In this document: positions 1-64,000 of the stretch, piece after piece
Numbering within the stretch: position 1 is the stretch's first letter
How the letters are laid out: each line of letters opens with the position of its first letter
Assembly: GCA_035638075.1 (NCBI GenBank)
Contig: DASRAU010000039.1
Coordinates: 7,010 to 71,009, forward strand
DNA length: 64,000 bases
Source: Verrucomicrobiia bacterium
GTDB taxonomy: Bacteria; Acidobacteriota; Polarisedimenticolia; Gp22-AA2
Direction: 5' to 3'
Notes under the pieces: model-generated
Databases searched by the model: none
What the model was told of the DNA's origin: nothing
What the model saw: the letters and a program-made list of their open reading frames with translations, nothing else
Program-made: the position numbers and the translations under genes

Positions 1-2465
1 CCCGTCCCCAGCGGCCTCTCGTGCGCGCCACCCGGGTCGAGTGTCCAGTCGTAGCGGACGATCTCCGGCGCATCGGGGTCGACCGAGCCGCTGCCGTCGA
101 GGCGAACCTCTCCCGCGGCCGGCCGGTCGCACTCGACGGACAGAGGCGCCGGGACGACGGCCCGGGGCGGATGGTTGATGACCAGCCGGCTCTCCCCCGC
201 CGGGGTGAAGCGCGTTTCTTCCGCAACCTCCGGGGTGTGGCCGTCGCTGACGGTCAGGACGGCACGGTGATTCGCCCCCGCGGCCAGCGCGATTTTGGTC
301 TCCCGCGGCAGGCCCGGCCCGAACGGCGTGGTCAGAACGAGCCGGCTGGCGCGGGTCAGCCGGCCGAGCAGGAGATCCGGCGTCAGGGAGTCGAGGGTGA
401 GATTCGACCCGCCGGTCGTCTGCAACAGGCCGCGCAGGCAGACGACGTCCCCCGGCGCCGCCCAGGAGAGATCGAGCACGGTATCGAACGATCCGGCCGG
501 CGCCTCGCAAGGACCGCGCGCCAGGAGAAAATCCGCAGCGCCGTCGGCGCAGCCGAGATTGCCGTCCAGATCGAAGAGGATGGGCACTCCGGTCGAGGCG
601 AAGGCGAACGCGATTCCCTCACCGGGCCGCCCGTCCGGCAGGAAGCCACCATCGCAGGTGAAGACCCCGGCGGGATCCACGAGCACGATCTCCTCCACCG
701 GCTCTTCGTAAAGGTCGAGGCGTCCCTGGATCGCTTCTCCCTGGGGGTCTTTGGCCAGGGCCCGCAGGAAGATCGTCCCCGCGACCGCATCGACCCCTTC
801 GATCCGCACCACCGGCTGGCAGGCGTCCCCCGCGCCGTCGTGGTTGGCGTCTTCCTGGAGGGGGTTGGCGGCGCCCGGGCAGTTGTCGCAGGCGTCGCCG
901 CGGCCATCGGCGTCGGCATCCGACTGCGACACGTCGGGCACCGCCGGGCACAGGTCGCACGCGTCGCCCCGCCCGTCGCCGTCGGAATCCCCCTGACCCT
1001 CGTTGATCGCGCCGGGGCAGTTGTCGCAGGCGTCGCCGCGGCCGTCGCCGTCCGCATCGAGCTGGTCGGGATTGAAGCGGACCGCGCAGTTGTCCGCCCC
1101 GGCGCAGAAGCCGTCGCCGTCGACGTCGTTCATCGGGTCGATCGGACAGCGATCGCACGCGTCGCCGAGGCCGTCGCGGTCAAAGTCGCCCTGGCCCGGG
1201 TCGAAATCGACAGGACAGTCGTCGGGCGGGCAGAGATTCGAGAGCCTGTCAGGGTCGCCGAATCCGTCGTGGTCCGAGTCGACGCAGGCCTCGCACAAAG
1301 GCGACGTGCAGGCGAGACTCGCCGGCAGGGTCGCGATGAAGGCTTCGTTGTCCCCATGCGGATTCACGCCATTGCCGACGATGGCGCGGCCGTCGGGCGT
1401 CATGCCGGTCACCTCGAGCAGGTTCCAGCCGTCCAGGCCGGTGGCGCTGAACAGCCGGAGCAGCGGCGCGAGGGGCACCATGCCGAGCGACGGCGTCCAG
1501 AAGAAGGCGGTGTGCCCCGCCTGTGTTTCCGAGCGACCGGCGATGCGCTCACCGTCGTCCGAGACCACCTGCGCCCAGCTCAGAAACGTCCCGCCCAGCA
1601 GCTCGCCGAGCGGCTCGAGCCCGGTGTCGGCGGTCCAGCGGAACGCCATCAGCCCTTCCGCGGTGCGCCCGAACCCCACGATGAACCGGCCGTTGCGGGA
1701 GATCGACTCGGCCGAGCTCTCGACCGTGCCGCCGGGAAAATCGCCGAGACCGACCATCCCCGTGGCGGCGGTCCAGCGCCAGCCCTCGATTCCCTGCGCC
1801 GAGTTGCCGTGGCCCACGATCACCGTGCCGTCCCCCGACATCGCGAGGGCATTGCTGGCCAGGGGACCCCCCGGAAGATCGCCGAGCGACTGCATGCCGG
1901 TGGCCTGGGTCCAGCGATAGGCCACCACACTCGCCGCGTCGAAGCTCTGGCCGATGAGGACGCTCCCGTCCGAGGACACGTCGCTGGCGGTGCTGCTCTC
2001 GATCCCGCCGGGCAGATCGCCCAGGGGAACGAGGCCGGTGGCGTCGGAAAAGCGATAGCCGGCGAAACGGGTGAACCCACCCGCCTGCTGGGAGGCCGCC
2101 TGCCGCATCACGGCGAGCACCGACCCGTCGTCGGACGCGGCGGAGGCGAAGTCGCCGAACGGCCCGAAGTCCGCGGGCCCCAGGCTCGTCGGTCCACCCG
2201 GCAGGATCCAGCGGCATGCCTCCCGCCCGCTGGCCCCGCCGGCCTGACCGACCACCACCCGCCCATCGGCGGACAGGCCGGCGGCCTGACTGGAGAAGAG
2301 ACCGCCGGGAAGATCGCCGAGGCCGCGGAAGGTCGCTGAGTCAGCGGCGGCCATCAAGCCGGCGCCCGGGTCGCTTCGATCCCCCGGGCTTGGAAGGGCC
2401 GCCCCCGATCCGGCGAACAGGAACAGCCCTGCGGCGATCCAGACAGGTCCCGGCTGTCGGCGCAT
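1..2465 (-). CDS. Secreted HAF-repeat protein with thrombospondin type-3 (DxDxDGxGDxCDNCP) calcium-binding repeats. The N-terminus lies in the window and the C-terminus runs past the window start, so the gene is partial
   Basis: Minus-strand translation from ATG ~2465 gives a signal peptide MRRQPGPVWIAAGLFLFAGSGAA. Then repeated RWTxxTGMxxLGDLPGG units (HAF extracellular repeat), then multiple DADGDGRGDACDNCP thrombospondin-3 repeats. There is no stop before position 1, so it is absent from the ORF track. The annotated + ORF 21..2339 is antisense to it. Confidence 0.8.
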   Translation of the reverse strand, partial: MRRQPGPVWIAAGLFLFAGSGAALPSPGDRSDPGAGLMAAADSATFRGLGDLPGGLFSSQAAGLSADGRVVVGQAGGASGREACRWILPGGPTSLGPADFGPFGDFASAASDDGSVLAVMRQAASQQAGGFTRFAGYRFSDATGLVPLGDLPGGIESSTASDVSSDGSVLIGQSFDAASVVAYRWTQATGMQSLGDLPGGPLASNALAMSGDGTVIVGHGNSAQGIEGWRWTAATGMVGLGDFPGGTVESSAESISRNGRFIVGFGRTAEGLMAFRWTADTGLEPLGELLGGTFLSWAQVVSDDGERIAGRSETQAGHTAFFWTPSLGMVPLAPLLRLFSATGLDGWNLLEVTGMTPDGRAIVGNGVNPHGDNEAFIATLPASLACTSPLCEACVDSDHDGFGDPDRLSNLCPPDDCPVDFDPGQGDFDRDGLGDACDRCPIDPMNDVDGDGFCAGADNCAVRFNPDQLDADGDGRGDACDNCPGAINEGQGDSDGDGRGDACDLCPAVPDVSQSDADADGRGDACDNCPGAANPLQEDANHDGAGDACQPVVRIEGVDAVAGTIFLRALAKDPQGEAIQGRLDLYEEPVEEIVLVDPAGVFTCDGGFLPDGRPGEGIAFAFASTGVPILFDLDGNLGCADGAADFLLARGPCEAPAGSFDTVLDLSWAAPGDVVCLRGLLQTTGGSNLTLDSLTPDLLLGRLTRASRLVLTTPFGPGLPRETKIALAAGANHRAVLTVSDGHTPEVAEETRFTPAGESRLVINHPPRAVVPAPLSVECDRPAAGEVRLDGSGSVDPDAPEIVRYDWTLDPGGAHERPLGT

Positions 2466-2634
2466 CGTTCCTTCCCCCTGGCGAACGGCCCGGAGCGTAC
2501 GGCCAGAAACGCCGGCGCGCATCAAGAGGTTGGGTTCTCCCGCTGCCGGCGCGGAGACTTCACCGCGAGGCGCTGGCCGCGGGACGCTTGCCGGTATGAT
2601 GCCGGCCAATCACAAACGACAAGGAGGTCGGCGC

Positions 2635-2925
2635 ATGTCGCAGGAAACCAAGCCCCCCCAGCAGGGGATGATCCAGATCAGCACGGGGGACGAGATGTCC
2701 CGCGGGCGCTACAGCAACAACATGCTCATCCTGCACAGCCGCGAGGAGTTCATCATGGACTGGCTGCTCAACTCCCCCGCCGGCACGCACCTCGTTTCGC
2801 GCATCGTGGTCAGCCCCGGTCACCTCAAGAGGATCATCGGGGCGCTGGTGGACAACCTGCGCAAGTACGAGGAGAAGTTCGGACCCATCACCCTTCCCGA
2901 GCCCAAGGACCAGGCCTTCCACTGA
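2635..2925 (+). CDS. DUF3467 family small protein
   Basis: MSQETKPPQQGMIQISTGDEMSRGRYSNNMLILHSREEFIMDWLL matches the DUF3467 pattern. A strong [10 protein letters not shown] sits 7 nt upstream of ATG 2635. The track ORF 2530..2925 has an upstream extension that is not needed. Confidence 0.7.
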   Translation: MSQETKPPQQGMIQISTGDEMSRGRYSNNMLILHSREEFIMDWLLNSPAGTHLVSRIVVSPGHLKRIIGALVDNLRKYEEKFGPITLPEPKDQAFH

Positions 2926-3039
2926 GGCCGAAAACGATCCCCGCCGGGCGAAAAGACTTGTCAGCCGGCGACTCTCACGTATCATTTCCGCTTTCCGGCA
3001 ACAGCGGGTGGAGGGCCCGTCTCACGCCTCGGGGGGAGC

Positions 3040-3786
3040 ATGGTCGTCACATCCCTGTCGAGAGCAACGCCTGGCTCCGTTGCGCCGTCCCGGCGCGGCG
3101 GCGCGCGGCTTTGGGTGTCACTCGCGGCGGCCTGCGCCCTCGTCTGCCTGGCCTCGCGTTCTGCGATCGCCGCCACCCCGACTGACTCCCGTCCCCACGC
3201 CGAGGCGAAGCCCGCCTCCGACGCCGGCCCGGCCGTCGAAGCGACGATGTCGGAGGCCGACAAGGCGGCCGAGGACATGGCGCGCACGCGCGCTGACCTT
3301 CTGGCCAGGCACCAGGGGGCGGACGAAACCCGCCTGACGCAGCTGATGGGTCCGCCTTCGGAGAAAGGCACGAAAGAGTCCGGGCTCACGCTGACCTGGC
3401 GCGGTCCGGTGGGCGACGGCGAGCCCGCGTGCCGCCTCTCCGCCATGCTCGTCGACGGCGGGCTTGCGAACCTCGAGCTCTCCGGGACCCCGTCCTGGGA
3501 TCGCAAGACCTGTCGCAAGTTCCTGCGGCCGCTCCTGCAGGCGATGCCCTGGAAGTCCATCGAGCATCCCGCCGCGAATACCGACGGAGCCGCCGCCGGG
3601 ACCGTCCTCGCCAACGAGATGATCGTCCAGATGGTCAGGGAAGGACTGCCGTCGCAGGCCATCCTCGCCCGCATCCGCACCCAGCCCTGCAAGTTCGACG
3701 TCTCTGCCGAAGGGACCGGCGCCCTGAGGCGCAGCAACGTCCCCGAACCCCTCATCCACGCGATGACCGAGCGGACCTGCGGCTAG
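3040..3786 (+). CDS. Hypothetical secreted protein (N-terminal signal peptide, Cys-containing)
   Basis: Complete ORF with a hydrophobic N-terminus LWVSLAAACALVCLASRSAIAA. No recognisable domain. Sits between convergent neighbours. Confidence 0.5.
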   Translation: MVVTSLSRATPGSVAPSRRGGARLWVSLAAACALVCLASRSAIAATPTDSRPHAEAKPASDAGPAVEATMSEADKAAEDMARTRADLLARHQGADETRLTQLMGPPSEKGTKESGLTLTWRGPVGDGEPACRLSAMLVDGGLANLELSGTPSWDRKTCRKFLRPLLQAMPWKSIEHPAANTDGAAAGTVLANEMIVQMVREGLPSQAILARIRTQPCKFDVSAEGTGALRRSNVPEPLIHAMTERTCG

Positions 3787-3814
3787 AAGCCTGCCGACCC
3801 CGGACGCCTTCGGG

Positions 3815-5317
3815 TCAGCGCGGAAGGTAAGGGGTCAGGAGCAGGAGTCCGACCCCGATCACCACGAACGAAGTCAGGTCGAGCAGGATCCCCGCGGGAA
3901 TCATCCGGCGCAGCGGCAGCAGGCCTGTGCCGAAGACGATGGCGTTGGGCGGAGTCGACACCGGGAAGATGAAGCCGCTGGTGGCCGCGAGACCGACGCC
4001 GAGGGCGGGGCGCACCGGGTCGAAGCCGGCCGCCTGGGCCGCCGCGATCACCATCGGCACGAGCAGCGTCGCCGCGGCGGTGTTGGAGGCGAACTCGCTG
4101 ACGACGATGGTCAGCGCGATGGACGCGAACAGCAGTCCCTCGGGCGTGCGGGCGAAGGCGCTGCCGGAGAGGCCCGCGCCGACCCAGCGGGCGATGCCGG
4201 TGGTCTCCGCCAGCGTGCCGAGGGACAGCCCGCCGCCGAAGAGCAGGATGATCCCCCAGTTCACCTGGCGTCCCTCGTCCCAGGAGAGCGCGAAACGGCG
4301 TTTCCTCCAGGACACCGGTGCGACGAACAGGAGGGCCGCCGCCAGGAGCGCCACCGCGGCCTCGGGGAGCACCGCGCCGAGACGCTGGGCGCGCGGATCA
4401 GAGGGGCCGAGCACCGCCGACACGACCGCCGGCAGCAGCCATAGGAATCCCGCCAGAGCGAAGGCGGCGATGGTGAAGCGCGCCCCGCGCCGGGTCTCCG
4501 GGTCGCCCGCCGCCGCGCGTGAATCGGGGGCCGGCCCGGGCGCTTGCTGCGTCGCGGTCAGGCCGCGCTGCGTCACGCGCACCCAGAGAAGCGAAGCGGC
4601 GAACAGCACGAGGGCGATCGGCGCACCGCAGACGAGCCAGGCGGCGAAGCCGACCTTCACTCCCGTCATCCGCTCGATCATCCCGGCGGTGAGGAGGTTC
4701 GGCGGCGTTCCGACCAGGGTCGCCATCCCGCCGATGGACGCCCCGTAGGCGACCATCAGCAGCAGCGCCGCCGACAAGGGGGTCGCCACCGGCCGCGCGC
4801 GCGCTTCGGCCACGGGGGTCCCCGCGAGGCCGACGGCGATCGGCGTCATGAAGGCGGCGGTGGCGGTGTTCGACATCCAGCACGACACCAGCGCCGAAGC
4901 GGCGCCGATGCCGGTGACGCGCCGCCAGGCGCCGCCTCCCTTGCCGAGCAGGAGCGCCGCGACGCGCCGGTCGAGCCCGTACTTCGCGAACGCTTCCCCG
5001 AGCAGGAACGACCCGACGAACAGGAAGATGACCGGGTCGGAGTACGGCTGGAAGACCTCGCGCGCCGGCGCCACCCCGGCGACGATCGCCAGGCCCGACA
5101 CGAGCAAGGCCGTCGCCGGCAGCGGGATCGCCTCGGTCACCCAGAACGAGATGGCGAGCACGAGCAGCGCCAGCAGGCGCCGTGCCGGCTCCGGGTGCCC
5201 GCCAGGATGCAGCGCGTAGACGGCGATCGCGAGGATCGGTCCGGCGAGAAGTCCTACCGTGCGGAAGCGCTCTTCGAAGCGGCCCGACGCCTCGAGCGGC
5301 GCTTCGGGTCGACTCAT
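3815..5317 (-). CDS. DASS-family (SLC13/CitT-like) anion:sodium symporter
   Basis: Polytopic membrane protein with the duplicated TPPN hairpin motifs (GTPPNLL and STPPNAIVFG) typical of the DASS family. Start chosen at MSRPEAP (ATG ~5317), because the 5' part of track ORF 3815..5458 is Arg/Ser-rich junk. Confidence 0.85.
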   Translation of the reverse strand: MSRPEAPLEASGRFEERFRTVGLLAGPILAIAVYALHPGGHPEPARRLLALLVLAISFWVTEAIPLPATALLVSGLAIVAGVAPAREVFQPYSDPVIFLFVGSFLLGEAFAKYGLDRRVAALLLGKGGGAWRRVTGIGAASALVSCWMSNTATAAFMTPIAVGLAGTPVAEARARPVATPLSAALLLMVAYGASIGGMATLVGTPPNLLTAGMIERMTGVKVGFAAWLVCGAPIALVLFAASLLWVRVTQRGLTATQQAPGPAPDSRAAAGDPETRRGARFTIAAFALAGFLWLLPAVVSAVLGPSDPRAQRLGAVLPEAAVALLAAALLFVAPVSWRKRRFALSWDEGRQVNWGIILLFGGGLSLGTLAETTGIARWVGAGLSGSAFARTPEGLLFASIALTIVVSEFASNTAAATLLVPMVIAAAQAAGFDPVRPALGVGLAATSGFIFPVSTPPNAIVFGTGLLPLRRMIPAGILLDLTSFVVIGVGLLLLTPYLPR

Positions 5318-5321
5318 CCGT

Positions 5322-7334
<2,013 letters not shown>

Positions 7335-7346
7335 TGATGTCTCTCC

Positions 7347-8837
7347 CTAGCGGGACTGAGGAGGGACGCCGACACGCACCGCCGCCTCCTCGGGGATGGG
7401 GACCGGATACTCGTTGGTGTAGCAGGCGGTGCAGAACCCCTTCGCCCCACCCGCCGCCCGCGCCATGCCCTCGAGCGACAGGTAGCCGAGGGAATCGGCC
7501 TCGATGAAGCGGCGGATCTCCTCGACCGTGTGGTTCGCGGCGATGAGCTCCTTGCGGCGCGGGGTGTCCACGCCGTAGTAGCAGGGGCCGACGGTCGGGG
7601 CGCAGGAGATCCGCATGTGGACCTCGCGCGCGCCGGCCCCGCGCACCATGGCGACGATCTTGCGGCTCGTCGTCCCCCGCACGATCGAGTCGTCGATGAG
7701 CACGACGCGGCGTCCCTCCAGGAGCCGCCGCACCGGGTTGAGCTTCAGCTTGACGCCGAAGTGCCGGATCGCCTGGCGCGGCTCGATGAAGGTGCGGCCG
7801 ATGTAATGGTTGCGCACGAAGCCGAACTCGAGCGGCAGCTTCGACGCCTCGGCGAAGCCGAGCGCGGCGTAGACGCCGGAGTCCGGGATCGGCACCACGA
7901 CGTCCGCCTCGACCGGCTGCTCGCGCGCCAGCTCGCGGCCGAACGCCTTGCGCACCTCGTGCACGCTGCGGCCGAAGACGAACGAGTCGGGGCGCGAGAA
8001 GTAGACGTGCTCGAAGATGCACGCTGCCTGCGGGGCGGCCGGGAACGGCCGGTACGACTTCACCCCCTGGGCGCTGATGACCACCATCTCGCCGGGATCG
8101 ACCTCGCGCACGAAGGTGCCGTCGATGAGGTCGAGGGCGCACGATTCGCTGGTCAGCACGTGGGCGCTGCCGGCCTGCCCGAGGGCCATCGGCCGGAAGC
8201 CGCGCGGGTCGCGCACGCCGATGATCCGGTCCGGCGTGATGAAGATCAGCGAGTAGGCCCCCTGCACCTGCTTGAGCGCGTGGACGATGGCCGCCTCGAG
8301 ATCGGCCTGCGGCGCCTTGGCGATGAGGTGCAGGATCACTTCGGTGTCCGACGAGGACCGGAAAATCGATCCCTGCGCCTCGAGGTCGTGGCGGAGCTGG
8401 TCGGCGTTGACCAGGTTGCCGTTGTGCCCGATGGCGATCTCCCCCTTGTGGGAGTCGATGCGGAACGGCTGCGCATTGAGGATCGCGCTCTTCCCCGCCG
8501 TCGAGTAGCGCACGTGGCCGATGGCGTGCCGCCCCTTCAGGCGCAGGAGGTTCTTGCGCTTGAAGACCCGGCCGACCTGCCCCATCCCCTTCTCCTCGAA
8601 GAGGCGCTCGCCGTTGCTCGAGACGATGCCGGCCGACTCCTGCCCGCGGTGCTGCAGTGCGTGCAGACCGAGGTAGACGAGGTTGGCCGCCTCGGGGTGC
8701 CCGAAGACGCCGAAGACGCCGCATTCGTCGTGGAAGCGGTCGTCTTCCGCCGCGGTCAGGCCCACCCGTGGTAAGGGAGTCGAAGAGGGCTTCTGCTTCA
8801 TTGGATCCATGCACCGGCCCGCATGAGGGAGCGACAT
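7347..8837 (-). CDS. purF: Amidophosphoribosyltransferase
   Basis: N-terminal CGVFGVFG catalytic Cys after a short leader, a glutamine amidotransferase class-II domain and a PRTase domain. The exact start is ambiguous (MDPMKQK or MKQK). Confidence 0.92.
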   Translation of the reverse strand: MSLPHAGRCMDPMKQKPSSTPLPRVGLTAAEDDRFHDECGVFGVFGHPEAANLVYLGLHALQHRGQESAGIVSSNGERLFEEKGMGQVGRVFKRKNLLRLKGRHAIGHVRYSTAGKSAILNAQPFRIDSHKGEIAIGHNGNLVNADQLRHDLEAQGSIFRSSSDTEVILHLIAKAPQADLEAAIVHALKQVQGAYSLIFITPDRIIGVRDPRGFRPMALGQAGSAHVLTSESCALDLIDGTFVREVDPGEMVVISAQGVKSYRPFPAAPQAACIFEHVYFSRPDSFVFGRSVHEVRKAFGRELAREQPVEADVVVPIPDSGVYAALGFAEASKLPLEFGFVRNHYIGRTFIEPRQAIRHFGVKLKLNPVRRLLEGRRVVLIDDSIVRGTTSRKIVAMVRGAGAREVHMRISCAPTVGPCYYGVDTPRRKELIAANHTVEEIRRFIEADSLGYLSLEGMARAAGGAKGFCTACYTNEYPVPIPEEAAVRVGVPPQSR

Positions 8838-8903
8838 TATAACCTCCGCGTCAAGCTGGCCGATCTGCCCTGAGGCCGGCGCCGATTCCCCGGGGCCACG
8901 CGG

Positions 8904-9815
8904 CTAGCGCCAGTCGTCCACGAGCCAGCGGGATCCTTTCTTCACCAGCGTCAGGGTGCGCGGCGTTCCGTCGAGCGGCCCGGGGCGGCCGGAGACCACG
9001 TCCACCAGGCTCACCTTCGCCACCGCCCCGGTCGTGCCGGACGGATCGAGGGACTGGATGCGGAAGGCGGCGTGGCGCTTGCCTTCCGCCGGGGTGAACA
9101 GACCCTCCAGGCCCGACCCTTTCGCCTCGACCTTCTTCAGGAAGGAATCGGTGAAGAGCGTGCGCGCCGTCGCCAGGTCCCGCTGGCGCCAGGAGCGCAG
9201 CAGCATGCGCAGGGTGGTGACCCCGGGCACGGCGTCCTTCATCCTGAGGTTCTCCGAGCCGGTCTTCGTGAGCGAGCCGACACGCCAGGGTCCGGTCGGG
9301 TCGCGCTGCAGGCGGGCGGTCTCGCTGCGCTGCTCCACCGCTTCCCCCTGGTCTTCCCACAGGGTCCTGATGCCGGCGTTGACGCTCATGGCCCCTGGCT
9401 TCGGCGCGGGTTCCTTGTAATCCCAGGCTGCCAGCCGTACGCCCTTGCGGCCGTTGTAGTTGACCGAGTCGTGGTCGTAGGCGGCCTTCGCCTGCGGCGT
9501 GAGGATCGACTTCAGCTCGCGGATGGTGCGGTAGTCCCGCGAGGCCATGAAGAAGGCCAGCGCCCCCGACGGCGTCTCGCCCGGGTCGGTGGCGGGTGGC
9601 ACCAGCTCTCCCTGCGGACCTTCGGGTGCTCCCGTTTCGCCGGGAGGCGGTTGCGTCGGCGGGGCGGCCGGGTTGTCCGGCGGCACGGGCGGCGGAGTCT
9701 GCGCCCCGGCCGGAGCCAGGCCAAGCAGGATCCCGAACCCCAGGACGAAGAGCAGGGAACGGCGGCGCGGTGCAGAGGACGGTCGCTGACGCTGCGCGAT
9801 GGTCATGGGTCTCAT
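8904..9815 (-). CDS. Hypothetical exported protein with a Tat-like RRRSLLF signal
   Basis: MRPMTIAQRQRPSSAPRRRSLLFVLGFGILLGLAPAGAQ, then a Pro-rich linker and a globular domain. Its start ATG overlaps the stop of the upstream HD gene (ATGA). Confidence 0.6.
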   Translation of the reverse strand: MRPMTIAQRQRPSSAPRRRSLLFVLGFGILLGLAPAGAQTPPPVPPDNPAAPPTQPPPGETGAPEGPQGELVPPATDPGETPSGALAFFMASRDYRTIRELKSILTPQAKAAYDHDSVNYNGRKGVRLAAWDYKEPAPKPGAMSVNAGIRTLWEDQGEAVEQRSETARLQRDPTGPWRVGSLTKTGSENLRMKDAVPGVTTLRMLLRSWRQRDLATARTLFTDSFLKKVEAKGSGLEGLFTPAEGKRHAAFRIQSLDPSGTTGAVAKVSLVDVVSGRPGPLDGTPRTLTLVKKGSRWLVDDWR

Positions 9816-11167
9816 TGTCTCTCGGAGGAGACGAAGGGACGAAGGCGCTTCTCGACCGCCGTCCGCATCTCTCCGGGGAAGCACAGCCTGTGGATCTGTC
9901 TCGGCTCGTTGCGGATCGAATCGATGAGCGGAGAGATGGTCCGCTCCGACATGTAGCCGGCGATGGCGCCGCCCCGCGACAGGCCGATGTCCTCGGGCGC
10001 GCGCCCGAGCCGGTCGGAGTAGGCGAGGTCACGGTACGGCAGGTCGGTGGCGTCGTCCTCGAGCAGGTAGTAGCGCGGGTCGAGGCGTCGCGCGCGGAAC
10101 AGCTCCTCGAGATCGCTCAGCGCCGCGCCCCAGGCGCGGTTGCCGGTGTCCGGGCGCAGGCGCACGGTCTTGAACAGCCGGCGCCGCGTGATCCGGTCGC
10201 ACAGGTCGCGCAGGATCGGATCGATGCGCCCGGCGGGAGCCGCGGCCCACTCCTGGAAGGCGGACAGGAACAGCCAGTCGTCGAGGCGCAGATAGTCCTC
10301 GGTGGACAGGTCGCCGCCGGTCTCGATGAGACGGCGGATCGGCGCCGGGCACGGCTCCGGCACCCGCCCTCCGTCGCGCGACGCGTCCACCAGCCGCTGC
10401 AGGGCCGTGCGGATCATCTGCTCGGCCGCGCGCGCGGTCTTGTGGTAGTAGACCTGCTGGTACATGAGGTAGCGGGCGATGACGAACTGCTCCGCCGCGT
10501 GATAGCCCTTGGCGGCGTTGAGCGCCAGGCGCAGGTCACCGTCCCGCCCGCGGCGCGCCAATCTCAGGTTGATCAGGATCCACTCGAGATCGTACTGGCC
10601 GTAAGCCACGCCGGTCATCAACGAGTCGCGCAGCAGGTAGTCGAGCCGGTCGGCGTCGAGCTGCGACGACACGAGATCGCTCACGAAGGCCGGCCGGTAC
10701 GATCGGTCGTACACGCGCAGCACCTCTTCGGTCATGCCGGCGCGCCGCAGCAGCCGCGCCACCTCGCCCCCTTTCTGGCGGATCACCAGCTTCGTCCATT
10801 CCTCGTGGCGGCGGTCGTTGAAGACGCGCTCGTAGAGGTGCGAGAAGGGACCGTGGCCGAGATCGTGCAAAAGCGCCGCGACGATGGCGACGAGCCGCGC
10901 CCGCTCCTTCTGCTTCGGCCGGAAGGAGAGCTGGCCGTTGCGGTCGAGGGAGTCGAACATCCGCTTCGCCATCCAGGCGACGCCGACCGAATGGGTGAAG
11001 CGCGTGTGCTCGGCTCCGTGGAAGGTCAGGAAGAGCGCGCCGAGCTGGCGGATGCGCCGCAGCCGCTGGAACTCGCGCGTGTTGACGAGGTCGACGACCA
11101 GGCGTTCGCGGACAGAGTCGAACCCGATCGACCCGTGCACCGGGTCGCGCAGGTACTTTTCAGGCAT
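9812..11167 (-). CDS. HD-domain phosphohydrolase, COG1078 (dGTPase / SAMHD1-like dNTP triphosphohydrolase family)
   Basis: N-terminal KYLRDPVHGSIGFD...FQRLRRIRQLG...HTRFTHSVGV...HDLGHGPFSH matches the COG1078 HD signature. Confidence 0.85.
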   Translation of the reverse strand: MPEKYLRDPVHGSIGFDSVRERLVVDLVNTREFQRLRRIRQLGALFLTFHGAEHTRFTHSVGVAWMAKRMFDSLDRNGQLSFRPKQKERARLVAIVAALLHDLGHGPFSHLYERVFNDRRHEEWTKLVIRQKGGEVARLLRRAGMTEEVLRVYDRSYRPAFVSDLVSSQLDADRLDYLLRDSLMTGVAYGQYDLEWILINLRLARRGRDGDLRLALNAAKGYHAAEQFVIARYLMYQQVYYHKTARAAEQMIRTALQRLVDASRDGGRVPEPCPAPIRRLIETGGDLSTEDYLRLDDWLFLSAFQEWAAAPAGRIDPILRDLCDRITRRRLFKTVRLRPDTGNRAWGAALSDLEELFRARRLDPRYYLLEDDATDLPYRDLAYSDRLGRAPEDIGLSRGGAIAGYMSERTISPLIDSIRNEPRQIHRLCFPGEMRTAVEKRLRPFVSSERQ

Positions 11168-11273
11168 CGGGGCCCGCGGGCATGCGGCGGAGTATAAGAG
11201 AACTCCCCCGCCGCCGGACCCGCCTCACGTCATGCGGCGGCGCCGCCGATCGGCGGCCGCGCGGGCCGGGAGC

Positions 11274-12656
11274 CTAGGGACAGGCGGCGGACTGCTCGAC
11301 GCGCCGGAAGCCGATGGTGCCGCGCCCCCACGACGTGTCGAACCCGTCGAAACCCTCGAAGCGGGCGAGATAGAAGAACCCGTGGCCGGCCGCCGGCGGC
11401 CCGCCGCCGTCGGCGACGACGCCTCCGGGTCCATCGGCCATGAGACACACGGTCGGTCCCAGCTCGACGTTCCCCGAGGAGTGGTGCAGCGAGCCCAGGT
11501 CTCCGCGGATGACGTCCACCGGTCCGAGCCCCGGCGGCGCATAGGCGCGCAGCGTTCCGTCCGCGGCCCACCACAGCGCGTAGGTGCGCGCCCACCAGAG
11601 GCTCGCGAAGTTCTGCTCGAAGGCCAGGAGACCGCGGCCGTCCCACGTCAGATCCGTGAAGTCCGCCGACACCGGAAATCCGGTGTCGGCGAGATCGGCG
11701 ATCTGCTGCGAACCGCCCGCCGGTCCCGGCTCGACGAAATAGAAATTGCCGCCGGCGTCCACGCCGACGAAGCCCGCCGGCACGGAGGCGAAGCCGGTGA
11801 AGCGCGCCGGCAGGCTTCGCTGCCACAGCACCTGATGGGTCGCGGGATTGATGGCGAACAGGATCGGCGGGCTCGGATAGGCGCCGTAGAGAATGCCGTC
11901 CTTCCAGGCGATCGCTTCGAGCGCCAGCGGCCCCGGCAGCACCACCGGGCTCGACCACGAATCGAGCACACCGCCGACCTCGTTGAGGTGGTACAGGCGC
12001 GGACCGAAGGTGTCGGCGAGCGCGGCGAAGAACCCGTCGCCGTCGGTCGCGAGCGCCCGGACGTTTCCGTTGCCGGGCGAGCGGAAGCTGGCGGTGACGG
12101 TCTCCGTCGGAGGATCGAGCAGCTGGATCTCGTGGTGCAGGTTGTCGGCGATGGCGACCAGGTCGCCGTAGGACGCGATCCCCGCCGTCTGCACGAAGAG
12201 CATCAGGCGCGCATCGGCGGCGGGATCGAGAAAACCCGGCGCGGGCCCCGGATTGACGGTGAGCGTGAACGGCTTCGTGTCGGCGACGCTGCCGGAGACG
12301 ACGAGCCGCGCGATCGCGGGCCCCGAAGCCACCGGCGTCAGGCCGAGCTCGTTTTCCGTCGTGACCTGCAGGCTTCCCGGCACGCAGGTCAAGGTGCCGG
12401 GGCTCACGGTGAGCGTCAGGCCCCAGCCGGTGCCGCCGAGCTCCGGCTGCGCCCCGAAATCCAGAGCGGCGGCGGCACGCCAGGCGCAGTCCTGCGGCAT
12501 CTGCAGCGTGGCGCGAAAGACGAGCCTTTCCCCGGTACGCACCGTGGACGGCACGGCCGCCACCGAGACGAACGACTGCGCCGCGGCGGGGACCTCCGCC
12601 TGCCCGGCCCAGGCCGGCAGGAGGGCTCCCATGAATAAGAGGATGCGAGGCCGCAT
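11274..12656 (-). CDS. Hypothetical secreted protein
   Basis: Signal peptide MRPRILLFMGALLPAWAGQA. Beta-rich with no assignable domain. Start taken at the internal Met of track ORF 11274..12695. Confidence 0.55.
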   Translation of the reverse strand: MRPRILLFMGALLPAWAGQAEVPAAAQSFVSVAAVPSTVRTGERLVFRATLQMPQDCAWRAAAALDFGAQPELGGTGWGLTLTVSPGTLTCVPGSLQVTTENELGLTPVASGPAIARLVVSGSVADTKPFTLTVNPGPAPGFLDPAADARLMLFVQTAGIASYGDLVAIADNLHHEIQLLDPPTETVTASFRSPGNGNVRALATDGDGFFAALADTFGPRLYHLNEVGGVLDSWSSPVVLPGPLALEAIAWKDGILYGAYPSPPILFAINPATHQVLWQRSLPARFTGFASVPAGFVGVDAGGNFYFVEPGPAGGSQQIADLADTGFPVSADFTDLTWDGRGLLAFEQNFASLWWARTYALWWAADGTLRAYAPPGLGPVDVIRGDLGSLHHSSGNVELGPTVCLMADGPGGVVADGGGPPAAGHGFFYLARFEGFDGFDTSWGRGTIGFRRVEQSAACP

Positions 12657-12775
12657 GGACCCTCCCTGCTTACGCCGACAACCCCCTGCCGTCAAGTGTT
12701 TGGCGGGGTCTCTGGACTCCGCGGCCGCCGTCGGCCATATTAGTCGTGATGCAAGGTCCTCCCGTTCCCCGCGGA

Positions 12776-13879
12776 ATGGCCCGAAGTTTCATTCCTGCAA
12801 CCGCCGCGCTCCTGATCCTGGCCGGTTGCGGCGGCGGCCAGGTCGCTCGTCTCGCCGCCGAGCCCGCGGAGCGGCTCGATCGCCCCGCGCCCGCAACACC
12901 TGTGGAGGTCCGCGCCAGCGTCGCGTTCGCCGAAGAGACGGTCCGCGAAGAAGGTGTGGACGACCCGGCGCCGGCTCCGCAGCGCGGCCGGAGGGATCCG
13001 GAGAAGGCCCGCCAGGAGTCGCGCCCCGTCGGGAAGCAGCCGCCCGCCGTCTCCGCCACCCACGGCCCCGCCGCCCCGCAGGAAGAAGAAGACGACGCCC
13101 CGGTGCGTCACAAGCTGCAGCGCGGGCAGACCCTCTATTCGGTGGCGCGGCTGTACGGCGTCGAGGTGAGCGCGCTCATGAAGGCCAACGGCATCGGCAA
13201 CGCGCACAAGGTCGCCGCCGGCACGGTCCTCCTGATCCCGCTGCCGAAGCCGGCGCACCGCAGCCCCGCGGTCACCACCGCGTCGGTCGTGCCGCTCCCC
13301 GGCCCCCAGGAAGAAGACGCGGACGAGAAGACTCCTTCCGACCGCAGCCGCGGGAAGAAAGAGGACGACACCAGGGACGACGGGGATCGAAAGGACGGCA
13401 GGAATGGCGCGCGCCCCGCCGCGGCCCCGGCGCTCGCCTGGCCGATCCAGGGACTGATCACCGCCCCGTACGGACGCCGCGGGAAATCCGATCACCACGA
13501 AGGGATCGACATCGACGGCGAGACCGGGGACCCGATCCACGCCGCCGCCTCCGGCACCGTCGTCTTCGCGGGCCTGCACGGCGACTACGGCCGCACGGTG
13601 GTCATCGACCACGGCGACGGCCTGCGGACCGTCTACGCGCACGCGAGCAACCTCGAGGTGCAGGAGGGGGATCCCGTCCGGGTCGGCGACACCATCGCCG
13701 AGGTGGGTCACTCCGGGAACGCCCGCGGCAGCCACCTGCACTTCGAGGTGCGCCGCGACGGCCGCCCGGTCAACCCCATGCCGTTCCTGCGCTCGCCGGA
13801 TCTCCTGACGGCGTCCGTCGTGCCGACCCCGGCGACGCACGGCAAGAGCGCCAGGAAGAAAGCTGCGCCCCGCCACTAG
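12776..13879 (+). CDS. LysM-domain M23 family metallopeptidase lipoprotein (NlpD-like)
   Basis: Lipobox LILAGC. LysM region (LQRGQTLYSVARLYGVEVSALMKANGI). C-terminal M23 domain with HxxxD and HLH motifs (HEGIDI, GHSGNARGSHLHFEV). Confidence 0.85.
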   Translation: MARSFIPATAALLILAGCGGGQVARLAAEPAERLDRPAPATPVEVRASVAFAEETVREEGVDDPAPAPQRGRRDPEKARQESRPVGKQPPAVSATHGPAAPQEEEDDAPVRHKLQRGQTLYSVARLYGVEVSALMKANGIGNAHKVAAGTVLLIPLPKPAHRSPAVTTASVVPLPGPQEEDADEKTPSDRSRGKKEDDTRDDGDRKDGRNGARPAAAPALAWPIQGLITAPYGRRGKSDHHEGIDIDGETGDPIHAAASGTVVFAGLHGDYGRTVVIDHGDGLRTVYAHASNLEVQEGDPVRVGDTIAEVGHSGNARGSHLHFEVRRDGRPVNPMPFLRSPDLLTASVVPTPATHGKSARKKAAPRH

Positions 13880-13965
13880 TCCCCGGGCCGCGTCGCAGGC
13901 GATCCCCGTGACGCGCGACGTCCCCCTTCCCCGTTCGCCGCTCCTGTGCGAGGATAGGCGCTCCC

Positions 13966-14547
13966 ATGCGACCCGAAGAGGAGATCTTCGCCGCGGTCGA
14001 GCGCGGCAACACCGCCCGCGTCGACGCGCTGCTCGAAGCTGACGCCAACCTGGTCCACGCGCGCAACGAGCGCGGCGACTCGCTGCTCCTGACCGCCGTC
14101 TACACCGGGCGCAAGGACCTGCTCGAGCGGTTGCTTTCGCGCGGCGCCGGAGTCAGCCTGCACGAGGCGGCGGCGCTGGGCCACGTCGATCGGGCCCGCC
14201 AGCACCTCGATGCCGATCCGCGCAGCGTCTCCGCCCACAGCCACGACGGCTGGACCGCGCTGCACCTCGCCGCCTTCTTCGGGCACCGCGATCTGGCCGC
14301 GCTCCTGCTCGATCGCGGCGCCGACGTCAACGCCCGATCGACGAGCGAGCGCTTCGCGAAATCCAACACGCCGCTGCACGCCGCGGCCGCCAACAAGCAG
14401 GTGGAGGTGGCGCGCCTGCTCGTCGAGCGCGGAGCCGACGTCAACGCGAAGGACGGCAGCGGCTTCACGCCGCTGGCGCTTGCCGCCAACAGCAAGAGCG
14501 ACCTCCTGATGCTGCTCCTGCTCGAGCAGGGGGCGCGGGCCGAATAG
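13966..14547 (+). CDS. Ankyrin-repeat protein
   Basis: Four to five ankyrin repeats (GDSLLLTAV, TALHLAAFFGH, TPLHAAAANK, TPLALAANS, and others). Confidence 0.8.
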   Translation: MRPEEEIFAAVERGNTARVDALLEADANLVHARNERGDSLLLTAVYTGRKDLLERLLSRGAGVSLHEAAALGHVDRARQHLDADPRSVSAHSHDGWTALHLAAFFGHRDLAALLLDRGADVNARSTSERFAKSNTPLHAAAANKQVEVARLLVERGADVNAKDGSGFTPLALAANSKSDLLMLLLLEQGARAE

Positions 14548-14573
14548 CCGCTTTTCCACCCAGGGAGATCCCG

Positions 14574-15713
14574 ATGCACGCAGGCCGTCGTCGTCTCCAC
14601 CGTCCCCTGTCGGTCGCGGCCGCGGCCGCTCTCGCTCCGGTTCTCCTGGTCGCGCTCACAGCGATCGTCTCTCCCTCGCCGGCCTGGGCGCACGCCGGCG
14701 GCCACGCGCTGGCCGAGGATCCCCCGGCTTCCGACCAGGACAAGGAAACGCCGGCCGCACCGCCCGAGCCGCCGCCCCCGCCGTTCAAGCTGGAGAAGGT
14801 GAGCGAGCATGGCTGGTGCCTCTTCGGCGTCGGCGGCAACGTCGGCATCCTCGCGAACGACGCGGGGGTGCTCGTGGTGGACGATCAGTACGAGAACGTC
14901 GCTCCCGGCATCGTCGAGCAGATCCGCAGCATCAGCGACAAGCCGATCCGCTGGCTGGTCAACACCCACTACCACGGCGATCACACCGGCGGGAACGCCG
15001 TCTTCAAGCCGCTCACCGAGATCGTCGCGCACGACACGGTACGGTCGCGCCTGCTCGACTACCCGCGCGTGGTGGTGGACACCTTCCCCGCCCGCATGCA
15101 GGCCATCCACGTCGAGGTCATGACGCTCGCGGACGAGAAGGACCCGTACCGCGATGCGCTGATGCACGACCTCGACCTGATGAAGTTCCTCTATGACCTG
15201 TCGAAGGCGTTCGACCCGCTGAAGGCGGCTCCTCCCGGGATCACCTACAAGGACGGCCTGACGCTGTGGCTCGGCGACCAGCCGGTCGAGATCGCCCACT
15301 ACGCTCCCGGGCACACGGACGGCGATTCGGTCGTCTATTTCCCGAAGGAGAAGGTCGTCCACATGGGGGACCTGCTGTTCAACGGCCTGGTGCCGTTCAT
15401 CGACATGCCCGGCGGCGGCAGCGCCCGCGGCTACCTGACGAACCTGAACAAGGTGCTCGACCGCCTTCCCGCCGACACGAAGGTCATCCCCGGTCACGGC
15501 CCCGTGACCGACGTCGCCGGCCTGCGGCACGCGCGTGATTTCATGCGCGACATGCAGAGCGAGGTGACGAAGGCGATCCAGCGCGGGCTGACGCGCCAGC
15601 AGGCGGCGCGCAGCATCAAGCTGGCCACCTACACCGACATCAAGCCGGCCTTCCGCACGGTCGCCAACGACGTCCTCGCCTTCTACGACGAGATGCGCTC
15701 GAAGAAGAAGTAG
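14574..15713 (+). CDS. Secreted MBL-fold metallo-hydrolase
   Basis: Signal peptide followed by the metallo-beta-lactamase HYHGDHTGGN (HxHxDH) motif and downstream His/Asp ligands. Confidence 0.85.
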   Translation: MHAGRRRLHRPLSVAAAAALAPVLLVALTAIVSPSPAWAHAGGHALAEDPPASDQDKETPAAPPEPPPPPFKLEKVSEHGWCLFGVGGNVGILANDAGVLVVDDQYENVAPGIVEQIRSISDKPIRWLVNTHYHGDHTGGNAVFKPLTEIVAHDTVRSRLLDYPRVVVDTFPARMQAIHVEVMTLADEKDPYRDALMHDLDLMKFLYDLSKAFDPLKAAPPGITYKDGLTLWLGDQPVEIAHYAPGHTDGDSVVYFPKEKVVHMGDLLFNGLVPFIDMPGGGSARGYLTNLNKVLDRLPADTKVIPGHGPVTDVAGLRHARDFMRDMQSEVTKAIQRGLTRQQAARSIKLATYTDIKPAFRTVANDVLAFYDEMRSKKK

Positions 15714-15732
15714 AGCCGCCCCGAAGAATCCC

Positions 15733-16896
15733 ATGGGCACGAGCGGCACCGAAACAGGCCGGACGGACGGCGGCGCGAGGCAGGACGCGCCGCCTGCCGG
15801 CGGCGGATCGGCGCGCCGGGGTCGGAGCGTCTTCGGCGACTTCCGCCCGCACGAGCTGCCGCGCTCGATCAAGACCGACGTCCGCTCGCTCTACCGCTTC
15901 TATCTCGACGAGGAACGCCGCGCCGAGATCGAGAAGATGCGCGCGCCCAAGCGGGTGCTCGCCCTGCCGTTGTGGCTCCTGCGCAGCCTCCTCCTGAAGC
16001 TGACGCCGCAGCGACGCACGCTGCTCATCCTGGCGCTCATCGTCGCGTTCATCGGCCGCTTCCGTTTCAACTTCCAGGAAGTGGTGGTGTCGTTCGACGG
16101 AAGTCCGTGGGCGTTTCTCATGGTCCTCTTCGTGCTGGCGCTCGAGCTGAAGGACAAGCTCCTCGCCAGGGACGAGATCGCCGTGGCGCGCCAGGTGCAG
16201 CTCGCCATCCTCCCGTCGAGCGATCCGCCGTGGCCCGGCTACGCGCTCTGGAGCCACACCCGCCCCGCGAACGACGTCGGCGGCGATCTCATCGACTACA
16301 TCGAGGAACCCTCGCCCCGCACCCTCGGCGTCGCGCTCGGTGATGTCGCCGGCAAGGGCCTGGGTGCCGCCCTCCTGATGGCGAAGCTGCAGGCCAGCCT
16401 GCGCGCCACCGCGCCCGGCGCGCCCGATCTGGGGTCGCTCGGCGACCGGCTCAACGGCATCCTGTGCCGCGACGGACTCGACAACCGCTTCGCGACCCTC
16501 TTCTACCTGGAAGCGCCGGCCGGCGGCGGCGCCGTCCGGTTCCTCAACGCCGGGCACAATCCGCCGCTCGTGGTGCGCGCCGCCTCCGTCGAGCTCGTGG
16601 AGCAGGCGTCGCGCCCGCTGGGGATGTTCCGCGACTCGACTTACACGGAAGGACGGCTCGATCTCAACCCGGGCGACCTGCTCGTCGTCTACTCCGACGG
16701 CCTGGTCGAGGCGCGCGATCTCGCCGACCGCGAGTTCGGCCTGGAGCGCCTCAAGACCCTCGTCATGAGCCTGCGCGATCGCCCCCCCGTCGAAGCCGGC
16801 CGGGTGATCCTCGAGGCGGTGGACCGCTTCCTCGGCGACGACAAGCCGCAGGACGACCTCTCCCTCATCCTCATCCAGCGCTCACCCGCGGCCTGA
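15733..16896 (+). CDS. Membrane-anchored PP2C / SpoIIE-family Ser/Thr phosphatase
   Basis: Two N-terminal TM helices, then a PP2C domain (GDVAGKG, FLNAGHNP, VYSDGLVEA). Confidence 0.8.
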   Translation: MGTSGTETGRTDGGARQDAPPAGGGSARRGRSVFGDFRPHELPRSIKTDVRSLYRFYLDEERRAEIEKMRAPKRVLALPLWLLRSLLLKLTPQRRTLLILALIVAFIGRFRFNFQEVVVSFDGSPWAFLMVLFVLALELKDKLLARDEIAVARQVQLAILPSSDPPWPGYALWSHTRPANDVGGDLIDYIEEPSPRTLGVALGDVAGKGLGAALLMAKLQASLRATAPGAPDLGSLGDRLNGILCRDGLDNRFATLFYLEAPAGGGAVRFLNAGHNPPLVVRAASVELVEQASRPLGMFRDSTYTEGRLDLNPGDLLVVYSDGLVEARDLADREFGLERLKTLVMSLRDRPPVEAGRVILEAVDRFLGDDKPQDDLSLILIQRSPAA

Positions 16897-17026
16897 AGGG
16901 GGTCCGCGGGGTGACCTGGGTCACCCTGGTCGGCGCGGAATCCGGTGGCGGGCAGGGCCGGTTGGTCGTACCTTCGCCGCGAAACTCTGCCGGGATGCAA
17001 CCGGAAACCAACACGGAGAGCAATCG

Positions 17027-17653
17027 ATGACGCGCAGCGAACGAGCCCCCGCCCGTCGTGCCCTGATTGCAGCCGCCCTGGCCCTCGTGGTCCCCCTCGT
17101 CAGCAGACCGGTTCTTCCGGTCACCCCCGGTGTGGACATCGCCGCACCGCGGGTGGCCATCGCGACCGTGAACGGCACGGTGCTGCAATTCATGCCGTCG
17201 CGCCTGGTCGTCGAGGACGCGGACTTCGTCCGCTGGAACTGGACGGGAGGTTCGCACACCACCACGAGCGGCTCGGGCTGCGTCTCGGACGGGCTGTGGG
17301 TCTCGCCGCTCAACTCCGTCACCACGACCTTCACCCGCACGTTCGACGACGGTCCTGGCATTTATCCTTTCTACTGCTCGCCGCACTGCGGCTTGGGGAT
17401 GACCGGGCAGGTGGTCATCACCCCGCCGATCCCGCTGACCGTCACCGCCAGCAGCCAGGCGATCCAGCTCGACTGGACCGGAGCCACGGGTCAGTTCCGC
17501 GTCTACCGCAGCACGAGCCCCCTGTTCACCAGCGCCACGACGACGGTCCTGACGCCCCCAGCCGGCCAGGCGACGACGACCTTCCTCGACCAGACCGTCG
17601 GCACACCGCCCGCCGGCACCGTCGCCTACTACCTCGTCATGAACTTCTTCTAA
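17027..17653 (+). CDS. Type-1 (blue) copper cupredoxin, plastocyanin/amicyanin-like, with a Thr-rich C-terminal extension
   Basis: Signal peptide. Cu ligands GGSH...YCSPHCGLGM fit the pattern H ... C-x2-H-x4-M. Confidence 0.75.
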   Translation: MTRSERAPARRALIAAALALVVPLVSRPVLPVTPGVDIAAPRVAIATVNGTVLQFMPSRLVVEDADFVRWNWTGGSHTTTSGSGCVSDGLWVSPLNSVTTTFTRTFDDGPGIYPFYCSPHCGLGMTGQVVITPPIPLTVTASSQAIQLDWTGATGQFRVYRSTSPLFTSATTTVLTPPAGQATTTFLDQTVGTPPAGTVAYYLVMNFF

Positions 17654-17727
17654 GGGCACAACCATGCGAGGGATGGAGGCGTTCCGTTTCCCTCGAAGTG
17701 GGCGAGTGCAGTAGCATTCGCTCCGAT

Positions 17728-19416
17728 ATGGACGACTTCCTCACGATCATCACCCCCGACGGCGGGACGCAGAAGTACGACCTGGGTCCGGCTCCCAACC
17801 TCAAGATCGGCCGCTCCTCGACGAGCGACCTGGTCCTGCAGGACCTCAACGTGTCGCGCATGCACGCCGAGCTGGTGCGGCGGCCGGAGGGGTACTTCGT
17901 CCTCGATGCCGGCGGGAAGAACGGCACCTTCGTCAACGACAAGCGGATCGACGAGCCGACGATGCTGCAGCCGGGCGATCGCGTCCGGCTCGGCACGACC
18001 ACCCTCGTCTTCAACGGCCACCCGAAGAGCAACGTCGAGTTCACCGACCAGCCGCTGCCGGCCGGGCCCGGCACCATCCATCTCAGCGCCGACGACCTGC
18101 GCACGCCGAACATCGCCGAGATGTCGGTCATCGTCGGCGGCACGCCGGCGCCCATCCGCACCACCGGACCGGGATCGTCCCCCTCCGGGGCGCAGGCGCT
18201 GTCGATCATCTTCGAGGCGGATAAAGAGCTGGTCTTCCACCGCCCGCTCGACGAGCTGCTGGAAAAGATCATGGACCTCGCGAAGCGCGCCGTCCGCTTC
18301 GAGCGCGGCCTGCTGATGCTGCTCGAGGGCGGGACGCTGCGCACGCACGTCGTGCGCGTTCCGGACGCCGAGACCGGCAAGCCCATCGCCATCAGCCGCA
18401 CCATCACCGACCGGGTGATCAAGTCGCAGGAGTCGATCCTCACCTCCGACGCGCTGTTCGACGAGCGCTTCAAGGCGGGCCAGAGCGTCGAGATCCAGCA
18501 GATCCGCTCGCTCATGTGCGCCCCGCTCTGGGACAACCGCGAGGTCATCGGGCTCATCTACCTCGACAGCCGTCAGAAGGCGGGGCTGTTCACGCTCGAC
18601 GATCTGAAGCTCCTGACGCATCTCGCCAACGTCGCCGCGGTGAAGATCGAGAACGCGCGGCTCTTCGAGCAGGCGGTCGCCGCCGAGCGCATGGAGCAGG
18701 AGATCCAGAAGGCGGCGGAGATCCAGAACCACCTCCTCCCCGCGGAGGGTCCGCCCATCCCCGGGTACGAAGTCTTCGGCACGAGCCTGATGTGCCGGGC
18801 CGTCGGCGGCGACTACTACGACTACGTGGCGCTCGGGGACGGGCGCTACGGGCTGGGCCTGGGGGACGTGGCGGGGAAGGGACTGCCGGCGGCGCTCTTG
18901 ATGGCCTCCTTCCAGGCCAGCCTGCGGGCGTTGTCGGAGATGGGGCTGCCTCCCGACGACACCATCCGCCGGCTCAACCGCCTGCTCTGTCGCAGCATCC
19001 CGGAGAACCGCTTCGTCACCTTCTTCTACGCCATCCTCGATCCGGCGACCCACGAGTTCACCTACGTCAACGCCGGCCAGAACCCGCCCTACATCGTGCG
19101 CGCCGCCGGCGGGACGGAGCGGCTCGACCAGAGCGGGCCGCCGCTGGCCCTGCTCGACGACGCCACTTACGTCGCGCACAACACGCGTCTCGAGCCCGGC
19201 GACGTGCTCGTCTGCTACAGCGACGGCATCAGCGAGGCGCGCGGCCCGTCCGAGGAGGAGTTCGGGGAGATCCGGCTGACGGACGCGGTTGCGAAGGACG
19301 CGGAGCGTGGGGCGCCGGAGCTGGTGCGCCTGGTGACCGAGGCCCTGCTGGCGCACTGCGCCGGGCGGGCCTACCAGGACGACGTGACCATCGTCGTCCT
19401 GAAGCGCAAGTCGTGA
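17728..19416 (+). CDS. FHA–GAF–PP2C (SpoIIE-type) Ser/Thr phosphatase
   Basis: N-terminal FHA domain (KIGRSSTSDLVLQDLNVSRMHAELV...NGTFVN), a central GAF domain, and a C-terminal PP2C (GDVAGKGLPAALLMA, YSDGISEA). Start at MDDFLT, in the same frame as track ORF 16945..19416. The upstream part of that ORF overlaps the cupredoxin gene. Confidence 0.85.
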   Translation: MDDFLTIITPDGGTQKYDLGPAPNLKIGRSSTSDLVLQDLNVSRMHAELVRRPEGYFVLDAGGKNGTFVNDKRIDEPTMLQPGDRVRLGTTTLVFNGHPKSNVEFTDQPLPAGPGTIHLSADDLRTPNIAEMSVIVGGTPAPIRTTGPGSSPSGAQALSIIFEADKELVFHRPLDELLEKIMDLAKRAVRFERGLLMLLEGGTLRTHVVRVPDAETGKPIAISRTITDRVIKSQESILTSDALFDERFKAGQSVEIQQIRSLMCAPLWDNREVIGLIYLDSRQKAGLFTLDDLKLLTHLANVAAVKIENARLFEQAVAAERMEQEIQKAAEIQNHLLPAEGPPIPGYEVFGTSLMCRAVGGDYYDYVALGDGRYGLGLGDVAGKGLPAALLMASFQASLRALSEMGLPPDDTIRRLNRLLCRSIPENRFVTFFYAILDPATHEFTYVNAGQNPPYIVRAAGGTERLDQSGPPLALLDDATYVAHNTRLEPGDVLVCYSDGISEARGPSEEEFGEIRLTDAVAKDAERGAPELVRLVTEALLAHCAGRAYQDDVTIVVLKRKS

Positions 19417-19442
19417 CCGCCGTCCGCGCCCCGGGCGCCGCG

Positions 19443-20615
19443 ATGAACGTCCTGCTCCTCGGGGTCGGCGCCGTCGGCAGCGTGCTGGCGCGCCACCTGG
19501 CGGCGCACCGCTCGGTCGGCCGCCTCACCCTCGCCGACCAGGACACCACGCGCGCCGCGCGGCTGCGCGACGAGCTCGTGGCGGCCGGCCCCGGACACCC
19601 CGATCGCCTGCGGGTCGAAGCCGTGGACGCCTCCGACCCTCTGGCCCTGGCGCGCGCCTGCCACGACCAGGGGCTGGTGATCTGCGCCGTCGTGCCGCGC
19701 TTCAACGGTGCGGTGATGGACGCGGCGCTGCGAGCCGGGGCCCACTACCTCGACCTGGCCGCGGGGGAAGACGATCAGTTCGTCCGCCACGAGGCGTGGA
19801 AGCAGGCCGGGCTCGTCGCCGTCAACGGCATGGGAGAGGACCCGGGGATCAGCAACGTGCTGGCGCGGGTCGGCGCCGACCGCCTCGACACGGTCGAGAC
19901 GGTGCGCGTGCGCGACGGCGAGTTCTCCGAGGCGGAGAACATGCCGCTGGCGTGCCTGTTCTCCACCGAGACCTTCATCGAGGAGGCGACCTCTCCCGCG
20001 CTGGAGTTCTTCGCCGGGCGTTATCGCGAGCACCCGGCGTGGTCCGGACGCGAGGTGTACCCCTTCCCCGACCCGGTCGGCCCGCAGCCGGTCTACAACA
20101 TGAGCCACGAGGAGGTGGACACGCTTCCCCGCTTCCTCGGCAAGGGCGTGCAGAACGTCGACTTCAAGCTGGCGGTGCCGGACGGCATGCGCGAAGCGCT
20201 CGACTTCCTGCACCGCATCGGCATGACGCGGCGCGACGAGGTGCCGGTCGGCCGCGCGCTGGTGCGCCCGCTCCAGGTCCTCTCTGCCGTCCTGCCGCAG
20301 CCCGCCGACCTGGGCGGACGGATCCAGGGAGCCGCCATCGTCCTCGTCGAGGTCGAGGGACGCAAGGGTCCGGCCCGGATGCGTCACGTCCTGCACATCG
20401 CCATGACGCATGACGAAGCCTTCCGGCGGATGCGCGCCACCGCGACCGCCTTCCTGACCGGCACGGGCGCCGCTGCCGGCGCGCTCGCCATCACGACAGG
20501 CCAGGTTGCCACCCCCGGAGTCCTGGCGCCGGAGCAGCTCGAGCCCGCGCCGATCCTGGCGCTTCTTTCCGAGCTGGGACTCGACGTCCGGGACACGTCG
20601 CAGACGCTCCCCTGA
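19443..20615 (+). CDS. Saccharopine dehydrogenase-like NAD(P)-binding oxidoreductase
   Basis: N-terminal Rossmann MNVLLLGVGAVGSVLARHL, then a saccharopine dehydrogenase-like C-terminal domain. A possible GTG at 19414 would overlap the upstream stop (GTGA). Confidence 0.8.
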   Translation: MNVLLLGVGAVGSVLARHLAAHRSVGRLTLADQDTTRAARLRDELVAAGPGHPDRLRVEAVDASDPLALARACHDQGLVICAVVPRFNGAVMDAALRAGAHYLDLAAGEDDQFVRHEAWKQAGLVAVNGMGEDPGISNVLARVGADRLDTVETVRVRDGEFSEAENMPLACLFSTETFIEEATSPALEFFAGRYREHPAWSGREVYPFPDPVGPQPVYNMSHEEVDTLPRFLGKGVQNVDFKLAVPDGMREALDFLHRIGMTRRDEVPVGRALVRPLQVLSAVLPQPADLGGRIQGAAIVLVEVEGRKGPARMRHVLHIAMTHDEAFRRMRATATAFLTGTGAAAGALAITTGQVATPGVLAPEQLEPAPILALLSELGLDVRDTSQTLP

Positions 20616-21358
20616 CCCGCCGTCTCGTTCGAGGTGCCGGCGACCGCGAGCTGCGCCGCCGCGCCCGTCGTGCGAAGACCGACACGCTCGACCGGGTCGC
20701 CGCGGACGTCGTCGCTTGCGAGCGCTGCCCGCGTCTGCGACGGTACTGCCTGGCGATCGCGCGCGACAAGGTACGCCGCCATCGTGACGAGGTGTACTGG
20801 GGACGTCCCGTGCCCGGCTTCGGCGACAGGAGTGCGCGGCTGCTGCTCGTCGGGCTCGCCCCCGCTGCGCACGGCGGCAACCGCACCGGCCGGGTCTTCA
20901 CGGGGGACGCGAGCGGCGACTGGCTCTTCGGCGCGCTGCACGAATTCGGCTTCGCGAGCCAGGGCACCTCGACCGGACGGGACGACGGCCTGCGCCTGAC
21001 CGACTGCTATGTCACCGCCTCGGCGCGCTGCGCCCCGCCCGACAACAAGCCGACCCTCGAGGAGCTGCGCCGCTGCCGGGAGTACCTGGTGCGCGAGCTC
21101 GCACTCCTGCGTCGCGTGCGCGTCGTGGTCCCGCTCGGCCGCGTCGGCTTCGAGTCGTACCTCAAGGCGGCCGGACACTGGGAGCGCATGACGCCCCGGG
21201 AGCGGCCGGTCTTCGGGCACGGCGCCGAGAGCGTGCTGCCGGACGGGACGATCCTCGTCGCGTCCTTCCACCCGAGTCGCCAGAACACGCAGACGGGGAA
21301 GCTGACGCGCGCGATGTGGCGCGACATCTTCCGCCGCGCCCGCAAGCACCTCGGTTAG
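20612..21358 (+). CDS. Uracil-DNA glycosylase superfamily, family 4/5 (UdgB-like, Fe-S) – start codon unresolved
   Basis: [37 protein letters not shown] carries the GLAPA motif, and SFHPSRQN is motif B. The conserved N-terminal Cys ligands ACERCPRL...YC lie upstream of the first canonical start (GTG 20792), in a frame that begins at a CTG overlapping the preceding TGA. Confidence 0.75.
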
Positions 21359-23748
21359 TCGAGCGCGACGTTCCGCAGCCGCAGCGCGTTGGCGATCACC
21401 GAGACCGAGCTGAGGGACATGGCCGCACCGGCGATCATCGGACTCAGGACCAGGCCGAAGGCGGGGTAGAGCGCCCCCGCCGCGATCGGCACGCCGAGCA
21501 GGTTGTAGACGAAGGCGAAGAGCAGGTTCTGGCGGATGTTCGAGAGCGTCGCGCGGCTCAGGCGCCGGGCGCGCAGGAGAGCCTGCACGTCCCCGGTCAC
21601 GAGCGTGATCCCCGCGGTCTCCATCGCCAGGTCGGTGCCCGTGCCCATGGCGACGCCGACGTCCGCCTCCGCCAGAGCAGGACCGTCGTTGATCCCGTCC
21701 CCCGCCATGGCCACGCGCCGGCCCTGATTCCGCCAGCGCCGCACGGCCCGGGCCTTGTCCTCCGGGAGGAGGCCGGCCTCGACGGTCTCGATGCCGAGAT
21801 GGCGCGCAACCGCGTGAGCGGTCGGGCGAGCGTCTCCCGTCAACATGACCACCTGCACGCCGTCGGCCTCGAGGGCCCGCACCGTCTGCGCACTGTCCCG
21901 GCGCGGCGGATCGGTGAACGCCAGGAGTCCGGCCGCGCGGCCCCCCGTGCCGAGGAAGACCACCGTCTCCCCCTCCGAGCGCAGGGCGGCGGCACTCCCC
22001 GCGAGCGCCTCGCCGACGTGGATTCCCTGCTCGTGCAGGAACGCTTCGGTGCCGAGAACGGCCCGCGTCCCGTCGATCTCGCCGACCACGCCGCGTCCCG
22101 CGTGCAGCGACAGATGCCGTGCAGCGACGGCCCGGAGGCCGCGCTCCTCCGCCGCCTGGAGCACCGCCGCGGCGAGCGGGTGCTCGCTCCCCTGCTCGAG
22201 CGCCGCCGCCAGGCGCAGCAGCGCCGCGTCGTCGGTCCCCGGGCCGGGTGCGCCGGTTGCATCGTGCAAGGGCTCGACACGGGTCAGGCGCGGCTTCCCT
22301 TCGGTCAACGTGCCCGTCTTGTCCACGAGCAGCAGATCGATGCGGCCGAAGAGCTCGAGCGCCGCGGCGTCCCGCACCAGGACGCCGGCGCGCGCGCCGC
22401 GCCCGGTCGCGACGAGGATCGACATCGGCGTGGCGAGGCCGAGCGCGCAAGGACAGGCGATGATGAGGACCGCGATGGCGGCGACGACCGCGTGCGCCAG
22501 CCGCGGCTCCGGTCCCAGCGTGGCCCAGAGGATCGCCGCGAGGAGCGCCACCGCCGCGACCGACGGGACGAACCAGGCCGAAACCCGGTCGGCCAGCCGC
22601 TGGATCGGCGCGCGGCTGCGCTGCGCCTCGACGACGCGCGCGACGATCCGCTGCAGCAAGGTGCCGGCGCCCACCGCCGTCACCTGAAACAGGAACGTCC
22701 CGCCCTGGTTCAGCGTCCCGGCGGAGACGCGCCCGCCGGGGCCCTTCTCGACCGGCAGCGGCTCACCGGTCAGCATCGACTCGTCCACGACGCCGTGCCC
22801 GGAGGTCACCAGGCCGTCGGCCGGGACGCGCTCCCCCGGCCGCACCCGCAGCGTGTCTCTCTCCTGCACCGCGTCGAGCGGCACGTCCTCCTCGGCGCCG
22901 CCGTCGCGCACGCGGCGCGCGCTCTTCGGGGCGAGCGACAGCAGCCCGCGCAGCGCCGAACCGGTGGCGCGCCGCGCGCGCAGCTCGAGCACCTGGCCGA
23001 GCAGGACGAGGGTCACGATCACCGCCGCCGATTCGAAGTAGACGTCGACCGCGCCGCCGTGACCGTGGAACGCCCGCGGCAGCCACGCGGGGACGACGGT
23101 CGCGACCAGGCTGTATCCGAACGCGGCGCCCGTGCCGAGGGCGATGAGGGTGAACATGTTCGGCGTGCCGCGCCGCAGCCCGTCCCAGCCGCGCACGAAG
23201 AACGGCGCCCCGCACCAGAGAACGACCGGCGCCGCCAGCGCCGCCTGCAGCAGAGGGGCTCCCCCGCCCGTCCACATCCCGAGCATCGCGATGAGGAAGA
23301 GCGGAGCGGTCAGCACCGCGGCAACGAGGAGCCGCCGGGTCATGTCGGCGAGCTCCGGATCGGGTCGGTCCTCGAGCGTCACCACCACCGGTTCGAGCGC
23401 CATGCCGCAGATGGGGCACGCCCCCGGGCCGCGCCGGCGGATCTCCGGGTGCATCGGGCAGGTGTACTCCTCCGCGTCCTGCCCGCGGGACGGCGGACGC
23501 GTGGAACGTGCCGGCGTGTGGTGAGCCGCGTGGCCGCGCGCCCCGCTCGACAGGACCGCTTCGGGATCGCGCTGGAACGTCTCGCGGCAGCCGTCGCAGC
23601 AGAAGTGGTACGTGCGGCCGCCGTGCAGGGCGCTCCCGCCCGCCGCGCGCGCCGGGTCGACGGTCATCCCGCACACCGGGTCGATGGCGCTCCGGCTGCC
23701 CGCCTCGTCCCCGCGGGTGTCCCGATTCTCCGCCGTCATGGCGCTCAT
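21355..23748 (-). CDS. copA: Copper-translocating P1B-type ATPase
   Basis: CPC transmembrane motif, DKTGTLT phosphorylation site, [10 protein letters not shown]. The N-terminus carries a YHS domain (DPVCGMTVD...YHFCCDGC) and a CPMHPE...CPICGM motif instead of a classical HMA domain. Confidence 0.93.
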
Positions 23749-23804
23749 GGTATCGTCGCCGCTTCCGAAACGAGCGGCCGCGCCCGGCGCGGCATGGAGA
23801 GCCG

Positions 23805-24260
23805 ATGATGGAACAGACGCGGCGCATCACCGTTCCCGAGGCGCGCGAGATCCTCGAGCGTGATCCGAAGGCGATCTATCTCGACGTCCGCACCGAGGAG
23901 GAGTTCGCCGACGGCCACCCGGCGCGGGCCCTCAACATCCCGGTCGGTCTCTTGAACCAGGCGACGCGCATGCTCGAGCCGAATCCCGATTTCACGCGCG
24001 TCACGGCGGGCGTCCTGCCGCGCGACACGCCGATCCTCGTCGGCTGCCGGACGGCGCCGCGCGCCGAGATGGCGGCGCAGCTGCTCGCGGCCGAAGGCTT
24101 CGCCGACGTGCGCGTCGTCTTCGGCGGCTACGCCGGCATGAGGGGCCCCGCCGGCAACCAGATGGCGGTCGGCTGGTCCCAGACCGACTACCCCCTCACC
24201 CGCGAACCGGCGCCCGGAGAGGGCTACCAGGATCTGAAGAAGAAGGCAGGCGTCGCGTGA
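23805..24260 (+). CDS. Rhodanese-domain sulfurtransferase
   Basis: Single rhodanese domain with active-site loop [13 protein letters not shown]. Divergent from copA, with only ~56 bp between the start codons. Confidence 0.8.
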
Positions 24261-25966
24261 ACGTGCGCCGGACGAGCAGGCCGCGACCGCTCGCGGTCGC
24301 GGCCATCGTCGGACTCGCGCTCGCTGCGACCCTCGTGGCCCGCAGCACCGACGCGGCCGGAAGCGCCGCCGTCGCCTCGAGCGCGGGCGGTCGCGCGCCG
24401 ACCGCCTCCACGCTGGCTCCGATCCGGCCGGAAGCGATCCGCGCGCACATGCGCTTCCTCTCCGACGGACAGCTCGAAGGGCGCGCGCCCGACAGCCGGG
24501 GCTATGCGCTGGCCGCGACGTACGTGGCGGCGCAACTCGAGGCCCTGGGCCTGCAGCCGGCCGCGGCGGGCGGCTCGTATCTGCAGAAGGTGCCCATGCG
24601 CAAGGCGACGCTCGACGAGGAGCGCTCTTCCTTCGTCCTGATCCGCGACGGCAAGGAGGAACGGCTCGACCTGCCGGGCGAATGCTTCCTCCTGCCCGAC
24701 CGCGCGCGGACCGAGACCACGGTCGAAGGTCCGGTCGTCTTCGCCGGCTTCGGGATCACCGCCCCGGAGCTGCAGCACGACGACTATGCCGGCATCGACG
24801 CGAAGGGCAAGATCGTCGCGACCGTCTGGGGCGCGCCGTCGCGATTCGAGGCGACCGAACGCGCCCACTTCTCCAGCAACCAGCTCAAGCAGGAGAATGC
24901 CGCCGCGCACGGAGCCATCGGCTACATCGCCATCATGACCCCGGACGATCTGAAGCGCTACCGCTGGGACTGGCTGCTGCCGCAGGCGCGCGCCGGCACG
25001 ATGGGCTGGCTCGACGACAACGGCACGCCGAACGACGCGGTCCCCGCGATCCGCGGCATCGGTCGCCTCAACGATGCCGGCGGCCAGCGCCTGCTGCGCG
25101 GCGCCCCGAAGTCCGCGGACGCGATCTTCGCCGCGGTGCGCGAAGGCAAGCCGCCGGTCTTCGACCTTCCCGTCAAGGCGCGCCTCAGCACCGTGTCGAA
25201 GCACAGCGGCTTCGACGGCAGCAACATCGTCGGCCTTCTCCCCGGCAGCGACGCGCGCCTGCGAGACGAGCAGGTGGTCGTCTCGGCCCATCTCGACCAC
25301 CTCGGTCTCTGCCCGCCCGTCGCGGGGGACTCCGTCTGCCACGGCGCGTACGACAACGCCTCGGGGGTGGCGGTGCTCCTCGAGCTGGCGCGCGTCTTCG
25401 CGGCGCAGCACCCGGCCCCGCGCCGGTCGCTCCTCTTCGCGGTCGTCACCGGCGAGGAGAAAGGGCTGCTCGGATCCGACTACCTGGCGCGGCACCCGGT
25501 CGGCCCGGGGACCGTCGTCGCCGACGTCAACATCGACGGCGCGCCCGGCCTCCTGTATCCGCTCGCCGACATCGTTGCGCTCGGCGCCGAGCACTCGTCG
25601 CTGCAGCAGCCCGTCGAAGAAGCGGCGCGCGCGGTCGGCTACGCCGTCAGCCCCGACCCGATGCCCGAGGAGTCGGGCTTCATCCGCAGCGACCAGTACT
25701 CGTTCGTGAGGCAGGGCGTGCCGTCGGTGTTCCTCGGCGACGGCGGGAAGAGCAGCGCCCCGGACATCGACGGCCTGGCGCTGACCCGGAAATGGGCGAC
25801 GACGCTCTACCACACGCCGGGCGACAGCATGGCGCAGAAGTTCGACTTCGACTCGGCGGCGAAAGGCGCCCGCTTCTGTGCCCTCGTCACCGAAAAGATC
25901 GCGCAGGCCCCGGCCCGTCCGACCTGGAACCGCGGCGATTTCTTCGGCGTCAAGTACGGCCGCTGA
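24257..25966 (+). CDS. Secreted M28-family aminopeptidase with PA domain
   Basis: Signal peptide. Zinc ligands HLDH, D...E and AYDNASGVAVLLELAR, typical of M28. The GTG start overlaps the rhodanese stop (GTGA). Confidence 0.85.
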   Translation: MNVRRTSRPRPLAVAAIVGLALAATLVARSTDAAGSAAVASSAGGRAPTASTLAPIRPEAIRAHMRFLSDGQLEGRAPDSRGYALAATYVAAQLEALGLQPAAAGGSYLQKVPMRKATLDEERSSFVLIRDGKEERLDLPGECFLLPDRARTETTVEGPVVFAGFGITAPELQHDDYAGIDAKGKIVATVWGAPSRFEATERAHFSSNQLKQENAAAHGAIGYIAIMTPDDLKRYRWDWLLPQARAGTMGWLDDNGTPNDAVPAIRGIGRLNDAGGQRLLRGAPKSADAIFAAVREGKPPVFDLPVKARLSTVSKHSGFDGSNIVGLLPGSDARLRDEQVVVSAHLDHLGLCPPVAGDSVCHGAYDNASGVAVLLELARVFAAQHPAPRRSLLFAVVTGEEKGLLGSDYLARHPVGPGTVVADVNIDGAPGLLYPLADIVALGAEHSSLQQPVEEAARAVGYAVSPDPMPEESGFIRSDQYSFVRQGVPSVFLGDGGKSSAPDIDGLALTRKWATTLYHTPGDSMAQKFDFDSAAKGARFCALVTEKIAQAPARPTWNRGDFFGVKYGR

Positions 25967-25984
25967 CGGCATCGGCGGCGCCCT

Positions 25985-27556
25985 GTGCTGACGACCGCGG
26001 GGCACGTCACCCAGATCGTCCTGCTGGCGCTGTTCCTGCTTCTCATCGGGCGGCCCCGCCGTCGCGCCGATCGGGACGTCGTCGACGCCGCGGGACGGGG
26101 GCGCCCGTTCGCCGTGGCGCTCGCCCTCCTGGCCGCGGTGGCGCTCCTCGGCCACCTCGAGTACTTCACGAAGAAGCACCTCAACACCCATGAGTTCCTG
26201 CACTACTTCCTGAATACCAGGTACTTCGCCGAGACCGGGTACTCCGGCCTGTACGAGGCGATCGTGGTCGCCGACTGGGAGGACGATCGCCCGTCGTACG
26301 ACCCGTCGAGCGGCGTCCGGTCGCTCACGACCTACCAGCTCGAGACGCGCGCCTCGATCCTCGAGCGCGCGGAGGAGATCAAGGCCCGCTTTCCCCCCGG
26401 CCGCTGGCGCGCCTTCAAGCACGACGTCGCCTGGTTCCGGGCGGAGGACGGCGTCCTGTGGCGCATGGGCGAATCGCTGCGGGACCACGGGTACAACGGC
26501 TCGCCGCTGGTGACCGCCGTGCTCGGCGGGATCGCGAGCCAGCCCTTTCTCCCCACGGGCGGCTTCATCCCGATGGCCTGCTGGTTCGACATCGCTCTCG
26601 TCCTCGCCGCCGGGATCCTGCTGGCGCGCCGGGTCGACGGCGCCACCGGGGCGCTCTTCGTCTTCCTGTGGGCCGTCAATCCGTTCAACGATCATGCCTA
26701 CACCGGCGGCGCGTACCTGCGATCGCTGCACCTCCTGGCGCTGCTCGCCGCCGTGATCCTGTTCACGCATCGCCGCTATGTCCTGAGCGGGGCGCTGTTC
26801 TCGGTGTCGGCTTTGCTGCGCGTTTTCCCGGGTTTTCTGCTCGCGGGACTCCTGGTGCACGACCTCCTGCGCCGAGAGCGGCGCGACCTGCTGCGGCGGC
26901 ACGCGCCGCTCTACGCTTCGGCGGCGGCCACTTCACTCGTGCTCTTCGCGATGACCTCCTTCCTGTCCACGCCGGAGCATCGCAACCCGTGGTTGGGCTT
27001 CGCGGAGAAGATGTCGCTCCACAGCCAGCGGCTGTCGCCGAATCTCCTGGGGTTGCCGTATCTCTTCTTCTACGACAGCGAGCACAACGTCCCGGCGATC
27101 GTCCATGCCCGCGAGCAGGGGCAGATGCTCAACTGGGGCGTGGAGGCCGGAAAGACCTTCGCGGCACGCCGTTCCTTCTATCTCGCGGCCGCGGCGGCCT
27201 TCGGCGCGGCGTGTCTCCTGGTACTCCGGCGGGGTTCGCCCCAAGACGGCCTGTTCGCGGGATTCGTGGCCATCTTCGCGCTCCTGCACCTGGCGCACTA
27301 CGACTACGCGATGCTCTCCCTCGTGCCGTTTCTCGCGCCCTGGCGCCGCCGGCCGATCGTCGCGGTGTCGCTTCTCTGGGTCGCCGCGGCGGCGGCGTGC
27401 CTCTTCCCGCGCCTGGCGTCGGTCCTCGACTATCGCTTCTTCGTCCTCAGCGCGATCCTCGCCCTGTTCTTCGCGCTGGTGCTGGCGCTGCGGGCGAACG
27501 AGGAGTGGCGCCCGGCGCCGGCCGTCGTCCCTCCGGAGCGCAAGCGCCGCCGCTGA
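25985..27556 (+). CDS. Polytopic membrane protein, possibly a GT-C-fold glycosyltransferase-like protein
   Basis: At least 10 predicted TM helices with a periplasmic loop FLHYFLNTRYFAETGYSGLYEAIVVADWED. No confident family assignment. Lies 18 nt downstream of the M28 peptidase gene. Confidence 0.55.
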   Translation: MLTTAGHVTQIVLLALFLLLIGRPRRRADRDVVDAAGRGRPFAVALALLAAVALLGHLEYFTKKHLNTHEFLHYFLNTRYFAETGYSGLYEAIVVADWEDDRPSYDPSSGVRSLTTYQLETRASILERAEEIKARFPPGRWRAFKHDVAWFRAEDGVLWRMGESLRDHGYNGSPLVTAVLGGIASQPFLPTGGFIPMACWFDIALVLAAGILLARRVDGATGALFVFLWAVNPFNDHAYTGGAYLRSLHLLALLAAVILFTHRRYVLSGALFSVSALLRVFPGFLLAGLLVHDLLRRERRDLLRRHAPLYASAAATSLVLFAMTSFLSTPEHRNPWLGFAEKMSLHSQRLSPNLLGLPYLFFYDSEHNVPAIVHAREQGQMLNWGVEAGKTFAARRSFYLAAAAAFGAACLLVLRRGSPQDGLFAGFVAIFALLHLAHYDYAMLSLVPFLAPWRRRPIVAVSLLWVAAAAACLFPRLASVLDYRFFVLSAILALFFALVLALRANEEWRPAPAVVPPERKRRR

Positions 27557-27559
27557 TTC

Positions 27560-28309
27560 TCAGCCGGACCCTGGGAACCTAGACGCGAGGTCGGGCGATG
27601 CGGTCGAAGACGCGGCCGCAGCGGCGGCGGCGCGATCGAGCCAGGCCGCCTTGCGGGCGATGGCGATGCCGGCGGCCAGATCGTAGACGAGGTGCACCGC
27701 CATCGCCGGCACGAGCGACCCGGTGACGGCGACGAGGGCGTGCATCACGAGGGCGAAGCCGAGGATGACGGTCGCGCTCTTCCAGCCCTGCAGCGAGTGC
27801 GCGATGGCGAAGGCGGCGGAGCACACCAGCACAGCGACGATCGCCTGTCCCGACCACCAGGTCAAAATGGCGACGCCGACGCCACGATAGGCGATCTCCT
27901 CGGCCACGGCGGCCGCCAGCGCCGCCAGGACGAACCCGCAATACTCGAGGGGACTGCGCGGAGCGATGCGGTAGACGACGAGCTTCTTGCTTTCCTCTTC
28001 GGTGCGCCAGGCCCTCGCCAGCGCGCGCAGCCCGAAGCAGATGGCCAGGGCGACCGCCGCCGCCGCGAACGCGCGCGGCCCGGCCGGGGCGAAGAACCGG
28101 AACCCGAAGCTGCGCCCCGCCAGCCAGGCGAGCAGGAGCAGCAGGGCCTGCGTGAAGAGGGTGTTGGCCCAGATCGCCAGGCGCTCGCTTCGGGCTCCCG
28201 GGCCAGGGCGTTCGAGCGCCGGCCGCATCCGCCGGCGGCTGCGCACCGCTCCCCAGGGAAGCAATCCCAGCAGGAAGGCCAGGAAGACGAGCGACGGCCC
28301 GCCCGGCAT
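27560..28309 (-). CDS. CPBP-family (CAAX/Abi) intramembrane metalloprotease
   Basis: Motifs AVAEEIAYRG (EExxxR), FAIAHSLQ (FxxxH) and HLVYD (HxxxD/N). Confidence 0.85.
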   Translation of the reverse strand: MPGGPSLVFLAFLLGLLPWGAVRSRRRMRPALERPGPGARSERLAIWANTLFTQALLLLLAWLAGRSFGFRFFAPAGPRAFAAAAVALAICFGLRALARAWRTEEESKKLVVYRIAPRSPLEYCGFVLAALAAAVAEEIAYRGVGVAILTWWSGQAIVAVLVCSAAFAIAHSLQGWKSATVILGFALVMHALVAVTGSLVPAMAVHLVYDLAAGIAIARKAAWLDRAAAAAAASSTASPDLASRFPGSG

Positions 28310-29793
28310 CAGGCCGCGACCGCCTCGGGCAGAGGCTCAGGCGCGCGACGCGGCCGGAGCGGGACGATCGCCAGGAGGATCGTCAACGCCTGCGGGATGG
28401 CGATGAGCAGCGCCAGCGCTCGCGGATCGATCGGCCAGTCGATCGCCCAGCCGATGTTGAGGCCCGCCCAGGCGAGCAGCGCCGCCGCCAGTCTCCGGCC
28501 TGTCATCTCTTCGCGCGCGGCGACGAGGGTGAGGAGCCACAGCGCCGGAAAGGGCGCGTACGCCTGGGGCAGGAAGGGACTGCGCAGCGTGGCCAGGATC
28601 AGGATCGAAAGCCACACGAGCGGCTTCTCCGCGGGCGAGAGCGTGCGCCGTGCCACGAGAACGATCACGACGAGGGCGACGATCATGTACAGGGTCCCCA
28701 CCGTCCTCATGGCGGCGAACGACGCGGGGAACCCGAACAGGCCGAGCTTGGACACCAGCCCCGGGATGGAAAAGTTGATCGCCACCGCCGCCGGGTTGCG
28801 GAACGCCGGAAAGGACTCCCCGCTCATCAGCCGCGGCAGGTGTTCGAGGAAGGCGTCGTAGGGCCCGCGACCGAACGCCAGGAACGCCGCGACGACGAAG
28901 GCAACACCGAACGCCGCCGTCACCAGCACGTCGCGCCATCGCCGCTGCGCCAGGAGGAAGACACCCAGCAGTCCCGGGTACAGCTTGCTCGCGGTGGCGA
29001 ACGCCAGGAGCGCTCCGCCGGCCGCGGTCTTCCGGCCTTCGAGCAGGACCATCGCCAGCATCGAGCCGGCGAGGATCATGCCCTGCACGTTCCCCTTCTG
29101 CAGGAAGCTCTGGGTCGGCAGCGCCAGGACGACGAGCGGAGCGAGGAGGATCGCGCGCGTCGCCTGGGGCGCGGGGAGCGCGCGGGCCACGACAACCAGC
29201 GCCGCGACGATCACGGTGATGTCGAGCGCGAACCAGAGCAGGCGCAGCCGGTCGAACTCGGGCTCGGGAGGGAGGTCCTCGCCCGACGACCAGGACAGGG
29301 CCCGCGGCAGGAGCAGGAACGGCGGCGGGTACTCGTAGACGTCCACCTTGAACGGTCCGAGCATCCGCGGCCGGCGCGGCGCCGACGGCGGATCGCTCGG
29401 AAGCGAATAGAGCGAGTCGTCGTAGACGTTCGCCCCGGTTCCGGCGACGCGCGCCGCGACCGCGTAGGCGGTCAGGCAGGAGTGCCGCACCTCCCAGTCG
29501 CTGTTCGGCACGGCCGAAAAGCCCGTGCGCGTCGGATCGACGGCGAAGACCGCGAGCCGCGCCAGGACAACGATCGCGAGCACCGCGGCCGCGCCGCCCG
29601 CGAGTCGCAGCGCCCCGGGAGCGGCGGCGGGATCGAGCGCGATCGGCGGCCGCCGCTCGCAGAGAATCGCCACCAGGGCCGCGAAGACGACGGCGGCGAC
29701 CCAGGCCGCGGTGGCCGGCGCGAAGGCCCGCACCGCGACGAAGGTGGCGATCCCCGTCGTGAGCCCGAGCGACGCGGCGATGCCGCGCCGCAT
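28309..29793 (-). CDS. DUF2029 / GT87-like integral membrane glycosyltransferase-family protein
   Basis: Start taken at [10 protein letters not shown]. The loop CLTAYAVAARVAGTGANVYDDSLY resembles the GT87/DUF2029 signature. Many TM helices. Stop/start overlaps with both neighbours. Confidence 0.65.
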   Translation of the reverse strand: MRRGIAASLGLTTGIATFVAVRAFAPATAAWVAAVVFAALVAILCERRPPIALDPAAAPGALRLAGGAAAVLAIVVLARLAVFAVDPTRTGFSAVPNSDWEVRHSCLTAYAVAARVAGTGANVYDDSLYSLPSDPPSAPRRPRMLGPFKVDVYEYPPPFLLLPRALSWSSGEDLPPEPEFDRLRLLWFALDITVIVAALVVVARALPAPQATRAILLAPLVVLALPTQSFLQKGNVQGMILAGSMLAMVLLEGRKTAAGGALLAFATASKLYPGLLGVFLLAQRRWRDVLVTAAFGVAFVVAAFLAFGRGPYDAFLEHLPRLMSGESFPAFRNPAAVAINFSIPGLVSKLGLFGFPASFAAMRTVGTLYMIVALVVIVLVARRTLSPAEKPLVWLSILILATLRSPFLPQAYAPFPALWLLTLVAAREEMTGRRLAAALLAWAGLNIGWAIDWPIDPRALALLIAIPQALTILLAIVPLRPRRAPEPLPEAVAA

Positions 29794-30170
29794 CAGTGAC
29801 CCTTGAGCCAGAAGGCCACGCCGCCGTGCCCGGAGCAGGCCCCCTGCGACTCGGCGCTCTTGCTGTAGCTGCCGTCCTTGCAGCGGGCGGTGGCCCCTTT
29901 CGGCGGCTTGCCGAACCAGGTCTTCACGCCGTCGTGCCCGGAGCAGGCTCCCTTCTTGTTCTCCGCCGTGGACCAGGTCCCGTCCTTGCAGAGGCCGGTC
30001 GCCTCGGAAGGCATCGGGCCGGCCTCGGTCGCCTTGGCGGACGCCGCCGGCTTGGCCGCATCTGCCGCGAGCGCCAGGGTCGGCCCCGCCTCGCGGAGCA
30101 CGGCGGCCGCGCCGAGCACGCCGGCCAGGCCGAGACAGAGCAGGAACGCTGAACGGCATGTTCGTGTCAT
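29793..30170 (-). CDS. Secreted protein with two tandem DUF3761 modules
   Basis: Signal peptide [23 protein letters not shown], then [27 protein letters not shown] and [26 protein letters not shown], each matching the DUF3761 CxDGxxSxS...GxCSxHGGV pattern. Confidence 0.75.
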
Positions 30171-30424
30171 CGCAGGTCCTCCCGAATGCCCACCCGACGG
30201 ACCCGCGCATGATACGCCGCCAGGGCGTCCCCCGCCCCGGGCGGTCCCCCGGTCCATCGCACCCCGATTCGTCCGCGCGAAGCGACACTTGTAGACTGCC
30301 ATGCGGCGCCGCCTCGAGCGGAACCAGCGCGAAGACCCGTCAATCGTCGTGGCACGCATTCTGCTGGGCGCGCCTTTCAAAACGCGACAATTCCTGCATG
30401 CGGGACAGTCCCGCGGGAGGCTTC

Positions 30425-31546
30425 ATGTCATTCCTCGGTGACAGGACGTCGGTGGGTTGGATGGCAGCGCGCGGTTCCGTCCGGGCGCTGGTGGCCGTGG
30501 TGATGGTTTCGGCCCTGGCGGGGCTGGCGGGCTGCTCCAGCAACGCGCCCGGCTCGGCGCGCACGACCGAGGAGCTCCTCGGCCAGCTGCACGACGATCG
30601 CGAAGCGATCGATCACGCCTCGGACCAGATGATGCAGCGGATCGAGATCTTCAACTCGACCCGCAAGCCCGGCGAGGCGACCCTGCAGTTCGCCGAGCTC
30701 TTCGCCCAGGACCTGAACCCGGAGCAGAAGGACATCCTCAACAAGATGGTCGAGCAGGAGAAGGACGTCTCCTACAAGTCCCTCCTGACGAAGATCATCG
30801 ACGACCGGAACACCATCCGCGACCTGCAGGACAAGATGGCGCACGCGGAGCAGTCGCTGCCGGACCAGTTCGTCATCGCGAAGCGAGGCGACAAGCACCG
30901 GACGCTGGCGCTCCGTTACCTGACGCAGGAGGCGAAGCTCGACGAAGCCAAGGCGCGCGAGGTGATGCGGCAGTCGGACCAGACCGACGAGCTGGTGCCG
31001 GGGAACAAGGTGTGGTTCTTCTACAACCCGAAGGACGACAGCTTCCGCACCTACGTCACCCGCGGCGAGGCGCTGCAGACCCCCGTCATGGTGCGCCGCG
31101 CCCAGAAGAAGGAGCTCCTCGCCGAGCGTGACGGCGCCCGCACCGAGCGGGACGCCGCGCAGCAGCAGGCCGCCCGGAAGGAGCAGGAGCGCGCCGCGAT
31201 CGAGGCCGAGATGCACACCCGCGAGAACTCCGTCTACTACCACGCCGCCAGCAACACCAGCCTGAAGGAGAGCGGCGTCCTGAGCCCCATCACGAGCAAG
31301 ATCCAGGACGTCAAGACCATCGGCTACGACCAGTCGGTCGACCTGCGCAGCACGACCACGATCGATCTGGTGCCGGAGCGCTACGGCCTGCAGCAGATCC
31401 GCTCGATCCGGGTGCTGCCGAACATCTACCAGGAAGGGCGCGACTACAGGGTGGAGACGACCGACGACTACAAGAGCGCCCGCGTCGTGCTGCTCGATCC
31501 GGAGGTCTTCAAGGGGAAGGAGCTCCTGCTCGCCGTCAGCCGCTGA
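30425..31546 (+). CDS. Hypothetical lipoprotein with a charged coiled-coil segment
   Basis: Lipobox LAGC after a hydrophobic leader. Start ambiguous among three Met codons (30398, 30425 or 30461). No known domain. Confidence 0.55.
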   Translation: MSFLGDRTSVGWMAARGSVRALVAVVMVSALAGLAGCSSNAPGSARTTEELLGQLHDDREAIDHASDQMMQRIEIFNSTRKPGEATLQFAELFAQDLNPEQKDILNKMVEQEKDVSYKSLLTKIIDDRNTIRDLQDKMAHAEQSLPDQFVIAKRGDKHRTLALRYLTQEAKLDEAKAREVMRQSDQTDELVPGNKVWFFYNPKDDSFRTYVTRGEALQTPVMVRRAQKKELLAERDGARTERDAAQQQAARKEQERAAIEAEMHTRENSVYYHAASNTSLKESGVLSPITSKIQDVKTIGYDQSVDLRSTTTIDLVPERYGLQQIRSIRVLPNIYQEGRDYRVETTDDYKSARVVLLDPEVFKGKELLLAVSR

Positions 31547-31559
31547 GGCGGGACGGCGC

Positions 31560-31588
31560 GGACCCCGGCGGCGCCGCCGCCGGGGTCC
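31560..31588. terminator. GC-rich 14-bp-stem hairpin between convergent genes (bidirectional terminator candidate)
   Basis: GGACCCCGGCGGCG-c-CGCCGCCGGGGTCC is a perfect inverted repeat. It sits between the + gene ending at 31546 and the – gene ending at 31595. Confidence 0.5.
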
Positions 31589-31594
31589 CGTGCG

Positions 31595-32047
31595 TCAGTC
31601 GGCGGGTGGATAGGCCTTGTCGAGCAGGTCCAGGACGATCGGCCAGGCCTGCTCGTGCCGGCGCATCAGCTCGTCGTCCGGGAAACCGGCGTGCGTCAGC
31701 CGCAGCCGCGTGCCCCGCCCGTTGGGGACGAGGTTGACGGTGATCACCGTCTCCGCGCCGCGCGTGCCGCCCGCGGTGATCCAGGTCAGCTCCACCAGCC
31801 GGTCCGGATCCAGCTTGAGGAAGCGCCCGTAGTGCGGGTGGCGCTCCCCCTGCATCATCGTTTCGAAGAAGAACGGCTCGTCCACCATCGGCCGCATCAT
31901 CACGGTCCCGGGCGCCGCGAACCAGCGTTCGAACTGCTCGGTCCAGGCGCGGAACAGCTCGTGGGGCGCCGCCGCCATCGCACGCTCGACCGTCAGCCGG
32001 TGCGGCCGCTCGGTCAGATCGGGAATCGTCATCGCCTGCATCCTCAT
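31595..32047 (-). CDS. SRPBCC superfamily protein (AHSA1-like / polyketide cyclase-like)
   Basis: About 150 aa with AHSA1-family features ([14 protein letters not shown]...LTWITAGG). Confidence 0.7.
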
Positions 32048-32229
32048 GCCTCCGGGAGAGGGCGGTTCACATCGACGAGGATGATACCCCGCCGCGGATC
32101 GCGCCAATCAGGGTTGTCCCGACAGGATCGCGACGAGTTTTTCCGGCTCGTCCAACCGCAGGGTCCGGGTTAGTCTTGTCCCCGACCCACCATCGCATCG
32201 TCGCGACGGAGAGGCGCGGGAGATGGGAC

Positions 32230-32877
32230 ATGAAGATCGGCGTGCTCGGATCCGGAGAGGTCGCGAAGACCCTCGGGGCGGGGTTTCTCAAGAAGGGTCA
32301 CGAGGTGATGATGGGCACGCGCGAGCCGGCGAAGCTGCGCGACTGGCAGGCGGGCCACCCGGCGGCGAAAACCGGCGGCTTCGACGAGGCGGCCCGCTTC
32401 GGCGAGGTCGTCGTACTCGCGGTGAAGGGAACCGCCGCCTCGAAGGCGCTGCGCGCCGCGGGGCCGGAGAATCTCCCGGGCAAGGTGGTCGTGGACGTCA
32501 CCAATCCGATCCGCGATGACCGCCCGCCGACGAACGGCGTGCTCCCCTTCTTCACCACGCTCGACGAATCCCTCATGGAGCGGCTGCAGAAGGAGATCCC
32601 CGAGGCGCGCTTCGTCAAGGCCTTCAACTCGGTCGGCAGCGCCCTCATGGTGGACCCGAAGCTCAAGGGTGGCGCGCCGAGCATGTTCATCTGCGGCAAC
32701 GACGACGGCGCCAAGACCACCGTCACGCGTCTCGTGCAGCAGTTCGGCTGGGAGACCGTGGACATGGGGAAGGCCGAGGCCGCGCGCGCCATCGAGCCGC
32801 TCTGCATGCTCTGGTGCATCCCGGGCTTCCTGCGCAACGACTGGACGCACGCCTTCAAGCTGCTGCGGACCGAGTGA
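32230..32877 (+). CDS. NADP-dependent oxidoreductase of the F420-dependent NADP reductase (F420_oxidored / NpdG-like) family
   Basis: MKIGVLGSGEVAKTLGAGFLKKGHEV Rossmann motif and overall architecture of pfam03807. Confidence 0.78.
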   Translation: MKIGVLGSGEVAKTLGAGFLKKGHEVMMGTREPAKLRDWQAGHPAAKTGGFDEAARFGEVVVLAVKGTAASKALRAAGPENLPGKVVVDVTNPIRDDRPPTNGVLPFFTTLDESLMERLQKEIPEARFVKAFNSVGSALMVDPKLKGGAPSMFICGNDDGAKTTVTRLVQQFGWETVDMGKAEAARAIEPLCMLWCIPGFLRNDWTHAFKLLRTE

Positions 32878-33285
32878 TCAGAGTCCCTTGATCTCGACCG
32901 CGGGCTGGACCTGCTTCAGCTCCGCCAGGAACTGGTGGAACTGATCGAACGGGCCGGCCAGGGTGACCGATCCCGCCTGGTGGCGGATGACGATGCGCTG
33001 CCAGCGTCCGGGGAGGGCCCGCACCGAGAGAATCTCCCGGGCGTGCAGGCGGACGCGCTGCACCCAGGAGATGAACTCCACGTCGTCGTTCTCGTGCACC
33101 TCGATCTCCCGCACCGCCGTGCAGAGCCGGTAGCCGTTGACCACCAGGGCGAAGAGCCAGACCGCCGCGAAGACGGTCTCGAAGGCGGAGCCCTGATCGC
33201 CCGGCTGGCGCGCGGCCAGCACCCAGACGCCGAGACCGGCCAGCAGGATGAGGATCAGCGCCGAGAACGGCGCCGTCCAGGACAT
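32878..33285 (-). CDS. Small membrane protein (hypothetical)
   Basis: N-terminal TM hairpin followed by a ~80-aa soluble domain. No known family. Confidence 0.45.
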   Translation of the reverse strand: MSWTAPFSALILILLAGLGVWVLAARQPGDQGSAFETVFAAVWLFALVVNGYRLCTAVREIEVHENDDVEFISWVQRVRLHAREILSVRALPGRWQRIVIRHQAGSVTLAGPFDQFHQFLAELKQVQPAVEIKGL

Positions 33286-33355
33286 CGCGAGCCGATACCG
33301 GGCGATGGTCACGTGGCGCATTGTAGCGGGACTGTCGCCGGCCCCGCGCGGGCCG

Positions 33356-35821
33356 TCAGGCGAGCGCGCCGTGATGGGGCGGCCGCCCGCCGCGCGGAAC
33401 CAGGGGGACGACGCGGTCGCGCGGCGGCAGCGCGTCGAGCAGCGCCAGGAGATCGCCCGGATCCACCGGTTTGACGAGGTGCCGGGCGAACCCCGCCTCT
33501 TCGCTGCGGTGCCGGTCGTGCTCCTGCCCCCAGCCGGTGACCGCGATCATCACCATGTCGCGTCCCCACGGCTGCTGGCGGATGCGGCGGCAGGCGTCGT
33601 AGCCGTTGAGCCGCGGCATGCCGATGTCGAGGAGCACCACGTCCGGGCGGACGCGCTCCGCCGCGGCGATGCCCTCTTCGCCGTCGAAGGCGATGTGGAC
33701 CTCGTGCCCGACGAACCCGAGGAGCCGCGCCAGGCTCTCGGCGTTGTCCTTGAGATCGTCCACGATCAGCACCCGGCGCTTCGCCGGGATCGTGGCCGGC
33801 CGCAGGACGCTCGCGGGCCGGGGCTCCGCCGATGCGGCGGCCGCGGCCGCCCGCGGCAGGCGGACAACGAACGTGCTGCCGCGCGCCAGGCCGGCGCTGC
33901 GCGCCTCGATGCTCCCGCCGTGCAGCTCCACGAGGGAGCGCGCCAGCGCCAGCCCCACCCCCAGGCCGAGCCGGGACCGTTCGCGGGACGCCTCCCCCTG
34001 GGAGAACATGTCGAAGATGCGCGGCAGCATCTCCGGCGCGATGCCGACGCCGGTGTCCGACACGGCGACCACGACCTGCGTCCCGGAGATCTCGCACTGC
34101 ACGCGGATGCGCCCTCCCTCCGGGGTGTAGCGCGCGGCGTTGTTGAGCAGGTTCAGGAACACCTGCGCCAGGCGCGCCGGATCGCCGTCCACCTGCACCG
34201 GCTCCTCCGGCAGGACCACCTCGAGCGCGTGCCGCGCTTCGGCGATGAGCGGCCGGCTGGTCTCGACCGCGTTCTGGAGGATCTCCCGCAGCGGCACCCT
34301 CGCGCGACGCAGATCGAACCGGTTGCGGCTGATGCGGCTGACGTCGAGCAGGTCGTCGAGCAGCCGCGCCATCTGCGCCACCTGCCGCTCGATCACCTCC
34401 CGTCCCCACGTCAGGTCGGGCTCGCGCGGCGCCTTCGCCTTGAAGATCTGCACCGCGTTGCGAATCGGCGCGAGCGGGTTGCGCAGCTCGTGGGCGAGGG
34501 TGGCCAGGAACTCGTCCTTGCAGCGGTCCGCGCTCTTCATCTCCGCCTCGTGGCGGAACCGGCCGATGAGGTCGGCGGTGTGCCGCGCCACCAGGTCGAG
34601 CAGACGCGCGTCCCGCTCCGACGCCAGGTGCGGTTGACGAAAGTGCGTCGAGAGCATCCCCAGGATGCTGCCGTCGGCGGCCTTCAGCGGCGTCGACTGC
34701 ACCGCCCGGATGCCGGCCGCGAGCATGACGGCGCGGTGCGGCTCGAACTCCGGGTCCCCGCCGACGTCCTCGACGTGCAGCCGCTCCCCCTGCGCCAGCG
34801 CCCGCGCGCAGGCCGAGCCCTCGCCGACGGCGACGTCCGCGAAGTGGTCGAGGAACTCCGGTCTCAGGCCGCGCTGCGCCGCGATGCGCAGGTGCCCGGT
34901 CGCGGCATCGAGGATCTGCACGTTGCCGCAGTCGGCGCCGCTGATGGCGATGGCCCCTTCGAGGACGTCGTCGAGCGCCGCCTCGAGGCTCTTCGCCGAC
35001 AGGAGCCGCGTGCTCAGCGCGTGCAGGTGGCGCATCGCCTCGAGCTCGGCGGCGAGCCGGCGGCCGCTCTCTGCCGCCGCGGCCAGCGCCTCCCGACGCT
35101 CGGTCACGTCGATGCCGGTCCCGACGTGCCCGAGGAAGCGGGATCGTTCCAGGCGGGGACGTCCGGACAGCTCGAACCAGCGGGTCGCGCCGTCCCGCCC
35201 GCGCAGCCGCGCCTCGTGCCGGAACGCGCCGCGCGTTGCGAGTGCCGTGCGCACGGCCGCGTCCCACCCGGCCCGATCCTCCGGATGGAGGAGGCGGTCC
35301 CACGCGTCATGCTCTGCGGAGCCCGGGTCGGCGCCGCTGCGGTACGGCGCATTGACCAGCACGCAACGGCCGGTCTCGTCGGTCATCCAGATCAGGACCG
35401 GCGCGGCGTCAGCCAGGGTGCGGAAGCGGGCTTCGCTCTCCTCGAAGCGCGCGCCGTGGCGTTCCGCCTCGCGGCGCGCCTCGTCGGCGCGGCGCCCCTC
35501 GCGGCGCATCGCCTCGCCGAAGCCGATGACGATCGCGGCGGTGATGCAATAGAGCGTCAGCGCCAGCAGACCGCCGGGAAGTCCCTGCGCCAGGGTGCCC
35601 CGCGGACTGACGAACAGCCAGGTCGCGGGCGCGTAGCCGAGGAGCGCGATGACGATCGCCGGACGCGCCCCGCCGACCCAGACCGCGAGCGCGATGGCGG
35701 CGTAGAGAGTCGAAAAAGGGTGCGCGTCCCCGATCCACGGATCGATGACGCCGCGCAGGAACAGGGCCGCGAACAGAGCGGCCAGCGAAGCCGTGTAAAC
35801 GCTCATCCGGTCACGGGTCAT
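33356..35821 (-). CDS. Hybrid sensor histidine kinase (TM–PAS–GAF–HisKA–HATPase_c–REC)
   Basis: Start at MTRDRMSVYT. Four TM helices, H-box FLATLAHELRNPLAPIRN, G-boxes, and a C-terminal receiver with DIGMP and TGWGQEHDRHRS. Confidence 0.9.
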   Translation of the reverse strand: MTRDRMSVYTASLAALFAALFLRGVIDPWIGDAHPFSTLYAAIALAVWVGGARPAIVIALLGYAPATWLFVSPRGTLAQGLPGGLLALTLYCITAAIVIGFGEAMRREGRRADEARREAERHGARFEESEARFRTLADAAPVLIWMTDETGRCVLVNAPYRSGADPGSAEHDAWDRLLHPEDRAGWDAAVRTALATRGAFRHEARLRGRDGATRWFELSGRPRLERSRFLGHVGTGIDVTERREALAAAAESGRRLAAELEAMRHLHALSTRLLSAKSLEAALDDVLEGAIAISGADCGNVQILDAATGHLRIAAQRGLRPEFLDHFADVAVGEGSACARALAQGERLHVEDVGGDPEFEPHRAVMLAAGIRAVQSTPLKAADGSILGMLSTHFRQPHLASERDARLLDLVARHTADLIGRFRHEAEMKSADRCKDEFLATLAHELRNPLAPIRNAVQIFKAKAPREPDLTWGREVIERQVAQMARLLDDLLDVSRISRNRFDLRRARVPLREILQNAVETSRPLIAEARHALEVVLPEEPVQVDGDPARLAQVFLNLLNNAARYTPEGGRIRVQCEISGTQVVVAVSDTGVGIAPEMLPRIFDMFSQGEASRERSRLGLGVGLALARSLVELHGGSIEARSAGLARGSTFVVRLPRAAAAAASAEPRPASVLRPATIPAKRRVLIVDDLKDNAESLARLLGFVGHEVHIAFDGEEGIAAAERVRPDVVLLDIGMPRLNGYDACRRIRQQPWGRDMVMIAVTGWGQEHDRHRSEEAGFARHLVKPVDPGDLLALLDALPPRDRVVPLVPRGGRPPHHGALA

Positions 35822-36201
35822 GAGATCTCGCCCCGTTTCGACCCTGGCGCCCGACCGGGTCGATGCGTTGCCGACCGCGAATGCAGTTGATACGTTGCGA
35901 GGGATTATAGGAAGGGTCAGTCGGACAGGGTCGTCCGGAATTACACGTAGAAAATCAGATTCTCCGGATCGCGCCCTGCGCACGCGCCGCCGATGCGGAA
36001 ATGACATTGCATCCGGACTCCTCGGTCCGGCGCCGCCGAGCGCCGCGACGCGCGCGTCCGCACGATGCGAAACGTTCCCGCATCTGAACGCCGTCCGAAA
36101 GCGGGACGCGGTGCGGCCTCCGCGTCGGGCATCACGCCGTGCTGCGCGTCACCGAAGTCTTGGAAACATCATCCCGCCGTCCTGCGTTGAGTGATGCTGT
36201 C

Positions 36202-36663
36202 ATGACAAGAGCCGGCGTCGTCATGATCCTCGCGATCCTCGCGGCCTCGATCGCCTGCCAGGCCAGGCCCCAGGCGAACCTCGACGCCGTCGAAGTGCGC
36301 ATGGTGGCACACGACACGACCTGGCAGGCGACTTATCTCCTCGCGGAGACGCACGGCGTCGCCGAGATCCCCACCGGACGCGAAGTGCACGTACCGGTCG
36401 GGGCCGAGGTCGTGCTGGCGCTCGCCAGCCGCGACTACATCAGTGATTTCACCCTGCCGGCGCTCGGGCTGCGCGATTTCGCCGCGCCCGGATTGCCTTC
36501 GGAGTTCCGCTTCGTCGCCGCGCGTCCGGGGCGCTATGCGCTGCGCGGCGACGAATTGTGCGGCCGGCCGCACGACGACCGCTCGCGCGGCTGGCTCGTC
36601 GTCGAGGATCCCGCTTCCTATCGCGCCTGGGTCGATCGGCGGACCCGGGCGGTGCTCGGTTGA
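36202..36663 (+). CDS. CoxB-like (cytochrome c oxidase subunit II-type) cupredoxin domain protein with a degenerate CuA site
   Basis: EVHVPVGAEVVLALASRDYISDFTLPALGL...GRYALRGDELCGRPHDD aligns to the COX2 region ...HSFWVPALG...GQCSELCGxxHxxM, but keeps only one Cys and one His. Signal/TM leader present. Track ORF 36139..36663. Confidence 0.6.
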   Translation: MTRAGVVMILAILAASIACQARPQANLDAVEVRMVAHDTTWQATYLLAETHGVAEIPTGREVHVPVGAEVVLALASRDYISDFTLPALGLRDFAAPGLPSEFRFVAARPGRYALRGDELCGRPHDDRSRGWLVVEDPASYRAWVDRRTRAVLG

Positions 36664-36764
36664 GCCGCCGGAAAAGAGGCGGCGAAACGCGTCCCGCGCC
36701 GGGACCTCCCGCTCGACCGCCGGCCTCGCCCCGTCCGGGGCGGCGTCTCGCCGGAACCCTGGTC

Positions 36765-39275
36765 ATGGCCGGTCTCCTGACGCTCGCGGTCGTCGTGGTG
36801 CTTCTGCGGGAGTACAACTGGCTCGGCGCCGCCGACCGGGACGACCGGCTGGTCAGTGCGGCCGCGGCCCAGGTGGGCCGAACGCGCGTTCTCATCCGCC
36901 TTCCCGAATTCGTTCTGGAGAACGCGCAGGGCGATTCGTCCGGACTTCTGGACCTGCGCGGGACGGTCTGGATCGCCGACTTCATCTTCACGCGCTGCGC
37001 CGGCACCTGCCCGATGATCACCGCCCGGATGGCCGGGCTCGCCGCAGCGTGCGCGTCCGACCCGGCCCTGAAGGACGTCCGCTTCGTCTCCATCAGCGTG
37101 GACCCGGAGTACGACCGCCCCGAGGTGCTTCGCGACTACGCCGAGCGCGTGCACGCCGATCCCGCGCGCTGGAGTTTCCTGACGGGCACGCGCGCCGCGG
37201 TGCGGGGTCTCGTGCGCGACGGCTTCAAGCTGCCGGTCGAAGACCAGGACGACAAGGCCATGCCCATCATGCACAGCCAGAGCTTCGTCCTCGTCGATCG
37301 GCAGGGTGGCGTGCGGAGCCTCGTCGATCCTCTCGGCGACCACGGGCTCGACGATGTGACGAAGGCGCTCCAGGCGATCGCCGCGGAGCCAAAGGTGGCC
37401 GACCTGCACTTCCCCGAGGATGCCGGCGATCCGCACTGGTACGAAGCGCGCCGCAACGAGCAGCAGGCGGCGGCGAACGGTCTGCGGGCGCCGCACGCCT
37501 TCCGGTTCACCGACCGGCTCGGGGCCGCGGGAATCCCGTTTCTCAACAAGGCCAGCGAGGACATCACCCGCTACTTCCGCCCGACCCACTACGACCACGG
37601 CACGGCGGTGGCGGCCGCCGACGTGGACGGCGATGGCCGCACGGACCTCTACTTCGTCAACCAGGCGGGACCGAACGGGCTCTACCGCAACCTCGGCGAC
37701 GGGCGGTTCGAGGACATCACCGCGACCGCCGGTGTCGCGGTCGGCGACCGCGCCTGTGTCGGGGCGTCCTTCGCCGACATCGACGGCGACGGAGACCCCG
37801 ACCTCTACGTCACCGCGGTCCGCGCCGGCAACCTGCTCTTCCGCAACGACGGGGGTGGACGCTTCACGGACATCACCACTTCAGCGGGCGTTGGCGGGCA
37901 CGGCGAGCACGCCTCCGGGGCGGTCTTCTTCGACGCCGACGGCGACGGGGACCTCGATCTCTTCGTCACCAGCGTCGGACGCTACACCGGCGAGGAGCGG
38001 CGCGCCGACGGGCTGTGGGTCTCCTTCCCCGACTCGTTCGCCGGACACCTGCACCCGGACCGCGGCGAAGCCTCATTGTTCTTCCGCAACCTCGGGGAGG
38101 GACGCTTCGAGGACGGCGCGCAGGACTCCGGACTGAAGCACGCCGCCTGGTCGGGAGACGCCATCCCGTTCGACGACGACGCCGACGGCCGGACCGATCT
38201 CTACGTTCTCTCGATGCAGGGGCACGACGAGCTGTGGCGCAACCTCGGGGGCGGGCGCTTCGAGCGGCGCGGGCGGCAGGTCTTCCCCGCCACGCCGTGG
38301 GGTTCGATGGGGGCGGCGGTGCTCGACTGGAACGGCGACGGCCGGCTCGACCTGTTCGTGACCGACATGCACACCGACATGGCGGGCGAGCTGCGCCCGG
38401 AGGACGAGCGCCGCAAGCACGACTGGGCCGCCATGTTCCCGCCGCGCTTCCTCGGGACCGACGGCAACCACGTCCTCGGCAACGCGCTGTTCACCGCCGA
38501 GGGAGGCGATCGCTTCACAGAGCAGTCGGACGCGGCCAACGCCGAGACCGGCTGGCCGTGGGGTCCGAGCGCCGCGGATCTCAACGCCGACGGCTGGACC
38601 GACCTCTTCGTGGCCGCCGGCATGAACTTCCCGCACCGCTACCACGGCAACGACGTGCTGCTCAACGAGCAGGGACGCCGGTTCGTCAACGCGGAGTTCC
38701 TGCTCGGTGTCGAGCCGCGGGAGAGCCGCGTGCGACCGTGGTTCACGCTCGACTGCGACGGGGCGGATGCCGGGCACCCCATCTGCCGCGGCGAGTCGGT
38801 GGCGGCGATGTCGCTCGATGGACAGGCGACGGCGGTCGCGCCCGGGCGGGCCGCGCTGCACGGCCCGGTCACCGTCTGGGCCGCGCGCGCCAGCCGGTCG
38901 AGCGTCGTCTTCGATCTCGACGGCGACGGCGACCTCGACGTCGTCACCAATGACTACGGCGACGTGCCCCAGGTCCTGGTCAGCGACCTGGCGCAGCGCG
39001 GTCCCGTCCGCTTCGTGACGGTGCGCCTGCAGGGGCGCGGGGCGAACCGCGATGGGCTCGGTGCGGTCGTGGCGCTCCGAGCCTCCGGCCGCACGCAACG
39101 CCAGGCGCTGAACGGCAAGTCCGGGTACCTTTCGCAGAGCAGCCTGCCGCTCTATTTCGGCCTCGGCGAGGCGGCGAGCGCCGAGTCGGTCACCGTCACC
39201 TGGCCGGGGGGCCAGACGCAGACGGTGCGCGGCCCGATCCGCTCCGGCACGCACCTCGTCATCCGCCAGCCGTAA
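36765..39275 (+). CDS. Fusion protein: N-terminal SCO1/SenC copper chaperone domain + FG-GAP/ASPIC (CRTAC1-like) beta-propeller with C-terminal UnbV_ASPIC domain
   Basis: TM anchor MAGLLTLAVVVVLL. SCO1 motifs FIFTRCAGTCP (CxxxC) and the conserved His in PIMHSQSFVLVD. Then repeated DxDGDGxxDLYV FG-GAP units, and GYLSQSSLPLYFGLG...VTVTWPGG (UnbV_ASPIC). The track ORF 36558..39275 upstream extension is Arg/Pro junk. Confidence 0.8.
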   Translation: MAGLLTLAVVVVLLREYNWLGAADRDDRLVSAAAAQVGRTRVLIRLPEFVLENAQGDSSGLLDLRGTVWIADFIFTRCAGTCPMITARMAGLAAACASDPALKDVRFVSISVDPEYDRPEVLRDYAERVHADPARWSFLTGTRAAVRGLVRDGFKLPVEDQDDKAMPIMHSQSFVLVDRQGGVRSLVDPLGDHGLDDVTKALQAIAAEPKVADLHFPEDAGDPHWYEARRNEQQAAANGLRAPHAFRFTDRLGAAGIPFLNKASEDITRYFRPTHYDHGTAVAAADVDGDGRTDLYFVNQAGPNGLYRNLGDGRFEDITATAGVAVGDRACVGASFADIDGDGDPDLYVTAVRAGNLLFRNDGGGRFTDITTSAGVGGHGEHASGAVFFDADGDGDLDLFVTSVGRYTGEERRADGLWVSFPDSFAGHLHPDRGEASLFFRNLGEGRFEDGAQDSGLKHAAWSGDAIPFDDDADGRTDLYVLSMQGHDELWRNLGGGRFERRGRQVFPATPWGSMGAAVLDWNGDGRLDLFVTDMHTDMAGELRPEDERRKHDWAAMFPPRFLGTDGNHVLGNALFTAEGGDRFTEQSDAANAETGWPWGPSAADLNADGWTDLFVAAGMNFPHRYHGNDVLLNEQGRRFVNAEFLLGVEPRESRVRPWFTLDCDGADAGHPICRGESVAAMSLDGQATAVAPGRAALHGPVTVWAARASRSSVVFDLDGDGDLDVVTNDYGDVPQVLVSDLAQRGPVRFVTVRLQGRGANRDGLGAVVALRASGRTQRQALNGKSGYLSQSSLPLYFGLGEAASAESVTVTWPGGQTQTVRGPIRSGTHLVIRQP

Positions 39276-39330
39276 AGCTCGCCCGCCGTGCATCGGCCCG
39301 GCGCGCCGGTCGTCGCGGCGGCGCGCGACG

Positions 39331-42300
39331 TCAGGCGCGCACGGGCGGACGCAGGCGGGCGAGCAGCTGTTCCATCGCCACGGGCTCGATCGGCTTCACG
39401 AGGTGCGAGTCGAACCCGGCGTCGCGCGAGCGGCGGCGATCCTCCTCCTGGCCCCAGCCGGTCAGCGCCACCAGCACGACCTCCCGCCCCCAGGGCCGCT
39501 CGCGCAGCCGCCGCGCTGTGTCGTAGCCGCTCAGGCGCGGCATGCCGATGTCGAGGACGACGAGGTCGGGCCGGAAGGTCTCGGCCAGGTCGAGCGCCTC
39601 CACCCCGTCGTGCGCGGTCTGTGTCACGTTCCCCATGAAGTTGAGCATGGCGGCGAGGCTGACGGCGGCGTCGTGGTTGTCGTCCACGATGAGGACCCGC
39701 CGCGGCTTGACCGCCTCGACCGACGCGCCTCCCTGGCCGCGCGCCGCGGGCATTTCCGGCAGGGCGGGCAGCCGCACCACGAACTCGCTGCCGCGGCGTC
39801 CGTCGCTGCGCGCCTCGACGCTGCCGCCGTGTGTCTCGACCAGCCCCTTCACGAGCGACAGGCCGATGCCGAGCCCGCCCTGCGCCCCCTCGAGCGTCCG
39901 ATCGACCTGCGTGAAGATGTCGAAGACCCTGGGGAGCATCTCCGGCGGGATGCCGATCCCGGTGTCGCGCACCCGGATGATCGCCTCGTCCCCCTGCCGG
40001 GCGACGACGAGCCCCACCTCGCCTCCCGGCTCGGTGTACTTGGCCGCGTTGTTCAAGAGGTTGCTGAACACCTGCGCCAGCCGGTTGACGTCGGCGACGA
40101 CGCCGATCGGCTCGTCCGGCAGCGTCACGGTGAACGTGTGTCCCCGCCGCTCGATCTCGGGGCGGCTCGTCTCCACCGCCAGGCGCACCGCCTCGCCGAG
40201 CGCGATCGGCTCGCGCCGCAGCTCGACCTTGCCGCGGTTGATGCGGCTCATGTCCATGAGATCGTCGATGAGCCGCACCATGAGGGTGAGCTGGCGCTCC
40301 ATCATGAGACGGGCCTCCTCGCGCGCCGCGGGGTCATGCTTCGCGAGCTTGAGGACGTGCAGGGCGCTGCGCAGAGGCGCCAAAGGGTTCCGCAGCTCGT
40401 GCGCCAGCACCGCCAGGAACTCGTTCTTGCGCCGGTCGGCCTCGGCGAGCGCCAGGCGGGCGAGGACGTGCCGCGAGATGTCGGTGAAGTAACAGACGAC
40501 GCCGTGCCGGCCTTCCGGCAGGGCGATGCGGTCGATGCGCCACTCGTAGTACTCGCGCACCTTCCGATCGAGCCGCTCCTCGACGCGCTCGGCCTCGAAA
40601 TAAGACTCCCCCGTGACCAGCGTGTGGCGGAAGCGCTCGACCACCTCGTCGGCGAACTCGCGCGGCCACAGCACCCGCATCACCTCGACGAAGTCGGCGC
40701 CGAGGAGGTCGCGGCCGAGCACGCCTTCGATGTCGCCGAAGGCCGGCCGCGCCTGGGGATTCACCTGCAGGATGCGCAGCCCGTCGTCGACGAGAAAGAC
40801 ACCGAGGGGGGCCGCGCTGAACAGGGCCTCGAAACGGTCGTGACTCTCCTGCAGCGCCTCGCCGGCCTCGCGGCGCATCCGCGCCATGGCCAGGTGCGCC
40901 GAGACCCGGGCCAGGAGCTCGCGGGCGCTGAACGGCTTGACGAGGTAGTCGTCGGCCCCCGCCTCCATGCCGGTGACCCGGCTCTCCTCGCCGGCGCGCG
41001 CCGACAGCATGATGACCGGGATGTCGCGCGTTTTTGCGTCGTCGCGCAGCCGCTTCAGCAGGCCGAACCCGTCGAGCCGCGGCATCATCACGTCGGTCAG
41101 GATGAGATCGGGCGCCGACCGGGCCACGGCGGCGCAGGCCGCTTCGCCGTCCGCCACCACTTCGAGGCGATAGCGCCCGTGGAGGAGCCGCGCCAGGTAT
41201 TGCCGCATGTCGGCGTTGTCATCGGCCACGAGGACCCGCGGCCGCCCCGTTCCGGCGTCGCCGAAAGGCCGGTCTTCCGATGCGGACACGGCCGCGGCGC
41301 CGGGCTCGTCGTAGACGTCGAGCGGCGAGACCCAGCGCAGCGCCTCCTCGATGTAGCTGTTCGCGCGCCCTGCGGCGGGCCGGGCGGCCCGCTCCTCGAC
41401 GCCGGCCTCGTCGACGATCTGATCGGCCGGCAGGTGGGCCGAGCCGGGAGGCACGACCACCGTGAAAGTCGTCCCCTTCCCGGGCTCGCTCGTGGCGGAG
41501 ATGGTCCCGCCGTGCAGACGCACCAGCTCCTGCACCAGGGCCAGCCCGATGCCGCTGCCTTCGTGCGTCCGGCCGCGGGCGTTCTGCACCCGGTGAAAAC
41601 GCTCGAACAGGCGCGGCATCTCGGACGCCGGGATGCCGGTGCCGGTGTCCCGCACCTCGAGCTGCACGTGCCCATCCTCGCGCTCGCGCAGGTCGACCGC
41701 GATCCCGCCGTCGAAGGTGAACTTGAAGGCGTTCGAGAGGAGGTTGAGAACGATCTTCTCCCACATCTCCCGATCGACGAAGGTGGGCGTCGAGGGCGGG
41801 GCGCACTCGACCCGAAGCGTGAGCCCCGCCCGTTCCACCGCGGCGCGGAACATGCTCGCGAGGTCCGCCGTGAACGGGCCGAGGTCGGTCGGCTGGTAGC
41901 GCGCCCGCACCCGGCCCGCCTCGATGCGCGAGAAATCCAGCAGCGTGTTCACCAGCCGCAGCAGCCGCTGGCCGTTGCGGTGCACGACCTCGAGCTCGTC
42001 GTCGTACGAGCCGCGATCGAGCAGGTCCTCGATCGGCCCGAGCATCAGGGTGAGCGGCGTGCGGAACTCGTGGCTGACGTTGGAGAAAAACGCCGTCTTG
42101 GCGCGGTCGAGCTCCGCCAGCGCCTCCGCGCGGCGTTTTTCCTCTTCGTAGGCGCGCGCATTGGCGATCGCGGTGGCGACCTGGGTGCGCACGAGGTCGA
42201 AGAAGTCGCGGTAGAAATCGTTCCACTGCAGGCGTGACGAGAGGCCCGCGACCATCAGCCCGGCCGGCTCCGAAGGCTTGCTCGAGGGGATCGGCACGAC

Positions 42301-43155
42301 GACCGCGCTGTGCGGCGCGTCGGTCCACGGCCCCTGCGGCACGCCCGGGAACCGCGCCCGCAGATCGTCCACCAGCTGGATGGCCCCGGACACCTTCGCG
42401 AGGCGAAAGGGCCAGCCGCCGTCCGCCGCCGCGTCGAGATCGACGAAGCGCGGCGCGAACGAGACGGTGATGGTCGGATCGCCCAGGCCGGACGAGCCGA
42501 CCAGCCGCGCCTGCCTCCCCTCGTCCTCGAGCAGGTAGAAGAGCGAGAAGGGCACGTCCCGGTCGTGCCTCCGGAGCGTCTCGGCCGCGAACAGGCACGC
42601 CTCCTCCGCCGTCTTCGCCTCGACCAGGCGGCTGCCGAGATCGCGCAGCGTCAGCCCGCGCCGCTCCCCGATCACCTTCTCGGTGATCTCGTGCACCGTG
42701 GCGAGAACGCCGCCGATGCCATTGGGGGCGGTCTCGTCCGGCACCGGGCTGTAGGCGATGGTGAAGTGCGACTCCTCGAGGAAGCCCTGCCGGTTGATCT
42801 CGAGGAAGATGTCCTCGTTCCACGTCGGCGGCCCGCCCAGGAACGGCGTGTCGATGAGCGGGCCGATGACGTGCCAGATCTCCTTCCAGCACTCGCTCGC
42901 GGGAACGCCCAGCACCCGCTCCGGGTGCTTGTTCCCCGGGATCGGTCGATAGGGATCGTTGTAGAACTGGATGTACCGGGGCCCCCACCAGAGGAGCTGG
43001 GGGAAGCGGTTGGCGAGCATGATGCGCAGCATCGTGCGCAAGGCCGGCGACCACGACTCCGCCGGCCCCAGCGGCGTCCGCGCCCAGTCGAAGGCGCGGA
43101 TGCGCTCGCCCATCTCGCCTCCCCCGACCAGGAATCCGAGAGCGTCTTCCTTCAT
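39331..43155 (-). CDS. Double hybrid histidine kinase: PAS–GAF–HisKA–HATPase–REC–PAS–HisKA–HATPase–REC (1274 aa, no TM)
   Basis: Two complete H-box/ATPase units (SHEFRTPLTLM and AHELRNPLAPLRSAL) and two receivers (DVMMPRLDG and DIGMPRLSG...TGWGQEEDRRRS). Confidence 0.9.
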   Translation of the reverse strand: MKEDALGFLVGGGEMGERIRAFDWARTPLGPAESWSPALRTMLRIMLANRFPQLLWWGPRYIQFYNDPYRPIPGNKHPERVLGVPASECWKEIWHVIGPLIDTPFLGGPPTWNEDIFLEINRQGFLEESHFTIAYSPVPDETAPNGIGGVLATVHEITEKVIGERRGLTLRDLGSRLVEAKTAEEACLFAAETLRRHDRDVPFSLFYLLEDEGRQARLVGSSGLGDPTITVSFAPRFVDLDAAADGGWPFRLAKVSGAIQLVDDLRARFPGVPQGPWTDAPHSAVVVPIPSSKPSEPAGLMVAGLSSRLQWNDFYRDFFDLVRTQVATAIANARAYEEEKRRAEALAELDRAKTAFFSNVSHEFRTPLTLMLGPIEDLLDRGSYDDELEVVHRNGQRLLRLVNTLLDFSRIEAGRVRARYQPTDLGPFTADLASMFRAAVERAGLTLRVECAPPSTPTFVDREMWEKIVLNLLSNAFKFTFDGGIAVDLREREDGHVQLEVRDTGTGIPASEMPRLFERFHRVQNARGRTHEGSGIGLALVQELVRLHGGTISATSEPGKGTTFTVVVPPGSAHLPADQIVDEAGVEERAARPAAGRANSYIEEALRWVSPLDVYDEPGAAAVSASEDRPFGDAGTGRPRVLVADDNADMRQYLARLLHGRYRLEVVADGEAACAAVARSAPDLILTDVMMPRLDGFGLLKRLRDDAKTRDIPVIMLSARAGEESRVTGMEAGADDYLVKPFSARELLARVSAHLAMARMRREAGEALQESHDRFEALFSAAPLGVFLVDDGLRILQVNPQARPAFGDIEGVLGRDLLGADFVEVMRVLWPREFADEVVERFRHTLVTGESYFEAERVEERLDRKVREYYEWRIDRIALPEGRHGVVCYFTDISRHVLARLALAEADRRKNEFLAVLAHELRNPLAPLRSALHVLKLAKHDPAAREEARLMMERQLTLMVRLIDDLMDMSRINRGKVELRREPIALGEAVRLAVETSRPEIERRGHTFTVTLPDEPIGVVADVNRLAQVFSNLLNNAAKYTEPGGEVGLVVARQGDEAIIRVRDTGIGIPPEMLPRVFDIFTQVDRTLEGAQGGLGIGLSLVKGLVETHGGSVEARSDGRRGSEFVVRLPALPEMPAARGQGGASVEAVKPRRVLIVDDNHDAAVSLAAMLNFMGNVTQTAHDGVEALDLAETFRPDLVVLDIGMPRLSGYDTARRLRERPWGREVVLVALTGWGQEEDRRRSRDAGFDSHLVKPIEPVAMEQLLARLRPPVRA

Positions 43156-43198
43156 GAAGGCTCCGCGCGGCGCGGCGCCGCGAAAACGAAGAGCGGTC

Positions 43199-46113
43199 CT
43201 AGCCGGTCTTGTTCCGGCCGTTGGCCGGGCTCAGAGTTCCCAGAAGCCGAAGCAGGTCGTTCGAATCCGCGGGCTTGACGAGGTGCGCGTCGAAACCGGC
43301 GTCGTGGGATCGCCGCCGGTCCTCGTCCTTGCCCCACCCGGTCACCGCGACCAGGAGCACGTCGCGCCCCCAGTCCTGCTGCCGGATGCGGCGCGCCGCA
43401 TCGTAGCCGTTCATCCGCGGCATGCCGATGTCGAGGAAGACGACCTCGGGCCGGAAGCGCTCGGCCGTCGCCAGCGCCTCGACCCCGTCGTGGGCCGTGA
43501 TCGCCTCGTGACCGGTGACGCGTAAGAGGGTCGCCAGGGAGTCGGCCGAATCGACGTTGTCGTCCACGACGAGGGCGCGCCGCGCCGCGTGTTTCGTCGC
43601 CGCCGTCTTCGGGAGCAGGCGAACCCCGGGCCGGGCGTGCCGCTCGAACTCGGAGAGCGGCTTCAGGACCGGCAGCCGCACCACGAACTCGCTGCCCCGG
43701 CCGGGCCCGTCGCTCGTGGCGAGAACGCTCCCGCCGTGCAGCTCGACGAGACGCCGCACCAGCGTCAGCCCGATGCCGAGGCCGCCCTGGGCCCGCTCGA
43801 TCGAGCGATCGACCTGGTTGAACATGTCGAAGATGTTCCCCAGCCGGTCGGACGGAATGCCGAGCCCGGTGTCGCGCACCCGCATGACCACTTCGGCCCC
43901 GTGGCGCTCGGCCGACAGCCAGACCTGCCCGCCGGCCTCGGTGTACTTGCAGGCATTGTTCATCAGGTTGTTGAGGACCTGGGCCAGGCGCACGGGATCC
44001 GCCTGCAGCCAGATGGGCTCCGGCGGCAGGGTGACGGTGATCTCGTGCCGGCGCTCCTCGGCGAGCGGCCGCGCCGTCTCGACCGCGTGGGCCACGACGG
44101 CCGAAAGCTCCACGGGCTCGCGCCGCAGCTGCAGCGTGCCGCGGGTGATGCGCGACACGTCGAGCAGATCGTCCACCAGACGGATGAGATGGTGCAGCTG
44201 GCGCTCGAGCACGCCGCGCAGGCGCTCCCCGCCGATCCCCGGCGTTCCTTCCGACAGCTTCATGACCATGAGCGAGTTGCGCATCGGCGCCAGGGGGTTG
44301 CGCAGCTCGTGCGCCAACATGGCGAGGAACTCGTCCTTGCGGCGGTCGGCATCGCGCAGCGCCTCTTCGTGGCGCCGGCGTTCGATGAGGTCGGCGGCCT
44401 GCCGCGCCAGGATGTCGAGATTGCGGAGATCCCGCTCCGGCGGGACATGGGGCCGGCTCCAGTGCGTCGAGATCATCCCCACCGTGTTGCCGGCGCGCGA
44501 GACGAGCGGGGTCGTCTGCACCGCCCTGATCCCGGTCTCGCGGTACACCAGGAGCTCCGGCGATCCGGCGAGGGAAGCGCAACGCTCGGTGTCGGGGACC
44601 AGAACCCGTCCCCCCGTCTTCAGTGCCCGCCCGCACGCCAGCGCGGAGTTGCAGCGCACCCGCTGCCAGCTCCGCTCCGCCAGCGCGCTGAACCCGCGGC
44701 ACGCGAGCAGCCGCAGCTCGGTGCCGCCGTCCCCTCCCGGCTCGACCGCCTGCATGCTGGCGAACTCCGAGCGCATGAGGGCGGCCGCGGCGTCGATCAC
44801 CCTGCGGTACAGGGTCTCCTCCCCGATCTCGCTCAGGAGCTCGGCCCCGAGGGTCTGCAGGAGCCGCGCGTCGGATTCGGCCTGGCGCAGGTCGGCGTCC
44901 GCCTGGTCCCGCTCGATGGCGATGGCGATGAGCTGGCGCGCCACGAACCCGATCTGCGGATTCCCCGGTTCGGGATTGCCGGGCTCGCGCCGGTACATGG
45001 CGAAGGTGGCGAGCGGCTCCCCGGTGGCGCCCCGCACCACCGTCGAGAGGACCGACCGCAGCCCGCTCGCGAGCGCCAGCTCGCGCCAGCGGCCCGAAAA
45101 GCGGGCATCGCTCCTGATGTCCGCGACCAGGACGTCCTTTTTTTCCTGCAGGGCCAGGCAGCAGGGCCCGGCCGCAGGCGGCTGGATCGGCGCCGCGTGC
45201 ATCGCGGCCATGTAGTCGAACGGCAGGCTCGGCCCCGCCCCCGCCCGCAGCGTGCCGGTGACGGAATCCACCAGGTGGATGGAGCACAGCAGCCCCGGCT
45301 CCTGCTCTTCGACCAGGCGCACCAGGTCGGCCAGCACCTCGGAAAGCGCCACGCGCCGGGCGATCTTCTCGAGGACGTGGCGCTGCCCTTCCATGAACGC
45401 CTCGGCCCGCTTGCGTTCGGTGATCTCCTGCACCGTGCCGCGCAGGCCGATCACCTTCCCCTGCGCGTCCTGGATCGCCTCGCCGCGCATCGCCACCGCG
45501 ATCCGCTCGCCTTTCCGCAATGCCTCGAGGTCGAGGTGGAAGCCGTGGCCGGTGCGCATCGCATCCTTCATGGCGGCGTCGATGCGGAGCCACGAGTCGT
45601 GCGGATAGAGGGTGTCGTCCTGGTCCGCGAGGCGCGGCAGAACAGCCCCGTCCGGCAACCCGAAGATGCGCCGCAGCTCGTCCGAGACGAAGGAACGCCC
45701 GGTGGCGGCACGCCACTCCCAAGACCCGAGGCGCGCCAGGCGCTGCGCCTCGCCGATGACCGCCCGCTCGCGAACCCGGGCCGCACGCAATCCCTCCCCG
45801 AAAGCGATGATGACGGCGCTCGACAGGAAAAAGGCGCCGAACCCGATCGGGTCACGGGTGCCGTGAATCCCGGCGGCCGCGCGGGCCGCGGGGAAGAGCA
45901 GGTCGCACAGCAGCCACCCCACCCCCATGGCCAGGAGGCCGGCGCGATAGCCGCAGAGCCAGGCGCCGAAGGCCACCGCCGCGAACAGGGTCACGAGGGG
46001 AAACTGGTCGCCGATCCAGGGCGTCAGGAGCCAGCGCACCCCGACGGCGACGGCGGTGGCGGCCAGCGTCCCGAGGTAGAGCCATTCCTTCGACGGCGAT
46101 CGATTCCACATGG
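43199..46113 (-). CDS. Hybrid sensor histidine kinase (TM–PAS–GAF–GAF–HisKA–HATPase_c–REC)
   Basis: Start at MWNRSPSKEWLY (TM region). H-box LAMLAHELRNPLAPMRN. Receiver DIGMPRMNG...TGWGKDEDRRRS. The 5' part of track ORF 43199..46705 is non-coding-like. Confidence 0.9.
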
Positions 46114-46322
46114 TTGATCGATGCAACGCAAGTCCGCTGGCCGAAACCGGTTCGAAGTCCAAAAAGCTATACACCGGGGGAATCCCCTTGGGAATAAGTG
46201 AAACAACGGATGCAGCCGTACGGACCTGGCTCCATCGCCGTGCTTGACTCTGGCGGCGAAGGCCCGGAAAATCAGCCCGAACAAGGGAAATTCGTCGTTC
46301 CCGGGACACTTTTCGCGACTCC

Positions 46323-47372
46323 GTGATGCCACCGATCTTCCATGCGCGCCGGCGAGGCCTTCTGTCCTCGCGCTGGATCGCCCTTCCGGCCCTGCTGCTC
46401 TCCATCGGGTCGGCGGAGGCCGGGCGGCGCTCCCTCGTGGCCCGGGACCTGGGAACGTTCGAAGGAGACGACACCCAGGGCACGGGGATCAACGACCGGG
46501 GACAGATCGTCGGTGTCGGCGGCTCGGGTGCGACCCAGAGCGCCTTCCTCATGGAGGCCGGGGGCACGGTGAGCCTGGGCCCCTTCGCCGCCATCGACAT
46601 CAACAACGCCGGCCAGATCCTGCTCCAGACGGTGGTCGGCAACCCGGACGATCCGTCCTCGTGCTTCCTGCGCCAGCCCGACGGCACCCTCGTCGAGCTG
46701 AACACTCCGGCCGGGTCGCAGTGCTACGGCACCGACTTGAACGACCGTGGCCAGGTGGTCGGAGCGGTGCAGCGCCTGGTCGGAACCCAGCGGGTGACCA
46801 GCGGCTTTCTCTGGGAGGCGGGGACCTACAGCGATCTCGGCACGCTCGGCGGCGATTTCGTCCAGGCGAACGCCGTCAACGAGCTGGGTCAGATCACCGG
46901 CACCGCGACGTTGTCCTCTTCGGGGTATCAGCACGCGTTCTTCTGGGACCGTGGCGTGATGACCGATCTCGGCTCACCGGGGGGTCTCTGGAGCCAGGGG
47001 CGTGCCATCAATGATCGCGGGCAGGTCGCCTTCTCCAGCGGCGCGCACGTGTACTTCTGGCAGGCCGGAGCTCTGACCGATCTCGGCACCCTGGGAGGTC
47101 CCGACGTGCCGGAGCAGGTGAGCGTGCCGCTCGGCCTGAACGATCGCGGCCAGCTGCTCGTCGCCGTCTATGACATCCCGGCGGCGCTGTACCGCTGGGG
47201 CATCTGGGCGTCCGGTCGCTTCACGCCGCTGCCCAGCCTCGGAAGCGGCCTTCCGACCGCCAACCGCATCAACGAGCAGGGACAGGCGATCGGGACCGAT
47301 CGCACCACCACGTCGTCGATCCGCCACATGGTCGTCTGGAGCGCGGAAGCGGTCCGCGGCCGCCGCCGCTAA
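46323..47372 (+). CDS. Secreted HAF-repeat protein
   Basis: Signal peptide. About 8 tandem units of the form FLWEAGTYSDLGTLGG...NDRGQVVG (HAF extracellular repeat). Confidence 0.8.
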   Translation: MMPPIFHARRRGLLSSRWIALPALLLSIGSAEAGRRSLVARDLGTFEGDDTQGTGINDRGQIVGVGGSGATQSAFLMEAGGTVSLGPFAAIDINNAGQILLQTVVGNPDDPSSCFLRQPDGTLVELNTPAGSQCYGTDLNDRGQVVGAVQRLVGTQRVTSGFLWEAGTYSDLGTLGGDFVQANAVNELGQITGTATLSSSGYQHAFFWDRGVMTDLGSPGGLWSQGRAINDRGQVAFSSGAHVYFWQAGALTDLGTLGGPDVPEQVSVPLGLNDRGQLLVAVYDIPAALYRWGIWASGRFTPLPSLGSGLPTANRINEQGQAIGTDRTTTSSIRHMVVWSAEAVRGRRR

Positions 47373-47397
47373 CCGGGCGCGGGCGCCGCGCGCTGTC

Positions 47398-48504
47398 TCA
47401 CTTCGCTTCGAGCATCTGCCCCAGGACGGGGTAGCCCCCTTCGATGTTCTCGAAGCGCGCCGGCAGCGGATCGCTCTTGAAGAGGACCGGCCCGTCCATC
47501 AGGTTGTAATGCAGGTGCGGCCCCTCCGAGTGCCCGGAGTTCCCGAGCAGTCCGAGCACCGCGCCCGCCTCCACCTGGTCCCCGGCCTTCACGCGCACCG
47601 ATCCCTTCTGCATGTGGGCGAGCAGGCTGAACTCCTCCTCGTCGTGCTCGATGACGACGACGTTGCCGGCGAGCGGCCAGGGCTGGTCGGGCAGCTTTTC
47701 GAGCGCCGCCATGTCGATGATCCCCGGGGCGGCGTTGTCCGGCACGTCGTTGCGGGCGTAGACGATCCTGCCGCGTGCCGGGGCGAGCACCTCGCGCCCC
47801 CACCCGGCGAAATCGGAGTTCTTCTCCCCCGCTGTCGCGAGCGCGTTGTAGTTCGGACCAAGCGCCAGGATGTCGCTCGCGAACATCTGGCTCCACTCGT
47901 GATGTCCCCCTTCGAGGACCGTCCCGTTCGCCACGATGAAGTTCCCTTTCAGCGGGAAGGTGAGCTTGACCCGCTGCGTCACGACCGCCACCGGGATCTC
48001 GAGCGTCTGGCGGATCGGTTTCTTCCCCGCCCCGCCGAGGTCGAGGTTGTACGTCACTCGATCGATCGCCAGCGCCGCCGGCTCGCAGACGTGGTGGCGC
48101 AGGTCGAACGACTCCTCGAGACCGGAGTACTTCGTGAGGCTGGACCCCTGCAGCGCCTTCAGCGCCTCGGAGGAAAGGGTCACGGTCTTGCGCTCCGCCG
48201 ATCCGGCATAGAAGCGCAGCGTCGCCGTCGTCGGCTCGAGCTTGCGATTCGCGAGGTCCCGGACGACCAGGTGGAAGTAGAAGCACTCCTGCTTCTCCTT
48301 CACGTCGACGCGATCGGGCTCCTTCCAGACATGCCGCGGGATGGTGAAGAGGCTGATTCCCTCGGCCGGATTGCCGCCCGCGGCCCGCGCCGTGCCCGAA
48401 TGCCCCCACGGATCGGGGAGCCCCACGGCCGTCGGCCCGACCGCCGCAGATCCGAGGACCGCCAGCGTGACAGCTGCCTGCACGACGACCGGCCAGGCCC
48501 TCAT
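47398..48504 (-). CDS. Secreted M23-family metallopeptidase
   Basis: Start at MRAWPVVVQ. C-terminal M23 signature GNSGHSEGPHLHYNL and HxxxD. Confidence 0.85.
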   Translation of the reverse strand: MRAWPVVVQAAVTLAVLGSAAVGPTAVGLPDPWGHSGTARAAGGNPAEGISLFTIPRHVWKEPDRVDVKEKQECFYFHLVVRDLANRKLEPTTATLRFYAGSAERKTVTLSSEALKALQGSSLTKYSGLEESFDLRHHVCEPAALAIDRVTYNLDLGGAGKKPIRQTLEIPVAVVTQRVKLTFPLKGNFIVANGTVLEGGHHEWSQMFASDILALGPNYNALATAGEKNSDFAGWGREVLAPARGRIVYARNDVPDNAAPGIIDMAALEKLPDQPWPLAGNVVVIEHDEEEFSLLAHMQKGSVRVKAGDQVEAGAVLGLLGNSGHSEGPHLHYNLMDGPVLFKSDPLPARFENIEGGYPVLGQMLEAK

Positions 48505-48869
48505 TTCGAGAGCTGTACGAAGGCCAGCTTGTTGCCGTCGGCGTCGCGGACGTACATCTCGCGGTTCCCCCAGGTCTGGTCGGTCGGCTTCAGGTCGATG
48601 GCCACTTTCTTTTCCACGAGCTCCACGTAGAGCGCATCGACGTCGTCCACGACGATGAAAGCGGTCGTCCAGGTCCCGCTGTCGCCGGGAAAAGACGACA
48701 GGTGCAGCCAGGCCCCCCCGCGCACCACCCCCATGTAGCACGGATCGACCTCGTCCCCCGGGCTGTACGCGAATTCCTTCCTGAACCCGATGCGGCCGCA
48801 GTAGAACTCCTCCGCGGCGGCGGCGCTGGACACGTGGAACACCGGGATGGCCATCGTGAAGCGGGTCAT
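48501..48869 (-). CDS. VOC (glyoxalase/bleomycin-resistance) family protein
   Basis: 122-aa two-module VOC: MTRFTMAIPVFHV ... GNREMYVRDADGNKLAFVQ. The ATG overlaps the upstream stop (ATGA). Confidence 0.75.
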   Translation of the reverse strand: MTRFTMAIPVFHVSSAAAAEEFYCGRIGFRKEFAYSPGDEVDPCYMGVVRGGAWLHLSSFPGDSGTWTTAFIVVDDVDALYVELVEKKVAIDLKPTDQTWGNREMYVRDADGNKLAFVQLSK

Positions 48870-49561
48870 CGCGATTCCTCCTGAGCCGGCGCTCCCGGGA
48901 TCGGCACGCCCGCGGGCAGCTTCGGCGGCCAGACGCGGTGGCCGAAGCCGATGCCGACGTGGAAGAGGTCCTGCGAGCGAGTGCCGATGCCGAAGTCGTG
49001 CTCGACGCCGGCGGTGAGCTGCACGTGCATGCCGAACCAGAGGATCCCCTCGACGCCGGGACCGACGAACCCGCCGAAGCCCTCGTGCGGCGACTCGGTG
49101 CGGTATTCGAAGCCATGGTTGATCAGGAGGCCGAGCCCGCCCCACTTCCTGAACCACGGGATGGCGGTGAGCTGGATGCCGATGCCGTAGACATCGAGAT
49201 CGCCTCCCTGCTGGAACGACAACCAGGTCTCCGCCTTGCCGATGATGTGCTTGACCTGTCCCTGCGGGCCGAACGAGAAGCGGAGTCCCTTGACGTTCGT
49301 CCCGTCGGTCTCCTCCGCGAACGTGGGCGTGAGGGAGAAGAACCCGCCGAACTGGTAGTCGTGCCACCAGTCGGCCGGCTTCTGACCGGCCTCGGGCTCG
49401 GGCACCGGGTCGACTGCCGGGGTCGGACTCGCCGGGATTTCGCCCGCTCCGACGAGCCCGAACGGGGCTGCCGCAAGCAGAAGCGCAACCGCTGAAAGGG
49501 ACGATTTCCGAGGTGACAGGCTGCGCCTGACGTGGCGCTCCTGATTTCCTGACATCCGCAT
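48866..49561 (-). CDS. Hypothetical secreted beta-rich protein (possibly outer-membrane beta-barrel-like)
   Basis: Signal peptide. Gly/aromatic-rich alternating pattern that ends with an aromatic-rich segment. Confidence 0.5.
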   Translation of the reverse strand: MRMSGNQERHVRRSLSPRKSSLSAVALLLAAAPFGLVGAGEIPASPTPAVDPVPEPEAGQKPADWWHDYQFGGFFSLTPTFAEETDGTNVKGLRFSFGPQGQVKHIIGKAETWLSFQQGGDLDVYGIGIQLTAIPWFRKWGGLGLLINHGFEYRTESPHEGFGGFVGPGVEGILWFGMHVQLTAGVEHDFGIGTRSQDLFHVGIGFGHRVWPPKLPAGVPIPGAPAQEESR

Positions 49562-49654
49562 CCAACCTCCCCTGACGGGCGAACGCCCTCGCTGGCACTA
49601 CCGTTGCGACACGTTCTGATCGCGATGCACCGTTTTCAACGAAAGGAGTGTGCC

Positions 49655-50404
49655 ATGCGAAAGCTGATGTTCGTACCCGCTCTCCTGGTGGCCGGGCTGC
49701 TGGCCGCGCCGCTGGTCACGGCCAACGACAAAGACAAGACGTATGAGGAGAAGGACAAGAAAGAGGTGAAGGTGTCGGCCGAGGACAAGCAGAAGGCCGA
49801 GGCGCGTCTCACGGAGGCCGAAGAGGTCCTGAAGGCTTCGGTGACGGCTCCCGATCAGGGGATTCCGAAGAACCTGCTCGAGAGGGCCGAGTGCGTCGGC
49901 GTGTTCCCCGGCGTGAAGAAGGGCGCTCTCATCGTCGGCGGCGCCGGCGGCAAGGGCGTCTTCACCTGCAAGAACGGCAACGGGATGACCGGGCCGGCCT
50001 TCTTCAAGATCGGCGGCCCCAGCATCGGCTGGCAGGCCGGCGTCGAGTCGGCCGACCTCGTCCTGCTGATCATGAACAAGGAAGGGATCGACAAGCTCCT
50101 GACCGACAAGTTCAAGATCGGCGCGGATGCGACGGCCGCTGCGGGCCCGGTGGGCCGCAACACCCAGGCTTCCACCGACGCGCTGCTGCACTCGCAGATC
50201 CTGTCCTGGTCGCGCACGCGCGGCCTGTTCGCGGGCATCTCCCTCGAGGGGATGGTCATGACGCAGGACAAGGAGGACAACGCGTCCATCTACGGCAAGG
50301 CGGTCGAGGCGCGTGAGATCCTGACCACCGACACGCTGCAGGTCCCTCAAGTCGCCAAGTCGTTCGTGAAGACCACGGAGCAGTACGTCCGGCCGGTGTC
50401 GTGA
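49655..50404 (+). CDS. Ysc84 / DUF500 (SH3YL1-like lipid-binding) domain exported protein, paralog 1
   Basis: RBS AAAGGAG. Signal peptide. Conserved CVGVFPGVKKGALIVGGAGGKGVF...GPVG...SWSRTRGLFAGISLEG blocks of the Ysc84 family. Confidence 0.8.
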   Translation: MRKLMFVPALLVAGLLAAPLVTANDKDKTYEEKDKKEVKVSAEDKQKAEARLTEAEEVLKASVTAPDQGIPKNLLERAECVGVFPGVKKGALIVGGAGGKGVFTCKNGNGMTGPAFFKIGGPSIGWQAGVESADLVLLIMNKEGIDKLLTDKFKIGADATAAAGPVGRNTQASTDALLHSQILSWSRTRGLFAGISLEGMVMTQDKEDNASIYGKAVEAREILTTDTLQVPQVAKSFVKTTEQYVRPVS

Positions 50405-50440
50405 AGCTCTGAAGCTCACGACGACCGGCTGGATTCAGGA

Positions 50441-50466
50441 GCGGCCCGCCCTTCGGGGCGGGCCGC
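50441..50466 (+). terminator. Hairpin terminator candidate (11-bp GC stem, TTCG loop) followed by a T-containing tract
   Basis: GCGGCCCGCCC-TTCG-GGGCGGGCCGC, 37 nt after the Ysc84 stop. The same stem sequence recurs after the paralog at 53781. Confidence 0.5.
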
Positions 50467-50509
50467 GACCTTTCTGGCGGCCTCCGGGTGAGGTGCCGAC
50501 GATGTCCGC

Positions 50510-50707
50510 TCAGCGGCCGAAGAACTGGATGAGATTGCCGGCGTTGTCGCGGATGGCGAAGTTGGCGCGCTGATTCCCCTTCGCCGGAAATGGTCCGAAG
50601 GCGAGCGGGACACCCCGCTCGCGCAGCTTCGCGAGCGCCGCGTCGAAATCGGACACGATCACACCCGACCTCCGGATTCTCACTCGGCACGTCGGCCGAG
50701 GGACCAC
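50510..50707 (-). pseudogene. Isolated C-terminal half-module of a VOC/glyoxalase domain (probable gene remnant)
   Basis: 65-aa ORF GVIVSDFDAALAKLRERGVPLAFGPFPAKGNQRANFAIRDNAGNLIQFF is a single beta-alpha-beta-beta-beta module. There is no room upstream for the first module, because the DUF2442 stop lies 20 nt away. Confidence 0.4.
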
Positions 50708-50728
50708 CGCGCGGGAGCTTACCGGACC

Positions 50729-50935
50729 TCAGCTGTCGTCGCGCTGGAACTCACGCAGGAACGCGAGCGGGTCCACCGGTGTCAGCGAATCGAGGTCGAT
50801 CTCGGCGTTCAGATCGGGCCAGCGCAGATGGTCCGGGTCGGACAGCTCCACGTTGAGCACCTGGCCCACCGGGGCATTCTGGAGCCAGGGGAAATGCCCG
50901 TAGTCCAGGAAGAACTCCTGGTCGCCCGCCCGCAC
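50729..50935 (-). CDS. DUF2442 family protein (start probably upstream of the annotated GTG)
   Basis: ...VSAEVLQISPDGLKVRAGDQEFFLDYGHFPWLQNAPVGQVLNVELSDPDHLRWPDLNAEIDL matches DUF2442. The conserved N-terminal strand lies upstream of GTG 50935, after an AAGGAGG RBS, with no canonical start in between. Confidence 0.6.
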   Translation of the reverse strand: MRAGDQEFFLDYGHFPWLQNAPVGQVLNVELSDPDHLRWPDLNAEIDLDSLTPVDPLAFLREFQRDDS

Positions 50936-51010
50936 CTTCAGTCCATCCGGTGAGATCTGGAGAACTTCGGCCGAGACGGCTCGCGAAGCCAGGCAGGTCC
51001 TCCTTCCCTC

Positions 51011-51835
51011 TTACCTCTGCAGGCTCGTGCAGAAGGCGCGCAGGCGCTTGTTGAACTCCGGCGCGTCGGTCCAGAACAGGGCGTGCGGGGCGCCCGGCAC
51101 CAGGTCGACCACGGCTTTGGCGATCAGCGCCTTGTGGTCGTCCACGATCGACGGCTTGATCACCGTGTCGGCCGTGCCATGGGTCAGCAGCACCGGCACC
51201 CGCAGCCGCTTCAGGAGACCGTCGTTGTCGATGGCGCGCGCGAACAACCCCTGCCTCACGTAGGACGGGACCGACGCGCTGGCATCGAGCAGGCGGCCCG
51301 CCTCGTCCGCCGACAGGCCCCGCGGGATACAGAGCCGGATGAGCGACTCGAGCGCCACGCGGTTCTCGGCGGCGTTCTCCGAGAAGAAACCCGGGACGAG
51401 CGCGAGGAACTCCGGGCTGATGACCGCCATGGCGGCATCGCTGCCGATCTTGCTGATGCCCCCGACGAACTGCAGGCCGCCGAGGTCGTCATCGCCGTAG
51501 TGGCGGACGTAGTCGAGGGCGACGAGCGGTCCGTAGGACCAGCCCGACAGCACCGGCCGCTTCAACCCCAGCGCCTGGATGACGGCGCGGATGTCGTCCG
51601 CCCACGCCTTCGTGTCGCCGTACGCATCGCGCGGCTTCTCCGAAGCGCCGTGACCGCGCAGGTCGAGAGCGACCAGGCGGTGATCCTTCGCCAGGTCGGA
51701 TTCGAGCTGCCGCGCCCATGCCCCGCCTGACTGGGAGAATCCGTGAATGAAAACGATGGGCTGCGCGGCCGGCTCGCCGGTCTCCACGACATGGAGCTTC
51801 ACGCCGCCGCCGCCCGTGACCTGGTGCTTCTTCAT
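51011..51835 (-). CDS. Alpha/beta-fold hydrolase
   Basis: HGFSQSGGAW (HG oxyanion motif) and GWSYGP (GxSxG nucleophile). Start at MKKHQV. Confidence 0.85.
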   Translation of the reverse strand: MKKHQVTGGGGVKLHVVETGEPAAQPIVFIHGFSQSGGAWARQLESDLAKDHRLVALDLRGHGASEKPRDAYGDTKAWADDIRAVIQALGLKRPVLSGWSYGPLVALDYVRHYGDDDLGGLQFVGGISKIGSDAAMAVISPEFLALVPGFFSENAAENRVALESLIRLCIPRGLSADEAGRLLDASASVPSYVRQGLFARAIDNDGLLKRLRVPVLLTHGTADTVIKPSIVDDHKALIAKAVVDLVPGAPHALFWTDAPEFNKRLRAFCTSLQR

Positions 51836-51898
51836 GGCGCACCTCCAGGACCGAATCCGCGGGATGGGAGGGGGATCCGCCGCCATTCTAGGCGGAGA

Positions 51899-52195
51899 TC
51901 AGGACGTTCTCACCTCGATTCTCTTGGTCCGGCCGGTGGCGCCGGTTTTGATGGTGACGGCCGACTTCGGACAGCGGAAGTGCCCGGCCACGAGGCGGAC
52001 GAGCTCGTCGTTCGCCTTGCCGTCCACGGGCGGCGATTTCACGCGCGCGGTCCAGGTGCCGTCGCTCTCCTGCGTCAGCGACGAAGCGCGCGCGTTCGGT
52101 TTGACCTTCACCTGGAGAATCAAGCGTGGGCATCTTAAGAGAAAAGCCCCGCGCTGGCGGGGCTTCTCTGCGGCTCGCCGGCCGGCCCGGCGCAA
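51899..52195 (-). CDS. DUF167 (YggU/UPF0235) family protein
   Basis: LQVKVKPNARASSL...VKSPPVDGKANDELVRLVAGHFRCPKSAVTIKTGATGRTKRIEV matches the DUF167 pattern (PPxxGKAN...K...V.I..G..SR.K.I). Confidence 0.7.
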   Translation of the reverse strand: MRRAGRRAAEKPRQRGAFLLRCPRLILQVKVKPNARASSLTQESDGTWTARVKSPPVDGKANDELVRLVAGHFRCPKSAVTIKTGATGRTKRIEVRTS

Positions 52196-52210
52196 GCCTG
52201 GCCCGACTGG

Positions 52211-52789
52211 TCAACGACCGGTCGTGGAGCTCATGGGCGGCGTGGTCGGCGCGGTGCTGGGAGGCGTCTGCGACGGCGTCGTGGTCGGCGTGGGCGACGT
52301 CACGGTCGGCGCCGTGTACGGATTGCCGAACAGGCTGAACGGATTCAACAGCGTCGGCGCCGCGAAGATGCTGAAAGGGTTCAGGCTCGCGGGTCCGAGC
52401 AGGCCGAAGATGCCTGCCGCGGACGAGCTGCCGACCGATCCCCCGACGCCCGACTGGCTTCCCATCGTCGAGCCCGGCGAGGAGAAGACCAGGAAGCTGT
52501 TCGGGCTGAGGCCCGTGGTCGATCCACCGACGCCCCCGACCACATAAGGGCTGAAGGGAGACACTCCGGTCGGCATTCCGAAGCCGGTTCCACCGGGAAC
52601 GCCGTTCGGGTTGGTGCCCAGCGGGTTGGCAGGGTTGTACGGCGGCCCGAAGACCGGCGACGTCGGCGACACGGGAGACGTCGGTGACGCTGGAGTCGTC
52701 GGAGACGTGGGAGAGGTCGGCGTCGTCTGCGCGAACGCCACGCTCCCGCACATCACCGACAGGCTCAAGAGCAGGGCTGCTTTTCTCAT
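52211..52789 (-). CDS. Secreted low-complexity Pro/Thr/Ser/Gly-rich protein
   Basis: Signal peptide MRKAALLLSLSVMCGSVAFAQ. TSP/PTSP tripeptide repeats and duplicated NPFS(I/L)F motifs. About 193 aa, the only coherent frame here. Confidence 0.5.
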   Translation of the reverse strand: MRKAALLLSLSVMCGSVAFAQTTPTSPTSPTTPASPTSPVSPTSPVFGPPYNPANPLGTNPNGVPGGTGFGMPTGVSPFSPYVVGGVGGSTTGLSPNSFLVFSSPGSTMGSQSGVGGSVGSSSAAGIFGLLGPASLNPFSIFAAPTLLNPFSLFGNPYTAPTVTSPTPTTTPSQTPPSTAPTTPPMSSTTGR

Positions 52790-52988
52790 GACACACCTCG
52801 ATTCGCATTCACCTCGTGCATGCGACGTGCCATCGAAGACGCGCCCCCGGCCATCCTCACCCGCGCGGACCGATCGGCCGTCGGCCCATGACTGACAGGC
52901 CTTTGCGGGGAACTGGCGATGGAGACACAGCGCCATCCGGCGCACAGTGGCGATGACGAAAGAATCGAACCAAGAAGGGAGTCCACGC

Positions 52989-53738
52989 ATGCGCAAAACG
53001 ATCCGAATCCTTCCCGCTGTTCTCGTCGCCGGCCTGCTCGCCACGCCGGTGATGCTGCGGGCGGGCGACACGCACACGAGCGACGACGGGTACAAGTCCA
53101 GCCAGGCGAGCAAGTCCGCGAAGAAGGACGCCAAGACCGCGGCGAAGCTGTCCGACGCCGAAGCGGTGCTCAAGGCGGCGGCCGAGTCGAAAGACGAAGG
53201 CATTCCGCGCGACCTGCTCGAGAAGGCGAAGTGCGTCGGCGTCTTCCCGAGCTTCAAGAAGGTCGCCCTCGGAGTCGGCGGCGAAGGCGGCAAGGGCGTC
53301 TTCACGTGCCGCACCGACCACGGCATGAGCGGCCCGGCCATCTACAAGATCGGCGGCGGCAGCGTCGGCTGGCAGGCCGGCGTCAAGGAGGCCGACCTGG
53401 TGCTCCTCGTCATGGACGACGAAGCGATGAACAAGCTCCTGAACGACGATCACGTCGAGATCGGCACCGACGTCTCGGCCACGGCCGGTCCGGTCGGGCA
53501 CGATGCGAAGATGACCGACACCCAGTCGAGCGCTCAGCTTCTGGCGTGGTCACGGACGCACGGCGCCTTTGCGGGGGCGTCCCTCGATGGCCTGGGGCTG
53601 AAGCAGGACGACGACGACAACGCGGAGCTCTACAACAAGACCGTCGGGGCCAAGGAAATCCTGACCAGCGACACGGACACCCTTCCGGTGCCGCAGGTGG
53701 CGCAGTCCTTCGTGAAGACGACCGAGCAGTACATGTAG
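52989..53738 (+). CDS. Ysc84 / DUF500 domain exported protein, paralog 2
   Basis: About 60% identical to the gene at 49655 and carries the same conserved blocks. Confidence 0.8.
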   Translation: MRKTIRILPAVLVAGLLATPVMLRAGDTHTSDDGYKSSQASKSAKKDAKTAAKLSDAEAVLKAAAESKDEGIPRDLLEKAKCVGVFPSFKKVALGVGGEGGKGVFTCRTDHGMSGPAIYKIGGGSVGWQAGVKEADLVLLVMDDEAMNKLLNDDHVEIGTDVSATAGPVGHDAKMTDTQSSAQLLAWSRTHGAFAGASLDGLGLKQDDDDNAELYNKTVGAKEILTSDTDTLPVPQVAQSFVKTTEQYM

Positions 53739-53780
53739 CGCGCTGGTACCAGATCGCCTGCTGACGGCTCGGTCACTCGC

Positions 53781-53810
53781 TGCGGCCCGCCCCTCACAAG
53801 GCGGGCCGCA
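53781..53810 (+). terminator. Rho-independent terminator candidate
   Basis: TGCGGCCCGCC-cctcacaa-GGCGGGCCGCA followed by GTTTGTT, 43 nt after the stop at 53738. Confidence 0.55.
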
Positions 53811-53816
53811 GTTTGT

Positions 53817-54416
53817 TCAGCGGGCGGCGTGGCGGGCGAGGCGCAGGTCGAGGTGCTTCTTCACGTCGGGCCACTCGGTCGTCAGGATGCTGTACATGAC
53901 CGAGTCGCGCACCGATCCGTCCGGACGCAACTTGTGGTGCCGCAGCACGCCGTCCCGGCGCGCGCCGAGCGCCTCGATGGCGCGCTGCGACGGGATGTTG
54001 AAGTTATCGGTGCGGAAGCCGACGACCCGGCAGCCGAGCGACTCGAACGCGTGCCCGAGCAGCAGCCGCTTGCACGCCGCGTTCACGTGGGTCCGCTGCC
54101 ACGCGAGCGCGTACCAGGTGTAGCCGATCTCCACCCGGTCGATGGGCGCGTCGATGTCATGGAAACGCGTGCTGCCGACGATCGCGCCCGTCTTCGACTC
54201 GCGCACGGCCCACGGCAGCATGTGCCCGGCCTTTTGTCCCGCCAGCGCTTCGGCGATGTAGGCGCCGGTTTTCTCGCGCGGCGGCACGAAGGTGTAGAAG
54301 AGCTCCCACAGCCGGCCGTCCGCCGCCGCGGCCGCGAGCTCCTCCTCGTGCGACGGGGCCAGCGGCTCGAGCCGCACGCCGTGTCCTTCGAGAGTCACCG
54401 GGGCCGGATGGATCAC
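53817..54416 (-). CDS. GNAT family N-acetyltransferase (RimJ/RimL-like)
   Basis: About 200 aa with an acetyl-CoA binding region RTHVNAACKRLLLGHAFESLGCRVVGFRTD. Confidence 0.8.
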   Translation of the reverse strand: MIHPAPVTLEGHGVRLEPLAPSHEEELAAAAADGRLWELFYTFVPPREKTGAYIAEALAGQKAGHMLPWAVRESKTGAIVGSTRFHDIDAPIDRVEIGYTWYALAWQRTHVNAACKRLLLGHAFESLGCRVVGFRTDNFNIPSQRAIEALGARRDGVLRHHKLRPDGSVRDSVMYSILTTEWPDVKKHLDLRLARHAAR

Positions 54417-54465
54417 CGGCGCATTCTACCGAGTCCCATCGAGCCGGGCCCCGGCGACGCCCCGC

Positions 54466-54963
54466 TCACTTCGCCGCGGTGCGCTTCTGCGGATCGTCGG
54501 CCGGATTGATGTAGGTCAGAGCGAACGGCCCCAGGCCGTGCACCTGCACCACCGTGTCGGTTTTCGCGAACGCATAGTGATGCATCTGGGCGGGCAGCAG
54601 CGCGTAGCCGCCGGCGGCCAGCTCCTTCCCCGTGGCCTTGTCGAACTTGTCGCCCATGCCGAGGCCGAGCGTCCCCTGCAGCACCGTCACGTGCTCGTCG
54701 GTCGGATGCCAGTGAGGCGCGATCTTGTAGCCGGCCGGCATCTTCAGGCGCACGACGAAGATGCCGCTCGCACCGGGATCGCCGGAGACCACGGTGAAGG
54801 ACATCCCCTTCTCGAACACCGGCGGAGGATCGCCCCACTTGAGATCGGCGGGCATGACCATCACGTGCGCCGGCTTCGCCCCCTCCTGGGCGAGAGCCAC
54901 CGCCCCCGCCACGGCGAGGCAGGCCAGAACGACCGCCACACTCCACGAGCCAGGTCTTCGCAT
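54466..54963 (-). CDS. Secreted cupin-fold protein
   Basis: Signal peptide (start at MRRPGSWSVAV). Cupin His ligands HWHPTDEHVTVLQG...HHY. Confidence 0.7.
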   Translation of the reverse strand: MRRPGSWSVAVVLACLAVAGAVALAQEGAKPAHVMVMPADLKWGDPPPVFEKGMSFTVVSGDPGASGIFVVRLKMPAGYKIAPHWHPTDEHVTVLQGTLGLGMGDKFDKATGKELAAGGYALLPAQMHHYAFAKTDTVVQVHGLGPFALTYINPADDPQKRTAAK

Positions 54964-55055
54964 ATCCCACCTCCATGAGAGGAGCGGATTCTGCGACGGG
55001 GAACCGGTTCCTGTCCTTACCCGAGGTGCCGAAGGATTTTGCCCGGCGTCCGGCT

Positions 55056-56276
55056 TCATCGCGCCGGATCGAGCTCGTCGGCGAGCAGGCGCAGGAAGAG
55101 GCCGACGTCGGTGACGATCCCGGAGGCCTGGGCCGAGCCGCGATCGACGAGCTTGGTCACGACCGCCGGGTGGATGTCGACGCACACGGTCCGCACCCAC
55201 GACGGCGTCATGTTGCCGACCCCGATGCCGTGCAGCATCGTCCCGAGGATGAGGACGAGATCGGCGCCTCGCAGGAGCGTGGCATAGCGCTCCTGCGCCT
55301 GCGTCATGTCCATCAGCGTGTCCGGAAGCGGCCCGTCGTCGCGGATCGAGCCCGCCAGCGCCAGATCGACCCGATGGACGATGCAGTCGTGCATCAGCCC
55401 CGACTTCAGGACGCCGCGCTCGACCGCCGCGCCGAGCGACCCGGCCATCCGGATGGCGTTGATGGCGCGCATGTGGTTGCGATGCCCCTCGTCCACCGGG
55501 ATGCCGGTGGCCACGTCCACCCCGAGCGAGGTGTTGAACAGCGCCGCCTCGACGTCGTGCACCCCCAGCGCGTTGCCGGACAGCACCCCCTGGATGTAGC
55601 CGCCGCGCACCAGGCGCCCGAGGTGCCGCGTCCCGCCGGTGTGCACCACCACCGGCCCCGGCACCGCGATGGTGCGGCCGCGACGCGCCCGGATGGCGCG
55701 CATCGCCTCGGCGAGCTGCGCCACCGCCAGCTCGACGCGCCGCTCCGACGAGACCTCGTTGTTCATGAACACGAAGTCCGCCTTCTCGCGCTCGCGAAAC
55801 GGCGGGAAGACCTGCACGCCGGCGAGCCCGGCGACGACCTGGTCGCCCGCCTTCACGTCGCGCAGCTTCACGCAGCGCGCCCGGTCGCCTTCGACCACGA
55901 TGACCGCGTCCATGCGCTGGTCGGCGACGTCGAGGAAGCGCCCGCCGTGGTAGACGCGCGTGCGGTGGTTGGTGGTCGAGTAGAAATCGTCCGGCACCGT
56001 GCCGTCCGCGGCCGACGGCTTCAGCACGATCGCCCGGCTCTCGTCCACCGGATGGCAGCCGAGCGCGGTCAAGTTCTCGAGGATGCGCTCGAGGCGCTCC
56101 GGCTCGGCGGCGCTGACCGTCATCTCGACGCGCGAGAAATCCGACACCGTGCGGCCGATGTCGAAGCGCAGCAGCTCGTACGTGCCGCCGTTCTCGACCA
56201 CGATGGCGAGGAACTTCGACATCAGGCCCGAGTCGATGAGGTGGCCTTCGGCGACCAGACGGCGCGGCTGGCTCAT
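55056..56276 (-). CDS. LOR/SDH-like TIGR00300-family protein (related to archaeal-type ornithine cyclodeaminase / arginine dihydrolase ArgZ N-domain)
   Basis: Start at MSQPRRLVAEGH. MSKFLAIVVENGGTYELLRFDIG...VVVHTGGTRHLG. Family assignment is from memory of TIGR00300 features. Confidence 0.6.
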   Translation of the reverse strand: MSQPRRLVAEGHLIDSGLMSKFLAIVVENGGTYELLRFDIGRTVSDFSRVEMTVSAAEPERLERILENLTALGCHPVDESRAIVLKPSAADGTVPDDFYSTTNHRTRVYHGGRFLDVADQRMDAVIVVEGDRARCVKLRDVKAGDQVVAGLAGVQVFPPFREREKADFVFMNNEVSSERRVELAVAQLAEAMRAIRARRGRTIAVPGPVVVHTGGTRHLGRLVRGGYIQGVLSGNALGVHDVEAALFNTSLGVDVATGIPVDEGHRNHMRAINAIRMAGSLGAAVERGVLKSGLMHDCIVHRVDLALAGSIRDDGPLPDTLMDMTQAQERYATLLRGADLVLILGTMLHGIGVGNMTPSWVRTVCVDIHPAVVTKLVDRGSAQASGIVTDVGLFLRLLADELDPAR

Positions 56277-56332
56277 GGAGGGCGAATCATAACCCGCCGG
56301 CCGTGCCGCGCCGGGGCGGGCGGCGCGCGGTG

Positions 56333-56890
56333 TCAGTCGGCCCGGACGCGGGCCTGGCCGTCGACGATCTCGAAGGTGAACCGGACGTCGATGTAGACCG
56401 GGATCCGGTGGGAATCCACGAGGATGGTGTAGTCGGGCTTCGAGTCGTGGTCGAGATCCTCCCCGGGCTCGATCGTCCGGATGGCGGCGGGCACGAAGAT
56501 CCAGCTCAGGACGGCGTCCACCGCGGCCACCCTGAAATCCGGATCGGCCTGGGCGGCCGGAAGGGCGAGCGGACTGTCCTGGACTTGCCGGACCGCTCCG
56601 TCGGCCTCGACCACGAGGCGCAGGACCAGAACGACCGGCCGGCGCAGGTCCTGGTGATCGGCCGGAAACCGCGGCAGGGGGGTGACGATGGGATGGGGTG
56701 CGACGAAGTCCTGCCCCTCGCGGAGCTGCGGCGACACCCGGGACGGGTCCACGAGGTATTCGGCGCTGATCTGCGCGAGGGATGTCTCGTCCGGCGCGGC
56801 CGCCTTCCGATCCGGGACGCTGGCACATCCCGCCCCCCACACCAGGAACGCGACGACGGGCAGAAGCCGGAAGGGAGACGAGACGGGCAT
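56333..56890 (-). CDS. Hypothetical lipoprotein
   Basis: Lipobox GAGC after a hydrophobic leader. No domain recognised. Confidence 0.5.
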   Translation of the reverse strand: MPVSSPFRLLPVVAFLVWGAGCASVPDRKAAAPDETSLAQISAEYLVDPSRVSPQLREGQDFVAPHPIVTPLPRFPADHQDLRRPVVLVLRLVVEADGAVRQVQDSPLALPAAQADPDFRVAAVDAVLSWIFVPAAIRTIEPGEDLDHDSKPDYTILVDSHRIPVYIDVRFTFEIVDGQARVRAD

Positions 56891-56953
56891 CGCCCCTAAT
56901 CTAGCGGCAACCGCCTGCCCTCTCCCACTTCGAGATGGCGGCCCTGCGTCGCT

Positions 56954-57190
56954 TCAGCCGCGGCCGGCCAGGTAGTTCTTCACCGCGGCCAGCACGGTCT
57001 TCGGGCGGGGGTACAGGTATCGCTTGCCGTCGTAGACATCGTGGCCGTCCACGCTGACCCGGAACTCCCCGATTCCCCCCTTGATCTTCTGCACCCGCCG
57101 GTCGGGTCCTTCGAGCTGGGCCGCCACCCGGGCGGCGATGATCCTCTTGGCAAGTCAGGTGTGACAGTAGTGAACTTCGATGTGCGTCAT
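56954..57190 (-). CDS. SelW/SelT/Rdx-family thiol-redox protein with an in-frame UGA at the CxxU position (putative selenoprotein, 78 codons)
   Basis: Minus-strand translation is MTHIEVHYCHT-(TGA)-LAKRIIAARVAAQLEGPDRRVQKIKGGIGEFRVSVDGHDVYDGKRYLYPRPKTVLAAVKNYLAGRG*. The frame stays open for 66 codons after the TGA. It matches the Rdx fold pattern (beta1-CxxU-alpha1 ... GxFEVxVNGxLVxSK ... FPxP). A hairpin with a GU loop lies 18 nt after the UGA. Not present in the ORF track. Confidence 0.7.
57120..57136 (-). promoter_or_regulatory. Candidate bacterial SECIS-like hairpin downstream of the UGA codon
   Basis: mRNA GCCGCC-CGGGU-GGCGGC: a 6-bp GC stem with a loop containing GU. It starts 18 nt after the UGA at 57155-57157. 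Confidence 0.35.
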
Positions 57191-57228
57191 GCCCGGTATT
57201 CTAGAGGAGCGAAGGTTTCTCCCACCCC

Positions 57229-57846
57229 ATGTCCTATGAAAACGACCCCCGCGCCACCAATCCCTCGATGGCGCGGACGGAGCGGCGGGCGGAAAGCCCG
57301 GTTCCGGAAGACAGCGGCTCCGGGGCTCCGGCACCGATGACCCGGCAGGATTGGGACAAGGCGCTGGAGGAACTGCACCCCGTGAGCTTTCGCTGGGCCG
57401 TGACCTGCTGTCGCGGGGATCGCGAGGAGGCTCGAGACGTGCTGCAGAGCGTGTACGTGGACGTGCTGGACGGGCGGGCCCGGTTCGACGGCCTCGCCTC
57501 GGTCCAGACGTGGCTCTTCGCCGTCATCCGCCGCACCGCCGCCTCGCGGCGGCGCCGCGGCCTCGTCCGCAGCGTGCTGCTCGGGCAGTGGGCGCGGCGC
57601 CGCCCCGAACCGGTTTCGCCCGACCCGGCCGCGCGCCTGGAGAAGGCCGAGCGCGTCGCCCGCATCCGCGAGGCGATGCGGACCCTGTCGGCGCGCCAGC
57701 GCCAGGTCCTCGAGCTGGTCTTCCATCACGAACTCACCATCGAGGAGGCCGCCGGTGTCCTGGGCATCGGCGTGGGGAGCGCCCGCACGCACTACGAGCG
57801 CGGCAAGCGCGCCCTCCACGATCGCCTCACGGAGGCGGGCCTGTGA
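57229..57846 (+). CDS. ECF (sigma-70 group IV) RNA polymerase sigma factor
   Basis: Region 2 (VLQSVYVDVLDG...WLFAVIRR) and region 4 HTH (LELVFHHELTIEEAAGVLGIGVGSARTHYERGKRAL). Confidence 0.9.
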   Translation: MSYENDPRATNPSMARTERRAESPVPEDSGSGAPAPMTRQDWDKALEELHPVSFRWAVTCCRGDREEARDVLQSVYVDVLDGRARFDGLASVQTWLFAVIRRTAASRRRRGLVRSVLLGQWARRRPEPVSPDPAARLEKAERVARIREAMRTLSARQRQVLELVFHHELTIEEAAGVLGIGVGSARTHYERGKRALHDRLTEAGL

Positions 57847-58325
57847 CCCGGGAGAACGAGCGGCTGCGACGTGTCTTCCACGAGATGCACGATGCCGACC
57901 TTCCGGCGCCGGCGTATGAATCCCCCGACGCTGCGTCGGGCGCACCGGCCGCGTCAGCCTCCACTGCGCGGCCGGTGCGGAAGTCCGCCGTCGGCCGGCC
58001 GGGGCGCACCCCGGTGTTCGCGCGCGCGGCCTGGGCCTTCGCCGCGGCCGCGGCGGCCTGCGCGGTCGTCCTGGCGCTTCGCGACGGCGGCCTGCTCCAC
58101 CCGGCCCCCGGCGCGCCCACGACACCCGGCGAGGACGAGACCGTGCAGCTCGCCGCCACCCTCACCACCTGGGAGGCGCCCACCGATTTCCTCTTGACCA
58201 CACCCGGCGCGGAGTTCCTGCAATCGGCTCCGCGCCTCGGCACCGGAATGGAGACGCTGTCGGGTGACCACGGCGACCTCCTGCAGAACGACAACAACGA
58301 GAACGACACGGAGGTGTACCAATGA
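57843..58325 (+). CDS. Putative anti-sigma factor (single-pass membrane protein)
   Basis: The GTG overlaps the sigma stop (GTGA). Cytoplasmic N-terminus, one TM (AAWAFAAAAAACAVVLAL), short periplasmic tail. Confidence 0.6.
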   Translation: MTRENERLRRVFHEMHDADLPAPAYESPDAASGAPAASASTARPVRKSAVGRPGRTPVFARAAWAFAAAAAACAVVLALRDGGLLHPAPGAPTTPGEDETVQLAATLTTWEAPTDFLLTTPGAEFLQSAPRLGTGMETLSGDHGDLLQNDNNENDTEVYQ

Positions 58326-58894
58326 AGAAGCTTTTCCTCGTCGCCGCCCTGGTCGCATCCGCGACCGTCGTCATCGCCCAGGCCCGCCCATGGGGCCGTG
58401 AAGGCGGCCCTCCCGGCGGTCCCGGCGCCTTCGGCGGGCCGCGCGCCGAGATCATGGGAGAGCTGTTCTCGCCCGAGCTGGTGATGCGCCACCAGGAGGA
58501 GATCGGGCTCAGCGCCGATCAGAAGTCGAAGCTGATCAAGGCCACGCAGGCGCTGCAGACCGATCTCGTGCCGCTGCAGTTCGAGATGGGCGAAGCGAGC
58601 GGCAAGCTGCGCGACGCCCTCGCCCAGCCGACCATCGACGAGCAGAAGGCCGGTGACCTGGCCGACCACCTCATGACCCTCGAAACAAAGATCAAGAAGC
58701 GCCACCTGACCACGATGATCCAGGTCAAGAACGCCCTCACGCCGGAGCAGCAGGATCGCCTGAAGGCCCTGCGCGAGCAGGATCGCGCCGAGCGCCGCGC
58801 CCGGCGCGGCGACCGCGGCGGCCCGCCCGACGGCGGCGCCGGCGCCCCGCCGGACGGCGGCGGCGACGACCTGGCCCCGGAGCCCGGCAACTAG
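58322..58894 (+). CDS. Spy/CpxP-family (LTxxQ) periplasmic stress protein
   Basis: Signal peptide, LTPEQQ motif, helical charged repeats. The ATG overlaps the upstream stop (ATGA). Confidence 0.75.
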   Translation: MKKLFLVAALVASATVVIAQARPWGREGGPPGGPGAFGGPRAEIMGELFSPELVMRHQEEIGLSADQKSKLIKATQALQTDLVPLQFEMGEASGKLRDALAQPTIDEQKAGDLADHLMTLETKIKKRHLTTMIQVKNALTPEQQDRLKALREQDRAERRARRGDRGGPPDGGAGAPPDGGGDDLAPEPGN

Positions 58895-58998
58895 AACCGC
58901 CGCCCCTCCCCCGCGCCCCGAAGGGACCGGACCGACCCGGCCCGACGGGGCGCGGGCGCTTCGAGACGCTGCCGGACGCGTCCGCGGCGCATCTCCGC

Positions 58999-59028
58999 TT
59001 GACGCCTCCCCGCCACCGCGGGTACAGT
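58999..59028 (+). promoter_or_regulatory. Sigma70-like promoter candidate for the padR operon
   Basis: TTGACG (58999-59004), an 18-bp spacer, then TACAGT (59023-59028). Confidence 0.5.
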
Positions 59029-59032
59029 CGCC

Positions 59033-59079
59033 TCCACTTGACTGTCTAGTGGAACGTCTCCACTCGACGGTCGAGTGGA
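59033..59079. promoter_or_regulatory. Tandem palindromic operator sites (TCCACT-N9-AGTGGA ×2), likely PadR autoregulatory operators
   Basis: Site 1 is TCCACTtgactgtctAGTGGA (59033-59053). Site 2 is TCCACTCGACgGTCGAGTGGA, a perfect 21-bp palindrome (59059-59079). They lie immediately downstream of the -10 and 10 nt before the padR GTG. Confidence 0.55.
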
Positions 59080-59088
59080 GGGCACCGC

Positions 59089-59433
59089 GTGGGCACACAA
59101 CCCGCCAAGGACAGGTCGGCCGGGCTCGTCCAGGGCACGCTCGACATGCTCATCCTCAAGACGCTGGCGCTCGAGGCGATGCACAGCTACGACATCGGCG
59201 CCCGCCTCGCCCGCGTCAGCCAGGGGGTGTTCGTCGTCAACCCGGGGTCGCTCTTCCCCGCCTTCCGGCGGCTGGAGCGCTCCGGCCTCATCCGCGGCGA
59301 GTGGCGTGACACCGAGAACAACCGCCGCGCCCGCTACTACAGCCTGACCTCGCGCGGCCGCAAGCGCCTCGGCGACGAGACGAAGCACTGGCGCCGCCTC
59401 TCCGGCGCCATCGCGCGCGTCCTGGAGGCCTGA
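59089..59433 (+). CDS. PadR-family transcriptional regulator
   Basis: [25 protein letters not shown]...[19 protein letters not shown]...[10 protein letters not shown] is a canonical PadR winged HTH. Confidence 0.9.
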
Positions 59434-62042
59434 TGGACGCCCTCGGCCGGTTCTTCCGCGGTCTGCGCGCCCTCTTCCGGCGCGATCGCGACGACCACGA
59501 GCTCGACGAAGAGCTGCGCGCTTACGCCGACGACTCGGCGGCCGCGCACGCGCGCGCCGGGATGGACCCCGCCGCCGCGCGGCGCGCCGCCGGCGTGGAG
59601 ATGGGCTCCGCCGAGGCGGTCAAGGACCACGTGCGCGACGTCGGCTGGGAAACGCATTTCGACTCGCTCCTGCGCGACCTGCGCTACGGGGCGCGGATCC
59701 TTTTCCGACACCCCGGGTTCTCCGCCGCGGCCATCCTCACCCTGGCGCTCGGCGTCGGCGCCAACACGGCGCTGTTCAGCGTGGTGAACGCGGTCCTCCT
59801 GAAGCCGCTCCCCTATCCGGACGACGACCGCCTGGTGACGCTCGCGGGAACGCATTCGGTTCCCGACGTCGCCGACCTCGCCACCCTGTCGAAGTCGTTC
59901 ACGGCGATGGGGACCCTGGCGCGCTGGGATGCCGACCTCGTCGGCGAGGGGGAGCCGGAGCGGATCTTCGCCGAGCTGGCCGGAGAGGACACCTTCAAGG
60001 CGCTCGCGGTCCCGGCGGCGATCGGGCGGACCTTCGACGCCCGTGACGACCAGGCGCGCGCGCCGGTCGTGATCCTGAGTGACGGGTTCTGGCGCAGCCA
60101 TCTCGCCGCCGACCCGGCGGTCATCGGAAGAAAACTGACGCTCAGCGGCAAGGTGTACGACGTGATCGGCGTGATGCCTCCCGGTTTCCGGACCCCGTTC
60201 AACGGGTCGGCCGCGCAGCTCTGGGTGCCTTTCCGGTTCGGCTACCCCGAGGCGGCCGAGGCGCGCGGCGCCCACTTCACCAACCCGGTGGCCCGGCTCG
60301 CCCCTCATGTCACGCTGGCCGCGGCCCGGGCCGAGCTCGAGCTTTTGGGCCGGCGCCTGGCCGAGGCCCACCCGGACGAGGCCCGCACCTTCGTGCCCGA
60401 GCCGTTGCGCGACCGCGTCAATGGAGAGATCCGCCGGCCGCTCCTGCTGCTGTTCGCGGCGGTGTCGCTCGTTTTGCTCGTCGCCTGCGCCAACTACGCG
60501 TCGCTCCTTCTGGCCCGCGGCGCCGGGCGCGGGGCCGAGATGCGCCTGCGACGGGCGCTGGGCGCCGGGCGCGGCCGGCTGGTGCGCCAGCTCGTCACCG
60601 AGAGCGCGCTCCTGTCGCTTCTCGGCGGCCTGGCCGGCGCGCTCCTCGCGAGCCTCGGCCTGCGTGCTCTGGCGGCGCTTCGACCCGAGGGACTGCCGGC
60701 GGTCAATCCGATCGGGCTCGACCTCGACGCTCTCGCCTTCGCGCTGCTCGCGTCGTTCGTCACCGGACTCGCGTTCGGTGCGGCCCCGGCGTGGCAGGCG
60801 GCGCGCGGCGGCGAGCGGCCGCCGGCCTCGTCCACGACGAGCGCCGCGACCTCACCCCTGCGGCGCGGCCTCGTGGTCGCGCAGCTGGCGCTGGCGCTGG
60901 TCCTCCTGACGGGAGCGGGCCTGCTGATGCGCTCGTTCGCGATCCTGCTCGCCCAGCCGAGCGGCTTCCAGCCGGCCGGGGTGCTGACGATGCGGCTGCA
61001 GCTGCCGGCGGCGCGCTACGACTCGATCCCGTCGCAGCAGGCGTTCCTGTCGCGGCTCGAGGAAGGACTACGCGACCTGCCGGGCGCGCGCGCCGCCGGG
61101 CTCGTCTCCGAGCTGCCGCTTTCCGGCTGGCGGATGATGCACAACATGATCGTCGAGGGGCAGCCCCAGGTTCCCGAAGGCCAGGAGCCGGAGATCTACA
61201 CGCACGAGGTGAGCCCCGGCTACTTCGCCGCCGCGGGAACGCCGATCGTGCGCGGCCGCGGCATCGCCGTCTCCGATGCGCCCGGCGCGGCGCTCGTGGG
61301 CGTGGTCAACGAGGCGTTCGTGCGCCGCTTCGCGCCCGATCGCGACCCTTTGGGGATGCGGGCGCGCTGGGCCCGCGCCGATCCGAACGCCTGGATGACC
61401 ATCGTGGGCGTCGTCGGCGATGCGCGCTTCGAGAGCCTGGGCGAGGAGCAATCCCCGACCATCTACACGCCCTTTCTCCAGAAGCAGCAGCCGTGGAAGC
61501 GCTGGACCGCCGTCGTCATCCGCACCGCGGGAGGCGATCCGATGGCCTTCGCGGAGCGGGTCCGGCAGGACGTGCGGCGCCTCGACCCGGCGCTGCCGAT
61601 CACCGAGGTCCGGCCGATGTCCGCGGTGCTTCTCTCGTCGGTCAGCGACCGGCGCTTCAATCTCATCCTGCTGTCGGCCTTCGCCGGCCTGGCGTTCGGC
61701 CTGGCCGCGGTCGGCGTCTACGGCGTGCTGGCGCACCTCGTGGCGCAGCGGTCGCGCGAGGTCGGGGTGCGCATGGCGCTCGGCGCCCGGCGTCTCGACG
61801 TCCTGTGGCTCATGCTGCGCCAGGGCCTGCCGCTCATCGGCCTCGGCATCGCCGGCGGGACGCTCGCCGCCCTGGCCTCGACGCACCTGATGCGGAGCCT
61901 GCTCTACGGCATCGGACCCGGCGATCCCCTGACCTTCGTCGCCGCGGCCGCCTGCCTGGCCCTCGTCGGCGTGCTCGCGAGCCTGATCCCGGCGCAGCGG
62001 GCGGCGCGCGTCGATCCCTGCATCGCCCTGCGCGCCGAATAG
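59433..62042 (+). CDS. ADOP-family duplicated FtsX/MacB-like ABC transporter permease
   Basis: 869 aa with a MacB-like periplasmic domain and two FtsX 4-TM modules. The N-terminal [31 protein letters not shown] is typical of Acidobacterial ADOP permeases found downstream of padR. Confidence 0.9.
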
Positions 62043-62079
62043 CTTCGCCGCATCGACTCGCGCCGCCGCGCCGAATAGC

Positions 62080-62358
62080 CTAGACGGCGTACTGGTTCAG
62101 GATGTGCTCGATCTCGGCCGTCGTGAAGTCATTCAGGCCGATGACCCGGGTCTCGGGACGCAGCGTCGGCGGCACGATGTTGCGGGCGTCATCGCGGCTG
62201 TCCACGTCGGCGATGAACCACGCCTTGTGGACGCCGTCCTTGCAGCCCCAGTCGGCGTGCGTCAGGAAGTGCGAACCGGTCTTGAGGAAGATGTCCACGA
62301 CCCGCGCGCACGGCACCATCCCCGCATCGTGCGGAACCTCGACCAGAAATCTCGCCAT
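62080..62358 (-). CDS. Hypothetical small protein (~93 aa)
   Basis: MARFLVEVPHDAGMVPCARVVDIFLKTGSHFLTHADWGC... Start at an internal Met of the track ORF. No confident family. Confidence 0.45.
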   Translation of the reverse strand: MARFLVEVPHDAGMVPCARVVDIFLKTGSHFLTHADWGCKDGVHKAWFIADVDSRDDARNIVPPTLRPETRVIGLNDFTTAEIEHILNQYAV

Positions 62359-62567
62359 GGCTCTGTCTCCTTGATGAGGACACCAGAGGGTGGTGACCGA
62401 CGCCCAATCTACGGCATCGACGTGGCTGGAGACTTGCCCCGGAGACCGTCGCTCTTTGCCGGGCGTCCGGAGCATGCGGCCGAGCGACCCGTAGTACCCT
62501 GCGATCACCGGATCACGAACCCGATGCGGCCGGCCGAAGCGGCGCCGCATTTCGCACAGGAGACCTC

Positions 62568-63059
62568 ATGCCCACGAAAACCCGCGCGAAGATCTTCCCG
62601 TTCCTCTGGTACGCGAAGGAAGCCGAGGAGGCGGCGAAGTTCTACGCCTCCGTCTTCCCGGATTCCCATGTCGACAGGGTCACAACGATGATGAGCGAAT
62701 CGCCGAGCGGTCCGCCCGGCTCGGTGAAGGTCGTCGACTTCACGCTCCTCGGCCAGCGCTTCCAGGCGATGACGGCGGGCAAGCACGACGACTTCAACGA
62801 CTCCATCTCGATCACGGTGCTCTGCGAGGACCAGGCGGAAATCGATCGCTACTGGCACGCGCTCCTGAAGGACGGCGGCAAGGAGCAGGCGTGCGGCTGG
62901 CTGACCGACCGCTACGGCCTGCGCTGGCAGATCGTTCCGGCCGTCATGGAAGAGATGATGGCCGACCCCGACCCGAAGCGCTCCAGGAAGGCCACCGACG
63001 CGATGATGAAGATGGTCAAGTTCGACATCGCCGCGCTGGAGAAGGCCTACCGGTCGTAG
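62568..63059 (+). CDS. PhnB-like VOC-superfamily protein (3-demethylubiquinone-9 3-methyltransferase-type domain)
   Basis: IFPFLWYAKEAEEAAKFYASVF...FTLLGQRFQAM...CGWLTDRYGLRWQIVP matches pfam06983. Confidence 0.8.
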   Translation: MPTKTRAKIFPFLWYAKEAEEAAKFYASVFPDSHVDRVTTMMSESPSGPPGSVKVVDFTLLGQRFQAMTAGKHDDFNDSISITVLCEDQAEIDRYWHALLKDGGKEQACGWLTDRYGLRWQIVPAVMEEMMADPDPKRSRKATDAMMKMVKFDIAALEKAYRS

Positions 63060-63067
63060 GCCGCCGC

Positions 63068-63475
63068 TCAGTCGCGGTTGATCGCCGCCAGGACGACGCC
63101 GGTGACCAGCGCCATGACGGTCTCGAGGGCGATCTGCTTGACGACGATCGCCCCGGGCCAGGGCTGCACGACGTAATAGATGAGGTACATCGGGATGGCG
63201 AAGGCGCACGCGAGCGCCACGCCGAAGCGCAGCCCCTGTCCGAGCCATGGCCGGCCGGACTCGCGTCCCTTGCGATAGATCCACGTGAAGCCGAAGGCCA
63301 TCACGAGATTCGCGATGAACATCCAGTGGAAGTGCGCCTGCGCGTCGGCCTCGGTGCGCATCAGGTTCGGCTGCGCCGCGTAGTCGGCGTGCAGAATCGT
63401 CCCGTGGATCAGGAACCCGCCCAGCATCACGACCACGAACGTCACGACCCCCGAGATCCAGAACCGTGGCCCCAT
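63068..63475 (-). CDS. Hypothetical 4-TM membrane protein
   Basis: 135 aa, four hydrophobic helices. No family assigned with confidence. Confidence 0.55.
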   Translation of the reverse strand: MGPRFWISGVVTFVVVMLGGFLIHGTILHADYAAQPNLMRTEADAQAHFHWMFIANLVMAFGFTWIYRKGRESGRPWLGQGLRFGVALACAFAIPMYLIYYVVQPWPGAIVVKQIALETVMALVTGVVLAAINRD

Positions 63476-63575
63476 TCACCCCCCCTGGCGCGACGCGGCG
63501 CGGCGGAGATGGTAGCATCCGCCCCGCGAAGTCACCTGTCACCCGTTCACGCAGCGCGATCACAGGAGGAACCCG

Positions 63576-63824
63576 ATGCACTGGATCGTCACGATCGTGG
63601 TCGGCGGGATTATCGGTTGGCTTGCCAGCATGGTGATGAAGACCAACGCCCAGATGGGTCTCATCGCCAACATCATCGTCGGGATCGTGGGGTCGAGCCT
63701 CGGCTTCTGGCTGGCCGGCGTGCTCGGCCTGGCCGCCTACGGCGTCGTCGCCCAGTGGATCGTGGCGGTGATCGGCGCCGCGGTCCTGATCTTCATCCTC
63801 AAGGCTCTCGGGATCTTCAAGTAG
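63576..63824 (+). CDS. GlsB/YeaQ/YmgE-family (transglycosylase-associated) small membrane stress protein
   Basis: IVVGGIIGWLASMVM...IANIIVGIVGSSLGFWLAG is the family signature. RBS AGGAGG. Confidence 0.85.
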   Translation: MHWIVTIVVGGIIGWLASMVMKTNAQMGLIANIIVGIVGSSLGFWLAGVLGLAAYGVVAQWIVAVIGAAVLIFILKALGIFK

Positions 63825-63945
63825 GCATCTTCAAGTCACGTTCAGGTTGCCGCCGGGTGTGACTCGGCGTACTTAGGGTCGGTCCGGAATCGCGGCGCCG
63901 GCACGGTGTCCGTGCGCCCGTCGTCCGGGCCAGGGAGGGACCACG

Positions 63946-64000
63946 ATGCGAGACAAAACGACTCGGTGGATCGTCGGTGGCGTCGTCCTCATGGCTGTCC
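63946..64000 (+). CDS. 5' end of an ORF continuing past the window (MRDKTTRWIVGGVVLMAV...)
   Basis: ATG preceded by GGGAGGGA. Only 18 codons are visible. Confidence 0.3.
   Translation, partial: MRDKTTRWIVGGVVLMAV

Follow-up and report, generated by a model that had tools for sequence, protein, structure and literature searches.

A conserved palindrome at the promoter of an acidobacterial padR–ADOP permease operon as a probable PadR operator

A padR gene and an ADOP permease gene form an operon

The window, by which we mean the whole 64-kb stretch of DNA analysed, carries a padR gene and, next to it on the same strand, a gene for a duplicated MacB/FtsX-type permease (Table 1). The padR product scores 128.8 bits with TIGR03433 (padR_acidobact; cut-off 101.8) and 64.8 bits with the Pfam PadR family (PF03551; gathering cut-off 27), whereas the permease, which has two MacB_PCD and two FtsX stretches, scores 864.7 bits with TIGR03434 (ADOP; cut-off 622.3). 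Both members of the TIGR03433/TIGR03434 pair are therefore above the curated NCBIfam cut-offs, and the padR–ADOP pair that a sequence-only reading of this DNA had proposed is borne out. The same reading had assigned the pair to the Acidobacteria, in agreement with the nearest database protein (98% identical), which is named Candidatus Polarisedimenticolia bacterium; Candidatus Polarisedimenticolia is a class of Acidobacteriota. The stop codon of padR and the start codon of the permease gene share one base (TGATG, at 59433), and on this overlap the two genes form an operon. The GTG start of padR is confirmed by L179, one of the loci fetched for comparison, which has an ATG at exactly this position. 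The order padR–ADOP is also found in L161, L163, L167, L168, L171, L174 and L177, and no other copy of padR or of an ADOP gene is present in the 64-kb window.

Table 1. Coordinates of the features at the padR–ADOP locus (positions in the window)
Feature	Position	Strand	Description and basis
−35 hexamer TTGACG	58999..59004	+	Part of the sole promoter-like match in 58000–60000
−10 hexamer TACAGT	59023..59028	+	18-nt spacer after the −35 hexamer; promoter scan
Left half-site look-alike, CTCCGCTTGAC	58993..59003	+	Overlaps the −35 hexamer; 10 of 11 positions match the left half of site 1
Operator 1 (putative), CTCCACTTGACTGTCTAGTGGAA	59032..59054	.	Imperfect 23-bp palindrome; repeat analysis, orthologues, 21.8 bits
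Operator 2 (putative), CTCCACTCGACGGTCGAGTGGAG	59058..59080	.	Perfect 23-bp palindrome; repeat analysis, 18.2 bits
Shine-Dalgarno sequence GGAGG	59077..59081	+	7 nt before GTG; overlaps the right arm of operator 2
padR	59089..59433	+	114 aa, PadR subfamily-2, TIGR03433 family; profile scores, predicted fold
ADOP permease gene	59433..62042	+	869 aa, duplicated MacB/FtsX-type; TIGR03434, domain matches

The duplicated MacB_PCD/FtsX core of the permease is preceded at the N-terminus (59433–59640) by a match to 'permease prefix domain 1' (NF038403, 41 bits). The operon has no ATPase gene, and the next gene (62080–62550) lies on the opposite strand. Upstream of padR, positions 57229–58894 are occupied by an operon for an ECF sigma factor (57229–57846), a protein of about 160 residues, possibly an anti-sigma factor, and a Metal_resist/LTXXQ protein (58322–58894); this synteny is shared by L161 and L163/L164 and is not found in more distant orthologues.

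In an AlphaFold model of the PadR protein (pLDDT 84), a winged helix-turn-helix leads into a long C-terminal helix; helices span residues 15–28, 33–43, 52–64 and 88–113, and strands 68–74 and 80–86. The best structural matches (TM-scores 0.7–0.8) are all PadR proteins of subfamily-2, namely Brachyspira PadR, LftR, LmrR, Rv3488 and BC4206. Members of this subfamily are single-domain proteins of about 11–13 kDa, in which the winged helix-turn-helix precedes a single long C-terminal helix that serves for dimerisation (PMC5728393), and the Pfam match together with the predicted single-domain fold places the window protein among them. Y34 aligns with the first canonical tyrosine (Tyr20 of Bacillus subtilis PadR), whereas the conserved Tyr42 is replaced by Phe56, a phenylalanine that does not vary in the 40 nearest homologues; the wing carries the basic residues R79, R80 and R82, possible counterparts of B. 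subtilis Lys67. Residues 17–108 align without gaps to residues 12–103 of LmrR, which brings W101 (codon 59389–59391), invariant in 40 homologues, onto Trp96 and W72 onto Trp67. In LmrR it is Trp96 on which bound drugs stack, and the alignment of W101 and W72 may by analogy point to a ligand pocket of the LmrR type at the dimer interface.

A sigma-70-type promoter precedes padR

A scan of positions 58000–60000 returned a single promoter-like match, TTGACG-N18-TACAGT, against 0.0 expected by chance; the two hexamers match the sigma-70 consensus at 9 of 12 positions and are spaced within the 16–18 nt range. In eight aligned orthologous upstream regions both elements stand out as unvarying blocks, CTTGAC at the −35 and GTA.AGTC at the −10, with the −10 hexamer reading either TACAGT or TAGAGT. 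Hexamers, spacing and conservation among orthologues all agree with a sigma-70 promoter, and the near-consensus promoter of the earlier reading is found where it had been placed. The usual distance from the −10 hexamer to the start of transcription is about 7 nt, which would put the start near 59035–59037.

Sixteen nucleotides past the stop codon of the upstream gene lies a GC-rich inverted repeat with arms of 21 nt (58910–58956). With a folding energy of −49.2 kcal/mol (z = −3.7) as RNA, it resembles a terminator, though one without a run of T; such a terminator-like repeat supports padR having a promoter of its own.

Two palindromic sites follow the promoter

Between the promoter and padR lie two palindromes, both fitting the pattern TCCACTnGACnGTCnAGTGGA. 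The earlier reading had noted TCCACT-N9-AGTGGA within 5 nt of the −10 hexamer, followed by a second copy, and both are there: the core of site 1 (TCCACTTGACTGTCTAGTGGA, 59033–59053) begins 4 nt after the −10 hexamer and that of site 2 (TCCACTCGACGGTCGAGTGGA, 59059–59079) 5 nt after the end of TCCACTTGACTGTCTAGTGGA. Site 1 is more than a match of six and six bases, being palindromic along its full length with 9 of 10 arm pairs, and the perfect 21-bp palindrome described for the second copy extends to 23 bp. The centres of the two sites, at 59043 and 59069, are 26 bp apart, or about 2.5 helical turns, as had been proposed. The padR start codon had been placed 10 nt beyond site 2; a GTG does follow the site closely, with 9 nt between the 21-bp palindrome and the codon.

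Repeat analysis aligns the two copies over 25 nt at a period of 26 bp, and because the repeat unit takes in 4 nt upstream of each site, we regard the arrangement as a 26-bp tandem duplication. Relative to the predicted start of transcription, site 1 would span about −4 to +19, whereas site 2, from about +23 to +45, would fall within the transcribed leader.

Allowing one mismatch, the palindrome pattern occurs twice in the 64-kb window, both times here, against 0.04 occurrences expected, and in none of 100 shuffled windows did it occur two or more times. With a weight matrix for the TIGR03433 family (see below), site 1 scores 21.8 bits and site 2 scores 18.2 bits. The next best match in the window, considered as a further member of a regulon, was set aside since its 11.3 bits (at 9120) are near the control maximum of 10.2 bits. 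The canonical PadR box, ATGT-N8-ACAT, is absent from the region 58895–59088 and from the entire 64-kb window.

Site 1 is conserved among orthologues and site 2 is labile

Orthologues of the window PadR with 82–98% protein identity provided 12 distinct upstream regions, eight of which were used in the alignment. Unvarying columns fall into three blocks, the CTTGAC and GTA.AGTC blocks of the promoter and site 1, whereas the spacer and the flanks drift. Site 1 is kept in all 12 regions and starts 3–4 nt past the −10 hexamer. The genes upstream of the pair vary, from the ECF sigma factor/Metal_resist operon (window, L161 and L163) to a DUF2911/TPR gene (L165) or a PadR gene (L167 and L168), and the site stays with padR–ADOP despite these changes. 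In L167 (2409–2966, PF03551) and L168 (1–468, Vir_act_alpha_C), the gene directly upstream of the pair codes for a second, longer PadR-type protein.

The second site has a patchier distribution. Two sites with a 26-bp spacing are present in the window, in L161 (98% identity) and in L179/L180 (94%), and two sites with a 24-bp spacing in L163/L164 (92%); L162 (94%) has a single site, as do L001, L002, L165–L170 and L181 (82–90%). The junction between the copies reads 'acgtc' in the window and in L179/L180, and 'gcgtt' in L161. In identity matrices the window, L161 and L162 group together, then with L163, as against the remaining loci. Taken with this grouping, the patchy occurrence of site 2 indicates that the duplication arose within the subclade and was lost at least once, or that it arose repeatedly. 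Operator 1 is the ancestral promoter-proximal site and operator 2 a tandem 26-bp duplicate of it; as read from the alignments, the tandem arrangement is an evolutionarily labile, clade-specific duplication and not a fixed design.

These observations raise the question of whether operator 1 alone is functional, operator 2 being a recent neutral duplicate produced by slippage. Site 2 is missing from L162, which is nested among two-site orthologues, and from all the more distant orthologues; its spacing depends on the lineage (26 or 24 bp), and 26 bp corresponds to about 2.5 helical turns. However, site 2 is a perfect palindrome that scores 18.2 bits, and the differences seen in it among the window, L161, L179 and L163 fall mostly at weakly constrained positions, the exception being one more-conserved position in L163. 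Moreover, PadR-family promoters with several sites are known, as with the bsPadR-1 and bsPadR-2 sites (PMC5728393) or the several LmrR dimers on PlmrR (PMC4534193). We therefore regard a functionless second site as rather unlikely, though a serious candidate, and favour a role for both operators.

A related palindrome lies upstream of padR genes across the TIGR03433 family

A wider sample consisted of 158 regions upstream of TIGR03433-like genes with less than 75% identity; their sources are Acidobacteriota, Gemmatimonadota and a small number of assemblies that carry other labels. A blind enumeration of palindromic words found TCCT-N13-AGGA in 45 of the 158 regions and in none of the 156 coding controls, and the enrichment extended to nested words such as CTCC-N15-GGAG and CTTG-N5-CAAG. 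Iteration of a symmetric 25-nt matrix led to the consensus tCTCCTCTTGAC-a-GTCAAGAGGAGa, and a related palindrome, CTCCTCTTGAC-n-GTCAAGAGGAG, precedes 144 of these 158 more distant padR genes, scoring in each case above the maximum of all coding controls, a hit rate that is partly circular because the matrix was trained on the regions that it scores. The tests free of this circularity are the word enumeration and the scarcity of matches away from padR starts: the 802 kb of fetched loci contain 261 matches that reach 14 bits, and all but two of them (259) fall between −130 and +20 relative to a padR-like start. The site thus tracks padR genes and is rare elsewhere, as expected of an autoregulatory operator.

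A layout common to the family also emerges from these loci. Two sites are present in 109 of the 170 fetched upstream regions (orthologues included), mostly spaced by 32–34 bp. Among the distinct two-site family loci (<75% identity), the upstream site contains the −35 sequence TTGAC in 88 of 94; a TAnnnT follows 16–18 nt downstream in 57 of those 88, and 45 of these TAnnnT hexamers extend two bases into the downstream site, the right arm of which usually runs into the Shine-Dalgarno sequence. The window clade differs from this layout: its −10 hexamer stops 3 nt short of the proximal site, where the family has an overlap of 2 nt (a shift of 5 bp), and its upstream site is cut to a half-site, some members having a tandem proximal copy. 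A 69%-identical paralogue, L171, also named Polarisedimenticolia, has the standard family layout with TCCTCT half-sites.

The half-site in question is CTCCGCTTGAC, which overlaps the −35 hexamer. A third full operator at this position was considered and dropped: only a look-alike of the left half is present, its right half is missing, and the family matrix gives the region less than 8 bits. CTCCGCTTGAC is probably a remnant of the upstream operator of the family (site A), the one in which the −35 is embedded.

In some assemblies, padR paralogues have near-identical two-site operators, as seen upstream of position 3001 in L090, L093 and L097 (JBATVK01) and in L082 and L089 (CAVPLA01). Such similarity among paralogues makes cross-regulation of PadR–ADOP modules possible.

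The palindromes are better explained as DNA sites than as RNA structures

Palindromes in a leader could act mainly as RNA, forming hairpins that govern padR translation, either by hiding the Shine-Dalgarno sequence or by stabilising the mRNA. The leader from 59035 does fold into a long hairpin in which site 1 pairs with site 2 (−36.7 kcal/mol, z = −4.0), and site 2 alone forms a stem of 10–11 pairs that takes in part of GGAGG (−20.8 kcal/mol, z = −2.5). However, any pair of DNA palindromes would fold in this way, so that the fold is not independent evidence, and the leaders of single-site orthologues fold no better than shuffled sequences (z = −1.5 and −0.35). Moreover, the predicted start of transcription falls inside the left arm of site 1, which would truncate that arm in the RNA, and the upstream site of the family lies over the −35 and is not transcribed.

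The pattern of variation also points to recognition of the bases. Base identity and not pairing is conserved, since a change at position 8 of the 23-mer is not made up for at position 16 or the reverse (T/T, C/T, A/T, C/G), and mismatches within 241 distinct sites have no bias towards G:U (269 G:T against 289 A:C). An Rfam scan of 58800–59300, with E values up to 10 accepted, returned matches at chance level only, the best having an E value of 3.6 and 15 bits against a gathering score of 52. The overlap between the right arm of the proximal site and the Shine-Dalgarno sequence, regular across the family, would fit a role in translation; GGAGG likewise overlaps the right arm of the one site in single-site orthologues. 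In L163 (2810–2913), an extra leader of about 40 nt, with its own Shine-Dalgarno sequence (GGGGAGGA), lies between site 2 and the start codon, and this separate Shine-Dalgarno sequence indicates that the overlap is not obligatory. We thus consider it very unlikely that the palindromes work mainly as RNA, and retain their reading as DNA operators; the hairpin of operator 2 may secondarily dampen translation.

The half-site variant of the window clade and the adjacent PadR

Compared to the family consensus, the arms of the window sites have essentially one symmetric difference, an A for T at position 5 and a T for A at position 19 of the 23-mer, so that the half-site reads TCCACT in the clade and TCCTCT in the family. 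The A/T combination at positions 5/19 is common to the 13 loci of the window clade, the remaining family having mainly T/A. Conserved within the 23-mer are T2, C3, C4, G9 and A10, along with their mirror positions. The Tyr-to-Phe change at residue 56, or Phe59/Arg60, was considered as the cause of the variant and rejected: in the nearest non-orthologues (L174, L176 and L177, 70–75% identity) the recognition helix is identical and the operators are of the family type, with TCCTCT. The recognition helix therefore does not explain the variant. Residues specific to the clade are found instead in helix α2, which reads HSYDI...RLAR as against HGYGI...RIEQ (S33, D35, A41 and R42). In B. subtilis PadR, this helix begins with a conserved tyrosine that contacts the DNA (PMC5728393). 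Because the correlation between operator and helix α2 comes from a single clade, it amounts to one evolutionary event and is suggestive only.

We also considered whether the palindromes could be bound by another regulator, either a paralogous PadR from another place in the genome or an unrelated factor, the adjacent PadR having other targets. Cross-binding is made plausible by the near-identical operators of same-assembly paralogues (L090/L093/L097 and L082/L089), and a second candidate regulator is encoded in L167 and L168 by the longer PadR gene immediately upstream of the pair. However, the motif is nearly confined to TIGR03433 genes, with 259 of 261 matches at padR-like starts, across phyla and with varied neighbours; the TCCACT variant goes together with the clade-specific substitutions in helix α2 of the PadR encoded next to it; and the 64-kb window has no other padR gene. 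Binding by a different regulator is for these reasons highly improbable, and the adjacent PadR remains our preferred candidate for the protein that binds both operators.

Proposed regulation of the padR–ADOP operon

We consider it likely, from the arrangement and conservation of the elements described above, that a sigma-70-type promoter drives the padR–ADOP operon and that the palindromes are operators through which the adjacent PadR represses its own synthesis. The predicted transcription start of the regulator's own gene falls within a dyad site, and throughout the orthologues this site begins 3–4 nt past the −10 hexamer. There are precedents for such regulation: dimers of PadR-family repressors bind palindromic DNA, and LmrR controls its own expression beside its transporter genes (PMC5728393, PMC4534193). 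RNA polymerase would use the promoter at 58999–59028 and start near 59036; a PadR dimer on operator 1 would block the formation of the open complex or promoter escape, and binding of a second dimer to operator 2 would raise occupancy or form a roadblock. By analogy with LmrR (PMC4534193), the two genes would be induced when a ligand frees the DNA of the repressor; the sensing site is probably an LmrR-like pocket between the subunits, at W101. We infer where transcription starts, that the adjacent PadR binds here, that it represses and does not activate, and that a ligand induces the operon; repression of a promoter by the product of its own operon is a textbook mechanism.

The earlier reading had both sites occluding the start of transcription under autorepression. 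The conserved, padR-linked palindromes agree with autorepression, and only site 1 covers the predicted start. The gap between the two 23-mers is 3 bp, and since 26 bp corresponds to about 2.5 turns, dimers on the two operators would point to nearly opposite sides of the helix, an arrangement that does not favour simple same-face cooperativity. Other observations that weigh against the proposed reading are that site 2 is dispensable in close relatives, that Phe56 stands at the position of Tyr42, and that there is no canonical PadR box.

A wider scheme, which we put forward as speculative and rather unlikely, is that the many PadR–ADOP modules of Acidobacteriota and Gemmatimonadota share one promoter–operator cassette, with a 23-bp palindrome around the −35 and a second one over the start of transcription and the Shine-Dalgarno sequence, and that paralogous repressors within a cell cross-regulate one another's permeases as a network. 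The window clade would have escaped from this network through the change from TCCTCT to TCCACT, the accompanying changes in helix α2 (HGYGI...RIEQ to HSYDI...RLAR) and the loss of the −35 site in favour of a tandem proximal copy; the leader palindrome may in addition dampen translation as a hairpin.

Few gene pairs have expanded as much in soil Acidobacteriota and Gemmatimonadota as TIGR03433 PadR and ADOP. The present analysis gives this large family of regulators a promoter and a testable operator consensus, together with a natural specificity variant (A versus T at position 5) with matching changes in the protein, and with natural one-site and two-site promoters. Consensus and natural variants open the family to EMSA, reporter assays and ligand screens.

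Comparison with known systems

One close parallel is LmrR of Lactococcus lactis (PlmrR–PlmrCD). As in that system, the window PadR is predicted to be a single-domain protein of about 110 residues with a winged helix-turn-helix and a C-terminal dimerisation helix, its gene lies directly upstream of a membrane transporter gene, and palindromes are found at its own promoter; for LmrR, more than one dimer per promoter has been documented (PMC4534193). The two proteins share about 25–27% identity. The operators differ: that of the window is a 23-bp CTCCACTyGAC-n-GTCkAGTGGAG and not ATGT-N8-ACAT, the inverted repeat that forms the canonical PadR box (PMC4517056). The partners also differ, an 'orphan' duplicated MacB/FtsX-type permease without an ATPase gene in the window and a heterodimeric ABC exporter in the case of LmrR.

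The B. subtilis PadR/padC system, for which the structure of a DNA complex has been solved, also has two operator sequences in one promoter, and its PadR has an aromatic residue at the start of helix α2 (Tyr20 there, Y34 here). The B. subtilis PadR dimer reads its palindrome through two winged helix-turn-helix domains, with Tyr20 in contact with the DNA (PMC5728393). Unlike the window protein, it belongs to subfamily-1 and is a two-domain protein of 19–22 kDa with its effector bound between the domains; moreover, the window PadR has Phe56 in place of Tyr42, and the operators of the two systems differ in sequence and length.

A full-text literature search returned no binding, footprint or transcription-start data for TIGR03433 members and nothing on the regulation of ADOP, TIGR03433 or PadR with MacB/FtsX, nor any description of an operator, promoter or substrate. 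In scores and adjacency, the window genes match the TIGR03433/TIGR03434 pair as defined in NCBIfam/TIGRFAMs, and to this pair the present analysis adds the family palindrome and the two-site layout with an embedded −35.
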